Virus record (IMG/VR): IMGVR_UViG_2585427787_000004
Span: 1-11,928 of that record
Length of the DNA stretch: 11,928 bases
Reading direction: 5' to 3' (one strand)
From: a virus
Taxonomy: Duplodnaviria > Heunggongvirae > Uroviricota > Caudoviricetes
Shown here: piece after piece, positions 1-11,928 of the stretch
Layout of the letters: every line of letters starts with the position of its first letter
Position numbering within the stretch: the first letter of the stretch is position 1
Position numbers and translations under genes: made by a program
Notes under the pieces: model-generated
What the model was told of the DNA's origin: nothing
What the model saw: only the letters and a program-made list of their open reading frames with translations
Databases searched by the model: none

Positions 1-556
1 CCCCCTCGCCATCAATATCTTCCGGAAAACGGTCATAATCCGTCAGCGCCACGCATTTATAATCTGATGAGGACATGATATTGACTGACGGCCAGCCGAT
101 TTTCAGGTAGTTACCAGCAAGGAATGTTCTGTCATAAACGTTGTTGTCATTTTTGTTCGGACTCAGGCGACTGACCACTTCCGGGCTGACGCGAAACGTT
201 CTGGCGAGTCGTTTTTTGGAGTGTTCGCGGGCTTTTTCCTCCGTCATCTGAATGATCAGCATATCAGCAGGATCGCAAATCACGTTGTAAATCACCCAGC
301 CGTCAATCAGGCCGATAGTCTTGCCGGTTCGTGCCGGGCCAACAAATATCACTGCGTCGTATTCACGCGAGGCCAGGCAGTTCATCGGCTCAATAACATA
401 CGGTGCCACCAGCGGATCCCACGGGACTGAGTTCCCTGCCCCCATGGGCACCCGCATATACTGAGCAACGGCATCAGCAACCCGCATTCGTCTCGGTGCG
501 CGAAGGATATAACCTGAATCGGTTCGTGCTGCCTTTGCGGTTTCCTGATTCAGCAT
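1..556 (-). CDS. Phage terminase large subunit (lambda gpA-like), N-terminal part only; gene continues past the window start
   Basis: Minus-strand frame opens with ATG at 556..554 (MLNQETAKAARTD...) and stays open to position 1. Translation contains a Walker-A-like P-loop (VIFVGPARTGKTIGLIDGWV) and overall resemblance to the N-terminal ATPase region of lambda gpA. Start overlaps the stop of the upstream small-subunit gene (TAATG), the classic Nu1-A arrangement. Confidence 0.85.
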   Translation of the reverse strand, partial: MLNQETAKAARTDSGYILRAPRRMRVADAVAQYMRVPMGAGNSVPWDPLVAPYVIEPMNCLASREYDAVIFVGPARTGKTIGLIDGWVIYNVICDPADMLIIQMTEEKAREHSKKRLARTFRVSPEVVSRLSPNKNDNNVYDRTFLAGNYLKIGWPSVNIMSSSDYKCVALTDYDRFPEDIDGEG

Positions 557-1050
557 TACTCCTCCTGCTGTAATTCCTCCTCATCATCCGCACCTGCTTC
601 AGTCACCCGCAGGGCTATCTGATCGCGCAGATCATCAATAATGGACTGAACACGGCTCACAGCGGCAGGCTGCAGACCGCAGTCACGTTCCAGAATATCC
701 GGTAATGTCTCCAGCACCTGCACGACCGCTTTTGCCCAGATGGCAAACTCCCGTCTGACATCACTGGCCGAAATGAGTTGTGCCGTTTCCTGTTCGAACT
801 TAAGACGCTCACGTTCAGACTGATACCAGGCTTTGCGCTCATGCGCGTCCATTTCGCCTTCTGCAACCGGCGGTGGCAATGCCAGAAATGCCGACACAAT
901 ATCAACCACCCGATAAAGCTTGAGGTTGCTTTCATGCCCCCCTGCAACGGGTAGATTTTGCAGCCTTGCCGCAGCAGTCTGGCGATGTACACCTGACAGT
1001 GCCGCCAGTTGACTGATATTCAGCGTCAGATTTTTTAACTCTCGATCCAT
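556..1050 (-). CDS. Phage terminase small subunit (Nu1-like)
   Basis: 164-aa ORF from the six-frame track. N-terminal HTH-like segment (LNISQLAALSGVHRQTAAARLQNL) followed by an LYRVVDIVSAF segment parallels lambda Nu1 (KKQLADIFGASIRTIQNW...LYDSAAVIKWY); acidic C-terminus; sits immediately upstream of and overlapping the large subunit. Confidence 0.8.
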   Translation of the reverse strand: MDRELKNLTLNISQLAALSGVHRQTAAARLQNLPVAGGHESNLKLYRVVDIVSAFLALPPPVAEGEMDAHERKAWYQSERERLKFEQETAQLISASDVRREFAIWAKAVVQVLETLPDILERDCGLQPAAVSRVQSIIDDLRDQIALRVTEAGADDEEELQQEE

Positions 1051-1153
1051 ACCCGCTCCAGAATGTTTTAAACATGCATCTCGCGAACAACTTTAGGCAA
1101 ACGGTGTTAGTGATGAACAAAAAACAATCAAAATCGACACCATAAAAATAAAA

Positions 1154-1181
1154 CCACTGTAATATCAATCTATTACAGTGG
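1154..1181 (-). terminator. Perfect 11-bp inverted repeat (CCACTGTAATA-TCAATC-TATTACAGTGG) followed on the minus strand by a T-run; candidate rho-independent terminator or cos-region element
   Basis: Inverted repeat read directly from the sequence; plus-strand 1130-1153 is A-rich, so the minus-strand transcript has a U-tract right after the hairpin. Lies about 105-130 nt upstream of the Nu1-like start. Confidence 0.4.
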
Positions 1182-1632
1182 TGGTGATGACGAATAAAAT
1201 TTTAAAAACTAGCCTTTTTCCGCGACGCTCCCGCCCCGTGGCAGGCCACCCCACCGGAAGGACCCGCACAAATGAGAGCGTTTGTCATTAACATTTACAG
1301 ATAAGATGACGTACATCATTGAAACGCCATTCAGCCATATACCGGCAGCATTCGTAGTTGCACTCCGTAACTCTGCGACTAAGGTTAAAAACATGGCCCT
1401 CTTTTGCCACCGGCAAATCTTCAATGGATTTCCCCTGCCGGTTTTTTATTTTCGTCGATGCATAACATTGCATTTACATCAATAGCGGCTATTGTCATTA
1501 GTATGTTGCATCAATGCATGGGTGGTATTGGCGGTCTTCGCCGGCCGCTTCTGTGTAGCTGCTCCCTGTGACCGGTTTTTTATTTCTCACATTACAGCAA
1601 CCCCTTAGAGTGAAGGGCTGCTGTAATGCCTG

Positions 1633-2028
1633 TTACTCACGAATCAGGCGAGCACTCTTACTATTCATTTCAATACGCGAATACTGCGGTTTACCATCAA
1701 TGATGTCTGTCATTACGAACACCTCACCCGGCTGCAGTTCAACTGCACCTTCCGGTAATTTCATACCGGCAAATACCGGACAACCCGGATGACGATCATC
1801 TTCTGTTGCTTCCAGCATTGACTCACCAAACCACTCCGTCGTGGCGCGACCATCAGCTGCTTTGTAGTGGATCAAGTACTGGTTTTCGCCATCCGCATAC
1901 TGCGCGCGGGCTTTAACCTCACCCCATTCATCACTGATACGCATCTCCACCAGTTGAGACAACTCAAACTTAAACGGAGCAGCATCAGCACCAATTACAA
2001 TCGGTTTGTTTTCTGTTTTTTCCATCAT
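1633..2028 (-). CDS. Hypothetical acidic protein (131 aa), moron-position gene of unknown function
   Basis: ORF-track frame 1633..2076 trimmed to the tandem ATG ATG at 2028/2025, which is preceded by an AGGAGA Shine-Dalgarno (rev. comp. of 2031-2036). Protein is rich in D/E (MMEKTENKPIVIGADAAPFKFELSQLVEMRISDEWGEV...). No family recognised. Confidence 0.6.
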   Translation of the reverse strand: MMEKTENKPIVIGADAAPFKFELSQLVEMRISDEWGEVKARAQYADGENQYLIHYKAADGRATTEWFGESMLEATEDDRHPGCPVFAGMKLPEGAVELQPGEVFVMTDIIDGKPQYSRIEMNSKSARLIRE

Positions 2029-2199
2029 CGTCTCCTGATATCGAAGCCCGTCGCCGCACCGGGCACTGATCAACATTTGAGTATTCGCGGCGACAGAAAG
2101 AATTTATTTTATTGAGTAGCCACAAACACAGAATTTCATGCTTTCCGGACGCTGACGCACCCTTCATTTTTCAGCAAAATATTCTGCTCTTACAGGCGA

Positions 2200-2382
2200 T
2201 CAGTTCTGCAGACACTGCCGAACACCGTCGACAATTTCACAGACCTGAGACGCGGTATCGAAAAGCTGGCGCGCCTTATCCAGGCTGACGCACCCCACCA
2301 ATAAAAAAGGCACCAGTATCGCTACCAGTGCCCGTTTCACCGCCGTTCGCGGCATTCTGTGTGTCCAGTGTTTTCGCGCCAT
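2200..2382 (-). CDS. Small lipoprotein (signal peptide with lipobox LLVGC, roughly 30-aa Cys-containing mature part)
   Basis: Translation MARKHWTHRMPRTAVKRALVAILVPFLLVGCVSLDKARQLFDTASQVCEIVDGVRQCLQN. ATG at 2382 is preceded by GGTGGTGAT; an internal ATG at 2355 is an alternative start. Lipobox L-V-G-C after a hydrophobic stretch. Confidence 0.55.
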   Translation of the reverse strand: MARKHWTHRMPRTAVKRALVAILVPFLLVGCVSLDKARQLFDTASQVCEIVDGVRQCLQN

Positions 2383-2383
2383 A

Positions 2384-2497
2384 TCACCACCAACGCACAG
2401 CCCAAATCAGAACAGCGACCGCCACAAGGCGAATTGCAAAGGCCGCAGCCCTTGTCAAATCAAGGCTCGCGGGAGTTTCCATTTCAATACCTTTCAT
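2384..2497 (-). CDS. 37-aa peptide with C-terminal hydrophobic helix (MKGIEMETPASLDLTRAAAFAIRLVAVAVLIWAVRWW), below the ORF-track size cutoff
   Basis: Hand-translated from the minus strand. ATG at 2497 preceded by GAGGT Shine-Dalgarno at about 8 nt; stop TGA at 2386..2384, one base before the lipoprotein ATG, suggesting a coupled pair. Confidence 0.3.
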   Translation of the reverse strand: MKGIEMETPASLDLTRAAAFAIRLVAVAVLIWAVRWW

Positions 2498-2587
2498 AAT
2501 GGACAACCTCAAAAAGAATCTTTTATACTTTCCCACGAGGATTTTCTCCGTACTCACTAATCACAATTTCCCCTTTGACGTGAAAAC

Positions 2588-2627
2588 TAAAAACCCCGGA
2601 CTGTTCCCCCAGCCGGGGTTTTGTTTT
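2588..2627. terminator. Bidirectional rho-independent terminator hairpin (CCCCGG-A-CTG / CAG-CCGGGG) flanked by A-run and T-run
   Basis: Stem-loop read from sequence 2594-2618 with TTTTGTTTT on the plus side and AAACTAAAAA before it (U-tract for the minus strand). Located immediately 3' of the endolysin stop. Confidence 0.6.
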
Positions 2628-2629
2628 AC

Positions 2630-3007
2630 TTATCGCTTCAGCTGAAAGTGAGGTCCGTCTTTCAGCGTTTTCCAGTCCCCGCCCCATTCGATAGCGATCC
2701 CCAGCTCTGCGGCAGCCTGCTTAAATGCCTGTGCGATTTTCTCGTACAGAGGCCACTCCCATGACACCTGGCTGCCGATGTAGGCCACAACATCCACCGC
2801 ATCACCGGTCAGGTGGCGGCTGTTCATGGTCTGGCTTTTCCCTTCCGCAACCAGCTGTTTCTGGCGATACTTACTGCGCAGGCCTTCCGTAATACCGAAA
2901 TCAACCTCCGTCAGCTCCAGCGCACGGCGAACTACAGCAACCAGCTGTGGTTTGACACCCTCCAGATTTTTTTCACTGCGACGGCTGAATCTGAATTTAC
3001 CCGGCAT
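2630..3007 (-). CDS. Endolysin, peptidase M15 family (zinc D-Ala-D-Ala carboxypeptidase / L-alanyl-D-glutamate peptidase-like)
   Basis: Translation shows the M15 zinc-ligand pattern: SRHLTGDAVDV (H-x6-D) and C-terminal DGPHFQL histidine. The ORF track begins at a GTG (3013); I prefer the ATG at 3007, which has a GAGGTG Shine-Dalgarno about 5 nt upstream and sits 2 nt after the TGA of the preceding gene. Confidence 0.8.
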   Translation of the reverse strand: MPGKFRFSRRSEKNLEGVKPQLVAVVRRALELTEVDFGITEGLRSKYRQKQLVAEGKSQTMNSRHLTGDAVDVVAYIGSQVSWEWPLYEKIAQAFKQAAAELGIAIEWGGDWKTLKDGPHFQLKR

Positions 3008-3009
3008 AT

Positions 3010-3285
3010 TCACCTCAACAATGGAAAGATTTTTGTGACGTTCCCGCGTGCGTGTATCACCAGCACGCAGAACAGCAGGTTAAAAAACACTTCCAGCCAG
3101 CCCGTTGCTAACGGGCGACCACACAGATAGCTGAGGGGCGCAAAGGCATACAGCAGCATCAGCAGCCAGGCCAGCCATGACACCAGCGGTTTATGTCTGG
3201 AATCACGGCGACGATAAAAAAAGAGCGTCAGCACGATAACCGTGCATAACGCCACATTCAGCAATCCGGGAAGGTTACTTAACAT
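3010..3285 (-). CDS. Lysis-cassette membrane protein (91 aa, 2-3 predicted TM helices); possible second holin or antiholin
   Basis: Hydrophobic translation (LLNVALCTVIVLTLFFY...WLAWLLMLLYAFAPL...FFNLLFCVLVIH); ATG at 3285; tightly packed between the putative holin and the endolysin. Confidence 0.5.
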   Translation of the reverse strand: MLSNLPGLLNVALCTVIVLTLFFYRRRDSRHKPLVSWLAWLLMLLYAFAPLSYLCGRPLATGWLEVFFNLLFCVLVIHARGNVTKIFPLLR

Positions 3286-3667
3286 TGCCGCCTACTCCAC
3301 CCCGCAGGCGGGAGAACACACCGGACACCAGCGATGCAATATCCTGCTGGTGGATGAACGAGAGAATCTTCACCGACACCACCGAGACCAGCACCGCGCA
3401 AAGCGCATCTGCTGATGTACCGTCATACCCTGTTTTTGATGCAATCCAGGCTGACAGCACACGCGCTCCCAGCACGCCGACAATAAACGACACCAGAAAA
3501 TGCGCCACCACGCGCCAGACTGAAAGTGACTGCGGCATCGTTGCCACAAATAACGCCCCGGCGAACGCGCCAAACACAATCCCGAAATCCATCCCGGTAA
3601 ACAGCCCGAATACCGTCGCGCCACCCAGCGCCGCAGCCGTGCCGGAACCGGATAAGGGTTCAGACAT
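3275..3667 (-). CDS. Putative holin (130 aa, three hydrophobic segments)
   Basis: ORF-track frame 3275..3718 trimmed to the ATG at 3667, which is preceded by a strong AGGAGG Shine-Dalgarno (rev. comp. of 3671-3676). Three hydrophobic helices and a charged C-terminus; first gene of the lysis cluster upstream of the endolysin. Confidence 0.55.
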   Translation of the reverse strand: MSEPLSGSGTAAALGGATVFGLFTGMDFGIVFGAFAGALFVATMPQSLSVWRVVAHFLVSFIVGVLGARVLSAWIASKTGYDGTSADALCAVLVSVVSVKILSFIHQQDIASLVSGVFSRLRGGVGGNVK

Positions 3668-3755
3668 ACTTCCTCCTGAAAATAAAAAAAGGGCCACCAG
3701 CGACCCGTAAAAAAACACCCCGTCAAAGGCACCCGCAGATGCCTTTTGTGTGATG

Positions 3756-3908
3756 TTATTCAGATTTACGCAGTAAAGGCCGGAGCACGATCAGCGCCAT
3801 CGCCACCAGCACACCATCTGCCAGCACTGACATCAGTCGTCCGGTGAAATCCACCATCACTACCAGAAACAACAGGATGACAGCCAGCACAAGGCGCGCA
3901 CTTTTCAC
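3756..3908 (-). CDS. Possible 50-aa hydrophobic peptide (GTG start) just upstream of the holin; very tentative
   Basis: Hand-translated minus-strand frame: (GTG) KSARLVLAVILLFLVVMVDFTGRLMSVLADGVLVAMALIVLRPLLRKSE, GGAG about 8 nt upstream of the GTG. Below the ORF-track cutoff; no homology recognised. Confidence 0.2.
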   Translation of the reverse strand: MKSARLVLAVILLFLVVMVDFTGRLMSVLADGVLVAMALIVLRPLLRKSE

Positions 3909-4111
3909 AGGTACTGCTCCAGCGGCAACTGCAGCGCCTGCGCAATTTTCTTCAGTTGCGCTTCTTCTTCCTGACCGATACCGTCCTGGTCAGCGATATC
4001 CAGACACAGACACAGCACATTCACAGTATCATCAGTATCTGCAACATCAGTCAGCTGACGAAGGGCTTCAGCATTAGCAGAACGCGGTGGCGCTTCATAA
4101 CGGGCGCGGAT

Positions 4112-4137
4112 ATGAAAAAGGCCCGCCGAAGCGAGCC
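4112..4137 (-). terminator. Candidate rho-independent terminator after the tRNA cluster (GGCUCGC-UUCG-GCGGGCC followed by U-run on the minus strand)
   Basis: Hairpin read from plus 4120-4137 with A-run at 4115-4119 (U-tract on the minus transcript). Confidence 0.45.
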
Positions 4138-4151
4138 TGGAAAAATAAGCG

Positions 4152-4228
4152 TGGCGCGTTGTACTGGATTCGAACCAGTGACCGATTGCTTAGAAGGCAA
4201 TTGCTCTGTCCGGCTGAGCTAACAACGC
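4152..4228 (-). tRNA. tRNA-Arg (anticodon UCU), phage-encoded
   Basis: Reverse complement folds as a cloverleaf: acceptor GCGTTGT/ACAACGC, D-arm GCTC...GAGC, anticodon stem ATTGC/GCAAT with loop CTTCTAA (anticodon TCT), T-arm ACTGG-TTCGAAT-CCAGT, discriminator G, encoded CCA. Confidence 0.85.
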
Positions 4229-4241
4229 AGGGTACAGATAA

Positions 4242-4318
4242 TGGACCGCCATCGAGGACTCGAACCCCGCGCAACCAGCTTCGAAGGCTGGCGCTCTATC
4301 CTGATGAGCTAATGGCGG
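4242..4318 (-). tRNA. tRNA-Arg (anticodon UCG), phage-encoded
   Basis: Reverse complement: acceptor CCGCCAT/ATGGCGG (perfect 7 bp), D-arm GCTC...GAGC, anticodon stem CCAGC/GCTGG with loop CTTCGAA (anticodon TCG), T-loop TTCGAGT, encoded CCA. Confidence 0.8.
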
Positions 4319-4325
4319 TATGTGA

Positions 4326-4401
4326 TGGTGGCCCTTGCTGGATTTGAACCAGCGACCTGGCGATTATGAGTCGCTCGCTCTCACCACTGAGCTAAAGGGC
4401 C
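4326..4401 (-). tRNA. tRNA-Ile2-like (anticodon CAU; sequence resembles the E. coli lysidine-modified AUA-reading tRNA rather than tRNA-Met)
   Basis: Reverse complement GGCCCTTTAGCTCAGTGGTGAGAGCGAGCGACTCATAATCGCCAGGTCGCTGGTTCAAATCCAGCAAGGGCCACCA closely resembles, as I recall it, the chromosomal tRNA-Ile2 (ileX/ileY); anticodon loop CTCATAA. Confidence 0.8.
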
Positions 4402-4450
4402 GGGAGCAGAATAATAATGGTGCGTAATTAATTCTGCAATCTCATCCGTT

Positions 4451-5500
4451 TCAAACGATTAAATCCTGAACTTCCCTGACTGTCTGTTCAAAACGTCCGG
4501 TCTCCAGCTCAACACCAATCGCACAACGCCCCAGTGCCATCGCCGCTTTTACCGTTGAACCTGAACCCATAAAAAAATCTGCAACCAGGTCTCCCGGACG
4601 ACTGCTCGCGTTGATTATCTGCTGCAGCATTTCTGCCGGTTTTTCGCACGGATGTTTCCCTGGATAGTACTGCACCGGTTTATGCGTCCAGACATCGGTG
4701 TACGGAACCTGCGCCGTCACACCGAAATACCGCCGCAAATTTTTATATTCACTCAGCAGTTCCGTATACTGCCGGTTCAGCTCACTGTATGTGCTGACCA
4801 GCTGGTGGTGTGGCTTTTCCAGTTCCCCGCGCTGATGTTTTTCTGCCGCAACACGCGCAAACAACGCCTGCAATTTATTGTAATCACCCTCGTTCGGTAA
4901 CTGCCACTGACTGGCACCAAACCAGTGCGAAGCCATGTTTTTCTTTCCGGTGGCTTCCGCTATCTGTTTTGACGTTATTCCCAGTGATTTACGCGCATCA
5001 CGAAAGTAAGAAATCAGCGGGGCCATGACGTGCTGTTTTAGCTCGCGCCCCTGCTCCACATAGCCATCATCTTTCGGGCGATACGGTCCCTGATAATGTT
5101 CTGCAAACAGAATGCGCTCTGTTGCCGGAAAATACGCCCGCAGACTTTCCTTATTGCACCCGTTCCAGCGTCCGGACGGCTTCGCCCAGATAATGTGGTT
5201 CAGCACATTAAAGCGCTCACGCATCATGATTTCGGTGTCAGATGCCAGGCGATGACCACAGAACAGGTAAAGACTTCCGGCAGGCTTCAGTACCCGCCAG
5301 AACTGCGCCAGACACTGGTCCAGCCATTTCAGGTAATCATCGTCGCCCTCCCACTGGTTATCCCAGCCCTCGGGCTTCACTTTAAAGTATGGCGGGTCTG
5401 TGACTATCAGATCGACAGAGTTTTCCGGTAAGGTCTGGATAAACTCCAGGCAATCAGCGTTGATTAACTCACAACTGGATATTTTTACAGTATTAATCAT
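4451..5500 (-). CDS. DNA methyltransferase, beta-class amino-methyltransferase (probably N6-adenine); no adjacent restriction endonuclease seen
   Basis: 349-aa ORF. N-terminal catalytic motif IV DPPY (LIVTDPPYF) and C-terminal AdoMet motif I FxGxG (DFFMGSGSTVKAAMALGRCAIGVE); the IV-then-I order defines the beta class. Confidence 0.85.
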   Translation of the reverse strand: MINTVKISSCELINADCLEFIQTLPENSVDLIVTDPPYFKVKPEGWDNQWEGDDDYLKWLDQCLAQFWRVLKPAGSLYLFCGHRLASDTEIMMRERFNVLNHIIWAKPSGRWNGCNKESLRAYFPATERILFAEHYQGPYRPKDDGYVEQGRELKQHVMAPLISYFRDARKSLGITSKQIAEATGKKNMASHWFGASQWQLPNEGDYNKLQALFARVAAEKHQRGELEKPHHQLVSTYSELNRQYTELLSEYKNLRRYFGVTAQVPYTDVWTHKPVQYYPGKHPCEKPAEMLQQIINASSRPGDLVADFFMGSGSTVKAAMALGRCAIGVELETGRFEQTVREVQDLIV

Positions 5501-5650
5501 AGATCAATAAGCACTTCTCTGATAGGCTCATACCGCTTTTGCGCAAAGCAGATGGGCCTGAGGTTTGCTTGTGACCCCAACGCATGAGCAGATGGCTGGC
5601 AGGTGCCGCTAACACCCACCAGCCGCCCATTACCACAAATTAAAAAGCCT

Positions 5651-5848
5651 TCACTGCGGAAGGCGTCTGTAACAACCGAACTGATAATCTGCCAGACCCG
5701 CCATAACAAGCTGAGTCAGTATTAACTGGCAGCGTTCGCGTGAAAGGTAAGTATTCTGCGCAATTTCCCCGACGGTCGCCGGTTCGGTGATGCTTAATTC
5801 ATTAAACACCACTCTGGCGGTTTCGGTCATATCCTGCTGTTTTAGCAT
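5651..5848 (-). CDS. Small protein (65 aa) with helix-turn-helix-like segment; hypothetical
   Basis: ORF-track frame 5651..5971 begins at a GTG lying inside the terminator hairpin; trimmed to the first ATG at 5848 (alternative ATG at 5830). Translation MLKQQDMTETARVVFNELSITEPATVGEIAQNTYLSRERCQLILTQLVMAGLADYQFGCYRRLPQ. Confidence 0.4.
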   Translation of the reverse strand: MLKQQDMTETARVVFNELSITEPATVGEIAQNTYLSRERCQLILTQLVMAGLADYQFGCYRRLPQ

Positions 5849-5971
5849 GCCTTTTTCCCTTTTCCGGTTAACGTGACATACCAATACCTCTTGTCGAAAA
5901 AGCCAGCAAGCTGAAAGACCGGCATTCGCAACCACCAGCGCATTTAACGTCCTGTACCGCTTTTCGGGCAC

Positions 5972-5995
5972 AAAAAAACCCGCATAAAGCGGGTT
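5972..5995 (-). terminator. Rho-independent terminator immediately downstream of the Q-type gene (candidate tR')
   Basis: Stem AACCCGC-ATAAA-GCGGGTT (5977-5995) with A7 run on the plus strand at 5972-5978, i.e. a U-tract after the hairpin on the minus transcript. Confidence 0.6.
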
Positions 5996-6054
5996 CTTTC
6001 AGGTGTCCATGTCTGCTATTCGCCTCGCGGTATAGCTTTGCGAAGCGTAGCTGG

Positions 6055-6083
6055 ATTGAAACAGTTTATGCGTAAAAAATCAA
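6055..6083 (-). promoter_or_regulatory. Candidate late promoter (pR'-like): -35 TTGATT, 17-nt spacer containing TG, -10 TTCAAT on the minus strand
   Basis: Hexamers read from the reverse complement of 6055-6083; the position between the Q-type gene stop and the terminator matches the lambdoid pR'/qut-tR' arrangement. Hexamer match is weak, so this is positional inference. Confidence 0.3.
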
Positions 6084-6634
6084 GACATTTTTTGAGCAAA
6101 CGATTCTCGCATAGGGATGTATAGCGCATATTCAGCAACAGCTAACCAATTAGCAATTCGCTTTTCGCATGTACTAAAACACCATTCCGGGTGCACCTCA
6201 TTCAACAATTCAGCCATTTTGCGTTTACTCATCCCCCGCCCTTCGTACCTTTGCCGCAGGATATCAATCAATCCAGGATAACGTGCAAGCGCTTTACTTA
6301 TCACCCCATCAATGCGTAACGCCTCTGCATCAGTACAGTGAGACAACCAGCTCTTCTGTCTGCCAGCGATCATCTCTCGCAAGAATGCTTCCAGCTCTGG
6401 TTTATCAATCCCTGACTCCCTGATTCTACGCAGGGCTTCATTGATTGCGGTTTTTGTCAGTTTTTTGGATGCCAGCAACTGATTGAACATATTTCCTGGT
6501 TTGCCACCACCTATATACGACCAACGCCCCCACATCCGTAATTTCCCCTGGATCCAGACGGCTTCCAGCGTTTTTAGACGTAAATGCTCGCCGCTTTTGC
6601 CTGTAATTTCCGGGTATATCATATTTACGATCAC
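6080..6634 (-). CDS. Putative late-gene antiterminator Q (Q-family protein)
   Basis: 184-aa ORF (GTG at 6634; first ATG at 6622). Contains an LRMWGRWSYIGGG segment resembling the WGAW segment I recall from phage 21/933W-type Q proteins, and sits in the canonical Q position: after rusA, before a promoter-terminator pair and the lysis genes. Confidence 0.6.
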   Translation of the reverse strand: MIVNMIYPEITGKSGEHLRLKTLEAVWIQGKLRMWGRWSYIGGGKPGNMFNQLLASKKLTKTAINEALRRIRESGIDKPELEAFLREMIAGRQKSWLSHCTDAEALRIDGVISKALARYPGLIDILRQRYEGRGMSKRKMAELLNEVHPEWCFSTCEKRIANWLAVAEYALYIPMRESFAQKMS

Positions 6635-6996
6635 TCACTCTCAATTTTGTAAATCTTCACGCCCAGCCGCCCCCCAGGAACGCGCTGACCGCGCACAATA
6701 TTGATTTCATCAAACTGCTCGTCGTCTATGAGAAGTCCGGCATGCGTCAGCGCATCCAGTGGTGCTTTCAGGATATTGTCCAGGTCACGACGACGTTTAT
6801 CCGGTGGCTCTGCAATAATCTTTATCGCCAGCCTTCCGGACAGGTTTAATTTCAGCCGCTGCTGGCGAACAATAAGCGCCACATCACGGCGATAACGCTC
6901 ACCGGCTTTTGATACAAAATATGTGCTGCCACGACGTCGCCAGTAAGTGTTCACCGTTGGCGGGTAAGGCAAAACAAATTCTATGCGTTCAGTCAT
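6631..6996 (-). CDS. rusA: Holliday junction resolvase RusA
   Basis: 121-aa translation with the RusA catalytic signature (PPDKRRRDLDNILKAPLDAL) and N-terminal LPYPPTVNTYW motif; size and motifs match E. coli RusA. Start ATG abuts the upstream stop (TGAATG). Confidence 0.9.
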   Translation of the reverse strand: MTERIEFVLPYPPTVNTYWRRRGSTYFVSKAGERYRRDVALIVRQQRLKLNLSGRLAIKIIAEPPDKRRRDLDNILKAPLDALTHAGLLIDDEQFDEINIVRGQRVPGGRLGVKIYKIESE

Positions 6997-8052
6997 TCAT
7001 GCTTTCCACTTCAGGACACCCGAATTTCTCGCGTGCATTAAAAAACGAATCAGCAACAACAGCTGGCTGCCGTGTTTTTCTTCAAAATCTTTTACCCCGG
7101 CGTGTAGTTCGCTATGGCATTTACGGCACAGCGGAATAACAAACAAATCATCAGCCTTTGTTCCCATCCCTCCCAGTCCATGACCAATGATGTGATGCGG
7201 ATCATCTGCCTGATTACCACACGTCATGCATTTCTGCGTTTTTACCCAACGCGTGTATACAGGCATCTCTTCCCGTCGTGGTTTCTGGCGCTGGAGATAC
7301 TGAGCCGGTGACTCCGGATCAACGGCAATGCTTACCACCGTCTTTTCCTGTGGCGGGTTTTGCTGGTGGGCGTGAGGCAGTAGCGCAATATTTTTTGTGC
7401 GCTGCTTCAGCATGCTGGTGGCGGTCTGCTCTCCCGGCACGATGTCGCTCTCGCGGTATACTGAGCGAATTTTTTCCGCGCGTAATCCCAGTGAACGACG
7501 TAACACCGTCTCCGGTAGTGCGTCCGCTACGTTATTTATGGTTGCCCACCAGGATAATTCAGCCAGCGATAATTCCCGCTCCTGCGTGCCATTCATTGCG
7601 TGGCGGATGACATCAATCATCCATGCTGACAGGTTTTGGTGAGCAAGCTGCCCGAGTGATTCGGAAGTCTGGTTACGCAGCTGGTTGTCGCAGTGCCAGC
7701 ACAACACCATCGCGCCGGTACCGTAACGATGTATGACGGTTTCACTGTGATGGTAGTCACCATGAGGCCACTGGCAGGATTTAACGTGGCGTAACAGCCA
7801 GTCAGACAATGCACCAGCACCACCAGCAGCACGAATCACCCGCTCATCGCTGAAAAATGGCAGTAATGATTTATCCTCCGCCAGCGGCTGGCGAACAGCA
7901 GGAACGACTCCGGACGGCAGACCGCGCATGCTTTTCGGTTCCGGCTCCACCAGAACTCGAGGGTTATGAAATACCTGCATGGATTCACGGCCCGGTTTTA
8001 GCACCACCAGCCCAAGTTCCGGTACCGGAACAGGTCGAAGTAATACCCGCAC
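6997..8052 (-). CDS. Phage DUF968-like protein (YdfU-like) with C-terminal Cys/His HNH-type zinc-finger motif
   Basis: C-terminal CMTCGNQADDPHHIIGHGLGG...CRKCHSELH motif. The ORF track starts at ATG 8124, which would overlap the upstream gene by about 70 nt; I prefer the in-frame GTG at 8052, preceded by GGAGG with 4-nt spacing and lying 1 nt after the upstream TAA. Confidence 0.65.
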   Translation of the reverse strand: MRVLLRPVPVPELGLVVLKPGRESMQVFHNPRVLVEPEPKSMRGLPSGVVPAVRQPLAEDKSLLPFFSDERVIRAAGGAGALSDWLLRHVKSCQWPHGDYHHSETVIHRYGTGAMVLCWHCDNQLRNQTSESLGQLAHQNLSAWMIDVIRHAMNGTQERELSLAELSWWATINNVADALPETVLRRSLGLRAEKIRSVYRESDIVPGEQTATSMLKQRTKNIALLPHAHQQNPPQEKTVVSIAVDPESPAQYLQRQKPRREEMPVYTRWVKTQKCMTCGNQADDPHHIIGHGLGGMGTKADDLFVIPLCRKCHSELHAGVKDFEEKHGSQLLLLIRFLMHARNSGVLKWKA

Positions 8053-8053
8053 G

Positions 8054-8326
8054 TTACCTCCAGATGCGTTGCTGGAATGTGCGGGACGGACGCGGTGGGC
8101 GTTCGGAATAAGGGAGCCTGACATAGATTATCCAGTGACGATAATCGAGGCTGAGGGCTTTCTTAATCTCGTATCCGCGTCTGCGGTAGTTATGAATTAG
8201 CCATTCGGCCTGTTCTTCAGTACATGGTGGGTGTTGGTACCAGTCGGTTTTAAATGCGTGTGAACGCCGCCCATGCCGGATGGCAAGGGCGGTATCAGAA
8301 TTGTGAAATTTGGTTTTGTGCGCCAT
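8054..8326 (-). CDS. Small basic hypothetical protein (90 aa); occupies the slot between the hok gene and the DUF968 gene
   Basis: ORF-track frame 8054..8485 reads through the terminator hairpin at 8408-8425 (the segment NPLRRVLFFP is the hairpin translated); trimmed to the first ATG downstream of the terminator at 8326. Translation MAHKTKFHNSDTALAIRHGRRSHAFKTDWYQHPPCTEEQAEWLIHNYRRRGYEIKK... Confidence 0.45.
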   Translation of the reverse strand: MAHKTKFHNSDTALAIRHGRRSHAFKTDWYQHPPCTEEQAEWLIHNYRRRGYEIKKALSLDYRHWIIYVRLPYSERPPRPSRTFQQRIWR

Positions 8327-8398
8327 CGGTTGTCTCTGCTGGCGCAGCAGGTGCCAGTTGTTCAGGCTGGCGTGCGAATTGTAAACCAGAATGCCAGG

Positions 8399-8425
8399 AA
8401 AAAACAAAACCCGCCGAAGCGGGTT
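8399..8425 (-). terminator. Rho-independent terminator downstream of hok
   Basis: Stem AACCCGC-CGAA-GCGGGTT (8408-8425), same stem sequence as the terminator at 5977-5995, preceded on the plus strand by AAAAAACAAAA (U-tract on the minus transcript). Confidence 0.6.
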
Positions 8426-8493
8426 AAGTGCGGGTGCGTTGAGGATGCCTGACTCATCAGAGGTGGCGAGGGATTTCTCCCTCACCTGGTCTC

Positions 8494-8649
8494 TTACTCC
8501 TCAGGTTCGTAAGCTGTGAAGACAGCGACCTCCGTCTGGCCGGTTCGGATTCGTACCTCGCAGAGGTCTTTCCTCGTTACCAGTGCCGTCACTATGACGG
8601 TTAAACAGATGACGATCAGGGCGATTAACATCGCCTTTTGCTGCTTCAT
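8494..8649 (-). CDS. hokD: Hok/Gef-family type I toxin (51 aa)
   Basis: Translation MKQQKAMLIALIVICLTVIVTALVTRKDLCEVRIRTGQTEVAVFTAYEPEE matches, as far as I can recall, E. coli HokD (RelF); typical Hok TM helix plus the conserved Cys/Tyr periplasmic tail. ATG at 8649 preceded by AAGGAG. An in-frame upstream ATG at 8706 gives a 70-aa extension (possible mok-like reading frame). Confidence 0.85.
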   Translation of the reverse strand: MKQQKAMLIALIVICLTVIVTALVTRKDLCEVRIRTGQTEVAVFTAYEPEE

Positions 8650-9050
8650 AGCCTGCTTCTCCTTGCCTTTCGGCACGTAAGAGGCTAACCTAGATTTGCC
8701 GTTCATAGATTGAGCCTCAGATTAATGTTAAACGTCTTGCAGGACGCGTAACGTTAACTGGGGCTTTTCTCTATCTGCCTTTTGGTGGCATGCCTGAGAC
8801 AGATAACCTCAAGCACCCGCAGTAATTTTACATAAAGGTTATGGTTCCTTTCAATAACTCAACAATTTCCCATCTAAATACTACTCATATAGTCATATAG
8901 GCTGGCGATAATTTAAAGATAAGACTCTCTCTTTTTCTCCACCACATAATGCATTACCAACGCAAAAGTTACCATGGTAATTATATCTTAACGAAAAATA
9001 CCCCGCGAACATATTCTACTCAACAAAAAATTTTGCGTACGCATTATTCT

Positions 9051-9079
9051 TTGTAGTATCTTAAGTATGTAATTATTTT
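9051..9079 (+). promoter_or_regulatory. Candidate sigma-70 promoter for the two-gene cassette (-35 TTGTAG, 17-nt spacer, -10 TATTTT)
   Basis: Hexamers read from sequence about 20-45 nt upstream of the ORF A ATG in an AT-rich leader; match is modest. Confidence 0.3.
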
Positions 9080-9097
9080 TTACAGGAAATTTTTGCA

Positions 9098-10012
9098 ATG
9101 GCTAGCAAGCGCTTTTTCTTCGATTTTTATCAATGTCACACTATAAGCACTGATACAAATGCAGGAGTTAATTCACCTGAAGCTGTTTTTTCAAAAATTT
9201 TTGAGTCATACAGCGAAGGCCGAGACAAAACTGTACGTAAAATAGGAAATAAACTAGTTGAAATGCGCTTCATGGAAAGAACCGACTATGGTTTCAGGGG
9301 AGTTATAGGAAAACACAGAACCAATAATCTCCCTCATGTTGCTGTAGCCGGAGGTGAAGAAAGAGAAATTAAACTTGAAATCAATGAAAACTTATTAGAA
9401 AAAGCTTATTTTCATTTTTATACCCAAGACTCAGTTTTAATAATTCAACGAAACAGACTCTGTTATGGCTGGTTGCTATTAAGTAAATATCTTTCCAACA
9501 GTTCACAAAATACAACTGTTAATCCCATCATTCAGACCAGTAGTTTAAAGTGGTTGATGCGTAATGAAGTTCGAATCAAAACTCTAGAAATCGGTATCGC
9601 TCGGCCAAAGAATGTGCAACTATATGAGGATGTTGAACATAACTTCAACAATGCATTGATAGCCACTCTAAATGGTACTAATTCTGCCAAAGTAAATCTT
9701 ACATTACGTGGGGATAGTCGTTCTGAAGATCCTGAATCTCGCTATCTAGGTTCTCAACTAAAAAGAGCCTTTAAAGAAACACTAGAGACTTTTGAGGTTG
9801 AAAAACTTAAACTAGAAACCCAAGACATTGAGACCGGTGTACAGCATCCTATCGATCTTGTAGCAGACAAATTAGTCTACTACACAGATGTTGAACTTGG
9901 AGGTAGGTATCCATTAGTTGGCAGCATTTGGAGCGCCTTAACTCTTGCAAAAGATAGTAAAGATGATGAATTGAAGGCATACTTTGGAGTAGCCAATCAA
10001 AGAGTTGATTAA
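9098..10012 (+). CDS. Hypothetical soluble protein, 304 aa (ORF A of the AT-rich cassette); no family recognised
   Basis: Long ORF with AT-rich codon usage, ATG at 9098 with a weak purine-rich stretch upstream. No Walker, HxH or other catalytic motif that I can assign with confidence. Followed 15 nt later by ORF B. Confidence 0.7.
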   Translation: MASKRFFFDFYQCHTISTDTNAGVNSPEAVFSKIFESYSEGRDKTVRKIGNKLVEMRFMERTDYGFRGVIGKHRTNNLPHVAVAGGEEREIKLEINENLLEKAYFHFYTQDSVLIIQRNRLCYGWLLLSKYLSNSSQNTTVNPIIQTSSLKWLMRNEVRIKTLEIGIARPKNVQLYEDVEHNFNNALIATLNGTNSAKVNLTLRGDSRSEDPESRYLGSQLKRAFKETLETFEVEKLKLETQDIETGVQHPIDLVADKLVYYTDVELGGRYPLVGSIWSALTLAKDSKDDELKAYFGVANQRVD

Positions 10013-10027
10013 TTTTGGAGCGATGGT

Positions 10028-10507
10028 ATGAAAAAGGGGAAATTGATAACTTTGTACAGTTATGGTTATAATTTAGCCTCTGTTGTTTTTTGTATCATCG
10101 CATGGCCTCTTTCTGCAAAGCTAAATTTTGCACAAATTCAGCCAATCGCTTCGGCCGTTTCTACATTTTCTGGGATATTATTTGGCTTTGTTTTAGGTTC
10201 GCTTACCTTGATTGCTTCAGCTAGAGATAATACGCTAATTAGAAATATAGGAAAAACTGGTTATTTGAAAAAACTGACCGAAGAAATGCACTCCACTATG
10301 GGATGGTTACTATCAGTTTGTATTATTTTTATCATTTTATTATTTTTCCCTGATACACTAAAGTTTAAATTCCCACTAGTAAAAGATGCCGACGAGCACA
10401 CATATGCCCAACTATTACTCCAAGTGGGAATTTTTTTCCTGCTTATTACATTTAAAAAATTTTATACTACCTGGTCGCGTCTAAAAGACATAACAAGGCT
10501 CATGTGA
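10028..10507 (+). CDS. Hypothetical small polytopic membrane protein, 159 aa, about four TM helices (ORF B of the cassette)
   Basis: ATG at 10028 preceded by GGAG at about 8 nt. Four hydrophobic segments (LASVVFCIIAWPL; IASAVSTFSGILFGFVLGSLTLIA; MGWLLSVCIIFIILLFF; YAQLLLQVGIFFLLITF) separated by short charged loops. Confidence 0.7.
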   Translation: MKKGKLITLYSYGYNLASVVFCIIAWPLSAKLNFAQIQPIASAVSTFSGILFGFVLGSLTLIASARDNTLIRNIGKTGYLKKLTEEMHSTMGWLLSVCIIFIILLFFPDTLKFKFPLVKDADEHTYAQLLLQVGIFFLLITFKKFYTTWSRLKDITRLM

Positions 10508-10512
10508 TATAT

Positions 10513-11037
10513 CTATAATTGCACATAAAAAGACAATCCTAACAATACTCCCATTGTAAGTTGTATATTCTTTCTTATTGTTCCATCTGAACATTTGTAC
10601 CTTCGTGCTATTGTACGCAAAGATATACCTATAACAAAATGAGCGATAATTAACTCATAGTCATCTATTCTATATTGTTTAAGCTTCAACATGCAGGTAT
10701 CAATCATACGACCTTCATCGTTGCCACACTGACGGCGTAATTTCTTACCATGAGGTACTACATCTTTATATTTATCAGCCACTTGCTGCCAGTTGATAGA
10801 ACTATTTCCAGCTGCAGCCCAAGCCCCCCAACTGTCCAAAATATCATATATATTAGCATTGCTATCCACCTTTTTTTTATATTCTTTTTTGAGGCAACCA
10901 AGAAGCATCCTGGCCATCGTTATTATTTCTATACTTGTAACTGATTCATAAGCATCAGGAGAAATAATCCTCCCATCACTTAATGCCCTTTCACTAAGAT
11001 TTGCTATTTCCAATAATCGTTCTTTAGTTATTTCCAT
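10513..11037 (-). CDS. Q-family antitermination protein paralog (phage 21/933W-Q-like), 174 aa from the ATG
   Basis: Track ORF starts at GTG 11049; the ATG at 11037 has a GGAGA Shine-Dalgarno. The C-terminal 100 aa parallel the 933W/21-type Q as I recall it: LDSWGAWAAAGN vs LERWGAWAANN, CGNDEGRMIDTCMLKLK vs CCDDDAMIICGCMARLK, YKCSDGTIRKNIQ vs HCCSDGYIGKRLQ. AT-rich codon usage. Confidence 0.65.
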   Translation of the reverse strand: MEITKERLLEIANLSERALSDGRIISPDAYESVTSIEIITMARMLLGCLKKEYKKKVDSNANIYDILDSWGAWAAAGNSSINWQQVADKYKDVVPHGKKLRRQCGNDEGRMIDTCMLKLKQYRIDDYELIIAHFVIGISLRTIARRYKCSDGTIRKNIQLTMGVLLGLSFYVQL

Positions 11038-11162
11038 TATTATCTCCACCGCCCTTTCGGGCGGCCTCCTGATGTTCTGAGGGTGCAGAAATCCCTCCGG
11101 TTAAGGATTAAATTTTATTTACAGTGCTGGATTTAATTATTCAGATTTGGATTATGCTTTCT

Positions 11163-11928
11163 GTAAGCGACTCGTCAGAACCGTATTGATATTTACTGAG
11201 AGCTCAGATCAACTTTCCAGGGCAACAGATCGCGTACCCGGTTTGCCGGCCAGTCCTGGATATGTTCAATGACGTAACGCAGCCACTTTTCTGGCTCCAC
11301 ATTGTTCAGACGGCATGTGCCGATCAGCGAGTACAACACCGCCGCATGTTCACCACCGCTGTCGGAACCCGCGAACATCCAGTTTTTCCGGCCTACGGCC
11401 ACTCCCCGTAAGGCGTTCTCTGCGATGTTGTTGTCGATTTCCACCCAGCCATTACTGCAGTACACGTTCAGTGCATCCCACTGTTTCAGCAGGTATGCGA
11501 ACGCTTTTGCCGTATCTGAGTGACGCGACAGTGTTTTCATCTGTTGCTGTATCCAGTCATACAGTGACTGCATCAGTGGCGCGGCTCTGGCTTTTCTTGC
11601 CGCCAGACGCTGTTCTGCTGAACAGCACCGGACCTCTGCCTCGATGGCATACAGTTCACCGATACGCTGCAGGGCTTCCGTGGTGATGTAGGTGGGCGCT
11701 CTTGCATGCACATCGTGGATTTTTCTCCGGGCATGAGCCATACACGCGGCTTCCGTTATTCTGCCGGATTCGTATAACGCCCGGTAACCACCGTAAGCAT
11801 CGGCCTGAAGCACACCGCTGTAACCGGCCAGGTGATTTTGTGGATGGATACCTTTCCGGTCCGGACTGTACGCGAACCAGACCGCCGGGGGCATCTGTGA
11901 ACCGGCGTTACGGTCATCACGGACGTAG
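11163..11928 (-). mobile_element. IS66-family insertion sequence, right-end portion (terminal repeat beginning GTAAGCG at 11163); element continues past the window end
   Basis: IS66-family terminal inverted repeats start with GTAAGCG; this motif sits about 30 bp beyond the stop of the IS66-type transposase ORF, the expected geometry for the tnpC-proximal end. Confidence 0.65.
11193..11928 (-). CDS. IS66-family transposase (TnpC/orf3), C-terminal part; N-terminus lies outside the window
   Basis: Translation has the characteristic IS66 TnpC segments ([56 protein letters not shown]). The frame stays open from the track start (11894) to the window edge. Confidence 0.8.

Follow-up and report, generated by a model that had tools for sequence, protein, structure and literature searches.

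How a lambdoid prophage could breach the outer membrane of its host when no recognizable Rz/Rz1-type spanin pair accompanies its endolysin is the question raised by the DNA analyzed here, a window of 11,928 nucleotides. In spanin theory, outer-membrane disruption requires a periplasm-spanning complex that fuses both membranes. In the window, a lambdoid E. coli prophage has a late lysis cassette of the phiP27 type, in which the minus-strand order is Phage_holin_8, Phage_holin_3_7, M15 endolysin, terminator, 37-aa peptide and 60-aa lipoprotein (Table 1). An earlier note, made from the sequence alone, had described a holin, a 91-aa membrane protein, an M15 endolysin and a terminator in succession, and this order was confirmed, with all elements on the minus strand. 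Matches to the cassette were found in 341 of 5,426 complete E. coli genomes, and the cassette adjoins the genes for the toxins Stx2e, Stx2k and LT-II, whose release depends on lysis. Literature searches on the phiP27 lysis genes turned up no experimental study.

Table 1. Features of the late lysis region, with positions in the window and supporting evidence.
Feature	Coordinates	Strand	Evidence
Q-type late antiterminator candidate	6080..6634	-	PF06576 DUF1133 E=6e-103; PF06530 Phage_antitermQ 28.3 bits (cut-off 26 bits)
Holin-family protein, 130 aa, ~3-4 TM (Phage_holin_8)	3275..3667	-	PF16931 E=3.4e-23; phrog_198 holin E=8e-42; hydropathy
Second holin-family protein, 91 aa, 3 TM (Phage_holin_3_7)	3010..3285	-	PF05449 E=4.7e-21; phrog_217 holin E=6.8e-38
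Soluble M15 L-alanyl-D-glutamate endopeptidase (endolysin), 125 aa	2630..3007	-	PF13539 Peptidase_M15_4 E=7.8e-13; phrog_465 E=1.3e-75
Intrinsic terminator hairpin, AAAACCCCGG...CCGGGGTTTTT, with flanking A-run and T-run	~2589..2622	-	-24.9 kcal/mol, z=-4.15 vs shuffles
Small membrane peptide, 37 aa, C-terminal TMD (RAAAFAIRLVAVAVLIWAVRWW)	2384..2497	-	phrog_4493 E=9e-24; one hydrophobic segment
Lipoprotein precursor, 60 aa, lipobox LVGC (Cys31)	2200..2382	-	lipobox scan; phrog_7528 E=1.5e-35

The two holin-family proteins and the endolysin all scored above the Pfam gathering thresholds, with 82.5 bits for Phage_holin_8 (cut-off 26.4), 75.0 bits for Phage_holin_3_7 (cut-off 25.4) and 49.2 bits for Peptidase_M15_4 (cut-off 25). 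The 130-aa holin gene has AGGAGG before its ATG, the identical gene is annotated by PGAP as 'putative holin', and its end is overlapped over 11 nt by the 91-aa holin gene. The earlier note had allowed that the 91-aa protein might prove by topology to be an i-spanin. This candidate was ruled out, because hydropathy places hydrophobic segments at residues 1-25, 32-56 and 58-83 of this Phage_holin_3_7 member, which leaves no room for a periplasmic domain; the holin loops comprise a few residues only. The endolysin, for which an alternative GTG start at 3013 would give 127 aa, matched the structures of Serratia ChiX (5opz, E=6.6e-44) and T5 Lys (2mxz, E=7.8e-24), and hydropathy detected in it no hydrophobic window and no signal or SAR segment.

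No Rz/Rz1-like gene was found in any frame of the window, nor was a type-II ORF, with an N-terminal TMD followed by a periplasmic domain, found on either strand. Searches with lambda-type Rz/Rz1 by tblastn gave nothing better than E=0.7 against the window, and all tblastn matches had E>0.1. Six-frame, all-start scans of the complete phiP27 and phiSTEC1575-Stx2k genomes revealed no canonical spanin. The type-II scan yielded nothing credible in 26 lipoprotein loci and recovered Rz in three positive-control loci. The lipobox, type-II and tblastn scans therefore bear out the absence of an Rz/Rz1 pair that had been claimed from the sequence, and the alternative-frame spanin that could have overturned the claim did not appear. 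The flanks examined extended over 2.5-6 kb and whole genomes were covered for phiP27 and phiSTEC1575-Stx2k, so that a distant partner is possible except in these two phages. In a two-component spanin the lipoprotein would need a type-II partner, and none was seen: the 91-aa protein belongs to the 3-TM holins, and the TMD of the 37-aa peptide is C-terminal. The mature lipoprotein, with 30 aa, also falls short of the combined periplasmic length of such pairs, for which values of 62-300 aa have been published (Kongari et al. 2018, PMC6139136).

The lipoprotein gene is the sole plausible lipobox ORF of the window in a six-frame scan with all start codons; the other match is a 28-aa plus-strand ORF (8594-8680) within a Hok-family gene, opposite to the lysis genes. 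Like the signal of an o-spanin, which has a lipobox Cys and no Asp at +2, its lipobox holds a cysteine, Cys31, that with Val at +2 is invariant across three lipoprotein subtypes, and Val at +2 leads us to expect sorting to the outer membrane, where the protein is probably located. Cys48 and Cys57 are likewise invariant in the three subtypes; spanin subunits typically have such conserved cysteines in the periplasm, available for disulfide linkage (Kongari et al. 2018, PMC6139136). The only hydrophobic segment spans residues 13-37 and the C-terminus is polar; the mature part is predicted to be helical and amphipathic, and an AF2 model consists of one low-confidence helix (pLDDT 66), of a quality insufficient for fold comparison. 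With purifying selection across 37 distinct alleles (pN/pS=0.25), the ORF is, as judged from sequence data, a real gene. PGAP often omits it from annotation. Neither the lipoprotein nor the 37-aa peptide has a match in Pfam (for the lipoprotein none at E<=1, the spanin family Phage_lysis PF03245 included), NCBIfam or PADLOC, both belong to function-unassigned PHROGs families, and the sole PHROG spanin match of the lipoprotein (E=0.048) lies over its signal peptide. Among 1.8 billion representative proteins, an HMM search returned only 22 relatives; all are members of this one small family, and none of them links the lipoprotein to a characterized protein. The three subtypes of the family are confined to Enterobacterales prophages. 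Profile comparison with the Braun lipoprotein Lpp gave a probability of 51%, mostly from the signal peptide, and counts as no more than a lead.

The position of the gene was compared across ~130 related loci. It was found behind three holin types and two endolysin types, in cassettes that combine holin_8 and holin_3_7 with either M15 or GH108, in cassettes that combine a lambda-S-type holin with either M15 or GH108, and, in Salmonella, behind a P22-AR/Ant-like moron. Most relatives have the start of the lipoprotein gene 15-18 nt past the endolysin stop or overlapping it by 4 nt; the distance is 18 nt in ~45 of the 82 cassettes with the same endolysin, and the 4-nt overlap is with the GH108 endolysin in another subtype. 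Six loci with the same holins (L076/L077 and Yersinia L125-128) carry embedded Rz/Rz1 genes in the lipoprotein's slot and no lipoprotein, and a seventh, phage GER2, has Rz/Rz1 together with a decayed lipoprotein copy containing four in-frame stops. An intact lipoprotein was not found together with intact Rz/Rz1 at any of the ~130 loci, an exclusivity that rests on about three independent replacement events among phylogenetically related loci.

The terminator and the 37-aa peptide, by comparison of these loci, form a facultative insertion module that appears to be dispensable for lipoprotein function. The terminator is the left end of the insertion and is missing in relatives without it. The insertion separates the endolysin stop from the lipoprotein's ribosome-binding site in 60 scanned loci, and over half of the cassettes with an intact lipoprotein have no peptide. 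The 37-aa ATG form follows a GAGG ribosome-binding site at a distance of 9 nt, is conserved, widely called (4369 blocks of a public assembly collection) and under purifying selection (pN/pS=0.25), and a 57-aa GTG-start form was therefore rejected. The stop of the peptide lies 1 nt before the lipoprotein ATG (TGAnATG). Phage GER2 and Yersinia prophages carry the module immediately before an intact Rz/Rz1; in GER2 a different hairpin with a T-run (DNA ~70% identical, unaligned) lies upstream of the peptide, between R and Rz. Because the same insertion precedes intact Rz/Rz1, the peptide is not the partner of the lipoprotein but rather an accessory or moron-like element. Of what the earlier note had proposed for the lipoprotein beyond the terminator, its candidacy for the outer-membrane step holds, as the best available, while its pairing with the peptide is unsupported.

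The terminator had also been taken as the end of the lysis unit, and as a cassette boundary it had to be rejected, given that in relatives the lipoprotein abuts the endolysin, that a Q-type gene lies upstream of the tRNAs (4152-4401) and the lysis genes, and that two of three terminator-like hairpins (4138-4119, 3706-3691 and 2614-2596), the first two, are located upstream of the holin. A Q-type antiterminator would allow read-through of terminators in the late operon, so that the terminator would be no barrier. A promoter scan detected no minus-strand sigma-70-like promoter between the terminator and the peptide and lipoprotein genes. It is likely, then, that the cassette in the window is co-transcribed late.

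The lipoprotein has already been partly recognized, as its phiP27 homologue is catalogued as a singleton o-spanin, paired with a 64-aa "i-spanin" (Kongari et al. 2018, PMC6139136). The published 64-aa ORF is antisense to a conserved gene, is itself unconserved and is absent from the window; it looks like an antisense artefact, and the database entry is probably in error. The minimum of 62 aa in the published length range is this same phiP27 pair, with a lipoprotein of the same family (Kongari et al. 2018, PMC6139136).

When these results are taken together, the explanation that we favor, with a probability of about 55%, is that a stand-alone 60-aa lipoprotein, which is not Rz/Rz1, carries out the outer-membrane step without a dedicated inner-membrane subunit. 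This is suggested by the lack of a canonical spanin, the position in the slot, the mosaic association with different cassettes, the exclusivity with Rz/Rz1, purifying selection, the Q-type late expression context and the published o-spanin listing. Q-modified RNA polymerase would transcribe the entire block through the terminators, one or both holin-family proteins would permeabilize the inner membrane, and the soluble L-Ala-D-Glu endopeptidase would destroy the murein. The lipoprotein would carry its lipid on Cys31, be sorted to the outer membrane, where it would sit in the inner leaflet, and expose a 29-residue Cys-containing amphipathic helix. It would breach the outer membrane on its own, either because the helix destabilizes this membrane directly or because, after loss of the wall, the helix inserts into the facing inner membrane and so works as a minimal one-piece spanin. 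We infer every biochemical step of the disruption by the lipoprotein. Several properties count against such a role: the mature lipoprotein has a net charge of -1 to +3 and is not cationic, its amphipathicity is moderate (whole-peptide hydrophobic moment above that of shuffles with p=0.05-0.44 by subtype), its 30 residues would extend ~4.5 nm as a helix, which is too short for an intact periplasm, and in the window a strong terminator precedes its gene, a position common among morons. We know of no precedent for a partner-less o-spanin.

The position behind a terminator invites a different account, in which the peptide and the lipoprotein have no lysis role but are morons for lysogenic conversion or superinfection exclusion, comparable to Bor, Cor and Llp, and these phages truly have no outer-membrane-disruption protein. 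A small lipoprotein without family annotation that would sit in the outer membrane would suit such an origin, as would its slot between endolysin and terminase, a moron hot-spot that also receives the LT-II toxin, an Ant-like gene, a 93-aa gene and an antisense 90-aa gene, and ~13% of phages are without a spanin (Kongari et al. 2018, PMC6139136). We nevertheless regard this as unlikely, since no promoter of its own was detected behind the terminator, in most relatives the gene adjoins that of the endolysin or is coupled to it in translation, it follows unrelated holin/endolysin combinations, it is missing or decayed exactly where Rz/Rz1 occurs, and PADLOC gave no matches.

If the lipoprotein does act in lysis, it could be a true o-spanin whose inner-membrane partner is unconventional, either a holin-family protein or a host protein. 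The presence of two holin-family genes where one would do and the conserved periplasmic cysteines point in this direction; however, single lambda-S-type holins, which are unrelated to holin_8/holin_3_7, also precede the lipoprotein, so that no phage-encoded partner is conserved, and the short holin loops speak against it too, which makes this quite doubtful. It is less probable still that the 37-aa peptide, as a type-I (N-out, C-in) inner-membrane subunit, pairs with the lipoprotein in a non-canonical two-component spanin. The tight gene coupling and the purifying selection on both genes would fit, but the extracytoplasmic part of the peptide would have at most 16 residues, most cassettes with an intact lipoprotein do without it, and in GER2 and Yersinia the same junction leads directly into a complete Rz/Rz1 with no lipoprotein partner. 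Finally, a canonical spanin could have been missed, as o-spanins often are in annotation (196 cases in Kongari et al. 2018, PMC6139136), whether it lies in a different frame, on the opposite strand or at another place in the prophage. A method that recovers Rz in control loci found none in the window or in the complete phiP27 and phiSTEC1575-Stx2k genomes, and no tblastn match reached E<=0.1, so that we consider this highly improbable.

If the solo action of the lipoprotein is correct, a partner-free lipoprotein of 30 residues that replaces Rz/Rz1 would challenge the requirement for a spanning complex and would define a minimal outer-membrane-breaching module. More tentatively, and at somewhat less than even odds, the family might, next to spanins and disruptin, represent a third class of phage proteins that disrupt the outer membrane, ~30 residues long, partner-free and interchangeable with Rz/Rz1. 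The analysis also flags the phiP27 i-spanin as a probable error in a published spanin database.

Among known systems, the closest in arrangement are lambda Rz1 and other o-spanins, which share with the lipoprotein small size, an expected outer-membrane location, a gene at the 3' end of the lysis cassette, conserved periplasmic cysteines and, in sister cassettes, the very slot of Rz/Rz1. Unlike in two-component spanins, no i-spanin stands alongside; the lipoprotein has no sequence similarity to Rz1 (no Pfam match at E<=1), and its mature part is predicted to be helical and has no proline, whereas Rz1 has 10 Pro and is unstructured. The unimolecular spanin gp11 of T1 is likewise one polypeptide with an N-terminal lipoprotein signal encoded by the last gene of the lysis cassette, but it also possesses a TMD at its C-terminus and, in the periplasm, a long beta-rich domain, in contrast to the 30 mature residues and the lack of a second hydrophobic segment here. 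Disruptin, gp28 of phage phiKT, is a cationic antimicrobial peptide (bioRxiv 10.1101/515445). As a single small non-spanin protein it disrupts the outer membrane in a spanin-less phage, the role proposed here for the lipoprotein, and it differs in that the lipoprotein has a lipobox signal peptide and a near-neutral charge. Colicin lysis proteins (bacteriocin release proteins) and entericidin B are tiny lipoproteins (mature ~27-35 aa) that permeabilize or lyse the envelope. They resemble the lipoprotein in size, but no Pfam match of the lipoprotein to Lysis_col or entericidin was obtained at E<=1; the colicin lysis proteins are Gly/Ser-rich without Cys, and the two kinds of protein are encoded in a colicin or chromosomal operon, whereas the lipoprotein gene lies in a phage late operon. 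The Serratia ChiWXYZ system (Type 10 secretion) carries Rz/Rz1-like genes. It combines, as the cassette does, a holin with an L-Ala-D-Glu endopeptidase, of which the endolysin is a close homologue (ChiX), whereas the cassette belongs to the late operon of a prophage, with Q/tRNAs on one side and terminase on the other.

The window's lysis genes, every relevant one of which lies on the minus strand, form a cassette of a known type, whose lipoprotein is already catalogued as an o-spanin. An earlier note had described two membrane proteins, an M15 endolysin and a terminator in this order, with no recognisable Rz/Rz1-type pair and with a single nearby lipoprotein, beyond the terminator and behind a 37-aa TM peptide. 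This observation was confirmed in every detail, because our scans of the window gave no other plausible lipobox ORF and no type-II membrane ORF. The sole other match in the six-frame, all-start lipobox scan was a 28-aa plus-strand ORF within the Hok-family gene, and Rz/Rz1 queries against the window returned only noise. PHROGs classes for the first three genes (holin, holin and endolysin) agree with the Pfam-type matches. The 91-aa protein matches a 3-TM holin family and is not an i-spanin, an outcome that the note had named as a refutation. The endolysin, in which hydropathy revealed no hydrophobic segment, has close relatives of known structure among the L-Ala-D-Glu endopeptidases (Serratia ChiX 5opz, E=6.6e-44; T5 Lys 2mxz, E=7.8e-24).

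Features of the window (nucleotide positions)
Feature	Position	Strand	Remarks
Phage_holin_8 protein, 130 aa	3667..3275	-	PF16931, E=3.4e-23
Phage_holin_3_7 protein (3-TM family), 91 aa	3285..3010	-	PF05449, E=4.7e-21
Peptidase_M15_4 endolysin	3007..2630	-	family match
Terminator hairpin, AAAACCCCGG...CCGGGGTTTTT	about 2622..2589	-	right after endolysin stop; -24.9 kcal/mol, z=-4.15
37-aa peptide ORF	2497..2384	-	GAGG ribosome-binding site; C-terminal hydrophobic segment
60-aa lipoprotein ORF	2382..2200	-	lipobox LVGC (Cys31); begins 1 base past 37-aa ORF stop
Mature lipoprotein, CVSLDKARQLFDTASQVCEIVDGVRQCLQN	2200-2292	-	zero proline
Terminator-like hairpin in signal-peptide coding region	2308-2333	-	11-bp stem, T-run
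Terminator-like hairpins upstream of holin	4138-4119 and 3706-3691
DUF3927 small membrane protein, 50 aa	3756-3908	-	phrog_1470, TciB-like; just 5' of holin
Q-type antiterminator gene	6634..6080	-	PF06576, PF06530; upstream of lysis genes, followed by tRNAs
Hok/Gef-family type I toxin ORF	8494-8706	-	PF01848, E=3e-23
Low-GC island	about 8750-11050		GC 0.34-0.38; two plus-strand genes
DUF6731 protein, 304 aa	9098-10012	+	low-GC island
Multi-TM protein, 159 aa	10028-10507	+	weak RexB match, PADLOC E=0.0015
Second Q-type antiterminator gene	10513-11049	-	PF06530, E=3e-30; flanks low-GC island
IS66-family transposase fragment and terminase genes	11193-11894 and 1-555	- (11193-11894)	IS66 fragment at one window end

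With Stx2e phage phiP27 and with phiSTEC1575-Stx2k the region shares 91-92% identity, and neither of these two complete phage genomes contained an Rz/Rz1 homologue or a further small lipoprotein in the late operon. The match to E. coli strain 120899 reaches 100% over the 451 bp that were tested, and in that strain PGAP names both small genes "hypothetical protein". Together with these two phages, 80 IMG/VR loci retrieved via the endolysin made a set of 82, of which 80 carry the lipoprotein; in about 45 of those it starts 18 nt past the endolysin stop, with neither terminator nor peptide. Profiles of the lipoprotein, used as queries, collected a small family of three subtypes, in all of which the lipobox Cys is conserved along with two other Cys residues. 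An endolysin precedes the lipoprotein gene in every locus, while the make-up of the cassette varies: holin_8 and holin_3_7 occur with M15 or with a GH108 muramidase (4-nt overlap), and a lambda-S-type holin (PF05106) likewise with M15 or GH108. The gene is under purifying selection: across 37 alleles, pN/pS is 0.25 for the full length and 0.21 for the mature part. PGAP leaves it unannotated in some complete E. coli genomes (L136, L137), where its presence denotes a DNA match and not ORF intactness; where it is annotated, the gene is called at a length of 51 aa or 60 aa. The DNA of the hairpin in its signal-peptide region is invariant across aligned loci, and the hairpin may be functional or a by-product of conserved ALVAILVPFLL codons.

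In six loci that share the window's holin pair, the lipoprotein is absent and its slot holds a lambda-type Rz with embedded Rz1, behind an Ant-like gene (L076/L077) or, in four Yersinia loci, behind the peptide. Phage GER2 has the order S-R-(terminator and peptide)-Rz/Rz1 and, farther downstream, a copy of the lipoprotein gene interrupted by four in-frame stops. No locus combined an intact lipoprotein with intact Rz/Rz1. As the loci are related and represent about three replacement events, this exclusivity is suggestive, short of statistical proof.

The 37-aa peptide is a real gene, with a pN/pS of 0.25, a conserved ribosome-binding site and an exact match in 4369 blocks of a public assembly collection. 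It is missing from most lipoprotein-bearing cassettes and also lies 5' of intact Rz/Rz1 with the same TGAnATG junction, and therefore it is neither an obligate partner nor an Rz substitute. The earlier note's interpretation, in which the spanin function is either missing or supplied by a non-canonical pair of small peptide and lipoprotein, was partly right: the lipoprotein is the favored candidate for the outer-membrane component, and the peptide falls as its partner. In alignments, terminator and peptide are a single insertion spanning the endolysin stop to the lipoprotein ribosome-binding site, and other relatives have a 93-aa gene, an antisense 90-aa gene, an Ant-like gene or LT-IIa/b toxin genes in this slot. 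This indicates that the peptide is an insertion unrelated to the lipoprotein, a candidate moron or accessory modulator of lysis. In L120-L124 (about 787-1925), genes for heat-labile enterotoxin LT-IIa/b separate the GH108 endolysin from the TM peptide/lipoprotein, paralleling the Stx genes of phiP27 just upstream of the holins. Nor is the terminator a functional boundary, because a Q-type antiterminator gene lies upstream, tRNAs come after that gene, and similar hairpins precede the holin as well. Q-modified polymerase in lambdoid late operons reads through such terminators, and by analogy read-through would be expected in the window.

A published survey classed phiP27 as having a "separated" two-component spanin, both halves being singleton families, with a combined periplasmic length of 62 residues, the survey minimum; its supplementary coordinates place a 51-aa o-spanin (mature part 30 aa) at 20706-20861 and a 64-aa i-spanin at 20348-20542 (Kongari et al. 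2018, PMC6139136). The o-spanin is a homologue of the window's lipoprotein. The i-spanin ORF (4323-4517 in L001) is probably an annotation artefact, because it uses a TTG start, is antisense to a helical 90-aa ORF kept at 46% identity in other prophages, is itself not conserved in homologous loci (L065, L067), and sits within an insertion missing from the window. A type-II i-spanin-like ORF scan, which recovered Rz in 3 of 3 control loci, gave no credible candidate at a distance of up to 2.6 kb from the lipoprotein in 26 loci. The evidence indicates that the lipoprotein half alone of the published pair stands and that the published partner is spurious.

Elsewhere in the prophage, the two proteins of the low-GC island may form an abortive-infection pair of the RexAB type. 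A truncated TerB-like ORF precedes the DUF3927 gene; related loci have an intact 141-aa version. In strain 120899, the one with 100% identity, the terminase large subunit lies beside the DUF1441 small subunit and is flagged by PGAP as a truncated pseudogene; this together with the IS66 fragment means that the prophage may be defective.

We consider it somewhat better than even (roughly 0.55) that the lipoprotein is the outer-membrane-disruption component and acts without a dedicated inner-membrane subunit. Within a known cassette type, the evidence points to a lipoprotein working alone, a spurious published partner and an unrelated neighboring peptide. The +2 rule governs Lol-dependent sorting of lipoproteins, and since the +2 residue is Val, sorting to the outer membrane via Lol is expected. 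The mature part is predicted to be helical at low confidence (AF2 pLDDT 66) and is moderately amphipathic (best 18-mer hydrophobic moment 0.5-0.6). Its hydrophobic positions 7, 10, 14, 17, 21, 24 and 28 from the lipidated Cys match, when compared by eye, the a and d positions of the heptads in Braun lipoprotein Lpp. Co-assembly with Lpp is a weak lead, hhalign giving 51% probability, mostly over the signal peptide. The lipoprotein occupies the spanin slot but fails the defining structural test of spanins, because 30 residues are too short for an intact periplasm. After wall degradation, it might insert in the apposed inner membrane and thus serve as a minimal one-piece spanin. Alternatively, like bacteriocin release proteins and entericidin, it could act on the outer membrane itself and destabilize it.

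Follow-up and report, generated by a model that had tools for sequence, protein, structure and literature searches.

What do two very small genes, set one nucleotide apart behind a phage endolysin gene, do for the prophage that carries them? They lie in an 11,928-nt stretch of viral DNA, analyzed here as a whole and referred to as the window. The window represents a phiP27-like lambdoid Escherichia coli prophage, with 99.7% identity to a prophage of ETEC H10407 and 93% identity to phiP27. A first-pass annotation had described a hydrophobic peptide of 37 aa followed by a Cys-containing lipoprotein of 60 aa, and had read the two as a coupled unit, with resemblances to type I toxins on the one side and to superinfection-exclusion lipoproteins of the Cor/Llp type on the other. 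From comparison of this locus with its relatives, we argue that they are most likely two separable late genes that end a prophage lysis cassette, rather than a toxin or exclusion pair.

Two genuine genes behind an endolysin

Both small genes and the cassette to which they belong are encoded entirely on the minus strand, in the order holin, holin, M15 endolysin, 37-aa ORF, and 60-aa lipoprotein ORF. The features are as follows.

3275..3718, minus strand: second holin-family protein (Phage_holin_8, 5e-23); the PGAP start gives 130 aa
3010..3285, minus strand: 3-TM holin-family protein (Phage_holin_3_7, 4.7e-21)
2630..3013, minus strand: M15 endolysin of the L-alanyl-D-glutamate peptidase type (Peptidase_M15_4, 7.8e-13; phrog_465, 1.3e-75)
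2581..2622, minus strand: GC-rich hairpin with a U-run, directly after the endolysin stop, at the 5' end of the inserted small-ORF module
2498..2536, minus strand: possible N-terminal extension of the small ORF, GKYKRFFLRLSI, from a GTG start at 2536-2534, with GGAG at 2549-2546, 9 nt upstream
2384..2497, minus strand: 37-aa small ORF, ATG 2497-2495, stop TGA 2386-2384 (phrog_4493, 1.8e-16; WP_001297666.1)
2383..2391, minus strand: GGTGGTGAT, comprising the last two Trp codons, the stop, and the spacer base, which doubles as the lipoprotein Shine-Dalgarno sequence
2200..2382, minus strand: 60-aa prolipoprotein, ATG 2382-2380, stop TGA 2202-2200 (phrog_7528, 1.5e-35)
2303..2332, minus strand: terminator-like hairpin of 11 pairs with a U6 run, GGCACTGGTAGCGATACTGGTGCC TTTTTT, within the signal-peptide coding region of the lipoprotein

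Patterns of substitution confirmed both small ORFs at the positions first assigned to them. For the small ORF, pN/pS was 0.10 in frame compared with 1.5 and 3.1 out of frame, which indicates purifying selection; its N-terminal 16 codons, with a value of 0.02, are the most strongly selected part. The ORF is preceded by GAGG (2510-2507), 9 nt 5' of the ATG. Its product, MKGIEMETPASLDLTRAAAFAIRLVAVAVLIWAVRWW, consists of 16 hydrophilic N-terminal residues followed by a C-terminal transmembrane segment ending in RWW, in agreement with the membrane anchoring originally proposed. PGAP already annotates the 37-aa protein in ETEC H10407 under the accession given above.

The small protein belongs to a family of 37-60 aa membrane proteins, separate from the lipoprotein and represented by the function-unannotated PHROGs 4493 and 1115. 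No Pfam, NCBIfam, or PADLOC family matched it, and extended forms served as query in the homologue searches. One relative of 48 aa (phrog_1115, 1.7e-33) is encoded ~150 nt upstream and is uncoupled. A 50-aa isoform of the window protein, initiated at the GTG, is possible. An ATG, GTG, or TTG is kept at this start position in all relatives, the added residues differ conservatively between subfamilies (KYKRFFLRLS vs KYKRILLRLT), and gene finders often choose 50- and 60-aa forms of the protein. The extension is unproven because its selection signal is weak (pN/pS 0.26 and 0.90).

The lipoprotein gene is likewise under purifying selection, with pN/pS of 0.24 in frame compared with 0.88 and 1.79 out of frame. 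Its 60-aa product, MARKHWTHRMPRTAVKRALVAILVPFLLVGC followed by VSLDKARQLFDTASQVCEIVDGVRQCLQN, has a long basic n-region and an LVGC lipobox with Cys31, Val at +2, and Ser at +3. The mature part is an amphipathic helix of 29-30 residues with conserved Cys48 and Cys57, a net charge of about −1 (not cationic), and a C-terminus (...VRQCLQN) without a hydrophobic segment; AlphaFold2 models the lipoprotein as one long helix, with a pLDDT of 69.5. The lipobox is invariant across 32 aligned homologues, and Asp at +2 is absent in all diverged members among those listed. These features bear out the initial description of a genuine lipoprotein with three Cys and a mature part of about 30 residues. Given Val at +2, the protein would, after export and lipidation at Cys31, be delivered to the outer membrane and reside in its inner leaflet, where the two conserved Cys of the mature helix could give disulfide-linked oligomers.

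PGAP calls the copy in ETEC H10407 (WP_001138287.1) as a protein of 51 aa that starts at an internal Met. We regard the 60-aa form as the real one, because Met10 is not conserved (ATA/ACG in loci L240 and L230) and codons 1-9 are under purifying selection (0.22). The lipoprotein had no match in Pfam (E <= 1), NCBIfam, or PADLOC, and PHROGs returned only its own phrog_7528 plus a chance-level match to an Rz-like PHROG (E = 0.048). A HMMER search with a profile of the lipoprotein alignment against 1.84 billion representative proteins yielded 24 clusters, all of them small lipoproteins of the same family and none linking it to a known family. The PHROG matches over full length (phrog_7528, phrog_4493, and phrog_1115) are all significant and all to function-unannotated groups, and literature searches found no functional work on either the lipoprotein or the small protein.

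Separability and the shared junction

Comparison across loci does not sustain the view of the two genes as a unit. Using the two proteins as queries, we retrieved 147 IMG/VR loci of distinct sequence; wherever the lipoprotein gene is intact in these, it comes last in a holin8-holin3-(M15 or GH108 endolysin) cassette. In approximately 33 distinct loci, a spacer of 14 nt parts the endolysin stop from the lipoprotein ATG, which is served by an AGGTG ribosome-binding site of its own, and there is no small ORF; phiP27 also carries the lipoprotein without the small ORF. The small ORF, for its part, is present in 881 of 5426 E. coli genomes (~16% of complete genomes), including the Stx2 phages of O157 and O104. 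It comes with the 2581-2622 hairpin and is located between the endolysin and either the lipoprotein or Rz/Rz1. This hairpin is kept in every small-ORF module and is absent where the lipoprotein directly follows the endolysin. The module is found behind endolysins of three types and before either of two kinds of gene, and in Stx2 phages the small ORF precedes complete Rz/Rz1 with an identical TGAtATG junction. Each gene recurs in other prophages without the other; the pairing is not constant.

The small-ORF family is dispensable for many cassettes. Judging from its distribution, it is a separate, recombining unit, inserted with its upstream hairpin behind the endolysin and before whichever gene of the outer-membrane step follows. 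We infer that the small protein, which would reside in the inner membrane, assists lysis as an accessory membrane factor without being essential to it. Two small single-pass membrane proteins are precedents for such an extra lysis factor: Lcc6 of LambdaSo, a 65-aa transmembrane protein required for lysis, and the Mu releasin gp25. Lcc6, however, has its transmembrane domain at the N-terminus, and its gene lies far from those for lysis; the likeness of both precedents to the small protein is one of description, with no homology known.

The close spacing of the two genes follows from the junction itself. One spacer base (2383) separates the small-ORF stop from the lipoprotein ATG, and the end of the small ORF, TGG TGG TGA T, forms the sequence that matches the 3' end of 16S rRNA. 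The junction CGTTGGTGGTGA[T/C]ATG was invariant in 12 of 12 junction variants, with either the lipoprotein or Rz as the next gene. Because the ribosome-binding site of the next gene takes in the end of the small ORF, the spacing is 1 nt. Translation of the gene that follows is probably linked in this way to translation of the small ORF, but the arrangement is no mark of a dedicated two-protein system.

The hairpin at 2303-2332 is nearly invariant at the nucleotide level, even where the mature domain of relatives is only ~60% identical, and variability at third codon positions is 0.012 inside it compared with 0.096 elsewhere. A simple consensus scan detected no sigma-70-like promoter upstream of the pair. 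One candidate, in the conserved leader AAGTATAAA, was rejected because it has no −35 element at workable spacing. Rfam, applied to positions 1500-4500, returned tRNAs and sub-threshold noise only, with no match for the leader or the antisense strand, and the GC content of both small genes equals that of the neighboring genes. Both terminator-like hairpins are conserved, and one lies within the lipoprotein ORF; they fit expression only from antiterminated late transcripts, which suggests that both genes are expressed late.

The lipoprotein in the slot of the spanins

Diverged relatives of the lipoprotein (55-65% identity in the mature part) lie directly behind M15 or GH108 endolysins, in cassettes with different holins and with no type II membrane protein nearby. 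We considered the lipoprotein as a specific inhibitor or partner of the M15 endolysin and rejected this idea, since it also follows GH108 endolysins; the holin was rejected as a partner because diverged members stand behind unrelated holins.

Intact lipoprotein genes and Rz/Rz1 were never found together within 3.5 kb. In five distinct Rz/Rz1-bearing Stx-phage loci (10 before identical sequences were collapsed), the lipoprotein is a stop-ridden pseudogene. In a P2-like phage whose M15 endolysin is 80% identical, the slot taken here by the lipoprotein is filled by a canonical i-spanin/o-spanin pair. No spanin is annotated anywhere in the 49 kb of the ETEC prophage, and the lipoprotein is its only credible lipoprotein ORF. 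No i-spanin-type ORF adjoins the lipoprotein in the window, in the loci where it directly follows the endolysin, or in the diverged relatives. Approximately 13% of phages of Gram-negative hosts are without a recognizable spanin. In a survey of Stx phages, Rz was present in 277 of 279 and a metallopeptidase endolysin in two (PMC8136144).

The family has nevertheless been filed among the spanins. Kongari et al. (2018, PMC6139136) listed as the phiP27 "o-spanin" (20706-20861) a protein that belongs to the same family as the window lipoprotein and shares 92% identity with it. In that list of 528 systems, none was shorter than the phiP27 pair with its 62 residues in total, half of which rest on a doubtful i-spanin (Kongari et al. 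2018, PMC6139136). That published i-spanin (20348-20542, TTG start) runs antisense to a conserved 90-aa gene, and its frame is stop-broken in the sole diverged homologue and missing from the window and most loci. These frames were judged by ORF integrity, as synonymous sites for pN/pS were saturated. The published phiP27 "i-spanin" looks like a spurious antisense ORF.

Considered as an o-spanin, the lipoprotein has a lipobox Cys without Asp at +2 and a location after the endolysin in a lysis cassette; it has no adjoining or overlapping i-spanin gene and no combined periplasmic length sufficient to span the periplasm. It resembles lambda Rz1 and other o-spanins in its ~60 aa, its predicted outer-membrane location, its place at the distal end of the cassette, and the conserved Cys of its mature part. 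Unlike them, it is without a credible i-spanin, and its mature part is helical rather than proline-rich and too short: a periplasmic helix of 30 residues cannot bridge the periplasm. The unimolecular spanin gp11 of T1 offers a parallel in one respect, as a single gene provides an outer-membrane lipoprotein anchor in the spanin slot, but our lipoprotein lacks a C-terminal transmembrane domain and has a periplasmic part of 30 residues vs ~90. The only alternative to spanins shown by experiment is, to our knowledge, the disruptin. In phiKT, a phage without spanins, the disruptin gp28 is likewise a small non-spanin protein and is the proposed outer-membrane disruptor (bioRxiv 10.1101/515445). Disruptin, a cationic peptide of antimicrobial type, lacks a lipid anchor, whereas the protein described here is predicted to be lipid-anchored and is unlike disruptin because its mature peptide is not cationic.

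Alternative readings and a candidate lysis step

We put at about an even chance the reading that both ORFs are expressed late and close a lysis cassette of the phiP27 type at its distal end, with the lipoprotein most likely serving the outer-membrane step of lysis and the small ORF being accessory. The lipoprotein would fill the slot of the spanin genes in a prophage without Rz/Rz1 or any other lipoprotein gene, and would most likely perform, or be needed for, the last lysis step at the outer membrane; we infer that it acts by disrupting that membrane. Position alone is no proof of such a role, because the endolysin-terminase slot also accepts true morons, namely, the LT-IIb toxin genes (SerU-LTIIb), the antisense 90-aa gene of phiP27, and an HNH endonuclease.

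The lipoprotein could itself be a moron of lysogenic conversion, an outer-membrane protein expressed in the lysogen that masks a receptor, excludes phage, or aids the host, as Cor, Llp, and Bor do, with the small peptide unrelated or co-expressed. Lambda bor adjoins the lysis genes, and the small size, outer-membrane sorting, and conserved Cys of the lipoprotein would suit such a protein, as would the proven moron slot and the hairpin terminator that parts the module from the endolysin in the window. We consider this reading unlikely. No exclusion or defense family matched, no promoter was found, and base composition does not set the gene apart. Many loci, and diverged relatives as well, have the lipoprotein gene right behind the endolysin stop, where it has a ribosome-binding site of its own and no terminator intervenes. 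The conserved hairpin inside the ORF argues against constitutive expression, and it is precisely in the presence of Rz/Rz1 that the gene has become a pseudogene. Cor (phi80, N15) and Llp (T5), which the first-pass annotation had singled out, are also small phage outer-membrane lipoproteins with Cys, but no family match connects the lipoprotein to Cor, Llp, or Bor, as assessed with Pfam, NCBIfam, PADLOC, and PHROG profiles. The Cor and Llp genes lie among genes for tails or receptor binding, with expression early or in the lysogen, whereas this gene is found at the endolysin 3' end across diverged relatives, away from tail and receptor-binding genes. The Cor/Llp proposal finds no support in these comparisons.

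Bacteriocin release proteins work via activation of OmpLA and have a functional, stable signal peptide. By analogy with these colicin lysis proteins, the lipoprotein, or perhaps its conserved signal peptide, might perturb the envelope and activate OmpLA, leaving the outer membrane leaky late in infection with no membrane fusion. The two share a size class (mature part of ~30 residues, lipobox LVGC), and in both cases the gene closes an operon, 3' of a terminator that is read through; the colicin proteins also make the envelope leaky, and here the signal peptide shows strong conservation of its n-region and h-region. The analogy is nonetheless improbable. Neither Pfam Lysis_col nor any other family matched at E <= 1, conservation of the h-region comes at least partly from the RNA hairpin constraint, and the amphipathic helix with its two conserved Cys (Cys-x8/9-Cys) and the phage context are foreign to that family.

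Poorer still are the prospects of a minimal, non-canonical two-component spanin, in which the small peptide adopts a type I topology (N-out, C-in) and uses its 16 conserved N-terminal residues to pair with the lipoprotein. This topology was raised explicitly by Kongari et al. (2018, PMC6139136) as possible for unrecognized i-spanins. The two genes are adjacent with 1-nt coupling, selection on the 16 N-terminal codons is intense, the transmembrane segment is C-terminal, and the lipoprotein has no other partner. However, the lipoprotein occurs without the peptide in phiP27 and the ~33 distinct loci, the same peptide precedes complete Rz/Rz1 pairs, and the related 48-aa form is encoded at a distance and uncoupled. 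[quoted passage not shown]

A killer peptide of the type I toxin kind, under antisense or leader RNA control, is a scarcely credible reading of the small ORF: the peptide is short and hydrophobic and its leader is structured (z = −2.06), but the ORF is a late-operon gene conserved in lysis cassettes of three types rather than a stand-alone toxin-antitoxin locus, neither leader nor antisense strand matched Rfam, Pfam and NCBIfam gave no similarity to Hok, Ldr, Ibs, Zor, or TisB, and the strongest selection falls on the hydrophilic N-terminal segment.

Returning to a role in lysis, we tentatively suggest a bolder version, in which the lipoprotein family would constitute a third, spanin-independent way to breach the outer membrane, by means of a solo, lipid-anchored, disulfide-capable amphipathic helix of 30 residues, and the small-protein module would be a general modulator of the last lysis step. 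The lipoprotein may then also act as a conserved, slowly processed signal-anchor form in the inner membrane, and the terminator inside its ORF would lock expression to antiterminated late transcripts.

Filed in 2018 as the shortest known two-component spanin, the lipoprotein family appears here without an inner-membrane partner. Over 100 distinct lysis cassettes end with a member of this family, which decays alongside Rz/Rz1; the family is therefore a concrete candidate for a new outer-membrane lysis mechanism. It is directly testable, both in lysogens that should be inducible (phiP27, ETEC H10407) and on the lambda Rz/Rz1 complementation platform. The small protein, found in the lysis cassettes of Stx2 prophages of O157:H7 and O104:H4, could affect lysis timing and toxin release; if the bolder version is true, its module, placed before the lipoprotein or before Rz/Rz1, would modulate the release of both phage and Shiga toxin.

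The lipoprotein gene and its small neighbor

The window is a lambdoid prophage. It shares 99.7% identity with a prophage of ETEC H10407 and 93% with the lysis region of the Stx2e phage phiP27. The first-pass annotation had described a 37-aa ORF followed 1 nt later by a 60-aa lipoprotein gene, and the pair exists on the minus strand as described:

2497-2384, minus strand: small ORF, 37 aa, ATG at 2497, stop codon TGA at 2386-2384, MKGIEMETPASLDLTRAAAFAIRLVAVAVLIWAVRWW
2383: single base between the small-ORF stop and the next ATG
2382-2200, minus strand: lipoprotein gene, 60 aa, ATG at 2382, MARKHWTHRMPRTAVKRALVAILVPFLLVGC followed by VSLDKARQLFDTASQVCEIVDGVRQCLQN

On this strand, three tRNAs and then a DUF3927 miniprotein lead into the lysis genes, which encode a Phage_holin_8 protein, a 3-TM holin, and an M15 endolysin in that order. 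After the endolysin come a U-run hairpin, the small ORF, the lipoprotein gene, an ORF for a 130-aa protein of unknown function, and the small terminase subunit gene. The pair thereby sits exactly where other lysis cassettes carry their spanin genes. The tRNA genes lie in tandem (4155-4401, minus strand) between a DNA methyltransferase gene and the lysis cassette; only two, tRNA-Ile and tRNA-Arg, are listed at this place in the ETEC H10407 annotation, and phiP27 has two tRNAs, then stx2e. The 130/147-aa ORF 3' of the lipoprotein gene (1633-2076, minus strand; phrog_1935, function unknown) has no transmembrane segment and is probably dispensable, given that many related loci carry a truncated or interrupted version.

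Both ORFs are genes, and PGAP already annotates them, as hypothetical proteins. Across distinct nucleotide versions from related loci, pN/pS of the small ORF was 0.10 in the annotated frame versus 1.5 and 3.1 in the other frames (n = 16), and that of the lipoprotein gene was 0.24 versus 0.88 and 1.79 (n = 69). Constraint in the small ORF is strongest in its hydrophilic N-terminal 16 codons (pN/pS 0.02). The window and Stx-phage copies differ at 24 of 111 bases and at five residues, all of them conservative and within the hydrophobic segment. GAGG lies 9 nt 5' of the small-ORF ATG, and the last codons plus spacer (GGTGGTGAT) are complementary to the 3' end of 16S rRNA; the WW terminus therefore doubles as the ribosome-binding site of the next gene.

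PGAP and earlier work place the lipoprotein start at Met10. This codon is ATA or ACG in relatives, and codons 1-9 (2355-2382, minus strand) are under purifying selection (pN/pS 0.22), so the 60-aa form is the true one. The signal-peptide n-region, reaching to about codon 18, is unusually long, basic, and conserved (MxRKHWTHRxPR, with near-invariant residues), a hint that the precursor, or the signal peptide once cleaved, is itself functional. Upstream of the small-ORF ATG is an in-frame GTG (2534-2536, minus strand) with GGAG 9 nt before it, and the corresponding codon can serve as a start in all relatives (ATG, GTG, or TTG). Initiation at GTG 2536 may yield an additional 50-aa form of the small protein with a basic N-terminal extension, and the gene could conceivably have two starts, as holin/antiholin genes do.

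The lipoprotein in lysis cassettes

About 400 related loci were collected from IMG/VR and other collections, and the 147 distinct-sequence loci with complete flanks were classified:

Layout (a), ~33 distinct loci: endolysin stop, 14 nt, lipoprotein ATG with its own AGGTG ribosome-binding site; neither small ORF nor hairpin
Layout (b), ~75 loci, window type: M15 or GH108 endolysin, hairpin, small ORF, lipoprotein
Layout (c), ~35 loci, Stx2 phages of O157:H7 and O104:H4: SAR lysozyme R, hairpin, small ORF, then the same TGAtATG junction into the lambda-type spanin pair Rz/Rz1
Layout (d), including phiP27: antisense 90-aa gene or HNH endonuclease between endolysin and lipoprotein

Among the classified loci, every intact lipoprotein copy is the final gene after the holin(s) and endolysin, and none occurs together with Rz/Rz1. 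A HMMER scan of 1.84 billion representative proteins returned only 24 clusters, all of them 55-70 aa lipoproteins that retain the lipobox and a Cys-x8/9-Cys motif. In the diverged members that could be placed (loci L333, L335, L339, and L409), the lipoprotein gene again begins only a few bases from where an M15 or GH108 endolysin gene ends; the holins upstream differ, and no type II membrane protein is encoded nearby. In a P2-like phage with an 80% identical M15 endolysin, the corresponding slot is taken by a canonical i-spanin/o-spanin pair. In the complete ETEC prophage no spanin is annotated, and a six-frame lipobox scan found this ORF as the sole credible lipoprotein. A survey of Stx phages reported Rz in 277 of 279 and a metallopeptidase endolysin in two (PMC8136144). 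The lipoprotein thus behaves as a lysis-cassette gene.

In Stx phages with Rz/Rz1 (933W-like), the lipoprotein gene persists as a pseudogene broken by several stop codons, ~1.2 kb downstream of the spanin pair (L003 3809-3976, corresponding to phage GER2 46808-46975, and five distinct related loci, ten before merging identical sequences); it is a relic of recombination with phiP27-type cassettes. One locus (L238) has a 162-aa candidate HNH or AP2-type homing endonuclease ORF, judged by its sequence, inserted between the M15 endolysin and lipoprotein genes, which shows this junction to be an insertion hot spot.

The family has been catalogued before. In Kongari et al. 2018, phiP27 is entered as a "separated" two-component spanin whose periplasmic length, 62 residues, is the shortest of any listed, comprising an o-spanin at 20706-20861 and an i-spanin at 20348-20542 (PMC6139136). 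That o-spanin is the phiP27 version of the window lipoprotein. The "i-spanin" ORF (3780-3974 of L002, the phiP27 locus) encodes 64 aa from a TTG start and is antisense to a 90-aa ATG-started gene (L002 3718-3990). In a homologue only 56% identical in DNA, the 90-aa frame is intact and the "i-spanin" frame is broken by a stop; the segment is absent from the window and most loci. The lipoprotein is therefore an o-spanin candidate that in fact lacks a recognizable i-spanin.

The lipobox (LVGC) is textbook, and Val at +2 should direct sorting to the outer membrane. Once exported and lipidated, the 30-residue mature part, which contains two more cysteines, would fold as an amphipathic helix: its hydrophobic positions follow an i, i+3/4, i+7 spacing (L34, A37, L40/F41, A44, V47/C48, V51), AlphaFold2 models a helix with modest confidence, and the phiP27 o-spanin is tabulated as 83% helix (Kongari et al. 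2018, PMC6139136). The conserved Cys48 and Cys57 could form intermolecular disulfides, as in Rz1, or alternatively hold the chain in a helix-turn-helix. The mature peptide has no cationic character. It would act at the inner face of the outer membrane after murein loss, whether alone, via a host protein, or as a colicin lysis protein does.

Expression and the lysogenic-conversion reading

No sigma-70-like promoter was found between the endolysin and the pair, and the conserved leader contains no workable -35/-10 pair. The hairpin 3' of the endolysin has a strong stem followed by U-runs. A second terminator-like hairpin (10-11 bp) with U6 lies inside the signal-peptide coding region (2303-2332, minus strand; codons 17-27, ALVAILVPF); its nucleotides are almost invariant family-wide, even where the mature domain is only ~60% identical, and third-position variability is 0.012 within it versus 0.096 elsewhere in the gene (8-fold lower). 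We infer that both genes would be transcribed by antiterminated late RNA polymerase only, a pattern more in keeping with a harmful late function than with a moron expressed in the lysogen.

It is possible that the lipoprotein is instead a lysogenic-conversion protein, as suggested in the first-pass annotation, which found it compatible with an exclusion or receptor-blocking moron of the Cor/Llp type. The post-endolysin slot is also home to true morons (e.g., LT-IIb genes), but this reading gains no support from family matches, promoters, or base composition, and the GC content of the pair is that of neighboring genes. Phage SerU-LTIIb, whose holin-holin-endolysin cassette is related, carries eltIIbA/B (L252 4942-6368), encoding the type II heat-labile enterotoxin, directly after a GH108 endolysin, the place taken in the window by the small ORF and lipoprotein.

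The small ORF as a mobile cassette member

The small ORF and lipoprotein are not a unit. Conservation of the pair in other prophages was checked, and the genes proved separable: the lipoprotein stands alone in ~33 loci, and the small ORF, kept with the lipoprotein in ~75, precedes Rz/Rz1 in ~35. Given this separability and the short lengths of both proteins, a mini-spanin formed by the two together is unlikely. Nothing supports the earlier suggestion of a type I toxin-like peptide.

The module of hairpin, roughly 90-nt leader, and ORF occurs in 881 of 5426 complete E. coli genomes and represents one allele in a family that recombines. The same slot can also hold a 48-aa form (60 aa when started at an upstream ATG; phrog_1115), usually ~150 nt from the next gene. 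Some loci have both versions as two ORFs in tandem (L251 187-657; the 48-aa-form region of L253). A RAVAFAI-coding segment is repeated there, and a third ORF, in a different frame and coding for a 49-aa transmembrane product, separates the two; the 37-aa allele resembles the product of a deletion between these repeats. The 1-nt coupling is thus a property of the 37-aa allele, which ends within the next gene's ribosome-binding site, rather than the signature of a dedicated two-protein system. Because the family accompanies three types of endolysin and either of two kinds of outer-membrane-step gene, the small protein is not specific to any of them, and many cassettes dispense with it. It probably has an accessory inner-membrane role in the lysis program; Lcc6 of LambdaSo provides a precedent for small transmembrane factors that can matter.

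Together, these findings confirm the observation and support its first-pass interpretation in part. The lipoprotein comes from a family already known as candidate o-spanins, which we reinterpret as a lysis-cassette lipoprotein acting solo, and the small ORF belongs to a widespread, uncharacterized, mobile family of lysis-cassette membrane proteins. The pair is experimentally tractable.

What the first reader, a model, noticed from the sequence alone, without database searches (positions are those of the whole stretch)
4152..4401. Phage-borne tRNA trio Ile(CAU)-Arg(UCG)-Arg(UCU) between the methyltransferase and the lysis cassette, the arrangement seen upstream of stx in Stx phages
Three well-formed tRNAs with encoded CCA ends decode the rare codons AUA, CGA and AGA/AGG. 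In 933W-type phages the ileZ-argN-argO cluster sits between Q/pR' and the toxin genes, just before the lysis genes. Here the same kind of trio is in the same relative position, but the slot before the holin carries no toxin genes (see next finding).
Basis: partly seen in the sequence, partly recalled or inferred. Interest (0 to 1): 0.5.

Follow-up and report, generated by a model that had tools for sequence, protein, structure and literature searches.

The report
Known prophage tRNA trio, no toxin
The three tRNA genes are real and are the same well-known ileZ-argN-argO cassette that Shiga-toxin phages carry, here in a toxin-less E. coli prophage, so the finding is correct but ordinary.

Summary
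Confirmed and already known. ARAGORN and Rfam both call three minus-strand tRNAs at exactly 4326-4401 (CAU), 4242-4318 (UCG) and 4152-4228 (UCU), each with an encoded CCA end. The CAU tRNA is the lysidine-type tRNA-Ile2. It matches K-12 ileX at 68/76 positions and tRNA-Met at 54/78, and it has the ileX-type C4-G69/C5-G68 pairs. The block 4103-4552 is homologous to the 933W pT-ileZ-argN-argO-terminator cassette (89.8% identity; ileZ is 100% identical). It is 100% identical to annotated tRNA genes in ETEC strain ATCC 43886. ileZ copies occur in 3057 of 5426 complete E. coli genomes, far beyond Stx phages. The layout RusA, Q-like gene, methyltransferase, tRNAs, cargo, lysis genes is published for stx phages. 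Here the cargo slot holds a truncated TerB gene and DUF3927 instead of stx. The cognate codons ATA, AGA, AGG, CGA and CGG are 2.7-9.3 times enriched in the window's genes compared with a K-12 core sample, but not in the adjacent lysis genes. The most likely function is a self-contained tRNA operon that supplements scarce host tRNAs. That function is inferred, not shown. Interest is low.

The parts
4411..4439 (-). Putative tRNA promoter pT: TTGCAG, a 17-nt spacer, then TATTAT. It ends 9 nt before the 5' end of ileZ.
   Evidence: It aligns with the 29-nt feature annotated 'pT; putative tRNA promoter' in 933W. Both hexamers are identical in the window and 933W, while the spacer has 4 substitutions. 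It matches only 8 of 12 consensus positions, so the simple scan did not call it. Activity was not tested.
4326..4401 (-). ileZ: tRNA-Ile2 with anticodon CAU (read as lysidine-AU after TilS modification), which decodes AUA. The CCA end is encoded.
   Evidence: ARAGORN; Rfam 72.5 bits. It is 100% identical to 933W ileZ. It is 68/76 identical to K-12 ileX against 54/78 for tRNA-Met. PGAP names it tRNA-Ile.
4242..4318 (-). argN: tRNA-Arg with anticodon UCG, which decodes CGA and probably CGG. The CCA end is encoded and the discriminator is U73.
   Evidence: ARAGORN; Rfam 56 bits. The minimum-free-energy fold is a cloverleaf. It differs from 933W argN at 4 positions that I place in loops: three in the D loop and one in the variable loop. 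It is the least conserved of the three genes but is intact here.
4152..4228 (-). argO: tRNA-Arg with anticodon UCU, which decodes AGA and probably AGG. The CCA end is encoded.
   Evidence: ARAGORN; Rfam 70.1 bits. It has one difference from 933W argO: A37 here, as in K-12 argU, and G37 in 933W.
4114..4138 (-). Intrinsic terminator of the tRNA operon: an 8-bp stem rich in G+C, a UUCG loop and a run of U.
   Evidence: Terminator scan, 8 pairs of which 6 are G-C. Fold energy -15.7 kcal/mol, z = -3.1. It aligns with the annotated terminator upstream of stx2 in 933W. Across 8 loci the stem is kept (one G-C becomes G-U) while the loop varies among TTCG, TTTG and TTTT.
4451..5500 (-). N6/N4 DNA methyltransferase gene (349 aa) directly upstream of pT. 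It is the conserved left neighbour of the cassette.
   Evidence: Pfam PF01555, E = 2.3e-44. The same adjacency occurs in stx2 phage 1720a-02 and in ETEC and ExPEC prophages. 933W-type phages keep a remnant.
3905..4102 (-). 5'-truncated TerB-family gene, a pseudogene, in the cargo slot downstream of the terminator.
   Evidence: Compared with ATCC 43886 and cS51a, where the gene is intact at 141 aa (PF05099, E = 2.1e-07), 354 bp are missing between two copies of ATATCCGCGCC. PGAP marks the equivalent stretch in strain 504838 as 'incomplete; missing N-terminus'.
3756..3908 (-). DUF3927 small ORF (50 aa), the second gene of the cargo slot, just before the holin genes.
   Evidence: Pfam PF13064, E = 1.1e-14. 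It is annotated in relatives.

Best explanation
This is the ileZ-argN-argO tRNA operon of lambdoid E. coli prophages, in a toxin-less prophage of the kind found in ETEC strains. It is a compact transcription unit of its own: a sigma-70-type promoter pT, three tRNAs separated by 7 and 13 nt, and a strong intrinsic terminator. It sits in the late region between the Q-like antiterminator/methyltransferase genes and the cargo and lysis genes. Its products are tRNA-Ile2 (AUA), tRNA-Arg(UCG) (CGA and probably CGG) and tRNA-Arg(UCU) (AGA and probably AGG). In E. coli these codons are served by scarce tRNAs, or in the case of CGA only through inosine wobble. The cassette therefore raises the decoding capacity for codons that prophage and other horizontally acquired genes use several times more often than core genes do. 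The tRNAs would be made at a basal level from pT in the lysogen. After induction they would be made at a higher level, through genome amplification and through Q-modified transcription reading through from the late promoter. SHOWN here: the genes, their isotypes and intact cloverleaves, homology to the Stx-phage cassette, conservation of the promoter hexamers and the terminator stem, the position of the cassette, and the codon enrichment. INFERRED: that pT fires, that TilS and the synthetases accept these tRNAs, that read-through occurs, and that supplementation is the benefit under selection.
For: The tRNA calls and scores are. The Ile2 identity rests and on PGAP naming. Homology to 933W and to 289 phage records comes. 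The promoter hexamers are unchanged while the spacer varies, and the terminator stem is kept while its loop varies; that pattern is expected of functional signals. ileZ is under strong constraint: it shows no differences among four otherwise 90-95% identical loci, and the best copy is at least 99% identical in 2776 of 3068 genome records. Codon counts for the window's genes, per 1000 codons, are ATA 14.0, AGA 8.9, AGG 6.3, CGA 7.3 and CGG 11.4. A 14,526-codon K-12 core sample gives 2.5, 1.2, 0.7, 2.7 and 3.5. The odds ratios are 2.7-9.3, with p from 3e-4 to 7e-14. Late structural genes of two related prophages are 2-7 times enriched. Upstream there are terminator-like hairpins at about 5975-5998 and at 5647-5664, after the Q-like DUF1133 gene. 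This parallels the pR'-tR' layout annotated in 933W.
Against: The lysis genes directly downstream use almost none of these codons; the TerB-to-endolysin block of ATCC 43886 has ATA at 1.9 and AGG at 1.9 per 1000. Position therefore does not reflect a local need. argN is often degenerate in relatives. It has a broken acceptor stem and has lost T54 and A58 in ETEC 504838, PGAP does not annotate it in several genomes, and it is detectable in only 1114 genomes against 3057 for ileZ. The CGA-reading member is thus dispensable. pT matches only 8 of 12 consensus positions. No expression data were available, and I found no experimental paper on the function of these tRNAs in the held library.
Confidence: 0.8

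Rival explanations
1. A host-side benefit is the main reason the cassette is kept. Expressed from pT in the lysogen, including from defective prophages, it acts as extra chromosomal gene dosage for rare tRNAs. This helps translate AT-rich, horizontally acquired genes such as virulence plasmids and islands, rather than helping phage growth.
For: The cassette has its own promoter and terminator. ileZ is present in 3057 of 5426 complete genomes at up to 12 copies per genome. It is retained next to decayed genes: a truncated TerB here, a frameshifted methyltransferase in GN02050 and an IS insertion in E2348/69. The window's prophage shows other signs of decay, including an IS66 fragment and two Q-family genes.
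Against: This is not exclusive of the phage-side explanation. Nothing here measures host fitness or expression in lysogens. High copy number may simply follow from many lambdoid prophages per genome and from recombination among them.
Confidence: 0.2
2. The block is mainly a conserved homology arm. The invariant tRNA block is where homologous recombination swaps neighbouring modules (Q types upstream, cargo such as stx downstream), and the tRNAs themselves contribute little.
For: The sequence is conserved through the terminator in eight loci and then diverges by cargo type within 0-12 nt. The cargo is stx2AB, DUF6645, TerB+DUF3927 or an IS. The upstream neighbours also differ: four kinds of Q-family gene, and a methyltransferase that is full-length, frameshifted, a remnant or absent. 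argN decays.
Against: A mere homology arm would not keep perfect cloverleaves, CCA ends, identity elements, promoter hexamers and a terminator stem while the spacers and loops drift. ileZ and argO are far more conserved than the roughly 60 nt around them.
Confidence: 0.1
3. The tRNAs are a counter-defence. They replace or outcompete host tRNAs that are cleaved by anticodon nucleases of defence systems or colicins (colicin D targets tRNA-Arg), as proposed for the tRNA sets of lytic phages.
For: The evidence is only circumstantial. Two of the three are Arg isoacceptors, and argO differs from host argU in all its stems. From general knowledge, tRNA-cleaving defences and phage tRNA escape are documented for other isoacceptors.
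Against: The anticodon loop of ileZ is identical to that of host ileX, and the anticodon loop of argO (CUUCUAA) is identical to that of argU. No escape changes are seen where anticodon nucleases act. I know of no E. coli anti-phage system that targets tRNA-Ile2 or tRNA-Arg. All three anticodons match codons that are rare in the host and over-used by the prophage, which codon supplementation explains directly.
Confidence: 0.05

Closest known systems
ileZ-argN-argO cluster of Stx2 phage 933W (GenBank AF125520) and the other Stx1/Stx2 phages that carry it
   Same: The gene order, anticodons, strand logic and pT promoter are the same, as is the terminator after argO. It lies downstream of a Q gene and upstream of cargo and lysis genes. 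Identity is 89.8% over 450 nt; ileZ is identical and argO has one difference.
   Different: stx2AB and the yjhS/nanS-p-like gene follow the terminator in 933W, whereas a truncated TerB gene and DUF3927 follow it here. 933W has only a remnant of the methyltransferase gene, and its Q gene and lysis genes (S/R) belong to other families. argO has G37 in 933W and A37 here.
Stx2 phage 1720a-02 (KF030445) and the 'rusA, Q, DNA methylase, tRNA genes, stxAB' layout of LEE-negative STEC phages (PMC3491183)
   Same: The small ORF, the full-length methyltransferase, the tRNA trio and the terminator are all homologous to window 4103-5983 at 89.2% identity. The published gene order matches.
   Different: It carries stx2 after the terminator and has lambda-type S/R lysis genes.
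Toxin-less prophages of ETEC strains ATCC 43886, cS51a, 504838 and NCCP 13717 (RefSeq)
   Same: The cassette is 100% identical in ATCC 43886. The whole DUF968, RusA, DUF1133, methyltransferase, tRNAs, TerB, DUF3927, holins and M15 peptidase module is 98-99% identical.
   Different: TerB is intact in ATCC 43886 and cS51a and truncated here. argN is a pseudogene in 504838 and intact here. The head and tail modules differ between these prophages.
Host genes ileX (tRNA-Ile2) and argU (tRNA-Arg UCU) of E. coli K-12
   Same: The anticodons are the same and the anticodon loops identical. ileZ is 89% identical to ileX.
   Different: argO shares only the conserved core with argU, and its stems differ. 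I recall that K-12's Arg tRNA genes carry only the anticodons ACG, CCG, UCU and CCU. Consistent with that, argN-like sequence is found in only 1114 of 5426 genomes, so it is not a core gene.
tRNA genes downstream of Q in other lambdoid phages (SfI, Sf6, ST64T, P21: tRNA-Asn/Thr; PMC3636060)
   Same: The genomic position, just after the late antiterminator gene, is the same, and so is the proposed role of supplementing codons over-used by the phage.
   Different: The isotypes differ (Asn GUU and Thr UGU), and these genes are not homologous to this cassette.

Membership tests
tRNA (Rfam RF00005) | A cloverleaf that scores above the family threshold over the full model | tested here: met
   72.5, 56.0 and 70.1 bits against a gathering score of 29, over model positions 1-71. 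ARAGORN calls all three.
tRNA-Ile2 (lysidine type, ileX/ileY/ileZ) | A CAU anticodon with an ileX-type body rather than a tRNA-Met body | tested here: met
   68/76 identical to ileX, 54/78 to metT/U and 49/78 to metV. The anticodon stem-loop is identical to that of ileX. PGAP names it tRNA-Ile.
tRNA-Ile2 (lysidine type, ileX/ileY/ileZ) | Acceptor-stem pairs C4-G69 and C5-G68, which I recall as TilS determinants | tested here: met
   The acceptor stem is GGCCCUU/AAGGGCC, against GGCUACG/CGUAGCC in tRNA-Met. That these pairs are TilS determinants is recalled knowledge, not tested here.
tRNA-Ile2 (lysidine type, ileX/ileY/ileZ) | C34 is actually converted to lysidine and the tRNA is charged with Ile | not testable with these tools
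   This needs mass spectrometry or aminoacylation assays.
ileZ-argN-argO cassette of lambdoid/Stx phages | The order Ile(CAU), Arg(UCG), Arg(UCU) on one strand, with sequence homology to the 933W cluster | tested here: met
   89.8% identity over 450 nt to 933W, and up to 95.1% to other Stx2 phages.
ileZ-argN-argO cassette of lambdoid/Stx phages | Its own promoter (pT) upstream and an intrinsic terminator downstream | tested here: met
   Both signals are present in the sequence and align with the annotated 933W features. The hexamers and the stem are conserved. Their activity was not tested.
ileZ-argN-argO cassette of lambdoid/Stx phages | A location between a Q-family antiterminator gene and the lysis genes | tested here: met
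   The DUF1133/Q-like gene is at 6080-6634, the holin genes at 3010-3718 and the M15 peptidase gene at 2630-3013.
Stx-converting phage | stxA and stxB genes after the tRNA terminator | tested here: not met
   tblastn of Stx2A and Stx2B against the window gives nothing better than E = 2. The slot holds a TerB remnant and DUF3927.
Moron (an autonomous promoter-gene-terminator insert in a phage late operon) | An independent transcription unit flanked by a promoter and a terminator, present in some relatives and absent in others | tested here: inconclusive
   The promoter and terminator are present, and the cassette is missing from many genomes. I did not examine lambdoid prophages that lack the cassette at this position.

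The most novel reading that the evidence does not exclude
The tRNA cassette could be the portable left homology arm of a cargo slot. In eight loci the sequence is conserved through the argO terminator and then switches, within 0-12 nt, to lineage-specific cargo: stx2AB, DUF6645, TerB+DUF3927 or an IS. The stx2 and TerB lineages even share the next 11 nt, ATATCYGCGCC. That is the same motif at which the 354-bp TerB deletion in this window occurred. If recombination at this block is what moves stx between lambdoid backbones, then toxin-less prophages like this one are ready recipients or donors for toxin conversion.
Probability: 0.2. Interest if true: 0.4.

Novelty: already known. Interest (0 to 1): 0.12.

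Why it matters
It matters little beyond correct annotation. The cassette has been named in the GenBank record of phage 933W (AF125520) and is annotated automatically in thousands of RefSeq genomes. Three points are useful. (1) The CAU tRNA should be annotated Ile2, not Met. (2) The trio is not a marker of Stx phages, because more than half of complete E. coli genomes carry ileZ copies. (3) The position after the terminator is a variable cargo slot; here it holds a decayed TerB/DUF3927 module rather than toxin genes, so this locus carries no toxin.

Tried and rejected
(1) A literature search by gene names (ileZ, argN, argO, 933W with tRNA genes and rare codons) found nothing relevant in the held library. 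The 933W genome paper could not be read under the id I tried. Support for 'known' therefore rests on the GenBank and RefSeq annotations and on three papers that mention the arrangement.

(2) The simple promoter scan did not call pT, which matches 8 of 12 positions against a threshold of 9. I rely on the alignment to the annotated 933W pT and on hexamer conservation.

(3) I found no convincing late promoter (pR') consensus in 5980-6100. There is only a terminator-like hairpin and a sub-threshold isrK match (E = 0.086). Placing the tRNAs inside a Q-dependent late transcript is therefore by analogy with 933W.

(4) Minimum-free-energy folding of single tRNAs gave a cloverleaf only for argN. The ileZ and argO minimum-energy folds are not cloverleaves, which is usual for unmodified tRNA sequences. 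I did not count this against them, given the covariance-model scores.

(5) Weak Rfam hits overlapping the tRNAs (Plastid-ycf2 on the antisense strand, YrlA, STnc100) are all far below their thresholds, and I rejected them as side-effects of tRNA-like structure.

(6) The idea that the tRNAs serve the adjacent lysis genes was rejected, because those genes hardly use the cognate codons.

Full report
OBSERVATION. ARAGORN finds exactly three tRNA genes in the 11,928-base window, all on the minus strand. Rfam's tRNA model matches all three over its full length at 72.5, 56.0 and 70.1 bits against a threshold of 29, with E-values from 1e-14 to 4e-10. Each gene ends in an encoded CCA. The genes are separated by 7 and 13 nt.

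ISOTYPES. ARAGORN calls the CAU tRNA 'Met' because it reads only the anticodon. Its anticodon stem-loop is identical to that of ileX. Its acceptor stem is GGCCCUU/AAGGGCC, with C4-G69 and C5-G68 as in ileX, whereas tRNA-Met has U4-A69 and A5-U68. The 6:67 pair differs from ileX on both sides (C-G to U-A), so pairing is kept. RefSeq's pipeline names this tRNA in the same cassette tRNA-Ile. Lysidine formation itself cannot be tested here.

The UCU tRNA has the same anticodon loop as host argU (CUUCUAA) but different stems. As I place the D-loop positions in the sequences, both Arg tRNAs have A20, which I recall as the main ArgRS identity element. The UCG tRNA folds into a cloverleaf. I recall that K-12's Arg tRNA genes carry only the anticodons ACG, CCG, UCU and CCU. 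In line with that, argN-like sequence is found in only 1114 of 5426 complete genomes, so it is not a core gene.

WHAT IT IS. A 351-base query covering the cassette (4100-4450) hits 289 phage records, 275 of them over at least 80% of its length and at 80-95% identity. Most are Stx2 phages whose records annotate ileZ, argN and argO under the match. The 933W record gives the order Q, pR', qut, two terminators, pT ('putative tRNA promoter'), ileZ, argN, argO, a terminator, stx2A, stx2B, L0105, L0106, S, R. BLAST of the window against 933W shows homology over 4103-4552 at 89.8% identity. That stretch comprises the terminator, the three tRNAs, pT and the last 100 nt or so of the methyltransferase gene.

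In a four-way alignment, ileZ is identical in the window, 933W and two ETEC prophages. argO differs from 933W at one base (A37 here, G37 in 933W). argN is the variable member. The pT hexamers (TTGCAG, 17 nt, TATTAT, ending 9 nt before ileZ) are unchanged between the window and 933W, while the spacer carries four substitutions. Across eight loci the terminator stem is kept, with one G-C changed to G-U, while its loop varies among TTCG, TTTG and TTTT. This pattern is what functional signals show. The cassette is thus a self-contained promoter, tRNA and terminator unit.

CONTEXT. Reading the minus strand, the window encodes the following, in order:
- a Q-family antiterminator (10513-11049);
- on the other strand, a DUF6731 gene and a 159-aa ORF;
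- hok/sok;
- DUF968, RusA and a DUF1133/Q-like protein (6080-6634);
- a small ORF and an N6/N4 DNA methyltransferase (4451-5500);
- the tRNA cassette;
- a TerB remnant and DUF3927;
- two holin-family genes and an M15 peptidase;
- small ORFs and the terminase genes.

The closest genomes are human ETEC isolates. [quoted passage not shown]

The methyltransferase-tRNA adjacency is also found in Stx phages. Phage 1720a-02 has the small ORF, the methyltransferase, the tRNAs and stx2A, homologous to window 4103-5983. 933W-type phages keep a remnant, annotated as a 50-aa 'DNA methylase' or as an incomplete methyltransferase. A published figure legend lists rusA, Q, DNA methylase, tRNA genes, stxAB, yjhS and lysis genes for stx phages (PMC3491183). 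[quoted passage not shown]

THE SLOT AFTER THE TERMINATOR. No stx homologue is present (tblastn gives nothing better than E = 2). In ATCC 43886 and cS51a the terminator is followed by an intact 141-aa TerB-family gene and DUF3927. In the window, 354 bp are missing between two copies of ATATCCGCGCC. This removes the start and roughly the first 85 codons of TerB. Strain 504838 has the same deletion, and RefSeq marks the rest as an incomplete gene. In other lineages the slot holds stx2AB plus an esterase (O157:H7), a DUF6645 gene (GN02050) or an IS (E2348/69). An alignment of eight loci shows conservation through the terminator and divergence by cargo type within 0-12 nt after it.

DISTRIBUTION. 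The whole cassette covers at least 80% of the query in 2291 of 5426 complete E. coli genomes, with up to 13 places per genome. Searched singly:
- ileZ is found in 3057 genomes, and the best copy is at least 99% identical in 2776 of 3068 records;
- argO is found in 2369 genomes, with at least 99% identity in 1336 of 2380 records;
- argN is found in only 1114 genomes, with at least 99% identity in 146 of 1118 records.

Megablast needs a 28-nt exact word, so diverged argN copies drop out of that count. In ETEC 504838 the argN copy has two broken acceptor pairs, a C-A mismatch in the anticodon stem, and changes at T54 and A58. It folds no better than shuffled sequence and is not annotated. Several other genomes also have only two annotated tRNAs, and PMC13641118 reports the same for stx2i prophages. 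The cassette is therefore common well outside STEC, and argN is its dispensable member. All three genes are intact in this window.

CODON USE. The table gives codons per 1000.

| Gene set | ATA | AGA | AGG | CGA | CGG |
|---|---|---|---|---|---|
| Window, 18 ORFs (3151 codons) | 14.0 | 8.9 | 6.3 | 7.3 | 11.4 |
| K-12 core sample, 41 genes (14,526 codons) | 2.5 | 1.2 | 0.7 | 2.7 | 3.5 |
| Host genes flanking a related prophage | 5.9 | 3.5 | 0.3 | 4.6 | 5.9 |
| Late structural genes, two related prophages | about 5 | 3.5-4.6 | 4.1-4.6 | about 6 | 12.5-13.4 |
| Early and regulatory genes | 11.1 | 9.0 | 5.2 | 8.4 | 10.5 |

For the window against the K-12 sample, the odds ratios are 5.7, 7.2, 9.3, 2.7 and 3.3, with p from 3e-4 to 7e-14. 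stx2AB of 933W is extreme, with ATA at 36.8 per 1000 (68% of its Ile codons). The TerB-to-endolysin block next to the tRNAs is not enriched. In the window's own holin and endolysin genes the cognate codons are nearly absent. The Q-family gene at 10513-11049 uses ATA for 14 of its 21 Ile codons.

MECHANISM. The best-supported reading is the standard one. The cassette is an autonomous tRNA operon that adds decoding capacity for AUA, AGA and AGG, and for CGA and CGG. Prophage and other acquired genes use these codons 2-9 times more than core genes do. I infer basal expression from pT in the lysogen, and higher expression after induction through genome amplification and Q-dependent read-through.

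The read-through part rests on analogy. After the DUF1133 gene there is a hairpin with a T-run at about 5975-5998, overlapped by a sub-threshold isrK match (E = 0.086). A second terminator-like hairpin lies at 5647-5664, before the methyltransferase gene. This resembles the pR'-tR' layout of 933W, but I could not identify the late promoter.

Three rivals were considered. A mainly host-side benefit is not exclusive of the main reading. A role chiefly as a recombination arm is argued against by the selective conservation of tRNA features. A counter-defence role is argued against because the anticodon loops are identical to those of host ileX and argU.

VERDICT. The feature is already known and routinely annotated. 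Interest is low.

Noticed in passing
window 8494-8818 (-): A hok/sok type I toxin-antitoxin locus. The sok RNA matches Rfam RF01794 at 108.7 bits (8644-8818), and a HokD-like ORF lies at 8494-8706. Relatives annotate it as hokD.
   Followed up: partly
window 10513-11049 (-) and 6080-6634 (-): The region has two Q-family antiterminator genes: a clear Phage_antitermQ member (E = 2.8e-30) and a DUF1133 protein with a weak Q match. This suggests two nin/late-control regions joined by recombination. The first gene uses ATA for 14 of its 21 Ile codons.
   Followed up: partly
window 9098-10507 (+): Two genes on the opposite strand sit between the first Q-family gene and hok/sok: a DUF6731 protein (304 aa) and a 159-aa hydrophobic ORF with no Pfam match. 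They look like an inserted cargo module of unknown function. Relatives such as cS51a carry other genes there, including a death-on-curing family toxin.
   Followed up: no
window 11193-11894 (-): A fragment of an IS66-family (ISCro1-like) transposase gene at the right edge of the window, a sign that the prophage is disrupted or decaying.
   Followed up: no
window 3905-4113 (-): The TerB-family gene downstream of the tRNA terminator has lost its 5' part through a 354-bp deletion between two copies of the 11-bp repeat ATATCCGCGCC. The gene is intact in ATCC 43886 and cS51a, and the same deletion is present in strain 504838.
   Followed up: yes
window 4191 (position 37 of argO); L001 6049-6125: argO has A37 here, as in host argU, but G37 in 933W. 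A37 is the position that normally carries t6A in tRNAs reading ANN codons (recalled knowledge), so the 933W variant may decode differently.
   Followed up: partly
L002 4281-4357 (ETEC 504838); also L015 (E2348/69): argN, the UCG tRNA, is a pseudogene or is unannotated in several related prophages. It is detectable in only 1114 genomes against 3057 for ileZ, so the middle tRNA of the trio is often lost while the outer two are kept.
   Followed up: partly
window 5973-6046 (-): A sub-threshold isrK match (21.6 bits, E = 0.086) ends in a hairpin with a run of T, just downstream of the DUF1133/Q-like gene. It may be the short terminated leader RNA of the late promoter, by analogy with the pR'-tR' layout annotated in 933W. 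No clear promoter consensus was found.
   Followed up: partly
L001 6350-6451; L009 6339-6491; L013 3837-3950: 933W-type Stx2 phages keep a remnant of about 100 bp of the 3' end of the same methyltransferase gene directly upstream of pT. The methyltransferase-tRNA adjacency therefore looks ancestral, with 933W a deleted form.
   Followed up: yes
window 2630-3718 (-): The lysis cassette consists of two holin-family genes (Phage_holin_8, then a 3TM Phage_holin_3_7) and a 127-aa M15 peptidase. This differs from the class II holin and lysozyme of 933W. The same lysis module is joined to quite different head and tail modules in ATCC 43886 and cS51a.
   Followed up: partly

Follow-up and report, generated by a model that had tools for sequence, protein, structure and literature searches.

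A hokD-type toxin gene and its predicted hok/mok/sok module in the nin region of an Escherichia coli lambdoid prophage

Is the hok gene of this prophage an unguarded toxin, or does it come with the means for its own control? A preliminary description of the window, the whole stretch of 11,928 nucleotides that was analysed, had read the gene as a stand-alone toxin within the span 8426-8760. This span is too narrow, as it omits the hok promoter, the 5' end of the mRNA with its tac element, and the terminator. Taken at its full extent, from ~8854 to 8399, and judged from its sequence, the locus is very probably a complete toxin-antitoxin module of type I, a hok/mok/sok of the hokD/hokW kind, which has its place within the nin region of a lambdoid prophage of E. 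coli. A complete module of this sort is canonical, of a known kind and ubiquitous in E. coli. The features on which this reading rests are the following.

11049-10513, minus strand: Q-like gene, the first in operon order within the window
8825..8854, minus strand: hok promoter, with -35 TTGAAA (8854-8849), an 18-nt spacer and -10 TAAAAT (8830-8825)
8399..8818, minus strand: predicted full-length hok mRNA, ~419 nt; position 1 of the Rfam model aligns at 8818
8807..8818, minus strand: tac (translational activator element), GGGUGCUUGAGG; pairs with fbi in the fold and with ucb in the Rfam consensus (open form)
8760..8766, minus strand: ucb (upstream complementary box, anti-SD), AAGCCCC; partner of SDmok in the closed form as predicted, and of tac in the Rfam consensus
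8681..8718, minus strand: Sok-target hairpin (SDmok/dcb stem), a helix of the Rfam consensus
8718-8715, minus strand: SDmok, GAGG, preceding the mok ATG at 8706
8494..8706, minus strand: mok reading frame from the ORF list, 70 aa, in frame with hok and ending at the same stop codon
8664-8659, minus strand: hok Shine-Dalgarno, AAGGAG, read from the sequence
8494..8649, minus strand: hok toxin coding sequence, 51 aa; PF01848 at 81.6 bits; nucleotides 100% identical to K-12 hokD
8465..8486, minus strand: 3' road-block stem-loop, GGUGAGGGA / GAAA / UCCCUCGCC; 9-bp stem, present in full-length and truncated folds
8432..8444, minus strand: fbi (fold-back inhibitory element), CCUCAACGCACCC; complementary to tac and conserved in 933W and K-12 hokD
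8399..8425, minus strand: intrinsic terminator of the hok transcript from the terminator scan, a stem-loop at 8425-8408 followed by a T-run
8663..8691, plus strand: sok promoter, with -35 TTGCCT (8663-8668), a 17-nt spacer and -10 TAACCT (8686-8691)
8698..8768, plus strand: sok RNA gene, ~71 nt, projected from the 933W sokW annotation; 3' end within 8768-8772

Reading frames, leader and antisense gene

The toxin gene itself is not in doubt. PF01848 (HOK_GEF) matches the hok ORF well above its cut-off of 22 bits, and the Shine-Dalgarno and terminator that had already been assigned to the gene are both there. The terminator consists of a 7-bp stem, AACCCGC/GCGGGTT, with the loop TTCG, and is common to K-12 hokD. 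The HokD peptide, which is identical to Hok here, is listed as toxic when overexpressed; production and toxicity of Hok at this exact locus are predicted.

Does the upstream ATG represent mok? It lies 57 nt upstream of the hok start and in frame with it, and the 70-aa, mok-like product that had been proposed for it is borne out. PHROG 251, 'MokW-like host killing', matches this product (7.7e-33), and the PF01848 match covers Mok residues 25-66, which correspond to the Hok part. Among relatives the ATG never varies, and nearly all of them preserve the 70-aa frame. Phage 933W annotates the same in-frame mokW/hokW architecture with one stop codon, and this ATG is read as a genuine mok start. As expected for the family, mok has its own Shine-Dalgarno and overlaps hok, and translational coupling of the two is predicted.

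A search against Rfam places the region upstream of hok in the RF01794 (sok) family, with a match at 8818-8644 of 108.7 bits against a gathering threshold (GA) of 59 (E = 1.7e-24). The match lies on the hok-sense strand, runs from GGGUGCUUGAGG to the hok start codon and fills every helix of the consensus, namely the stem of tac with ucb, the hairpin in the middle, the target hairpin formed by SDmok/dcb and a small one that precedes the hok Shine-Dalgarno. In practice, the RF01794 model is thus the refolded hok mRNA leader, and Sok is the antisense of its central part. Two matches to isrK in the same database, at 8404-8485 and 5973-6046, score 24 and 21.6 bits against a GA of 50 and were rejected as sub-threshold.

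The hok promoter scores 10/12 against the consensus in a generic sigma-70 scan. Its -10 sits 6 nt before the mRNA 5' end at G8818, a spacing also found in the R1-type locus, and is kept as TAGAAT in relatives, where unrelated upstream flanks still supply a TTG-type -35. The 5' end at G8818 was inferred by alignment to the R1 and 933W leaders, and the 3' end was placed in the T-run after the terminator. Structure prediction for the mRNA so defined, which the preliminary description had suggested, returns a fold of -168.1 kcal/mol, beyond chance (z = -6.9), in which the 5' and 3' ends are closed by tac/fbi pairing in both the MFE and the centroid structure. The tac/fbi helix comprises 12 bp and one bulge. 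Its duplex energy of -27.2 kcal/mol compares with -17.4 ± 2.6 kcal/mol for shuffled 3'UTRs, of which 4/2000 are as good, and its pairs are 98.7% canonical across 90 unique relatives.

Can the leader also adopt the open form? The target hairpin (fold -13.5 kcal/mol) presents in its loop the start of mok together with the sequence complementary to the Sok 5' tail. When the leader is folded by itself, the closed, metastable MFE is -58.3 kcal/mol and the enforced open structure, with tac/ucb and SDmok/dcb paired, reaches -57.7 kcal/mol. Closed and open leaders that are nearly isoenergetic are what a conformational switch requires, and such a switch is predicted to operate in vivo. For the 3'-truncated mRNA, the ViennaRNA MFE has a 5' hairpin of the metastable type with SDmok still paired, and the open form was not obtained. 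Since the enforced open leader is just 0.6 kcal/mol worse, thermodynamic prediction is unable to choose between open and closed.

The perfect hairpin at 8468-8483 that had been noticed behind the stop codon is real and does lie in the 3' regulatory region of the hok mRNA. It is not the fold-back element that it was taken for, which is fbi further downstream (8444-8432); instead, GAGGGA/GAAA/UCCCUC (8483-8468) forms the core of the 9-bp stem at 8486-8465. This stem-loop aligns with the GGCGGGC-GCAG-GCCCGCC hairpin found directly after the stop codon of the R1-type locus. In R1 the stem-loop after the stop codon is a road-block to 3' exonucleases, by whose action the last 39 nt, fbi among them, are lost (PMC1635323; PMC9841398). 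By position, the stem-loop at 8486-8465 would be the homologue of this R1 road-block that halts 3' trimming. Among relatives its pairs are 99% canonical, with one compensatory change from G-C to A-U.

Is there a sok gene? The preliminary description could find neither promoter nor terminator for one, and our own generic sigma-70 and terminator scan, which did find those of hok, likewise returned none on the plus strand. The scan misses sok because its -10 matches only 3/6 consensus bases and the Sok stem has internal loops; the miss is a limit of the scan and not evidence of absence. By Rfam match, alignment to 933W and predicted fold, a sok gene appears on the plus strand at 8698-~8768, with its promoter at 8663-8691 inside the mok/hok-SD region. 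From -35 through -10 this promoter is 100% identical to that of 933W/Sp5, and it aligns with TTGCGC/TATCCT of the R1-type plasmid locus. Six nucleotides separate the -10 from the start at G8698, and all 90 relatives have the same Sok +1/-1 bases (complements of C8698 and A8697). The predicted RNA, which falls inside the RF01794 match, begins with 9 unpaired nt, the 5' tail GCCGUUCAU, continues in a long hairpin (8712-8766) and ends in the U-run tail CUUUUCUCU; its fold of -30.2 kcal/mol is again beyond chance (z = -5.6). The small palindromes that had been described upstream of hok in place of a sok gene are in part real, as TAACGTTA does occur at 8749-8756. It does not stand instead of sok, however, and sits within the Sok hairpin, where it is perfect here through the rare variant G8752, present in 2/88 relatives. 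Promoter, 5' tail, stem-loop and U-run are thus all in place, and transcription of sok is predicted. The preliminary description had itself named a canonical antisense sok with promoter and terminator as the finding that would speak against a stand-alone toxin, and this is the arrangement that we find.

Related loci and genomic context

How does the module compare with characterised systems? From the hok -10 through fbi, it shares 90.9% nucleotide identity with mokW/hokW/sokW of 933W / Sp5 (VT2-Sakai). Both loci have a 70-aa Mok in frame with a 51-aa Hok and an identical sok promoter, and their Sok hairpins differ at 4/62 nt. In contrast, the Sok 5' tail/target loop is GCCGUUCAU here and GUUCAGCAU in 933W, with 6/12 positions mismatched. 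Hok here and HokW of 933W differ in 4 C-terminal residues, and neither the terminator after fbi nor the -35 flank is common to the two loci. Their positions differ as well: here the module has an AT-rich cassette on one side and DUF968/RusA/Q on the other, within the nin region, but in 933W it is near the right end of the genome.

The Sp5 system has been studied experimentally. sokW of Sp5 is an RNA seen on Northern blots, HokW is toxic, and the pair constitutes a toxin-antitoxin system of type I (Takada et al. 2021, PMC8621323) that depends partly on RNase III and Hfq (PMC8621323). When the sokW promoter was removed by changing TAACCTA to GAGCCGG (primers YO-421/422), antitoxin activity was lost, and sokW supplied in trans partially restored it to the promoter-less mutant (PMC8621323). 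TAACCT here is the same element as the one mutated in that published construct. In Sp5, hokW-sokW makes induced cells stop growing and lyse earlier and release ~two-fold more phage (PMC8621323).

The hok/mok/sok (parB) locus of R1 and R1-type IncF plasmids belongs to the same Rfam family, and all named elements align with ours in the same order. These comprise the tac 5' end GGNGCUUGAGG, ucb AGCCCC, SDmok GAGGC, the mok ATG, the sok promoter inside mok (TTGCnn, 17 nt, TAnCCT), the hok Shine-Dalgarno, the road-block hairpin after the stop codon, fbi and the downstream hairpin. Outside these aligned boxes nucleotide similarity is low, and HokW is 44% identical to R1 Hok (PMC8621323). According to our reading of the R1 sequence, mok lies in another frame there, whereas it is in frame with hok here. 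The middle hairpin, which forms the Sok stem, is ~19 nt longer here than in R1, and Sok measures ~71 nt as compared to 64 nt. Finally, the copy described here is prophage-borne, the R1 copy plasmid-borne.

K-12 hokD (relF) of the Qin prophage differs in another way. The two loci have a 100% identical hok coding sequence and agree in the Shine-Dalgarno, the road-block hairpin, fbi and the terminator; downstream, too, they have similar neighbours, with a small ORF, DUF968/YdfU and a Q-like gene. A comparison with this relBE-retaining locus, also suggested in the preliminary description, finds that similarity to K-12 starts only at the hok Shine-Dalgarno. Immediately upstream K-12 has relB-relE, with relE replacing the leader, and lacks the hok promoter, tac, ucb, mok, the sok promoter and sok. 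An assignment of our locus to the orphan of the relBE-hokD operon type was considered and rejected, as the full leader stands here in place of relE. The stated absence of relBE is correct: neither RelB nor RelE is present within 9 kb of the module on either side in the annotated genome colinear with the window. Loci of the hokC(gef)/mokC/sokC type belong to the same family, and a mokC-annotated locus is 75% identical over 83% of the module. The hokC type is more distant in sequence and occupies a chromosomal backbone locus, whereas the module here is prophage cargo.

The window is colinear with E. coli 504838 from 2626 to 11162 at 98.8% identity; beyond this, an IS66-family transposase gene starts. 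It represents a lambdoid prophage whose rightward operon lies on the minus strand. In operon order, the Q-like gene is followed by an AT-rich cassette on the plus strand (GC 34-38%) that encodes a DUF6731 protein and a 159-aa membrane protein, then by hok/sok, a small ORF, DUF968, RusA and a DUF1133 Q-like gene, and further on by a DNA methyltransferase, three tRNAs and the lysis genes (holins and an M15 endolysin), joined in the colinear genome by a terminase small subunit. Between the upstream Q-like gene and hok we find no minus-strand terminator; that read-through from the early operon silences sok on induction is speculation.

For the DUF6731 neighbour, our searches returned no sequence match in the PDB, no PADLOC match and no literature, and a single-sequence AlphaFold model has a pLDDT of 35. 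Its membrane partner has a weak match to RexB (E = 0.0015) that Pfam does not support. A RexAB-like reading of this cassette is offered as a lead.

By megablast, a 501-nt region of the module is 99.8% identical in at least 10 complete E. coli chromosomes; E. coli 504838 and ATCC 43896 are examples of strains that carry the prophage at 99.8% identity. Related copies occur in 4733/5426 E. coli genomes, the number of places in one genome having a median of 2 and a maximum of 10. Where identity is 99.8%, the RefSeq annotation gives 'hokD' only, with neither mok nor sok.

Sequence variation among close relatives

Are the regulatory elements maintained in other copies? Relatives were collected by an exact 27-nt pattern adjoining the variable segment described below, which yielded 108 modules (90 unique); most of them come from prophage contigs in IMG/VR. 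In the 90 unique close relatives, canonical pairs make up 89-99% of every helix. Two double changes are compensatory, with the road-block hairpin and the tac stem contributing one each; the relatives vary too little for a strong covariation test, and these two pairs are consistent with the structure but are not independent proof of it.

The modules are 92-99% pairwise identical except for a 22-nt hot spot (8713-8692), where identity falls to 68.5%, and to 40% in its 5-nt core (8703-8699). Between pairs with different alleles the core is 32% identical, as opposed to 95% for the third codon positions of hok. Within the hot spot fall the loop of the target hairpin with the inner part of its stem, codons 2-5 of mok, the 5' tail of Sok and the discriminator of the sok promoter. 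Little or no change is seen in the ATG of mok, in the +1/-1 bases of Sok, in the -10 or in the 70-aa frame. All 7 common alleles (-12 to -14 kcal/mol) and most of the rare ones retain the fold of the target hairpin.

Could the hot spot determine which Sok acts on which mRNA? At least 7 alleles exist. Cognate tail-target duplexes reach ~-20 kcal/mol as compared to -3 to -14 kcal/mol for non-cognate ones. The allele of the window is both the commonest (24/108) and the most orthogonal, its non-cognate duplexes being -6.1 kcal/mol or weaker. The rest of Sok is ~95% complementary to non-cognate mRNAs. When two copies reside in the same genome, they differ in Sok allele in 3/4 pairs, a frequency to be read against a chance expectation of ~0.86 and a sample of four pairs. 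We tentatively raise the possibility, to which we give rather less than even weight, that a 22-nt specificity cassette has diversified into at least 7 mutually orthogonal alleles, by diversifying selection or cassette exchange, so that the Sok of one prophage cannot neutralise the module of another in the same cell. This allele diversity is the only element of the locus that is new, and mildly so.

Proposed mechanism and competing explanations

How would such a module work? The mechanism of hok/sok is defined from R1 (PMC9841398, PMC1635323), where a stable toxin mRNA contrasts with an unstable Sok, PNPase and RNase II process the mRNA from its 3' end, RNase III cleaves the duplex, and cells die once Sok has decayed (PMC9841398, PMC1635323); for hokW-sokW this is known in part (PMC8621323). 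At our locus, sequence and structure prediction suggest that a weak promoter would give rise to the ~419-nt hok mRNA, with tac paired to fbi and SDmok sequestered by ucb, while a constitutive antisense promoter inside the mok/hok-SD region would produce the ~71-nt Sok. By analogy with the R1 paradigm and hokW-sokW, the full-length mRNA should be inert. Slow 3' exonucleolytic trimming would then remove fbi and stop at the road-block (8486-8465), upon which the trimmed leader would refold into the tac/ucb stem and the SDmok/dcb target hairpin. If Sok behaves as its counterparts in these two systems, its 5' tail would nucleate on the target loop and block translation of mok, hence of the coupled hok, and the Sok/mRNA duplex would be cleaved by RNase III. 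Once sok transcription stops, be it through prophage induction, shut-off of host transcription or loss of the element, the unstable Sok would decay, and the stable truncated mRNA could be translated into the 51-aa Hok, which would depolarise the inner membrane. The most likely payoff, as for Sp5 hokW-sokW, is help with host killing or lysis on induction, stabilisation of the prophage, or both.

Could the gene nevertheless be an orphan that has lost or never had Sok, like K-12 hokD, and that is either silenced or free to act? The bare 'hokD' label of RefSeq at the 99.8%-identical loci and the generic scan with its lack of plus-strand sok signals both invite this view. It is contradicted by the presence of the whole leader at 108.7 bits against the Rfam model, by a sok promoter and Sok body that match the validated sokW, and by the retention of everything upstream of the hok Shine-Dalgarno that K-12 hokD lacks. 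We regard an orphan Hok as already refuted at the level of sequence and give it a very small probability. Inertness is the main functional rival to an active module: an arrangement intact in sequence might be a hitch-hiking prophage relic that mediates no post-segregational killing (PSK) and is not activated by transcription arrest. Sequence integrity is no proof of activity, because the native chromosomal hokA/B/C loci have been reported as unable to mediate PSK and as unresponsive to rifampicin. The modest hok promoter and the ViennaRNA MFE of the truncated mRNA, which holds SDmok sequestered by ucb in the closed form, point in the same direction. Against it, the 91%-identical hokW-sokW is functional and alters growth arrest, survival and phage yield after induction (PMC8621323); moreover, constraint is visible in 90 relatives on the ATG of mok, on the -10 and +1 of sok and on the helices, and unrelated upstream flanks still provide a TTG-type -35. 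On balance we consider an inert module quite unlikely.

A different question is whether a module of this identity serves mainly in abortive-infection defence of the lysogen against superinfecting lytic phages, with shut-off of host transcription depleting Sok and the cell dying in consequence. R1 hok/sok is reported to exclude phage T4 (Pecota and Wood 1996), and our module adjoins the AT-rich, moron-like cassette (GC 34-38%) whose membrane protein resembles RexB weakly. That resemblance is slight (E = 0.0015) and finds no support in Pfam, however, a large survey saw no enrichment of hok beside defence systems, and the sole direct data on a prophage homologue point to lysis and phage release (PMC8621323). 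Defence as the main role is improbable in our estimate, though not negligibly so.

What does a complete hok/mok/sok module at this site mean? What looked like an unguarded toxin would be a textbook self-regulated module, leaving no puzzle over how the cell tolerates it, and the main value of the result is this correction. The RefSeq label 'hokD' without mok and sok invites the misreading of such loci as orphans and hides the fact that it is K-12 hokD which is missing the regulatory leader. If the diversification of the Sok tail is confirmed, its value would be modest: nature would then offer a range of antisense specificities orthogonal to one another, and a starting point for asking how several hok/sok-bearing prophages coexist in one genome.

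Surroundings of the hok/sok module

Two different Q-type antiterminator-like genes are present in one prophage arm, and the hok/sok module, together with an AT-rich cassette, lies between them:

6080-6634, (-), Q-like gene, DUF1133/Phage_antitermQ
10513-11049, (-), Q-like gene, Phage_antitermQ

The AT-rich island adjoins hok/sok at 9098-10507 (+), has a GC content of 34-38%, compared to ~52% elsewhere, and encodes two proteins in the opposite orientation to the phage operon:

within 9098-10507, (+), DUF6731 protein, 304 aa
within 9098-10507, (+), multi-pass membrane protein, 159 aa

Could these two proteins constitute a RexAB-like exclusion pair? This is possible, and the 159-aa membrane protein gives a weak match to RexB in PADLOC (E = 0.0015). 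Pfam, a PDB sequence search and a literature search returned nothing for such a pair, and a single-sequence AlphaFold model (pLDDT 35) was uninformative.

Three tRNA genes are clustered at 4152-4401 (-), between the methyltransferase and lysis genes, and the RefSeq annotation of a colinear genome includes only two of the three:

within 4152-4401, (-), tRNA with anticodon CAT, assigned to Met by ARAGORN and to Ile by RefSeq
within 4152-4401, (-), tRNA with anticodon TCG (Arg)
within 4152-4401, (-), tRNA with anticodon TCT (Arg)

At the right-hand end, the closest genome is colinear with the window up to 11162, but not over 11162-11928. This segment carries part of a gene that probably runs on beyond the window end:

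11193-11894, (-), C-terminal part of an IS66-family transposase

Database annotation of the module

In NZ_CP025856.1, which carries a locus 99.8% identical to the hok/sok module studied here, RefSeq names hokD alone in the region 9232-9608, without mok or sok. A 59-aa 'hypothetical protein' is also annotated at this locus; its coding sequence corresponds to window positions 8273-8452 (+), lies in antisense orientation across the 3'UTR and terminator of hok, and is probably spurious.

The match to the Rfam 'sok' model, RF01794, lies on the hok-sense strand at 8644-8818 (-) and extends from the 5' end of the mRNA to the hok start codon. In effect, RF01794 models the hok leader, with Sok proper antisense to the central part of the model. 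Strand calls derived from RF01794 should be read in this light. Rfam also returned two sub-threshold matches to isrK:

8404-8485, (-), isrK-like, 24 bits against a GA of 50
5973-6046, (-), isrK-like, 21.6 bits against a GA of 50

The former overlaps the hok road-block hairpin, the fold-back element fbi and the terminator. Both score below GA and are probably chance matches.

Sequence features of hok and the Sok target

At 8508-8511 (-), the Tyr47 codon of hok, TAC, is followed by G. The resulting TACG is the kind of motif in which TadA carries out A-to-I editing. The motif is common to this hok and hokW, the homologue of phage 933W/Sp5. According to the introduction of a 2026 preprint, hokD mRNA is edited at the position corresponding to Tyr47, which recodes Tyr to Cys.

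Prophage hok/sok modules (close relatives L004-L123) contain a hypervariable 22-nt cassette at 8692-8713 (both strands), with at least seven common alleles, while the remainder of the module is 92-99% identical. The cassette takes in the 5' tail of Sok, the loop of the target hairpin and codons 2-5 of mok. In pairs with differing alleles, the loop core is 32% identical, whereas third-codon positions of hok are 95% identical. The mok frame and the hairpin fold are kept.

Follow-up and report, generated by a model that had tools for sequence, protein, structure and literature searches.

A mobile two-gene cassette beside hok/sok in a lambdoid prophage, probably a very divergent RexAB-type phage-exclusion system

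RexAB is the oldest known phage-exclusion system, with a trigger and mechanism that are still unsettled, and to our knowledge it has few homologs. Its RexB component is a four-transmembrane (four-TM) protein. Lambda RexA is a dimeric, non-specific DNA-binding protein (PDB 8TWQ), and lambda Rex, whose genes follow cI in the immunity region and share its transcript, aborts infection by membrane depolarisation (e.g. T4 rII exclusion). In RexABpp of the Pseudomonas putida prophage P1 (PP_5643/PP_5644), defence requires both genes, and RexA, which binds DNA, damages the membrane in a RexB-dependent manner when overproduced; this pair was linked to RexA by HHpred at 98% probability (Sci Rep 2026, PMC12894663). 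The actinobacteriophage Rex-like systems (Sbash gp30/gp31, CarolAnn gp44/gp43) combine divergent RexA-like DNA-binding dimers with membrane partners and exclude other phages.

The locus described here lies in a stretch of viral DNA of 11,928 nucleotides (IMGVR_UViG_2585427787_000004:1-11928), hereafter the window. Positions 8836-10560 form a mobile two-gene operon, probably a very divergent RexAB-type phage-exclusion (abortive-infection) system, in a variable slot between hok/sok and a Q-family gene. The pair shares only ∼8% identity with lambda RexA/RexB and, unlike lambda Rex, lies outside the immunity region, on the strand opposite to the early operon. Some actinophage Rex-like loci likewise differ from lambda in gene orientation or distance from the repressor. 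Actinophage RexA-like proteins are, however, larger (337-372 aa), come from actinobacterial hosts and, unlike DUF6731, the family of the first cassette protein, were found by BLAST from RexA. The cassette is listed as function unknown or missed by Pfam, NCBIfam, PHROGs and PADLOC, and a literature search for DUF6731, the RefSeq accessions of the pair or a hok-Q hotspot returned nothing relevant. The features of the region are as follows.

8494-8649, minus strand: hokD toxin gene, with the mok extension to 8706 (ORF 8494-8706, 70 aa); Pfam HOK_GEF, E = 3e-23; left neighbour of the island, outside the cargo
8644-8835, minus strand: hok/sok regulatory leader, part of the hok locus; Rfam sok RF01794 at 8644-8818, full model, 108.7 bits
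8836-9097, plus strand: AT-rich cassette upstream region (GC 0.31) holding a conserved promoter-like block
9098-10012, plus strand: rexA-like gene encoding a 304-aa DUF6731 protein (Pfam PF20505)
10028-10507, plus strand: rexB-like gene, separated from the rexA-like gene by 15 nt; encodes a 159-aa membrane protein that has four long helices
10513-11049, minus strand (RefSeq start 11037): AT-rich Q-family antiterminator-like gene; Pfam Phage_antitermQ, E = 2.8e-30; phrog_79
11048-11162, minus strand: intergenic block conserved in many prophages, together with the final 11 nt of the DUF4752 gene; right backbone flank
11163-11928, minus strand: end of an ISCro1-type IS66-family element, with the C-terminal part of the transposase at 11193-11894; Pfam DDE_Tnp_IS66 (E = 3e-64) and IS66_C

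Composition, borders and layers of the AT-rich interval

The window represents a lambdoid prophage of the Qin/Rac-like type, read on the minus strand. In order of increasing coordinates, it carries the small terminase subunit, endolysin, holins, three tRNA genes (4152-4401) and a DNA methyltransferase, followed by a DUF1133 Q-like gene (6080-6634), RusA (6631-6996), DUF968 (6997-8124) and hok. A near-identical prophage lacking the insertion sequence (IS) occurs in ETEC strain 504838 (L001; 98.8% identity over 2630-11162). To the right of the cassette, it continues with DUF4752, DUF4406, DUF977, replication genes, YdaT, Cro and a LexA-type repressor, and further right with dicB, an exonuclease, an excisionase and an integrase.

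The initial annotation described 8707-11162 as a compositionally foreign island, and calculation bears out the compositional break. Per-segment GC is 0.360 in this interval, against 0.513 for positions 1-8493 and 0.554 for the IS, and the sliding-window profile dips from 0.52-0.55 to 0.32-0.39 between ∼8700 and ∼11150. A two-breakpoint maximum-likelihood fit places the edges at ∼8820 and ∼11215, with a log-likelihood gain of ∼105 units over a model with no break. The AT-rich codon usage perceived by eye is equally real: the three ORFs of the interval have GC3 values of 0.27, 0.31 and 0.28, versus 0.47-0.67 in nine flanking genes.

The proposed borders hold on the right side only. Position 8707 marks the start of the mok extension, which is in frame with hok, and the segment 8707-8835 (GC 0.44) is part of the hok/sok regulatory leader. 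This leader is 94-95% identical in two cassette-free prophages (L002 and L003), where homology ends at 8834/8835. Since the segment is kept with hok in island-free prophages, the foreign DNA starts at ∼8836, not at 8707. A promoter-like TTGAAA-18-TAAAAT lies in the hok leader (8825-8854, minus strand). On the right, homology to the IS-free carrier genomes ends at 11162 in all 19 of them, making this edge (11162/11163, the IS end) exact to the base. No direct repeats marking site-specific insertion were found flanking the cassette in a repeat search.

The block at 11048-11162 maps to the ETEC prophage, where the DUF4752 coding sequence ends at locus position 11753; in the window its stop codon is at 11152-11154. 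The IS is inserted in the 3′ end of DUF4752, 11 nt from the gene end. Its terminal motif GTAAGCG begins at 11163, one end of the element lies within the window, and 100% identical copies elsewhere are annotated as IS66-like ISCro1 transposase. The element is absent from the 11163 site in all 19 carrier genomes, and its insertion is a later event, unrelated to the cassette. A GC-rich hairpin is present in the 11048-11162 block, upstream of the Q-family gene; it folds no better than shuffled sequences (z = -0.8).

The interval is not one unit, as first supposed, but nested. Its parts differ in distribution: the 115-bp block at 11048-11162 has matches in ∼2,548 genomes, the Q-family gene occurs in 68, and the two-gene cassette in 19 of the 5,426 complete E. 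coli genomes. Each of these 19 comes from a human isolate; ATCC 43896 and 504838 are among the carrier strains. The view of the interval as horizontally acquired cargo gains support from this rarity, from the finding that the slot is empty or filled with other genes in related prophages, and from the GC content of the gene pair, which is lower than that of its surroundings in every host compared (15/15 loci). The same slot between hok and Q contains an unrelated cassette of 309 + 182 aa in L003, another of 363 + 142 + 197 aa in EPEC E2348/69 (L037), and only small nin-type genes in ST131 (L038). The slot cassettes of other strains are all AT-rich (GC 0.34-0.36), and the cargo of L003, L037 and L002 gives no Pfam or PADLOC match above threshold. 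The L003 pair was considered as a relative of the window pair, and comparison showed no similarity. The hok-Q interval of Qin/Rac-like prophages is thus a cargo slot with other uncharacterised cassettes.

These layers bear on the initial proposal that a single foreign island replaced relB-relE upstream of hok and is now H-NS-silenced. The K-12 Qin prophage has the order relB-relE-hokD, and a GC of 0.36 is AT-rich enough for a plausible H-NS target. The accompanying observation that no RelE-like C-terminus is encoded upstream of hok is confirmed: the window holds no RelB or RelE coding sequence or remnant (best tblastn E = 2 with K-12 RelB and RelE), and nothing in it matches the 2.1 kb that precede hokD in K-12. 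However, the relE-hokD junction of K-12 is found in 1,164 of the 5,426 complete E. coli genomes, compared with 4,024 that carry the complete hok locus, counted at ≥80% of its 342 nt. In the window, this type I toxin-antitoxin system is complete, comprising the Hok ORF, the in-frame mok and the sok/leader RNA element; the 51-aa Hok product and K-12 HokD are 100% identical, and the gene is annotated as hokD in carrier genomes. K-12 homology to the window stops at 8663, ∼14 nt upstream of the hokD start, so K-12 is the one without the mok/sok leader. K-12 therefore represents the minority layout, in which the leader has been lost to relBE, and the assumption that relBE-hokD is the ancestral or typical arrangement is corrected. 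In island-free prophages, the site is occupied not by relBE but by small nin-type genes or by other cassettes. Together with the nested parts and their different distributions, this makes replacement of relBE by a single, silenced island very improbable.

The two cassette genes

The 304-aa product of the first gene matches DUF6731 with 47.6 bits (cut-off 27) over residues 1-268, and its RefSeq name is also DUF6731. For this family, a word search yields 42 clusters at 90% identity and an exhaustive profile search (E ≤ 1e-3) yields 804 at 50% identity, nearly all with lengths of 280-310 aa. Structurally, the protein has the RexA fold, an RdgC-like arrangement of a split globular domain plus a dimerisation domain. 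It also matches CHL4, CENP-N, IML3, RdgC and the Corynebacterium glutamicum epimerase 3oh8. The RexA structure paper (RexA, PDB 8TWQ) names CHL4, IML3, RdgC and that C. glutamicum epimerase as structural relatives of RexA, and because the two sets largely coincide, these matches were counted in favour of a RexA-like protein. Weak matches to eIF2-alpha in the PDB, covering 78 residues, were treated as chance.

At the sequence level, the relationship emerges only between families. When a 68-sequence DUF6731 profile is compared by hhalign with a profile of 29 RexA sequences, the two align colinearly over their full length (P = 5e-4, probability 31%), and D253, the sole invariant residue of DUF6731, pairs with the near-invariant RexA D226. 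The same 68-sequence profile against the single RexA sequence reaches P = 0.029, and sequence and profile searches of the PDB do not recover RexA. Neither cassette protein shows pairwise similarity to lambda RexA or RexB by hhalign with 32 sequences or by BLASTP. The protein also falls outside the RexA sequence family, with no match to Pfam PF15969 or PADLOC PDLC02339, the PADLOC RexA model finding lambda RexA at 9e-110. The HHpred probability of 98% published for RexABpp, against the 31% obtained for DUF6731, suggests that RexABpp is a different branch, closer to RexA; no P. putida members were found among the clusters of the closest Pseudomonas-like DUF6731 representatives.

A rival reading takes the 304-aa protein as an RdgC-like modulator of recombination or replication that has a membrane anchor, or the pair as a toxin-antitoxin-type addiction module that keeps the mobile element stable, in either case without phage exclusion. 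RdgC shares the general fold, but RdgC (PDB 2OWL) is a much weaker match to the 304-aa protein than RexA is. Furthermore, RdgC is a housekeeping chromosomal gene without a membrane partner and without a mobile AT-rich context. We consider both variants quite improbable.

The second gene encodes, like rexB, a small four-TM inner-membrane protein directly downstream of the A gene. The PADLOC RexB model matches the window protein at E = 1.5e-3 and 24 of 27 family members, with a best E of 5e-6 and no competing model. The AF2 model consists of four long helices (pLDDT 78.6). The protein belongs to a family of its own, and a BFVD fold search with it gave weak matches and did not return lambda RexB. 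A weak fold match links it to a 165-aa protein of mycobacteriophage Sbash (TM 0.54), and the best viral fold matches of both cassette proteins come from one uncultured phage, ctylc9. The pairing is strict: the partner gene lies 3′ of the DUF6731 gene in all ∼30 loci examined, at a spacing of -19 to +32 nt, and is kept in relatives at 25-32% identity and in hosts as distant as Geomonas.

Gene contexts and the adjoining Q-family gene

Genomic neighborhoods elsewhere support a Rex-type role for the pair. In Pseudomonas phage AUS531phi, the order is a divergent Cro-like gene, a CI-family repressor, the DUF6731 gene and its partner, which is the cI-rexA-rexB layout of lambda. In a viral contig (L029), the DUF6731 gene begins 19 nt after the end of a same-strand repressor gene with HTH_3 and Peptidase_S24 domains. 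In Endozoicomonas, the pair is flanked by Septu PtuA/PtuB, PDC-S52 and an Mrr-like nuclease; it also precedes the lysis genes of a Mu-like prophage and lies beside resolvases in Photobacterium. The window pair has no repressor adjacent to it and lies between hok and the Q-family gene.

The Q-family gene, the second Q-like gene of this prophage, converges on the cassette, the two stop codons being 5 nt apart. It contains the Q domain (PF06530) but is located upstream of hok, DUF968 and RusA, the DUF1133 gene at 6080-6634 holding the usual pre-lysis position. Proteins 70-74% identical to its product flank the different cargo of L003 and L037. In Klebsiella-type prophages (L024 and L026), the C-terminal two-thirds of the Q gene are contiguous with the cassette (window 9097-10860, ∼73% nucleotide identity), and in L026 a related 122-aa Q occupies the canonical place between DUF968 and the holin.

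Such neighbors could also indicate that the pair regulates the life cycle of its own prophage, the DUF6731 protein binding DNA to tune induction and the membrane protein acting as a modulator. Lambda RexA, acting without RexB, shifts the lysogeny switch in the lytic direction (the bistable switch of the RexA paper), the pair directly follows cI-type repressors in L029 and AUS531phi, and it abuts the Q antiterminator gene in the window and in L024/L026. Yet the pair also occurs outside prophages, in the chromosomal defence island of Endozoicomonas and beside the Photobacterium resolvases, where there is no phage switch, and the membrane partner is strictly kept in every locus. A purely regulatory role is distinctly unlikely, although switch and exclusion roles are not mutually exclusive in lambda.

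Candidate promoter, proposed mechanism and implications

The upstream region of the cassette contains a promoter-like block with a -35 element TTGCGT (9033-9038), a palindrome GCGTACGC (9035-9042), a -10 element TATCTT (9057-9062) and a ribosome-binding site AGGA (9084-9087). A consensus promoter and terminator scan gave no excess over shuffled sequence and no hit directly upstream of 9098. Four cassettes nevertheless share the block without change, despite an identity of only ∼73% in their coding DNA. This conservation, not the consensus scan, suggests that the cassette has its own regulated promoter, the block being a putative promoter or operator.

Under the RexAB-type reading, transcription of the cassette would start at this promoter and run counter to the phage early operon. 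A superinfecting phage would be sensed by the cytoplasmic RexA-like protein of 304 aa, probably a dimer that binds DNA, which would then activate the four-helix membrane protein. Once activated, the latter would damage or depolarise the membrane, so that the infected cell and the phage would be stopped and the lysogen population protected. Analogy with lambda RexAB and P. putida RexABpp is the basis on which we infer DNA binding, partner activation, membrane damage and a defence phenotype.

A broader scheme, which is speculative and rather unlikely to hold as a whole, would make DUF6731 and its partner a large RexAB-type branch of ∼800 clusters in several bacterial phyla that is missed by defence finders. 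In enterobacterial lambdoid prophages, the pair would travel as a unit with the convergent Q gene, and Q-driven antisense transcription at induction would switch exclusion off, sparing the phage's own lytic growth. The hok-Q slot would then be a general defence hotspot, and the L003 and L037 cassettes further undescribed systems.

If the RexAB-type assignment is correct, the class would be far larger than annotation suggests, comprising, at 50% identity, ∼800 clusters from Gammaproteobacteria and other groups, and would span lambdoid, Mu-like and Pseudomonas phages as well as defence islands. PADLOC-type tools would accordingly under-call it. Its diversity would also provide sequences for comparing the truly conserved features of RexAB systems, such as the shared Asp motif PIDLIADR / AADILTD.

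hok locus and the region upstream of the cassette

The hok locus is entire in the window (8494-8835), with mok, sok and leader all present. The HokD protein is 100% identical between the window and K-12, whereas in the K-12 Qin prophage (L008, 4025-4289) the DNA beyond ∼14 nt upstream of the hokD start codon is gone, and relBE stands in its place. Among complete E. coli genomes, the intact hok locus is ∼3.5 times commoner than the K-12 form. Upstream of the cassette, the proposed -35 element is overlapped by GCGTACGC (9035-9042), a perfect palindrome of 8 bp. This palindrome lies within a block (9023-9062) that is invariant among cassettes only ∼73% identical elsewhere, and it looks like an operator for some regulator.

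Q-like genes, the conserved intergenic block and the IS insertion

The window encodes two Q-like genes, and its end is occupied by an insertion sequence:

10513-11049: Phage_antitermQ-family gene, AT-rich, adjoining the cassette
6080-6634: DUF1133 gene, the second Q-like gene, at the usual site ahead of the late region
11152-11928: ISCro1-type IS66-family element and the 3' end of DUF4752, with the insertion 11 nt from that end
4152-4401: three tRNA genes (Arg-tct, Arg-tcg and a CAT-anticodon tRNA)

The Q-family gene product carries an additional N-terminal segment of ∼65 aa (phrog_3323), which it has in common with an otherwise different 138-aa protein encoded in the slot of L002, a prophage without the cassette. 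Directly ahead of the Q-family start codon, a GCCGCCC-GAAA-GGGCGG hairpin is found in a 115-bp intergenic block (11048-11162). This block is kept in ∼2,548 E. coli genomes, where it belongs to the nin-like region of numerous prophages. The hairpin block could serve as a terminator or as a processing site; taken as a whole stretch, 11048-11162 folds no better than shuffled sequence (z = -0.8).

On one side of the ISCro1-type element lies the early-right operon (replication genes and repressor region, beyond the window); cut off from it on the other side are the Q-family gene, hok, DUF968 and RusA, along with the second Q-like gene and the late genes. Through polarity, the insertion could cripple prophage induction. 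The IS is absent from the DUF4752 site in all 19 complete E. coli genomes that carry the cassette.

Three tRNA genes are present in the window versus two annotated (Arg and Ile) in L001, the near-identical prophage without the IS, although the two prophages are otherwise 98.8% identical. Left of position 2630 (1-2629), comparison with L001 shows a mosaic, the window matching it only in short patches at 90-92% identity.

A defence-island relative and other cargo of the hok-Q slot

In Endozoicomonas elysicola, a DUF6731 pair is encoded within a chromosomal defence island (L014:5767-12079), in the order Septu PtuA/PtuB, DUF6731 pair, PDC-S52 (a DUF6988 protein) and Mrr-like nuclease. Two other Qin/Rac-like prophages have unrelated AT-rich cassettes in the interval that separates hok from a related Q-family gene, at the position equivalent to window 8836-10560:

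L003:5555-7019, plus strand: 309-aa protein and 182-aa membrane protein (prophage without the window cassette)
L037:1793-3943, plus strand: proteins of 363, 142 and 197 aa (EPEC E2348/69)

The proteins of both cassettes all count as 'unknown function' in Pfam, PADLOC and PHROGs. These cassettes are candidates for defence or moron systems not yet described, and the slot is a cargo hotspot.

Follow-up and report, generated by a model that had tools for sequence, protein, structure and literature searches.

The window analysed here, a stretch of 11,928 nucleotides, is part of an E. coli lambdoid prophage and carries a two-gene cassette on its plus strand. The first gene, ORF A (positions 9098-10012), encodes a soluble protein of 304 aa that belongs to Pfam DUF6731 and to phrog_7651 and is predicted to adopt the RexA fold, with a putative role as sensor. 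The second, ORF B (10028-10507), encodes a predicted four-helix inner-membrane protein of 159 aa (phrog_8552) and is a putative RexB-like effector. A gap of 15 nt separates the two reading frames, and a GGAG ribosome-binding site for ORF B can be read from the sequence at positions 10017-10020 of the same strand, 7 nt before the ATG at 10028. The original prediction had described these co-oriented frames, their positions and spacing, and the GGAG in the same way, and all of this was confirmed from the sequence.

The pair shares a low-GC block, delimited by the composition profile at 8700-11100, with the gene for the antiterminator Q. GC content is 0.32-0.39 from about position 8700 to 11100 vs. 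0.50-0.55 on either side, with values of 0.36 for the ORF A/ORF B pair and 0.35 for Q, so the AT-rich block reported at the outset is borne out. The Q gene occupies 10513-11049 of the minus strand (Pfam Phage_antitermQ, E 2.8e-30) and is convergent with ORF B; the stop codons of the two genes are 5 nt apart, and no terminator was found between them. A complete hok/sok locus at 8494-8818 comprises hokD, as annotated in RefSeq, and a sok RNA matched by Rfam at 8644-8818, while the IS66-like element ISCro1 forms the right flank from about position 11150; the Hok and IS flanks named earlier are thus both present. The pair is not adjacent to a repressor in the window and instead adjoins Q, in the interval between hok/sok and that gene.

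An AT-rich intergenic region on the plus strand (8819-9097) extends from the end of the sok match to the ATG of ORF A and is presumed to hold a promoter and leader. It includes a palindrome at 9023-9054, and a consensus scan of its plus strand returned no strong sigma-70 site. A promoter of the pair's own, not located within this region, is presumed solely because the pair runs opposite to all of its neighbours. The flanking phage genes lie on the minus strand, one annotated ORF of 59 aa excepted, and the original statement that the pair opposes every neighbouring phage gene holds with that single exception.

Several complete E. coli chromosomes match segment 8700-11100 at 100% identity. In one of these, the prophage is next to potC and shows the customary order of tail, head, lysis, nin-type, and immunity genes. 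Of 5426 complete E. coli genomes, only 19 have the cassette, with both ORFs 99-100% conserved among them. Damage is seen elsewhere in the prophage, in the form of the ISCro1 insertion just upstream of Q in the window and of frameshifted genes in the prophage of the closest complete genome. In related prophages, the slot from hok to Q holds other low-GC two-gene cargo, including at least two other pairs of a soluble and a membrane protein, neither of which is recognised by PADLOC. The flanks of this slot are present in roughly 3800 E. coli genomes. An alternative cargo, the E7-1N7 pair, was considered as a relative and set aside, showing no significant similarity to the ORF A or ORF B family. 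A sieB gene is present in a related prophage.

Both ORFs are genuine genes under strong purifying selection and not chance reading frames, because each has many homologues (dozens) and a low dN against a saturated dS. Comparison with homologues about 80% identical gave dN values of 0.12-0.14, and dN/dS was ≤0.06 for ORF B, where the ratio was computable.

Distribution and linkage of the two gene families

The assignment of ORF A to DUF6731 is well above threshold (E 2.2e-12; 47.6 bits vs. a cut-off of 27), with residues 1-268 aligned to positions 1-269 of the 295 in the model, and RefSeq labels the identical protein a DUF6731 family protein. A profile search of the family, counted as clusters at 50% identity, retrieved 782 clusters at E ≤0.001 and 311 at E ≤1e-10, almost all with proteins of 280-310 aa. 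Members are spread across temperate phages of Enterobacterales, Vibrio, Pseudomonas, Shewanella, Geomonas, and other hosts. The terms DUF6731, PF20505, and phrog_7651, together with the RefSeq protein accessions, returned no mention in the searchable literature.

Linkage was assessed at 54 loci found through the family profiles, comprising eight bacterial genomes, among them Photobacterium, Aeromonas, Pseudoalteromonas, Endozoicomonas, Marinobacterium, Geomonas, and a Saprospiraceae MAG, and 46 viral contigs. In all 54, a co-oriented ORF of 124-167 aa with three to five hydrophobic segments lies directly 3′ of the DUF6731 gene, at a distance of -26 to +16 nt except at L051, whose start is ambiguous. 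These loci include subfamilies only 25-45% identical to ORF A, and the partner proteins are homologous to one another and align with ORF B. Since the genes are linked in every locus and the partners align, the ORF A and ORF B families constitute one conserved two-gene unit. Co-occurrence across genomes, which the original prediction had proposed as a check on the pair, is therefore complete in this sample.

In Pseudomonas phage AUS531phi, a CI-type repressor gene (285 aa, with an S24 peptidase domain) is followed by a DUF6731 gene, whose 298-aa product is 32% identical to ORF A, and then by the membrane partner. The three genes are transcribed away from a cro-like gene, in the layout of lambda cI-rexA-rexB. 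Four other lineages (L023, L032, L055/56, and L040) also have a CI-type repressor immediately upstream of the pair and co-oriented with it. Among 31 non-redundant loci, the commonest neighbour families were Phage_antitermQ (8) and Peptidase_S24 (7), and the pair is convergent with the Q gene in 8 of the 31; the same convergence recurs in a Klebsiella lambdoid prophage. Furthermore, the pair adjoins an integrase in a Vibrio prophage and lies within a Mu-like prophage in Marinobacterium. The pair is thus cargo of several temperate phage types, with two recurrent sites, the immunity operon and the position convergent with Q. Both sites could allow a lysogen to transcribe the pair independently of the lytic programme.

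Relationship of the two proteins to RexA and RexB

ORF A is most strongly conserved in a motif at residues 74-93 (plus-strand positions 9317-9376), of the form R..(N/D)LPH.(A/G)..GG.ER.(I/L).L, which falls in a predicted flexible loop. Within the close family, R74, L78, P79, A82, G86, E88, R89, and L93 are invariant or nearly so, and R74 and P79 are conserved at ≥90% across 142 diverse family members. Residues 76-99 form the sole segment of the structural model with pLDDT below 50.

The best fold match of the predicted ORF A model is the crystal structure of RexA. This match covers 141 of the 304 residues of a model whose pLDDT of 74.5 denotes moderate confidence. The next matches are CENP-N, CHL4, IML3, RdgC (2owl), and a Corynebacterium epimerase (3oh8); all of these except CENP-N are also among the structural relatives of RexA given in the RexA structure paper. 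The N-terminal domain of the model consists of a sheet plus a helix, the middle domain of four strands and four helices, and the C-terminus of a strand and a long helix that returns to the first domain, an order of secondary-structure elements that agrees with the published description of RexA. ORF A is accordingly predicted, on the basis of this model, to be a soluble protein with the RexA fold, in which an RdgC-like split globular domain is combined with a dimerisation domain.

Sequence comparison with RexA gave negative results throughout. Neither ORF A nor any of 142 family members matched Pfam RexA (PF15969) or PADLOC RexA, and searches of PDB sequences with ORF A, whether as a single sequence or as profiles of 25 and 142 sequences, missed the RexA entry 8TWQ. 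The deep profile gave a borderline match to eIF2-alpha (E 0.009), which was taken as spurious. In hhalign, the DUF6731 profile did not rise above shuffled controls against RexA, whether alone or as a four-sequence alignment; its score of 20.9 is inside the range of the column shuffles, which reach 22.4. The RexA relatives in the viral collection are nearly all identical to lambda, which ruled out a deep RexA profile. When the ORF A and ORF B models were compared with viral models by Foldseek, neither lambda RexA nor lambda RexB was among the matches, all of which were uncharacterised proteins apart from a weakly scoring 165-aa protein of Sbash. Of the structure searches that had been proposed, the one for ORF A thus led to the RexA crystal structure, and the one against viral models reached neither lambda protein.

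UniRef names one ORF A homologue after DUF4747, a domain that has been attributed to Sbash gp30 and RexA; a Pfam scan did not reproduce the link, and it was discarded. PADLOC yielded no model for ORF A. Weak matches to PADLOC candidate models were recorded for five of the 142 ORF A family members (PDC-M67A), for one partner protein (PDC-M67B), and for ORF B itself (PDC-M18B).

ORF B has four hydrophobic segments, and its N-terminus, central loop, and C-terminus are rich in lysine and arginine, which suggests an N-in/C-in topology. Its AF2 model is all-helical (pLDDT 80.8), with helices at residues 3-30, 34-64, 69-77, 79-106, and 126-158, in keeping with the four-helix membrane protein originally described. 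ORF B belongs to no Pfam family, and it does not reach the narrower Pfam RexB model (PF15968). The PADLOC RexB model is matched weakly by ORF B (E 0.0015, residues 14-83 in register with positions 15-82) and by 13 of 22 diverse partners from its family, the best at E 8.6e-6; among the other PADLOC models (5027 in all), none was matched by more than one of the 22.

Conservation in ORF B is strongest in the second helix and the central cytoplasmic loop. This RexB-like core (residues 28-84, plus-strand positions 10109-10279) carries the motif G.L.GF...A.D..LI.N..KTG(Y/H), of which G53 and F54 are invariant across distant partners and L70, N73, and T77 nearly so. When a profile of 60 partner sequences was compared by hhalign with a RexB family profile of 15 sequences, residues 28-84 aligned with RexB 29-85 at E 4.3e-4, with a probability of only 34%. 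The score of 28.7 exceeded the maximum of 17.4 among 30 column shuffles and the 14.3 of a reversed profile. Together, these comparisons lend modest support to a relatedness between ORF B and RexB.

These results modify several earlier expectations. The profile searches of Pfam and PADLOC that had been suggested as a check returned DUF6731 and a weak RexB match from PADLOC; Pfam RexA, Pfam RexB, and PADLOC RexA were not reached. No recognisable catalytic motif was found in ORF A or ORF B, as had been stated for ORF A, and the accompanying statement that nothing matches known systems gives way to the PADLOC RexB match and the predicted RexA fold. The likeness to RexAB had been called architectural only, which is contradicted by the RexB matches of 13 of 22 partners and by hhalign scores above those of shuffled profiles. 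The resemblance is more than one of architecture, comprising a shared fold, as predicted for ORF A, and probably shared ancestry.

Proposed function and competing explanations

The cassette is fairly probably a prophage-borne, RexAB-type two-component exclusion (abortive-infection) system, its role in defence being suggested by analogy with known Rex pairs. The earlier proposal of a RexA/RexB-type module, with a sensor and a membrane effector, gains support from the RexB matches, the strict linkage, and the relatives found in cI operons. The expected mechanism is the familiar Rex one, its steps being reconstructed by analogy with lambda RexAB, Sbash gp30/31, CarolAnn gp44/43, and P. putida RexABpp. 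A lysogen would express the pair from its own promoter, and ORF A, probably as a DNA-binding dimer, would sense a product of the superinfecting phage or an intermediate of its replication or recombination. ORF A would then engage the cytoplasmic loop of ORF B, which would open or disrupt the inner membrane. The membrane potential and ATP would drop, growth would arrest, and the incoming phage would be unable to multiply.

Most of the remaining probability falls on Rex-like proteins that work by a different logic, an unlikely explanation that takes two forms. The roles may be reversed, with a toxic soluble effector and a membrane protein that sequesters it, as in the Butters type; the P. putida paper summarises gp30/gp31 of mycobacteriophage Butters as such a role-reversed pair. 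The strict linkage of ORF A and ORF B and the conserved loop of ORF B fit an effector as well as a sequestering role. Alternatively, the pair may mainly serve the development of its own prophage. In lambda, RexA by itself tips the switch towards the lytic cycle; according to the RexA paper, it acts in the lysogenic-to-lytic transition independently of RexB. Convergence with Q in 8 of the 31 non-redundant loci points the same way, and an antisense effect on Q is conceivable because of the 5-nt convergent junction, across which, with no terminator, transcription of the pair would run antisense into Q. Many family members, however, lie far from Q or a repressor, one beside an integrase and one in a Mu-like prophage, which argues for a self-contained cargo function.

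A module that acts at the envelope, for superinfection exclusion or lysogenic conversion, would also suit some of the data. In that case, ORF B would itself keep DNA from entering or directly change the membrane, ORF A would assist or regulate it, and no abortive infection would take place. Entry-blocking exclusion proteins likewise take the form of small polytopic membrane proteins expressed from a prophage, sieB occurs in a related prophage, and no catalytic motif was found in either protein of the pair. Against this, a strictly linked cytoplasmic partner of 300 aa is not something that entry blockers usually require, and the predicted RexA fold of ORF A and the RexB-model matches of the partner family indicate the Rex mechanism specifically, so we consider an entry block distinctly unlikely. 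The same specific RexA and RexB signals weigh against a housekeeping role in which ORF A would be an RdgC-like, DNA-binding modulator of recombination or of the nucleoid acting for the prophage, and ORF B an anchor in the membrane or a small protein with no relation to it, the pair having no part in defence; this is very unlikely. Given the ISCro1 insertion upstream of Q and the frameshifts in genes of the closest complete genome, the prophage might be defective and the pair a passenger that is decaying or has no function. The pair's intact frames, 99-100% conservation in 19 complete E. coli genomes, and strong purifying selection make this extremely unlikely.

If the RexAB-type reading is true, the anonymous DUF6731 family and its unnamed membrane partner become a broad Rex-type branch of about 780 clusters at 50% identity. 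By the count of a January 2026 paper, only five Rex-like systems are described, and the way in which RexA detects infection and brings RexB to open has stayed unsolved for 70 years. The branch would offer many natural variants, including a native E. coli one, for analysing the features of the sensor and the channel, for which the conserved loop of ORF A and the cytoplasmic loop of ORF B are obvious entry points. The pair is not flagged as a defence system by PADLOC, and current defence-finding tools would overlook systems of this kind. The cargo slot of E. coli prophages between hok and Q is also worth mining.

A more ambitious proposal, tentative and rather unlikely as a whole, is that DUF6731 and its partner form a large, separate Rex-like lineage of about 780 clusters at 50% identity, with the invariant flexible loop of ORF A (residues 74-93) as its own sensing element and possibly a different logic of trigger and effector. 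The hok-to-Q slot of Rac-like and lambdoid prophages would at the same time be a dedicated hotspot that swaps unrelated pairs of soluble sensor and membrane effector.

Comparison with known systems

Kiwa (KwaA/KwaB) pairs a membrane protein of four transmembrane segments with a soluble protein of about 300 aa and has the membrane gene first. The cassette resembles it in this pairing and differs in its gene order, which is reversed. The original prediction had extended its comparison to Kiwa, CBASS, and Pycsar, and none of these is supported, because none of their PADLOC models was matched; searches of PADLOC and Pfam with ORF A, ORF B, and their families found neither the DUF4868 domain of KwaB nor a CBASS/Pycsar cyclase. 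The fold shared by RdgC and by CENP-N, CHL4, and IML3 also appears among the matches of ORF A, although its scores are far below that of RexA, and these proteins have no membrane partner and a different biological setting.

RexABpp of P. putida prophage P1 (PP_5643/PP_5644) differs from the pair in its detectability, since RexApp reaches RexA by HHpred (98%), whereas the ORF A family does not by hhalign. A 22-mer of RexApp derived from a primer was absent from the viral collection, and a cluster look-up of the nearest representatives contained no Pseudomonas putida entry. A RexA-like clamp dimer and a ring-shaped membrane protein are reported for RexABpp. Should RexApp prove to be a DUF6731 protein, one member of the branch would already have been tested.

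The pairs of mycobacteriophage Sbash (gp30/gp31) and Gordonia phage CarolAnn (gp44/gp43) likewise combine a soluble RexA-like protein with a protein of four transmembrane segments. Both proteins of each pair are described as needed for defence, and the central cytoplasmic loop of gp31 as essential; in ORF B, conservation is highest in the equivalent loop. The better fold matches of ORF B also include a 165-aa protein of Sbash, at rank 6 (TM 0.53, E 0.62). The actinophage RexA-like proteins are longer (337-372 aa) than ORF A, and their hosts are Actinobacteria.

From lambda RexAB, the cassette differs in sequence and position. No sequence similarity between ORF A and RexA could be detected, and the Pfam models for RexA and RexB are not reached; the conserved, predicted flexible loop at residues 74-93 is described from the ORF A side alone. 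The pair also lies outside the immunity region, between hok/sok and Q and on the opposite strand. RexAB-type systems are expected to have a dimeric soluble component with non-specific DNA binding and contact with its membrane partner, features addressed in PMC11077077 through SEC-MALS, EMSA, and two-hybrid assays, and RexB, like Sbash gp31, is described as N-in/C-in. In both systems, the gene for the soluble protein precedes that for the membrane protein across a 15-nt gap, with products of 304 and 159 aa here and of 279 and 144 aa in lambda; RexAB-type systems as a class combine a soluble protein of about 280-370 aa with a membrane protein of about 140-165 aa. The predicted fold of ORF A best matches the RexA crystal structure, and the conserved second helix and central loop of the four-helix ORF B align with RexB 29-85. 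Both systems are prophage-borne, and relatives of this pair lie directly downstream of cI. The pair had been put forward as an undescribed kind of module; the best reading is instead that it represents a widespread, distant branch of the known RexAB kind.

Cargo of the hok-to-Q slot

The slot occupied in the window by the cassette of ORF A (a soluble DUF6731 protein of predicted RexA fold) and ORF B (a four-helix membrane protein), positions 9098-10507 between hok/sok and the antiterminator-Q family gene, carries other two-gene cargo in two related prophage loci, L082 of E. coli E7-1N7 (4277-5741) and L083 of E. coli CUVET20-1667 (2492-4955). In both, the borders are hokD and a Q gene 87% identical to that of the window, and the cargo has a GC content of 0.33-0.35 and lies in opposite orientation, as in the window. 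The L082 pair, a 309-aa soluble protein and a 182-aa four-TM protein, had no match in Pfam or PADLOC, while L083 holds a 352-aa protein of the NA37 nucleoid-associated family and a 477-aa protein with three TM segments at its C-terminus. The slot appears to be a hotspot for pairs of a soluble and a membrane protein.

Transcriptional surroundings and neighbouring genes

On the hok side, the window carries hok/sok, a type I toxin-antitoxin system, as a complete locus (8494-8818), comprising the hokD coding sequence, a longer overlapping reading frame that is possibly mok (8494-8706), and a sok RNA matched in Rfam at 108.7 bits. On the other side, ORF B (+) and the Q gene (10513-11049, -) converge, with their stop codons 5 nt apart and no terminator-like structure in between (10505-10515); transcripts reading through from either one would be antisense to the other. 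A near-consensus sigma-70-like site on the (+) strand (10043-10072; TTGATA, 18 nt, TATAAT; 11/12 matches) lies just within the start of ORF B, but its significance is doubtful because such matches are frequent in AT-rich DNA (12 observed against 8.3 expected).

An IS66-like ISCro1 element starts at about 11150, some 100 nt upstream of the start of the Q gene. Its junction with Q is absent from all complete E. coli genomes in the collection, the closest of which have a DUF4752 gene in its place beside Q; the insertion would sever Q from the early operon. Besides this Q-family gene, the prophage has a DUF1133 gene (6080-6634, -) that immediately precedes the region with the methyltransferase, tRNA and lysis genes. 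There, a 349-aa DNA methyltransferase gene (4451-5500) is followed just downstream by three tRNA genes (4152-4401, -), namely Arg-tct, Arg-tcg and one with a CAT anticodon that RefSeq assigns to Ile, and then by the lysis genes; the RefSeq annotation of the matching genome lists only two tRNAs.

Distant resemblances of the pair

Among viral structure models, ORF A and ORF B have their best fold matches (E 4e-16 and E 7e-3) in BFVD entries A0A8S5S8L2 and A0A8S5S8H0, both from one uncultured phage, Siphoviridae sp. ctylc9, at only 12-13% sequence identity. This shared origin suggests, from predicted structures, that the phage carries a pair of the same type. Against the PDB, the DUF6731 profile (142 sequences) matched eIF2-alpha in its S1/helical region with borderline significance (E 0.009), at profile positions 211-289 (roughly window 9740-9990); this match is probably spurious.

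Among PADLOC candidate systems, PDC-M67A was weakly matched by five of the 142 DUF6731 members (best E 7e-4), PDC-M67B by one membrane partner, the small ORF directly after a DUF6731 gene in related loci (E 0.059), and PDC-M18B weakly by ORF B itself (E 0.007). These candidates could be remotely related to the ORF A/ORF B pair.
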